Below, piece after piece: positions 1 through 14,952 of a stretch of DNA of 14,952 bases. Origin of the DNA: Candidatus Bipolaricaulia bacterium. Its GTDB lineage: Bacteria > Bipolaricaulota > Bipolaricaulia > JBHIAT01. The notes under the pieces were generated by a model, which had not been told where the DNA came from, did no database searches, and saw nothing but the letters and a program-made list of their open reading frames with translations. The stretch is taken from assembly GCA_046758705.1 (NCBI GenBank), contig JBHIAT010000084.1, forward strand, positions 1 through 14,952, read 5' to 3'. The position numbers and the translations under genes were made by a program. The first letter of the stretch is position 1, and each line of letters starts with the position of its first letter.

Positions 1-2
1 GC

Positions 3-1688
3 GTGCAGGTGGACAGTGATCCAGAGATGACTCCCCGCCAGCAGATTGTCAGTATAGCCTATGCGTTTGTGGCGGACACAGCGGACAGTATTGCGGACAA
101 CACCGTGAACTCCTCCAAGATTGTCGATGGCAGTGTCGATACGGTGGACATTGCCGACGGGGCCGTGTCGCTCGCGAAGCTGGCGAGTGACTCCGTAGAC
201 TCCTCCAAGATTCAAGATGGCAGCGTCGCGGCCGCGGATGTGGGCTTCAACTATGCCGGGAGCGCCACTCCAGGTGGGCCAGCGAGTGACTTGAACTGCA
301 CCGGCTGTGTTTCCTCAGGGGAACTAGATTTTACCCCTGGAACAGGAGATATCACGGCAGTGAATGCCGGGACGGGTTTGACCGGGGGTGGTACCAGTGG
401 GGATGTGACGCTCTCCGTTGACTTTGCTGGCACCGGTATTGCCGACACTGTGGCTCGCAGCGACCATGACCACGACGCTACCTATGTTGACGTGACAGGG
501 GATACGATGACGGGCGCGCTCACGATGAACACCAGCACTGGAACTGACGTCGCTGTCACCGAATCTGGCATTGACCGCAGCTCTCCTACCGCCGAAACGT
601 TCAACATTCAGAATTCTGATGCTGCTGGCACGATGACCCTGCAGGTAGACGGCAGCACCGTCTGGACGGAGGGCAACGATGGCTCAGGCAGCGGCCTGGA
701 TGCTGACCTGTTGGACGGGCAGGACGCCAGCGCCTTTGCCGCAGTCAGCCATAACCACTCCAGTGATGACATTGTCGACGGTACGGTGACACTCGCGAAG
801 CTAGCAGCCAACTCCGTGGACTCCACCAAGATTGCGGATGGCAGTGTCGCTACAGCGGACATTGCCGACTTGGCAGTGACACTCGCCAAGCTGGCAGCTG
901 ACTCCGTGGACTCCTCCAAGATTGAAGATGGCAGCGTCACAACAGCGGACCTGAATTTTACCCCTGGTGATATCACGGCAGTGAATGTGGGGGGAGGTCT
1001 GACCGGGGGCGGCATCGACGGGGATGTGACACTCTCCCTGACCACTGCCTATCAGTTGCCGCAGGGCTGCTCCGCCGACCAGGTCGCTAAGTGGAACGCC
1101 ACCAACAACCGGTGGAAGTGCGATGACGATGTAGACACCGACACCGACACCACCTACACTAATGGCACAGGGCTGTCATTGTCGGCTGGCAACCAGTTCA
1201 GCGTGGCCACTGCCTATCAGTTGCCGCAGGGCTGCTCCGCCGACCAGGTCGCTAAGTGGAACGCCACCAACAACCGGTGGAAGTGTAGTGACGATGTAGA
1301 CACCGACACTGATACTGACACCACCTATACCGCTGGTACAGGGCTGTCATTAGCTGGTACCCAGTTCAGCGTGGACTTCAACACCGTCTGGAGCCTGACC
1401 GGCAACAGTGTCTCCACCACCGACTTCCTGGGCACCACGAACACCCGAGATCTCGTTATCAAGACCAAGGGAGCTGAGGCAATGCGCATCGACACCAACG
1501 GCAATGTCGGCATCGGGACGGCGAATCCGCAGAGCACTTTGCAGGTCGAAGGATATATCCAGCTTGCCTTGACCGCAGGAGCACCCTCCAACGGGGACTG
1601 TAAAGCGACCACGAAAGGACGTATGAAGTTTGATTCGGCGACGGGTACCCTATACATCTGCGGAGACAGTGGGTGGGTCTCGAAGTAG
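3..1688 (+). CDS. Repeat-rich tail-fibre-like / trimeric adhesin-like surface protein, 5'-partial (runs in from the window edge)
   Basis: Frame is open from the window edge to TAG at 1686-1688. Contains a 'TPRQQIVSIAYA' motif, decapeptide repeats (SSKIxDGSV / DIADxAVTLAKL), two GDITAVNxGxGLTGGG..GDVTLS units, the fibre motif GNDGSGSGLDADLLDG, a duplicated 55-aa Cys-pair unit, WSLTGN...NGNVGIGTANPQSTLQV and a C-terminal C..GRMKFD..LYIC..GW motif. Confidence 0.75.
   Translation: MQVDSDPEMTPRQQIVSIAYAFVADTADSIADNTVNSSKIVDGSVDTVDIADGAVSLAKLASDSVDSSKIQDGSVAAADVGFNYAGSATPGGPASDLNCTGCVSSGELDFTPGTGDITAVNAGTGLTGGGTSGDVTLSVDFAGTGIADTVARSDHDHDATYVDVTGDTMTGALTMNTSTGTDVAVTESGIDRSSPTAETFNIQNSDAAGTMTLQVDGSTVWTEGNDGSGSGLDADLLDGQDASAFAAVSHNHSSDDIVDGTVTLAKLAANSVDSTKIADGSVATADIADLAVTLAKLAADSVDSSKIEDGSVTTADLNFTPGDITAVNVGGGLTGGGIDGDVTLSLTTAYQLPQGCSADQVAKWNATNNRWKCDDDVDTDTDTTYTNGTGLSLSAGNQFSVATAYQLPQGCSADQVAKWNATNNRWKCSDDVDTDTDTDTTYTAGTGLSLAGTQFSVDFNTVWSLTGNSVSTTDFLGTTNTRDLVIKTKGAEAMRIDTNGNVGIGTANPQSTLQVEGYIQLALTAGAPSNGDCKATTKGRMKFDSATGTLYICGDSGWVSK
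786..950 (+). repeat. 90-bp-period intragenic repeat (30 aa, three decapeptides)
   Basis: 786-860 (gtgacactcgcgaagct...acagcggac) aligns with 876-950 (gtgacactcgccaagct...acagcggac). A related unit lies near 166-238. Confidence 0.85.
1042..1374 (+). repeat. Tandem intragenic duplication, 165 bp + 168 bp
   Basis: 1042-1120 is identical to 1207-1285 (79 bp). The remainder is diverged and both copies end in ccagttcagcgtgg. Encodes TAYQLPQGCSADQVAKWNATNNRWKC...(DT)n twice. Confidence 0.95.
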
Positions 1689-1754
1689 TATTAACAGCAG
1701 ATCCAAGGTCCTCGCAATGCGAGAGCAATTGGGTAAGGGGAGAAAACGAGCAAA

Positions 1755-3296
1755 ATGAGCCGGGGACTTAAGTTACTGGCGATGACCATTAGCGGTCTCT
1801 TTTTGGCCCATCTGGCTTGGGCCCTATCCTCGTCTAACTTCAGGATGGATTGGCCGGCTCTGACCAGCGGAGGGGGGAGCCGTAGCTCGACAAGCCATCA
1901 AGTGGATGATACTACCGGTCGGTATGCTATCAGAGAATCCAATAGCACCAACTTCCAACTCTGCACCGGTCTTCTATGTCTTAGTAATGTTACACCGACG
2001 GCTGGTTTTACTTTCTCTCCCAGCAATCCCACAACACAGGACACCGCTCAGTTCACCGATCAATCAATCGATCTAGATGGGACGATCGTCTCCTGGCTGT
2101 GGGACTTCGGAGACGCCCAGAATGCCAGTCAGCAGAATTCCACCCACCAGTATGCCAATAATGGCGTCTATACCGTGAACCTGACGGTGGCCGACAATGA
2201 TGGGGCAACCGGCACAACCTCCCAAGAGATCATCATCACGCCTGATGACGTCGACGTCACCTCCACGACCCAAACGACCGCCTCCGGGACCGATATCGTG
2301 GATGCCCTCACTGAGGCGAACACCAGGGTGACCAAGGAAGGGGACGGCACCCCCAGGGTCACCGTCGTCCAGTTCTCCGACAACCCCGGCCTTGACACTC
2401 CGTTGTTCCAGACCTTCGACGGGAGTTTCATCGACGTCCACTTCGACGACGTGACCGACGTCACTGGAGTGACGATCGAGTACTTCTATCCCAAGGACGT
2501 TGACGAGAACAAGGTCAAGATGTACTGGTGGGATGGGAATGAATGGGTGGTCGCCTCCGATCAGATCGTCGACCCAACGGACACTAACTCCTATGGTGGC
2601 AAGATCGTGGTGACGGTGAATGCCACGACCACCCCGTCGCTGTCGGATCTCATCGGAGCGCTCCTGGCGGTCAGCATCAACGAGCTGCCGAAGAGCACGG
2701 TGACCTCGCCGAACGGCGGGGAGCGGATTCATGGTACACATGCGATCACCTGGACCGCCAATGATCCGGACGACACTCAAGCCGACTTGACGATCAAGCT
2801 GGAGTACTCGGTCGACGGCGGGAGCAACTGGAACCTGATCGTTGAGGGTCTGTCCGGCACCCCCTCCAGCTTCGACTGGAATACCACGTCACCCAACCTC
2901 CAAAGCGGGAATCAGTACAAGGTACGGGTGATGGTCACCGATCCCAATAGCGCCAGCGATGCGGACGAGAGCGACGCAGCCTTCTCGATCGTCAGCTTCG
3001 CCGGATTGGTCACCCACGGGCCTAACCCGGTCGACACCTCTGCCATCTTCTACGTTGCGCTTCCTGAGGATGCCACACCACCACCCTCCGAAGCAACCTT
3101 GTATATCTTCGATGTCGCCGGGGTGCTCGTCCATCAAGAGTCGCTTGACCTGACCGGACTCGCTGCCGGAGAGTTCCTGGATCCCCCGCCGTCGTGGGAC
3201 CCCTCGGGGTTGTCCAACGGCGTCTATCTGTACATCGTCATCTACGAGGACGGAACCCGGTCTAATACTGGAAAACTGTTTATCCAGCATGAGTGA
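1755..3296 (+). CDS. Secreted PKD/Ig-domain surface protein with C-terminal T9SS CTD-like (FlgD-Ig/Por secretion tail-like) domain
   Basis: Sec signal peptide (MSRGLKLL...AWA). PKD motif PTAGFTFSP...SWLWDFGD...HQY...GVYTVNLTV. Ig-like TVTSPNGGE...ITW...LEYSVDGGSNW...YKVRV. C-terminus HGPNPV...LYIFDVAGVLV...LSNGVYLYIV...GKLFIQ. Purine-rich RBS upstream. Confidence 0.85.
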   Translation: MSRGLKLLAMTISGLFLAHLAWALSSSNFRMDWPALTSGGGSRSSTSHQVDDTTGRYAIRESNSTNFQLCTGLLCLSNVTPTAGFTFSPSNPTTQDTAQFTDQSIDLDGTIVSWLWDFGDAQNASQQNSTHQYANNGVYTVNLTVADNDGATGTTSQEIIITPDDVDVTSTTQTTASGTDIVDALTEANTRVTKEGDGTPRVTVVQFSDNPGLDTPLFQTFDGSFIDVHFDDVTDVTGVTIEYFYPKDVDENKVKMYWWDGNEWVVASDQIVDPTDTNSYGGKIVVTVNATTTPSLSDLIGALLAVSINELPKSTVTSPNGGERIHGTHAITWTANDPDDTQADLTIKLEYSVDGGSNWNLIVEGLSGTPSSFDWNTTSPNLQSGNQYKVRVMVTDPNSASDADESDAAFSIVSFAGLVTHGPNPVDTSAIFYVALPEDATPPPSEATLYIFDVAGVLVHQESLDLTGLAAGEFLDPPPSWDPSGLSNGVYLYIVIYEDGTRSNTGKLFIQHE

Positions 3297-3315
3297 GGGA
3301 GGTTCGTAGTGTAGC

Positions 3316-4233
3316 ATGGAGAGGATGATCATGAAAAACTTCATCACCGCGTTCCTGGGGAGTCTGTTGTTGCTGAGCGGAGTAGTGACTTCTGGGCTGG
3401 CGCAGGGGACGTCACCCCCCGCTGCCCTGTTCCAGATCGGCATGGGCGCTCGGCCGTTGGGGATGGGCGGTGCGTTCGTCGCCGTGGTCGATGATGAGAG
3501 TGCGCTGTTCTACAACCCTGCCGGGCTCGGTGACCTGGAGTCCATCGGCCTCACCTCGTTCTACAGCACTCAATTTAACGCCGTCAACTACGGGGCAATC
3601 GGGTGGGGTCAGCCGTCCCTGGGGCTGGGGGTGCTTCTTCTCAACACCCAAGGGGAACGGCGGGACACGCTCGCTAACCCGTTAGAAACCTTCAGCCACA
3701 CCGAAGTGGGGGTGATCGGCTCAGCCGGGGTGCCGTTGGGTCCGATCGCTGCAGGGGGAGTCAGAGGTCGGTACTACCAGGTGGTCAGTCTGGATGCCGG
3801 GAGTGGCTCAGGATGGGTCATCGATGTGGGTGGTTTGCTCCGACTGGGGCCAATCCGGATCGGGGCGATGATGGAGAACGTCTTCAACCAGACGATCACC
3901 TACAACAGCGGCTACAGCGAGGCATGGGCGCAGAAGCTCAGGGTAGGGACGGCGCTGACGCTCGGCATCCTCAACCTGGCGGTGGATGTCGATAGGCTCG
4001 GGCTCATCGGAGAGAACCCAGTGATCCATGCGGGGGTTGAGGCATGGTTTGGAGAGCTGGGCATTCGGGGTGGAGCGTGGGGGTCATCGGAGGCATTGGA
4101 GGCCGGGAGTGTGAACTTCACATTGGGGGCGAGCTTTCGATCGGAGAGGTTGGAGATCGACTATGCGTATTTGATGCACGCCCAACTCGACGACACGCAC
4201 CGGGTGTCCCTGACCCTCCGGTTTGGGTCTTAG
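3316..4233 (+). CDS. PorV/PorQ-family (UPF0164-like) outer-membrane beta-barrel protein; start may be ATG 3331
   Basis: Signal peptide followed by the signature GMGARPLGMGGAFVAVVDDESALFYNPAGL, alternating amphipathic strands and C-terminal IDYAY...DTHRVSLTLRF. Confidence 0.85.
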   Translation: MERMIMKNFITAFLGSLLLLSGVVTSGLAQGTSPPAALFQIGMGARPLGMGGAFVAVVDDESALFYNPAGLGDLESIGLTSFYSTQFNAVNYGAIGWGQPSLGLGVLLLNTQGERRDTLANPLETFSHTEVGVIGSAGVPLGPIAAGGVRGRYYQVVSLDAGSGSGWVIDVGGLLRLGPIRIGAMMENVFNQTITYNSGYSEAWAQKLRVGTALTLGILNLAVDVDRLGLIGENPVIHAGVEAWFGELGIRGGAWGSSEALEAGSVNFTLGASFRSERLEIDYAYLMHAQLDDTHRVSLTLRFGS

Positions 4234-4258
4234 CGCCTATCCTTATCCCATCCCGCTT

Positions 4259-4735
4259 CTACTCTTTTGGTGCTTCATCGTCTTGAGTCTGTGATTGTAA
4301 GATTTCTATGAACCGTGCCGGAGAGACGATCTGGACTCCCTCATAACTGCCTAAATCCGTCAAATCTGGATCTCCAGAGACGATATAGTCAGCTCTGCCT
4401 TCGACAGCGACGATCACAAATTTGTCATCATCTGGGTCCCTTTCGATCACTCGGATTTTCAGCTCGCCCGCTGTCTTAACAGCCAACCGTTCCACCGACT
4501 GGAGAAGCTCCTTTACCTCCGCATCGCTCCAGGGGCTGATTGCCCTGATTCTTGGGTAAAAGAGCACCTCCTGCATCTCCTCCAGAATGGCAGGTGAGGT
4601 GATCAGTTGATACTGCCGCTCTATCCGTCACGCATCGACAATCTTAGCCGGATTTCCTTCAGCGACCACGGTGGCACTAACGAAGAGGTTGGTATCGACA
4701 ACCACCTTAAGGATTGCTTTGTTAGCACGTTTCAT
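4259..4735 (-). pseudogene. PIN-domain (VapC-like) toxin interrupted by an in-frame TGA at 4630-4628
   Basis: ATG at 4735 overlaps the antitoxin stop (ATGA). Reads MKRANKAILKVVVDTNLFVSA...KIVDA*RIERQYQLITSPAILEEMQEVL and continues in the same frame into the listed ORF with RDPDDDKF...ADYIVSGDPDL. The full frame would be 158 codons. Confidence 0.88.
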
Positions 4736-5022
4736 TCACGACCCTTCGCTCGTTTCTCCCGTCTTACAGCAGCTACAGCCTCGGTCACCGCTTGCTCTAT
4801 CTCCTTGGGGTCCTTATCCTTGTTGTATACTCTTGCCTGATTGATCAATTCATCCAGCCGCTTCCAGGCCTGTTCACGGTCGAGGGTAACGACCGGCCTT
4901 AGGACGATGAGGTTGTCTTTGAGCTCGGCTTCTAACAGGTCACCTCTTTCTAGGTCCAAGGCCCTGCGTATAGCGGCGGGAAGGGTAATCTGTCCATTTC
5001 TGAGGACTTTGATCGTTGCCAT
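4732..5022 (-). CDS. AbrB/MazE/SpoVT-family antitoxin
   Basis: N-terminal KVLRNGQITLPAAIRRALDLERGDLL...IVLRP swapped-hairpin motif. RBS GAGGAG upstream. Coupled to the PIN gene. Confidence 0.92.
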   Translation of the reverse strand: MATIKVLRNGQITLPAAIRRALDLERGDLLEAELKDNLIVLRPVVTLDREQAWKRLDELINQARVYNKDKDPKEIEQAVTEAVAAVRREKRAKGRE

Positions 5023-5057
5023 CGGTAAGGTTCTCTCCTCGTTCTTGGTTCGGTGAT

Positions 5058-5103
5058 TACTAATTTACATAATTAGTATAAATCGAAGTGGGATCTGGGT
5101 CAA
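5058..5103 (-). promoter_or_regulatory. Sigma70-type promoter of the TA operon with overlapping palindromic operator
   Basis: Minus strand TTGACC (5103-5098), 17-bp spacer, TATACT (5080-5075). Perfect inverted repeat TACTAATT-N5-AATTAGTA at 5058-5078 overlaps the -10 and start region. Confidence 0.8.
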
Positions 5104-5105
5104 TG

Positions 5106-5225
5106 TCAACCCGAGGAACCGGGCCGCTGGAAGCAGATGACCAAGCCCTTCACCTTCCGAAGCTCCCCATCCCAAGCGATAAGGTCTATGCTGGTGGACA
5201 GGGCGATCCGGCTTTTACATTCGTC
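5106..5225 (-). pseudogene. Probable C-terminal fragment of another PIN toxin
   Basis: Start-less minus frame reads ...RIALSTSIDLIAWDGELRKVKGLVICF..., resembling the PIN C-terminal 'A...L(IV)TxDxxLxKVxGL' segment. Confidence 0.4.
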
Positions 5226-5235
5226 TTAAAGCTTA

Positions 5236-5310
5236 TCACTTGAGCCGACGGAAGTCTTCTTCAGTAATGCCCAGCGACCCTTTCCAGCTCCCTTCCTTAT
5301 TTCGCTCAGT
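5236..5310 (-). pseudogene. Possible C-terminal fragment of a TA gene (HicA-like or antitoxin-like)
   Basis: Start-less minus frame reads ...GSWKGSLGITEEDFRRLK followed by TGA TAA. Confidence 0.3.
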
Positions 5311-5435
5311 TCACTACAAAATCTTACCGCAATGTAGAAGGTCTTTCCAACTTCAACGGGGTCAACCTCTAGGCATTAGTCAAGGATTGGCTCTTCTAGA
5401 AGCTACGGAGTCAACTCACTCGGGTTTTCTACATG

Positions 5436-7373
5436 CTACACGGCCTTTTCGATCTCCTCCAGCGCCTGGGGGTTCTCCAAACCCGAAAGGTCGCCGGGGT
5501 CTTCGCCGATCGCCACCGCCCGAATCGCTCGCCTTAATATCTTCGCATTGCGCGTCTTGGGAAGCTCTTTGGCGAACTTGATTTGCTTGGGTGCGAACGG
5601 CTTACCCAGCCTGTCCACAGCCAGCCGACGCAGCTCGTTTCTCAGCCGGTTGCTGGGCTCATAGTCGGTCCGGAGCACCACGTAACACAAGATCGCTTCA
5701 CCTTTGAGCTCATGCGGTACGCCGATCGCCGCCGACTCTGAGACGGCCGGGTGCGAGACGAGCACCGATTCGACCTCCGCCGGCCCCAGACGCTTGCCTG
5801 CAATCTTAATGGTGTCATCACTTCGGCCGTGCAGAAACCAGAAGCCGTCCTCGTCGATATACGCCCAATCGCCGTGAATCCAAACGTTCTCGAATCTGGA
5901 CCAGTAGGTCTCTAGATAGCGATCGGGGTCCTTCCAGAGTCCGCGCGTCATCGCCGGCCAAGGTTTTTTGCAGACGAGCTCCCCGACCTGCCCTCTCACC
6001 GGCTTTCCTGATTCGTCGAAGACATCGATATCCATCCCCAGCGCTGGGCCGCGTAGCGTACAGGATTTGAGCTCCGTGATCGGCAACGGCGAGAGAAAAC
6101 ACGCCCCTATTTCAGTGCCTCCGGAGAGATTGATGATCGGACAACGTCCCTGGCCCACGTGCTCGAAACACCACCGATACGGGTCGGGGTTCCAGGGCTC
6201 GCCCGTGGAGCCCAACACTCTCAATGAGCTCAGGTCATGTTTTCTGAGGGGCGCTTTGCCATAGCGCATCAGCGCCCGGATCAGCGTGGGCGAGATCCCC
6301 AGCGTGGTGATTCGATGGCGCTCGACCATCGCCCACAGGCGATCGGACGCCGGATGATTCGGGGCACCCTCATATAGAAAAATCGTCCCACCCAGGGCTA
6401 GACCCCCGACGACCTCCCAAGGGCCCATGATCCAGCCCATGTCTGTCACCCAATAGAGCACATCTTCATCCTGCAGATCCGTTTGGTAGGCGACCTCCTC
6501 GGCAATCTTCACCGTGAAGCCCCCGTGTACGTGCACGGAGCCCTTGGGCCTGCCGGTTGTCCCCGACGTGTAGATGATCATGAACGGATCCTCGGAATCC
6601 ATCGGTTCCGAAGGACACACTTCAGACCGCTCGGAGACCAGCTCGTGCCACCAGAGATCTCGCCCTTTCGTCCACGGAATCTTCAATCCTGATTGTTTCA
6701 GGACGATCACCTTCTCGATACCTGGAGACCGTGCGACGGCCTCATCAACGACCCTTTTCATCTCGACCGCTTTGCCTCTGCGACTGAAGCCGTCGGCCGT
6801 GATCAACAGTTTCGCTTCACAGTCATTGATCCGGGTGGCCACCGCTTCAACTCCGAAGCCGGAGAAGATGGGGACGAGGATCGCTCCGATCTTCGCCACC
6901 GCCAGAAACGCGGCCACGATCTCGGGAACCATGGGCATGAACAGACCCACCGCGTCGCCCGTGCCGATACCCAGCTCTTTGAGTGTATTCGCCAGTCGGT
7001 TGGTCTCGCGGCTCAGCTCCTCATAAGTGAGCCGTTTCACCGCCTCGTCCTCGCCCTCCCAGATGACGGCGACTTTGTCCTTTCTGGGTCCGTGGACATG
7101 CTTATCGAGACAGTTATGGGCCAGATTGATCTTTCCCCCGACGAACCACTGGGCCCAGGGGATGCCCTGGGACAGATCTAAGATCTTTTCATAGGGCGCG
7201 AAGAACTCGATCTTTAAATCCTTCACGACGGCGTCCCAGAACCACTCGATGTCGTCCGTCGAGCGCCGCACGAGTTCATCGTAGCTTTCGATCCCATGTT
7301 GGTTCATGAAGCGTTTCACGTTGCTCGTTTCAACCAGCTCAGGGAGCGGAGCCCAGATGATCTCCTCAGCCAT
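5436..7373 (-). CDS. AMP-forming acyl-CoA synthetase (acetate-CoA ligase / acetoacetyl-CoA synthetase-like subfamily)
   Basis: P-loop YTSGTTGRPKG, TDMGWIMG, STGEPWNP, SGGTE, GRSDDTIKIAGKRLG and catalytic-Lys motif LPKTRNAKILRR. ATG 7373 (MAEEIIW) is preceded by SD GGAGGTGA, which overlaps the upstream stop, so it is preferred over 7388. Confidence 0.92.
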   Translation of the reverse strand: MAEEIIWAPLPELVETSNVKRFMNQHGIESYDELVRRSTDDIEWFWDAVVKDLKIEFFAPYEKILDLSQGIPWAQWFVGGKINLAHNCLDKHVHGPRKDKVAVIWEGEDEAVKRLTYEELSRETNRLANTLKELGIGTGDAVGLFMPMVPEIVAAFLAVAKIGAILVPIFSGFGVEAVATRINDCEAKLLITADGFSRRGKAVEMKRVVDEAVARSPGIEKVIVLKQSGLKIPWTKGRDLWWHELVSERSEVCPSEPMDSEDPFMIIYTSGTTGRPKGSVHVHGGFTVKIAEEVAYQTDLQDEDVLYWVTDMGWIMGPWEVVGGLALGGTIFLYEGAPNHPASDRLWAMVERHRITTLGISPTLIRALMRYGKAPLRKHDLSSLRVLGSTGEPWNPDPYRWCFEHVGQGRCPIINLSGGTEIGACFLSPLPITELKSCTLRGPALGMDIDVFDESGKPVRGQVGELVCKKPWPAMTRGLWKDPDRYLETYWSRFENVWIHGDWAYIDEDGFWFLHGRSDDTIKIAGKRLGPAEVESVLVSHPAVSESAAIGVPHELKGEAILCYVVLRTDYEPSNRLRNELRRLAVDRLGKPFAPKQIKFAKELPKTRNAKILRRAIRAVAIGEDPGDLSGLENPQALEEIEKAV

Positions 7374-7378
7374 ATCCT

Positions 7379-8644
7379 TCACCTCCAATCCAAGGCGGTT
7401 ATAGAGGTCTCTAGAAGTTCAACGATCAGGTCGATCTCATCCCTGTTGATGCTCAGTGGAGGAGCGATCAACAGGTGGTCATGTGCTATGGAGCTTCGTG
7501 GGTAGAGGATCAGGCCCTGCTGGAACGCTTGCTCGGTTAACACCAGGCTCAACGGTCTCCGTTTGTGAGATATGTCTCTCCCGAACTCTAAAGCCAGCAG
7601 CAACCCCTTGCCCCGCACGTCGGTAATGAGCTCATAGCCCTTAGAAAACTCTCTTAACCTTTCCAGCAGATATTCCCCCATCACCTGAGCGTTGTCGACC
7701 AGCTTTTCCTCCTGGATGATCTTAACGACCTCCAACCCCACAGCGCATGCCAAGGGATTGCCCTGATAGGTGAAGCCATGGAAAAATCGACCAGATCCTG
7801 TCCGGAGTCTTTCCACAATTGCTTCCCGGGCGATAACGGCCCCCAAGGGGCAGTAGCCACTGCCCAGTCCTTTCCCTCCGATGAGTATGTCTGGGATGAC
7901 ATCGTAATGCTCGATGGCGAAGAACTTTCCTGTTCTGCCGAAGCCGACCATCACCTCATCGGCGATCAGCAACACATCATGTTGATCGCAAATCTGACGA
8001 ATCATTCTGAGGTACTCCTGCGAAGGCACTAGAGCTCCACTGGAGGCCCCACCGATGGGTTCGATGATCAAGGCTGCGATGCTCTCCTCCCCTTGCTCTT
8101 GGATCAGTTTCTCCAGCTCCCAAGCGGCGTCAGGGTCTTGCCCAGGGTAGGGGGCAGAGATTTTCGGGAAATCGATGAGGATCGATCGGTAAGGCTCCTG
8201 GAGTTCCTCGCGATAACTGGCCGAGAGCGCTGCCAGGGTAGAACCGTGATAAGATGGCCGAAGCGAGACGATCTTATATCTGCCCCGATCTCCTCGCTCG
8301 ACGTGATACTGCCAGGCCAGCTTGAAAGCGCTCTCTACAGCTTCCGAGCCCCCGGAGACGAAGAAGACCTGGCTGAGATCTCCAGGAGCTAATCTGGCCA
8401 GTTCATGGGCCAGTTCTTCAGCGGGTTGGCTGGTGAACTTGCTCCCATGGGCGAACGGGAGCTTTTGGGCTTGCCTGATCATGGCCTCGATAACCCGCCG
8501 GCGTCCGTAACCGATGTTGACCACCACCGCTCCGGATGCTGCATCGAGGTAGCGGTTTCCCGCGCTATCATAAAGATAGATGCCCTCCCCTCTGTCGATA
8601 ATGGGAAGGCGTTTTCTTAGATCTCTATAGAGGATGTTTGACAT
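7379..8644 (-). CDS. Class III PLP-dependent aminotransferase (omega-amino acid / BioA-like family)
   Basis: Motifs GEGIYLYD..GNRYLD, SGGSEAVE, SYHGST, IIEPI, ADEVMVGFGRTG...PDILIGGKGLGSGY (PLP Lys), HGFTYQGNP and VRGKGLL. Confidence 0.93.
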   Translation of the reverse strand: MSNILYRDLRKRLPIIDRGEGIYLYDSAGNRYLDAASGAVVVNIGYGRRRVIEAMIRQAQKLPFAHGSKFTSQPAEELAHELARLAPGDLSQVFFVSGGSEAVESAFKLAWQYHVERGDRGRYKIVSLRPSYHGSTLAALSASYREELQEPYRSILIDFPKISAPYPGQDPDAAWELEKLIQEQGEESIAALIIEPIGGASSGALVPSQEYLRMIRQICDQHDVLLIADEVMVGFGRTGKFFAIEHYDVIPDILIGGKGLGSGYCPLGAVIAREAIVERLRTGSGRFFHGFTYQGNPLACAVGLEVVKIIQEEKLVDNAQVMGEYLLERLREFSKGYELITDVRGKGLLLALEFGRDISHKRRPLSLVLTEQAFQQGLILYPRSSIAHDHLLIAPPLSINRDEIDLIVELLETSITALDWR

Positions 8645-8700
8645 ATTCTACTATGGGTCGATCGTACTTTCGTCTCTCGGTTCCGGTCGAATAGATCTCC

Positions 8701-9093
8701 TTACCATACAGTCTCGACCTGATCTGAGTCCCGGAGAATTTGATCTTTGGTGAGAATCGTCGCTTCATAGTGCCGGGCTGTAGCTGCAATGATCCGGTCA
8801 TGAATGCTGAAAGCCTCGGACAACTTCAGCATGATCTGGAAGACCTCGAAGTCAAAGGGGATAACAACAAAGCCATCCGCTTGTTCCACCTGCTCTAGGA
8901 TTTTCTCAATAGTTGTCTCGATCCGCTTCTGCTGAGTGATGTAATGCAGCTCAGCCAGCACGATGGTCGGAATCAAGACCTCCACCTCAGCAATCTCCCC
9001 TTGCCTCAGGATCTCCCGAGCCTGTTGTGACAATTTCTTATCCTTGGCGATAAACCATCCAAGACTGTGGGCATCAGCAACGTAGATCTTCAT
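8701..9093 (-). CDS. PIN-domain (VapC-like) toxin
   Basis: YVADAHSL, PTIVLAEL, IHDRIIAATA and ILTKD acidic-residue pattern; 130 aa; starts 3 nt after the antitoxin stop. Confidence 0.9.
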   Translation of the reverse strand: MKIYVADAHSLGWFIAKDKKLSQQAREILRQGEIAEVEVLIPTIVLAELHYITQQKRIETTIEKILEQVEQADGFVVIPFDFEVFQIMLKLSEAFSIHDRIIAATARHYEATILTKDQILRDSDQVETVW

Positions 9094-9096
9094 GCG

Positions 9097-9309
9097 CTAA
9101 TCCTCGAAGCTGTAAGCATCCTCAAACACGGCCCGTTCGGCTTCTTCGAAGTCCTCTTCGGTGATCTCAACACCTTCCCAGAGCCCTTCGAGCTTAGTGG
9201 TGCGTTTCTCTCCTTCTAGCTTGTGACCGATCAGCTCACGCAACCGGTCGAGCTCCTTCTGAATGGCCTCAAGCCGGGTGAGGACGTAAGAAGATGTCTT
9301 GTCCGTCAT
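9097..9309 (-). CDS. Putative antitoxin
   Basis: 70 aa with an acidic tail (KLEGLWEGVEITEEDFEEAE), SD GGGAGG, and position directly upstream of the PIN gene. Confidence 0.8.
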   Translation of the reverse strand: MTDKTSSYVLTRLEAIQKELDRLRELIGHKLEGEKRTTKLEGLWEGVEITEEDFEEAERAVFEDAYSFED

Positions 9310-9345
9310 GATAGGCCTCCCAAAGGCTATTAGGAATTGCTATTT

Positions 9346-9390
9346 AGTATATCCTATCGAATTGCATCAAGTAAAATTACGGGGTAAAAT
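9346..9390. promoter_or_regulatory. Divergent promoter region
   Basis: Plus strand TTGCAT (9362-9367), 17 bp, TAAAAT (9385-9390) for ORF 9412. Minus strand TATACT (9351-9346) for the TA operon, with only a weak -35. Confidence 0.55.
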
Positions 9391-9411
9391 TCGATTGAGG
9401 AGAGATGAGCC

Positions 9412-9663
9412 ATGCAAAAAGAACAGCTGAGAGGTTATGAGTACCACGGCTTCTGCCAGTACTATCAAACTCCCATCGCCCGGTTGGTACTCGTCAATCG
9501 GACGGAGACCTACCTGCCCTATGACTGGCACGAGAAGGGATTCAACCGCTGTGGCAGGGAGCAGACCGGCCTGGACCTCCCGTGCTTCGGATGTGAACAT
9601 CATACCTGGAAGGAGGATTTGAATCGGGAGGAAGTGTTGCAGCGGTGGGTACCCGACACATGA
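9412..9663 (+). CDS. Small Cys/His-rich hypothetical protein, possibly metal-binding
   Basis: SD GAGGAG and a promoter upstream. Four Cys (15, 47, 58, 61) with a CFGCEHH motif. The paralogous 3' end at 13482-13532 differs mostly at synonymous sites. Confidence 0.65.
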   Translation: MQKEQLRGYEYHGFCQYYQTPIARLVLVNRTETYLPYDWHEKGFNRCGREQTGLDLPCFGCEHHTWKEDLNREEVLQRWVPDT

Positions 9664-9851
9664 TCGGTCACAATCACGGCGATTATCGATCAAGCGACTT
9701 CCTCTTATACAGATTGTCCCCACCCCAACACCGTATGGCATGACAAATGCCAGCCTGTTCGATGACCAGGATCATAGCATTGGCCAATCGAGTCAATTAA
9801 CTTAAATCAAGTATAAACAGGAGACCGTGAGCTATCGAGGAGGGATATATC
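9613..9851 (+). repeat. Direct repeat copy 1 (3' end of small ORF plus nirS upstream region)
   Basis: Aligns with 13482-13706: 47/51 identity over 9613-9663, a 34-bp identical block at 9735-9768, and shared aacttaaat and tatcgagg motifs up to the RBS. Confidence 0.92.
9735..9803 (+). promoter_or_regulatory. nirS promoter/operator region
   Basis: Palindrome TGGCAT-N5-ATGCCA (9736-9752). Crp/Fnr-like ATGAC-N4-ATCAT (9762-9775). Candidate -10 TAACTT (9798-9803) at class II activation distance. Confidence 0.6.
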
Positions 9852-11435
9852 ATGATCAAGCGTCGTGACAACCACTACCGGATTCGGATTCTCTCATTGC
9901 TGGTCATGGGGGTCCTAGTCACCCTCCTGATCGCTTACGATGGCGTCACACCCACTGTAGCGCCAGCAACAGTGTCAGCTGCTGATGAACCGATCGTTCG
10001 AGGCAAGCCGGTTTCAGCTTTCTTTCTGGACTCGTGTGCCGGCTGCCACGGCACCGATCGCCGCGGTGCCACCGGGCCGGCTCTGTTGCCCCAGCGCCTT
10101 ACCCAACCCGATTATTACTATTTCGATGTGATCAAGAACGGCAAACCGGGGACAGTAATGCCGCCGTGGGATGGGCTGCTCTCCGACGACGAGATCAATG
10201 CCCTGGTAGTCTTCATCCACAGCGAGCCAGCGGCTGGTTCGCTGGAGTGGACGCTGGAGGATATCAAGGCCAGCCTGGAGGTGCTTGTCCCGGAGAACGA
10301 GTTACCGGATGCTCCGACCCATAGTGGCAATCTGGACAACCTGATGCTGGTCACGGAGCGTGAGGCGCGAGCGATTGTCGTGATCGACGGTGACACGCAC
10401 AAGTTGCTTGGGAAGATCCCCGCCTCCTACCGCGCCCACGGCTACACCTTCTCCCCGGCCAACTCGCGCTGGGCCTACAACATGGGCCGTGACGGCTGGG
10501 TGTTCAAGATCGACCTGTACAGCCTGAAGTCGGTACGGAAGGTGCGCGTCGGGCTGGACTCCCGTGGCCTGGCCATCTCCGACGACGGCAAGTACCTCAT
10601 CGCCGGCAACTACATCCCCACCACCGCCGTCATCATGGACGCCAAGACCCTGGAACCACTGAAGGTCATTGTCACCGAGGGCGTTGACCCGGATGGTAAC
10701 TTCGTCCAGTCGCGGGTGTGCATCACCAGTGATGTCTCACCGGACCTGGTGGGCCCTTACTTTATTATTGCCCTGAAGGAGGCGGGACACGTCTGGCGCA
10801 TCGATTACTCCAGTCCAGACTTCCCTATTAAGAAGGTGGAAAACGCAGGGCGCATCCTGCACGACGGGTTCTTGAGCCCAGACAACCGATACTTCTACCT
10901 GGCGTCCCAGAAGGATAACTGGATGACCGTCATTGACGTGGCCAACTGGGAGTTGGTAGAAAAGATCTCCACAGGCGACACCCCACATCCCGGGTCCGGT
11001 GCTGTGTGGGAAGCCGATGGCACGATTTACGGCGCCACGGTCCACGCCGGAGAAGGTAAGGTCACCATCTGGGACCTGGAGACCAACGAAATCATGGGCA
11101 CCGTTCCCACCAAGGGACCTGGCCTGTTCATCCGCTCCAGCGAACACAGCCCCTATGTCTGGGCGGACGCCCTCTTCGGCGTGCCTGCCAACACCATCAC
11201 AGTCTTCAAGAAGGGGAAGCCCTTTGAGGTGGTGAAGGTCATCCAGGAAGGCGTCATGACTCTCCACCCGGAGTTCACCGCCGATGGAAAGTATGTTTAC
11301 ATCAGCGACTGGCAGGGGAACGTGGTGCGGGTCTACGATGCCGAGAGCTTGGAGAAGATCACCGAGATCTCCGGCATCACCACGCCCACCGGCATCTTCA
11401 ACGTGGGGCGGCGTCTGGAGACACTAGGGCACTGA
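9852..11435 (+). CDS. nirS: Cytochrome cd1 nitrite reductase
   Basis: N-terminal signal/anchor. Heme c motif CAGCHG.DRRGATGPAL and distal Met in PGTVMPPW. d1 beta-propeller with YRAHG, GRDGW, SRGLAIS, LHDG and PHPG histidines, HPEFT and TPTGIFNV. SD GAGGAGG. The paralogue NirN is not formally excluded. Confidence 0.85.
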   Translation: MIKRRDNHYRIRILSLLVMGVLVTLLIAYDGVTPTVAPATVSAADEPIVRGKPVSAFFLDSCAGCHGTDRRGATGPALLPQRLTQPDYYYFDVIKNGKPGTVMPPWDGLLSDDEINALVVFIHSEPAAGSLEWTLEDIKASLEVLVPENELPDAPTHSGNLDNLMLVTEREARAIVVIDGDTHKLLGKIPASYRAHGYTFSPANSRWAYNMGRDGWVFKIDLYSLKSVRKVRVGLDSRGLAISDDGKYLIAGNYIPTTAVIMDAKTLEPLKVIVTEGVDPDGNFVQSRVCITSDVSPDLVGPYFIIALKEAGHVWRIDYSSPDFPIKKVENAGRILHDGFLSPDNRYFYLASQKDNWMTVIDVANWELVEKISTGDTPHPGSGAVWEADGTIYGATVHAGEGKVTIWDLETNEIMGTVPTKGPGLFIRSSEHSPYVWADALFGVPANTITVFKKGKPFEVVKVIQEGVMTLHPEFTADGKYVYISDWQGNVVRVYDAESLEKITEISGITTPTGIFNVGRRLETLGH

Positions 11436-11461
11436 TCTTACTGCGGCAGAGATAACACACT

Positions 11462-11746
11462 GTGCATGTTCTTTACCTGCTGTCAGTCTGGCTGCACATC
11501 CTGGCTGCAGCGATCTGGATCGGGGGGATGGTCTTTCTAGCCCTGATTCTGGTCCCGGTGACCCGACGGCCAGAGCACCGAGGCATTGCTGTCTCCCTCA
11601 TCCACTGGACCGGGGTGCGCTTCCGTTGGGTGGGTTGGATCTGTCTGGGGTTGCTCCTTCTCAGCGGCATCTTTAACCTGGCCTACCTCTTGGCCTTGGT
11701 TGTGGTTGCTCTGGGGGTGATGCTGGTGCGAGGCTGGCCCTGGTAA
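11462..11746 (+). pseudogene. CopD/DUF4149-like membrane protein, apparently with an in-frame internal deletion
   Basis: WLHILAAAIWIGGMVFL...RFRWVGW...SGIFNLAY is joined directly to the terminal helix LLALVVVALGVMLVRG. Only 94 aa, GTG start, weak RBS. Confidence 0.6.
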
Positions 11747-11765
11747 ACCACGGTGGAGGCAAGCT

Positions 11766-12863
11766 ATGAAACCCCGATATCGCATCCATTTTCCTCTGAT
11801 GGGGCTGGGGATGATCGCCTTATTGACGGCTTTGTGGGCCGGGCTGGTACGCTTGGGCTGGAGGTTGCCTTCACTGCAGTCCACCCTACCCATCGCTCAC
11901 GGCCCCCTGTTCGTCTCCGGTTTTCTGGGCACCCTCATCGGCCTGGAGCGGGCGGTAGCGCTGGGCCGCCGTTGGACCTACGCTGTACCATTGCTGACCG
12001 GGCTGGGTGCTCTGACCCTGAGCATCGGCCTATCTGATCCACTTAGCCCGTTGCTCATCACCCTGGGCAGTTTGGGCTTTGTGGTCTTCTCTATCGTCGT
12101 CGTCCGTCGCCAACCCGCTCTTTTTACGGTCACCATGGAGCTTGGCGCGATGGTCTGGCTGGTGGGCAATGCCCTCTGGCTCTCAGGCTGGCCGATCTAC
12201 CGCGTCGGTCCTTGGTGGACCGGCTTCCTGGTGCTGACGATCGCGGGAGAGCGCCTGGAGCTGGCCCAGCTGTTGCGCCTTTCGGGCACGGGCCGCGCCA
12301 CCTTTCTGTTCGCTATAGGTCTCTTCCTAAGCGGGCTCGCCCTGACGGGTGTGGCCTTTGACGTCGGGGTACGCTTGACTGGAGTGAGCATGATCGCACT
12401 GACCCTGTGGTTGTTGGTCCACGACATCGTCCGATACACGGTGCGCAAGGCGGGACTGACCCGCTTCACCGCGATATGTCTGCTTGCCGGTTACCTCTGG
12501 CTGGGAACCGGTGGGGGGCTGGGATTGCTCTTCGGTGGCGTCGTGGCCGGACCACACTACGACGCCCTACTACACGCTTTCTTCCTGGGGTTTGTCTTCT
12601 CGATGATCTTCGGCCACGCACCGATCATCTTCCCGGCGGTGCTGGGCCTGTCTGTGCCCTTCCGACCAACTTTCTACGCCCACCTGATCTTACTACACCT
12701 GTCGCTGCTCCTGCGGGTGGTGGGGGATCTGGTAGGCTGGCTGTCGGGGCGGCAGTGGGGTGGGTTGCTCAACGTGGTGGTGTTGTTGCTGTTTTTAGTG
12801 AACACGGCGCGCTCAGTTCGGCAGGGGAACTCCCTGTCCGCCCCCCGCAGAGGTCGAAGATGA
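11766..12863 (+). CDS. NnrS-like polytopic membrane protein (NO/nitrite-associated)
   Basis: About 11-12 hydrophobic segments. Motifs AHGPLFVSGFLGTLIGLERAVA, LTIAGERLEL and DALLHAFFLGFVFSMIFGHAPIIFP. SD GGAGG. Confidence 0.7.
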   Translation: MKPRYRIHFPLMGLGMIALLTALWAGLVRLGWRLPSLQSTLPIAHGPLFVSGFLGTLIGLERAVALGRRWTYAVPLLTGLGALTLSIGLSDPLSPLLITLGSLGFVVFSIVVVRRQPALFTVTMELGAMVWLVGNALWLSGWPIYRVGPWWTGFLVLTIAGERLELAQLLRLSGTGRATFLFAIGLFLSGLALTGVAFDVGVRLTGVSMIALTLWLLVHDIVRYTVRKAGLTRFTAICLLAGYLWLGTGGGLGLLFGGVVAGPHYDALLHAFFLGFVFSMIFGHAPIIFPAVLGLSVPFRPTFYAHLILLHLSLLLRVVGDLVGWLSGRQWGGLLNVVVLLLFLVNTARSVRQGNSLSAPRRGRR

Positions 12864-12936
12864 ATCCCGGAAACAATGCTCCGAAGTGAGGTTATGCACC
12901 CACATTTGCTCCGGTGCCTGGTACCCCCACGCAAAC

Positions 12937-12966
12937 CTTGATCTGTAGGGAATCAAGATTTAGAAT
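12937..12966 (+). promoter_or_regulatory. Sigma70-type promoter of the hemerythrin gene with overlapping inverted repeat
   Basis: TTGATC (12938-12943), 17 bp, TAGAAT (12961-12966). Inverted repeat CTTGAT-N9-ATCAAG (12937-12957). Confidence 0.6.
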
Positions 12967-13002
12967 ATTGCTGTAAAAGTAATGCCGAGGAAGGGGGACA
13001 CC

Positions 13003-13479
13003 ATGAGCAAAGTGAGTGAGGCCATCCGCAACCACCATCGAGAACTCATGAGCACGCTGACGGCGCAGGTGACAGCTCTGGTGGAGGGCCGGCCGGAGGC
13101 CGACCCACAGATCCTGGCCGCTTTCCTGAAGGGTGATCTGCTGCCCCACGCCCTCGGCGAGGAGCAGCACCTTTATCCCGCCGTTGAGCCACTGGTTAAG
13201 GCCCACGGCCAGGCCACGGCCACCATGAGCGTAGACCACGAGTTTATCCAGAACTACATCCGCCAGATCGAAGAAACCACTCAGGCCCTCCGCACCGCTG
13301 GGGCAGATGAGCGGTCGGGTCTGGAAGGCCATCTCCAGCGTTTGGCCATGCAACTGGAGGCTGTGCTTCAACTCCACCTGGAGAAGGAGGAGCGGGTTTA
13401 TCTGCCCCTGTTCGAGCAGTATCTGTCGGAGGAGGAACAGCGACACGTGCTGGATGAATGGCATGCACGAGGCTTATAG
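13003..13479 (+). CDS. Hemerythrin (HHE cation-binding) domain protein
   Basis: Ligand pattern IRNHH, HALGEEQHLYP, MSVDH and HLEKEERVYLP. ATG 13003 follows the purine-rich RBS aggaaggggg; alternative start 12982. The C-terminus is possibly frameshifted near 13455. Confidence 0.88.
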   Translation: MSKVSEAIRNHHRELMSTLTAQVTALVEGRPEADPQILAAFLKGDLLPHALGEEQHLYPAVEPLVKAHGQATATMSVDHEFIQNYIRQIEETTQALRTAGADERSGLEGHLQRLAMQLEAVLQLHLEKEERVYLPLFEQYLSEEEQRHVLDEWHARGL

Positions 13480-13481
13480 CA

Positions 13482-13706
13482 GAGGATTTGAATCGGGAGG
13501 AAGCGTTGCAGCGGTGGGTGCCTGACACTTGATCGGCCGCGATCACGCCAATCATTGGATTAAACGACTCTCGGTCGTATCAGAATTATCCCAACATCGC
13601 ATGGCATGACAAATGCCAGCCTGTTCGATGACCAAAACCATAACATTTGACAATCTCGATCAACTTAAATTAGAATTAAAAAATTGTAGGTTATCGAGGG
13701 GGAAGC
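13482..13706 (+). repeat. Direct repeat copy 2 (remnant 3' end of a small-ORF paralogue plus regulator upstream region)
   Basis: 13482-13532 reads EDLNREEALQRWVPDT*. 13601-13634 is identical to 9735-9768. Confidence 0.92.
13601..13676 (+). promoter_or_regulatory. Regulator promoter: shared palindrome plus near-consensus sigma70 promoter
   Basis: TGGCAT-N5-ATGCCA (13602-13618), ATGAC-N4-ACCAT (13628-13641), and TTGACA (13647-13652), 18 bp, TAGAAT (13671-13676). Confidence 0.65.
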
Positions 13707-14888
13707 ATGGTCAGAGTTGGGGATTTGGTGTACTTCTCCTCCGACGCGGCCTTTGCCGTGGACCATGAGCTCCGGGTCGTAGCCTGGAACCGGCACGCCG
13801 AAGAGTTTCTCGGCTACCGGGCGCAGGAGGTCGTCGGCCGTTTCTGCTACGCTGTCCTCCAAGCCATCCTCCCCGATGGACAGGTTTTGTGCACCCCTCA
13901 CTGCCAGGCCGAGCTGTGTTTCGGCCACTGTCAACCTTATGCCATCCGAAGCTGCCTGGGCCGTCACAAGGACGGCCAATGGGTGAATCTGAGCCTGAGT
14001 AGTATGGCCATACCCAGGACTGCCCAGGATGATGGGATAGTGGCTGTCGTGTTTTTCCGACCGCTGGAAGCGTCCGATGAAACACCTGCCCCTGAGGCGA
14101 TGTTGCGGCTGTTCACCTTGGGACGGTTTAACATGGGGGTAGGAGACAAAGGTATCCCGTTCTACAAATGGGAGCGAAAGCAGGCATTGACGCTGCTGAA
14201 GTACCTCATCACCCATCGGGGACATGTGGTGCACCGAGAGCGTCTCATCGAGTGCCTGTGGCCCGGGGCAGCCGAGCACCAGGGGCGGGAGCGCCTCAAG
14301 GTGACGGTGTACTCCCTGCGGCGGGAGCTCCGCAGGGCCGGGGTTCAAGAGCAGATCATCGAGACAGTCGACGAGGCCTATATCCTGCGGCGGGAAGGGA
14401 TCTGGATGGACGCGGATGCCTTTGAAGCGCTTATCAAAGAAGGGTACAACCTGGAACGCCAGCATAAAGCAAAGGAGGCGCTCCGCCGCTACCAGAAGGC
14501 GGAAGACCTGTATCGGGGCGACTATATGGAGGAGGACCGGTACGCCGATTGGTGTGCCGAAGAGCGGGAACGACTGAAGGAGCTCCACCTGGATATGCTT
14601 GGCAGGATGGCGGAGTTGTACGCCGCTCATGGTGAATACGCCCAAGCAGCGCAGGTGTGTCGCAAGGTTCTGGTGCGGGAGCCCTGTCGGGAAAGCTTCC
14701 ACCGCGCCCTTATGGAGTACCTGTGGCATCAGGGCCGGCGGGACGAAGCACTGGTCCAATTTCACCACTGCAGGCAAGTGCTGGCAAACGAGTTGGACGT
14801 AGAACCGATGCCGGAGACGCAGCACCTCTATCAGCAGATCCTGCAATCCCCTCAAGAAAAAGCTTCCGTGACATCCTCCCGGCATTAA
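13707..14888 (+). CDS. SARP/AfsR-type transcriptional activator: Cys-rich PAS + winged HTH + BTAD
   Basis: PAS (DAAFAVD..RVVAWNRHAEEFLGY..EVVGR). wHTH (LRLFTLGRF...ALTLLKYL...RERLIECLWP...LKVTVYSLRREL). BTAD (DADAFE...LYRGDYM...W...ERERL...EPCRESFHRALM...ELDVEPMPET). Confidence 0.9.
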   Translation: MVRVGDLVYFSSDAAFAVDHELRVVAWNRHAEEFLGYRAQEVVGRFCYAVLQAILPDGQVLCTPHCQAELCFGHCQPYAIRSCLGRHKDGQWVNLSLSSMAIPRTAQDDGIVAVVFFRPLEASDETPAPEAMLRLFTLGRFNMGVGDKGIPFYKWERKQALTLLKYLITHRGHVVHRERLIECLWPGAAEHQGRERLKVTVYSLRRELRRAGVQEQIIETVDEAYILRREGIWMDADAFEALIKEGYNLERQHKAKEALRRYQKAEDLYRGDYMEEDRYADWCAEERERLKELHLDMLGRMAELYAAHGEYAQAAQVCRKVLVREPCRESFHRALMEYLWHQGRRDEALVQFHHCRQVLANELDVEPMPETQHLYQQILQSPQEKASVTSSRH

Positions 14889-14920
14889 ACATGCCGCGCA
14901 TCCCGTCGTTGGAATGCCAG

Positions 14921-14940
14921 CGTCCACCTGGTCGTGGACG
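14921..14940 (+). terminator. Possible terminator hairpin after the regulator
   Basis: CGTCCAC-ctggtc-GTGGACG, a 7-bp perfect stem, with only a weak U-tract. Confidence 0.3.
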
Positions 14941-14952
14941 GTTGAGGTTTGA

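Follow-up and report, generated by a model that had tools for sequence, protein, structure and literature searches.

The window, i.e. the whole 14,952-nt stretch of DNA analysed here, comes from the genome assembly of a Candidatus Bipolaricaulia bacterium (G000) and carries near its right end a gene (13707..14888, + strand) encoding a 393-aa regulator, whose last six codons derive from a repeat element. The protein contains a PAS domain (Pfam, residues 12-54), a wHTH domain (Trans_reg_C, PF00486, residues 160-222) and a BTAD (PF03704, residues 234-379), with PF00486 and PF03704 matched above their cut-offs, and no ATPase domain was detected in it by the Pfam scan. In the structure model of the regulator (pLDDT 90), the last 250 residues gave EmbR and AfsR as the best folds, and the N-terminal part matched PAS folds. 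The architecture given in a preliminary description of this DNA, a PAS fused to wHTH-BTAD with no ATPase domain, was thus borne out by Pfam and by fold matches, and we could also confirm the six PAS cysteines listed there (47, 62, 66, 71, 75 and 83, spaced C-x14-C-x3-C-x4-C-x3-C-x7-C), whose codons occupy positions 13845..13955 (+ strand). This is the sole PAS of its kind encoded in the source genome. Among solved structures, no relative covering the Cys region was found, the matches being general PAS folds (Z up to 13.9). The recognition helix, G193-R205 (GRERLKVTVYSLR; 14283..14321, + strand), was compared with those of the regulator's relatives and keeps the family consensus at G193, R196, L197, K198, V199, T200, Y202, L204 and R205.

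Upstream of the regulator gene and in the same orientation lies a gene for a cytochrome cd1 of the Anaerolineae NirS type (9852..11435, + strand), 70-79% identical to its best hits, which are Anaerolineae-type proteins, many of them named nitrite reductase. The encoded protein has a CAGCH haem c motif and three NirS-type d1-site histidine motifs (RAHGY, ILHDG and TPHPG); the d1-site histidine residues of NirS have been defined (PMC8756737). It scores 265 bits to NirN versus 171-183 bits to NirS structures, NirN being an outgroup to NirS (PMC10999283), and nirD, nirL, nirG and nirH were not found in G000 with the queries used. Judged from its sequence, the cd1 protein is likely to have nitrite reductase activity. 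Such a gene is present in only two of 184 genomes of the phylum, both of which carry the regulator. It is followed by genes for a short DUF4149-like membrane protein (11462..11746, + strand), homologues of which follow nirS in genome G112 and the family operator described below in G111; a 365-aa membrane protein without a family match (11766..12863, + strand), whose candidacy as NnrS was rejected for want of any similarity; and a hemerythrin-domain protein recognized by a domain match (12982..13479, + strand). The segment 5' of the hemerythrin gene (12925-12962) matches contigs of three sequencing runs that then diverge, and this promoter piece recurs elsewhere. Further to the left, two PIN-type toxin-antitoxin pairs (4259-5022 and 8701-9310) flank acetyl-CoA synthetase and aminotransferase genes, and the left arm of the window encodes secreted PKD and repeat proteins.

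The regulator and cd1 genes are each preceded by a copy of a duplicated block of approximately 220 nt (9613..9852, upstream of the cd1 gene, and 13482..13706, both + strand), the two copies being 72% identical over 243 columns. Its middle is formed by 34 identical bases (9735-9768 and 13601-13634), a run that exceeds those in shuffled sequences (p 0.00045). The block begins within an 83-aa ORF (9412..9663, + strand; no family match), the 3' end of which lies inside the duplicate, so that the second copy contains a stump of this ORF (its last 17 codons), the 34-nt core, a sigma70-like promoter (TTGACA-18-TAGAAT at 13647-13676, matching 11 of 12 consensus positions) and a ribosome-binding site. 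The 83-aa ORF contains a C-x2-C-x-H-H motif; that its last 17 codons are kept in the second copy may mean that the underlying DNA matters for another reason. The shared core (9735..9775, + strand; second copy at 13601..13641, + strand) resembles a tandem Crp/Fnr-type motif of the source genome and includes, at 9762-9775, an ATGAC-N4-ATCAT box, the sole FNR/DNR-like box in the window. The block is present in two copies in G000, where no additional copy of the core with fewer than 10 mismatches in 34 was found; the 183 other phylum genomes yielded one weak 32-nt match only. A palindrome, TGGCAT-N5-ATGCCA, likewise occurs in just two copies, both in the window; it may be an NsrR-like site, and G000 has two Rrf2 genes.

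The source genome contains 17 Crp/Fnr genes, a large expansion, with five of them within 16 kb on contig C4. Five promoters in or near a Crp/Fnr gene cluster on contigs C4 and C35 share the arrangement TGTGAGAAATCTAACA-N7-ATGAC-N4-..CAT, these tandem Crp/Fnr-like promoters being located at C4:8304, 9327, 10182 and 11747 and at C35:10905. When a matrix was trained on these other contigs, without the window, the two window copies ranked 13th to 22nd among 7.37 million positions; they score 11-14 bits, compared with 40-59 for the training sites. The likeness of the core to the Crp/Fnr-type motif is to be taken as a lead only, because it was seen by eye before being scored; it would agree with control of both genes from one level up.

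The right end of the window is occupied by the start of the repeat element (14868..14952, + strand), inserted in the last codons of the regulator gene, and the contig ends inside it. The element, which is about 220 nt long with a hairpin near its start, is found at four places in the assembly (the window end, C15:29074-28990 and the ends of C21 and C231), and in three runs of one study its coverage is three- to fourfold that of the surrounding DNA. Its start resembles the ends of IS200/IS605 elements. In a related strain present in run X4, the sequence continues at 14867 without the element.

Relatives of the regulator were recovered when loci were searched by alignment; a single-protein search of genome contigs gave no matches. 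From 345 genome loci and 224 metagenome loci we examined the 80 best of each kind (160 of 569 in all), and these formed, together with the window, 113 groups at 85% identity. The named groups belong to the Pseudomonadota (55), Chloroflexota, Bipolaricaulota/Fraserbacteria, Bacteroidota, Nitrospirota, Acidobacteriota and Hydrogenedentota, and within the phylum of the source organism six of 184 genomes carry the regulator. Eight further genomes of this phylum (loci L187-L194) encode more distant Cys-bearing PAS domains on proteins of approximately 310 aa, outside the regulator family.

Inspection of the neighbourhoods by tblastn revealed a small gene in 87 of the 113 groups, narG in 52, a gene for a c-type cytochrome 5' of narG in 43, bd-oxidase-like genes in 30, an idr-like molybdoenzyme in nine (accompanied by Rieske and peroxidase genes) and cd1-like genes in two, namely the window and one NirN. 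Locus L059 was rejected as a second nirS neighbour, since by its motifs the gene encodes NirN within a haem d1 cluster. A respiratory gene is present in 60 of the 66 groups with at least 5 kb of downstream sequence and missing from the other six. NarG of the relatives exceeds the TIGR01580 cut-off and is of the Thermus type (58% identity to Thermus NarG versus 47-49% to others), while the cytochrome encoded 5' of narG is a NarC homologue. The nearest neighbour of the window protein in the tree, L007, heads a small gene-narC-narGHJI-narK-narK operon. A link of the family to NOx respiration therefore stands, as relatives head Thermus-type narC-narGHJI-narK operons, but nirS as the usual target is not supported: the operons headed by relatives are of the nar, bd-like and idr-like kinds, and G112 is the only related genome in which nirS follows the family operator. 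Nor did the linkage to nor and nos raised at the outset emerge among the 44 annotated recurring neighbour clusters (94 clusters were seen in at least two groups), none of which is of the Crp family.

Several neighbourhoods and G000 itself share further modules. A recurring module without narG is found at L011, L023, L036, L104 and L151 and on contig C35 of G000 (L175:7376-13777), and encodes a bd-oxidase-subunit-I-like protein, c-type cytochromes, a cytochrome-EbdH fusion, a Usp-PCP_red protein, a radical SAM protein and a HemG-like protein. On contig C43 of G000 (C43:15593-21865; L174:7593-13865), genes for two di-haem peroxidases, a Rieske protein and an Aio-like molybdoenzyme lie together, and clusters like this one are found behind the regulator gene in several relatives. 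The arrangement is that known for the iodate reductase idrABP, from which the name idr-like, used here for the molybdoenzyme-Rieske-peroxidase arrangement, is taken. A haem-copper oxidase search in G000 gave one hit only.

The cysteines of the PAS domain are not equally conserved. In the best 120 of 851 homologues, the query included, C47, C62 and C66 are each retained in 120 of 120, C83 in 107, C71 in 100 and C75 in 60, and the 111 dereplicated locus proteins give a similar picture (C47, C62 and C66 in all 111, C83 in 106, C71 in 93 and C75 in 52). Of the six cysteines considered in the preliminary description, the triad is therefore invariant and C83 nearly so, whereas C71 and C75 are variable; what the family conserves is C-x14-C-x3-C, probably joined by C83 as a fourth residue. 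Fe-S-based or thiol-based redox sensing by these residues is plausible. In OrpR (PMC8359166) and in NreB of Bacillus licheniformis (PMC13478379), three PAS cysteines have been demonstrated to hold an Fe-S cluster.

Counts of spaced words disclosed direct repeats with an 11-bp period between the regulator gene and the downstream operon in 37 of 81 regions (1.3 expected). The resulting family operator, TGTYACC-N4-TGTYACC followed by a TGn-TA -10-like box, was counted with up to two mismatches in groups having enough DNA on the side examined: 81 of 102 groups have it on the sense strand 3' of the regulator gene, at a median distance of 174 nt (range 35-406), compared with 18 of 102 on the other strand, two of 105 upstream and one of 113 inside the gene. 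This layout is that described for SARP sites, which are direct repeats right upstream of the -10 box (PMC11301090). The exact pattern is present in four of the six phylum genomes with the regulator and in 10 of the 178 without it, and a control pattern is about as frequent (18 genomes), so the presence of the operator is weak evidence and only its position is informative. In this respect, the operator follows the regulator in G011, G115 and G105 (one mismatch in the last); in G111 two sites precede the DUF4149-like gene, followed by the small gene and a Tat molybdoenzyme gene; and in G112 a single site lies 149 nt 5' of a canonical nirS, followed by the DUF4149-like gene. It also occurs in three of five further genomes tested, preceding a Tat NarG-like gene on a separate contig in G184 and lying beside other copies of the regulator in G187 and G188. 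In the window, the best scores are -1.9 bits (cd1 promoter) and -7.7 bits (regulator promoter), compared with at least 17 bits for true sites, and no clear operator was found in the whole of G000, the best being a marginal 19.8 on C24 (19-46 for true sites). G000 also has bd-like (C35) and idr-like (C43) clusters of the kind usual beside the relatives, and no operator was found 5' of either.

The small gene is the first gene of the relatives' operon and encodes a product of 60-90 aa with the core SFVARIWLE...WRGHIRHVQ...YF, for which no Pfam, NCBIfam or PDB relative was found. Cofolding of the small protein with the regulator from the same locus (L054) gave a score of 0.65, compared with 0.00 for the best control, and the runs agreed in 93% of contacts. 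The partner has a pLDDT of at least 76 in this complex, and the interface lies on BTAD residues 281-294, 327-332 and 364-372. In a benchmark that is roughly applicable here, 116 of 157 solved pairs scored at least this high, as did two of 215 mismatched pairs. These models support binding of the small protein to the BTAD, a prediction that concerns the family and not the window copy, because no small gene was found in G000.

Taken together, the regulator belongs to a widespread family of single-protein sensor-activators that has apparently not been described before and whose members probably turn on nitrate-type anaerobic respiration in the absence of oxygen. We consider it likely that they are SARP-type one-component regulators activating operons for anaerobic (oxyanion) respiration, GAF-less counterparts of Thermus DnrS, and that the window copy is rearranged and co-regulated with nirS by a factor of the Crp/Fnr family. 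The putative SARP-type activation by the regulator is supported by comparison with characterized proteins of this fold. According to this model, the PAS cysteines would hold an oxygen- or redox-labile Fe-S cluster, and under anoxia two regulator molecules would occupy the repeats and bring in RNA polymerase in the manner of AfsR (PMC11301090), with the small first-gene product binding the BTAD and tuning or damping activation. By comparison among the relatives, the target operons of the family are those for nitrate reductase, for bd-like cytochrome complexes, for idr-like enzymes and, in one case, for nirS. In the window, the duplicated promoter block is common to the regulator and a Chloroflexota-type nirS cassette; the repeat element would sever the regulator from its usual operon, and a Crp/Fnr-family factor would control the regulator and nirS together, neither activating the other through the block.

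The preliminary description had instead proposed a sensor of O2 or NO that directly activates nirS. Spelled out for this genome, the regulator would act through the shared 34-nt core on both the nirS-type gene and its own, which now appears quite improbable. The core is indeed conserved beyond chance, the regulator gene is situated 2.3 kb from the cd1 gene, and both cd1-bearing genomes among the 184 of the phylum have the regulator; moreover, nirS and a DUF4149-like gene follow the family operator in G112, the gene order being that of the window, and DnrS is needed for induction of nirS in Thermus (PMC5748679). Against this, the core has no match to the operator on either strand (at best -1.9 bits, true sites scoring at least 17), even though the recognition helix is unchanged, and it resembles the Crp/Fnr-like motif, while the block as a whole is a duplicated stretch with a gene stump in it and, apart from one weak 32-nt hit, was not found in the 183 other phylum genomes. 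Of the upstream operator claimed to be shared with nirS, then, the identical 34-nt sequence is real, but its role as the regulator's own operator is not supported: the family direct repeat differs from it and is absent from both promoters, and the recognition helix conforms to the consensus. The same observations speak against direct activation of nirS through the core, and control of the adjacent nitrite reductase gene by the regulator via the shared block is improbable. The duplicated block makes it most likely that the regulator and nirS are co-regulated from above by a Crp/Fnr-family factor, a reading with which the FNR-type boxes 5' of the regulator gene in 23 of 105 relatives agree.

Two other readings leave more of the proposed model intact, and both seem to us rather unlikely. 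The window copy might be an orphan in decay or in transit, its operon lost or severed by the repeat and the protein now regulating nothing, with the family model valid for the relatives. Neither an operator nor narG above the cut-off nor the small gene was found in G000 (an assembly of 319 contigs, 94% complete); the repeat element lies within the last codons of the gene, and the continuation of the element-free X4 allele was likewise not found in this genome. The position of the element together with the contig end implies that the operon normally found downstream has been severed or lost, or else was not assembled, and the window copy is a poor example of its family because it is severed from that operon. 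However, its reading frame, cysteines, recognition helix and sigma70-like promoter are all intact, the downstream DNA may be merely unassembled, and G000 does have the bd-like and idr-like clusters, albeit free of the operator. The other reading retains the regulon and the operator as described but assigns the cysteines to zinc, haem or disulphides, or the signal to nitrate, NO, sulphide or redox potential instead of O2. Signals do differ among related Cys-PAS sensors, being redox potential in OrpR (PMC8359166) and sulphide in B. licheniformis NreB (PMC13478379), and FNR-type boxes found 5' of the regulator gene in 23 of 105 relatives (1.1 expected) suggest that O2 is already read one level up. 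The targets of the family, which span nitrate, idr-like and bd-like enzymes, can be cited in support too, but such a variety of acceptors favours a general anoxia or redox cue over a single substrate, and DnrS, which has the same Cys triad, is conformationally sensitive to oxygen (PMC7694296).

If the model of a labile Fe-S cluster and a family-specific operator is right, its significance extends beyond the locus. Uncultured bacteria of the sea, of sediments and of the subsurface are assumed to switch on nitrate respiration through FNR, DNR or NarXL, and the regulator family offers an alternative. We tentatively suggest that an Fe-S oxygen sensor of a third type, independent of FNR, may run nitrate-type respiration in uncultured bacteria of several phyla, in the form of a Cys-PAS SARP with its own operator and a BTAD-binding small partner; that C33, C48 and C51, rather than the GAF domain, may form the sensing site of DnrS; and that the operator may allow the regulon (nar, idr-like, bd-like and nirS) to be read from metagenomes. 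The predictable operator and the predicted partner protein provide two experimental handles on the family, and the interest of these results rests on the family and on the DnrS cysteines, less on the rearranged window copy. Our searches of the main text of open-access papers gave no description of the regulator family or its operator. In the passages searched of a survey of PAS domains, Fe-S motifs are mentioned only for a handful of NreB type (PMC10468136), and neither DnrS nor SARP occurs in a review on the control of nitrate respiration (PMC8139620).

Among characterized proteins, the regulator shares the wHTH and BTAD fold with AfsR and EmbR (PDB 8K60, 8HVR and 2FF4; E 1e-13), and with AfsR the family also shares direct repeats one helical turn apart just 5' of the -10 box (PMC11301090). 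It differs from them in having an N-terminal sensor, in lacking an ATPase domain, TPR tail or FHA domain, and in its connection with respiration instead of secondary metabolism; with the NCBIfam model for AfsR (NF053617) it scores 67 bits, far below the cut-off of 1430. Like the regulator, OrpR of Desulfovibrio vulgaris works as a one-component activator and conserves three cysteines in its PAS, the last two spaced C-x3-C, and it holds a [4Fe-4S] cluster; according to its description, with which the comparison was made, its motif is nevertheless C-x8-C-x3-C and its output domain is a sigma54 AAA+ module (PMC8359166). NreB of Staphylococcus carnosus and Bacillus licheniformis is an Fe-S PAS sensor as well, the staphylococcal system controlling nar and nir, but it is a histidine kinase of a two-component system with the motif C-x2-C-x11-C(-x2-C) (PMC13478379). 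The parallel with NreB drawn for the Cys-ligated PAS thus does not extend to the motif, which the regulator does not share.

The closest precedent is DnrS of Thermus, described as an oxygen-sensitive GAF-BTAD protein needed for nar as well as for nirS induction, with sensing assigned to the GAF domain (PMC5748679, PMC7694296, PMC6282519). T. thermophilus DnrS (WP_014511197.1) resembles the window regulator in its C-terminal wHTH-BTAD (28% identity, match probability 98.4), and its N-terminus contains a PAS, C33-x14-C48-x2-C51, that aligns with C47, C62 and C66 of the family (profile probability 97.8, E 1e-12); DnrS members of the Meiothermus type score up to 38.6 bits with the Cys-PAS profile. 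C33, C48 and C51 are present in all rows covering them (59, 60 and 62 of 67, respectively), and C77 is also conserved, though not aligned with C83 of the family. The passages searched of PMC5748679, PMC7694296 and PMC6282519 contain no mention of a PAS or a Cys triad in DnrS, and none came to light in wider literature searches. Four further cysteines of DnrS (L178:1800-3605), C316, C321, C338 and C348, are conserved in 66-67 of 67 rows in a second GAF-like region and may represent a second metal site. The dnrS gene of the NAR1 plasmid (L177:2301-4105) is frameshifted and annotated as two genes, possibly through a sequencing error; the JL-18 and SG0.5 records are whole.

DnrS, like the relatives of the regulator, is tied to an operon of the narC-narGHJI-narK type; a narC-narG operon lies beside the regulator gene in relatives but not in the window. 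The two kinds of protein are nonetheless distinct. DnrS has 601 aa, with GAF domains between the PAS and the wHTH, compared with 393 aa and no GAF domain in the window regulator; it has a Crp-family partner, DnrT, for which neither the window regulator nor the annotated neighbours of its relatives provide an equivalent; and dnrS is divergent from narC, whereas the relatives' regulator gene lies on the same strand directly ahead of the operon. The operator at the DnrS locus differs from the family operator, which was not found around Thermus dnrS-narC, and the small partner gene is a feature of the family. In a tree of the wHTH-BTAD region (94 rows, four short rows having been dropped), DnrS and the family form separate supported clades, and the link between them is without support. 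The arrangement, which had been thought undescribed, therefore has a published precedent in DnrS, a BTAD regulator of nar and nirS with the same Cys-PAS (PMC5748679, PMC7694296), and this shared domain renders the sensing site of DnrS testable. What was known is thus DnrS as an oxygen sensor of nar and nirS; apparently new are the GAF-less family, its operator and the Cys-PAS of DnrS itself.
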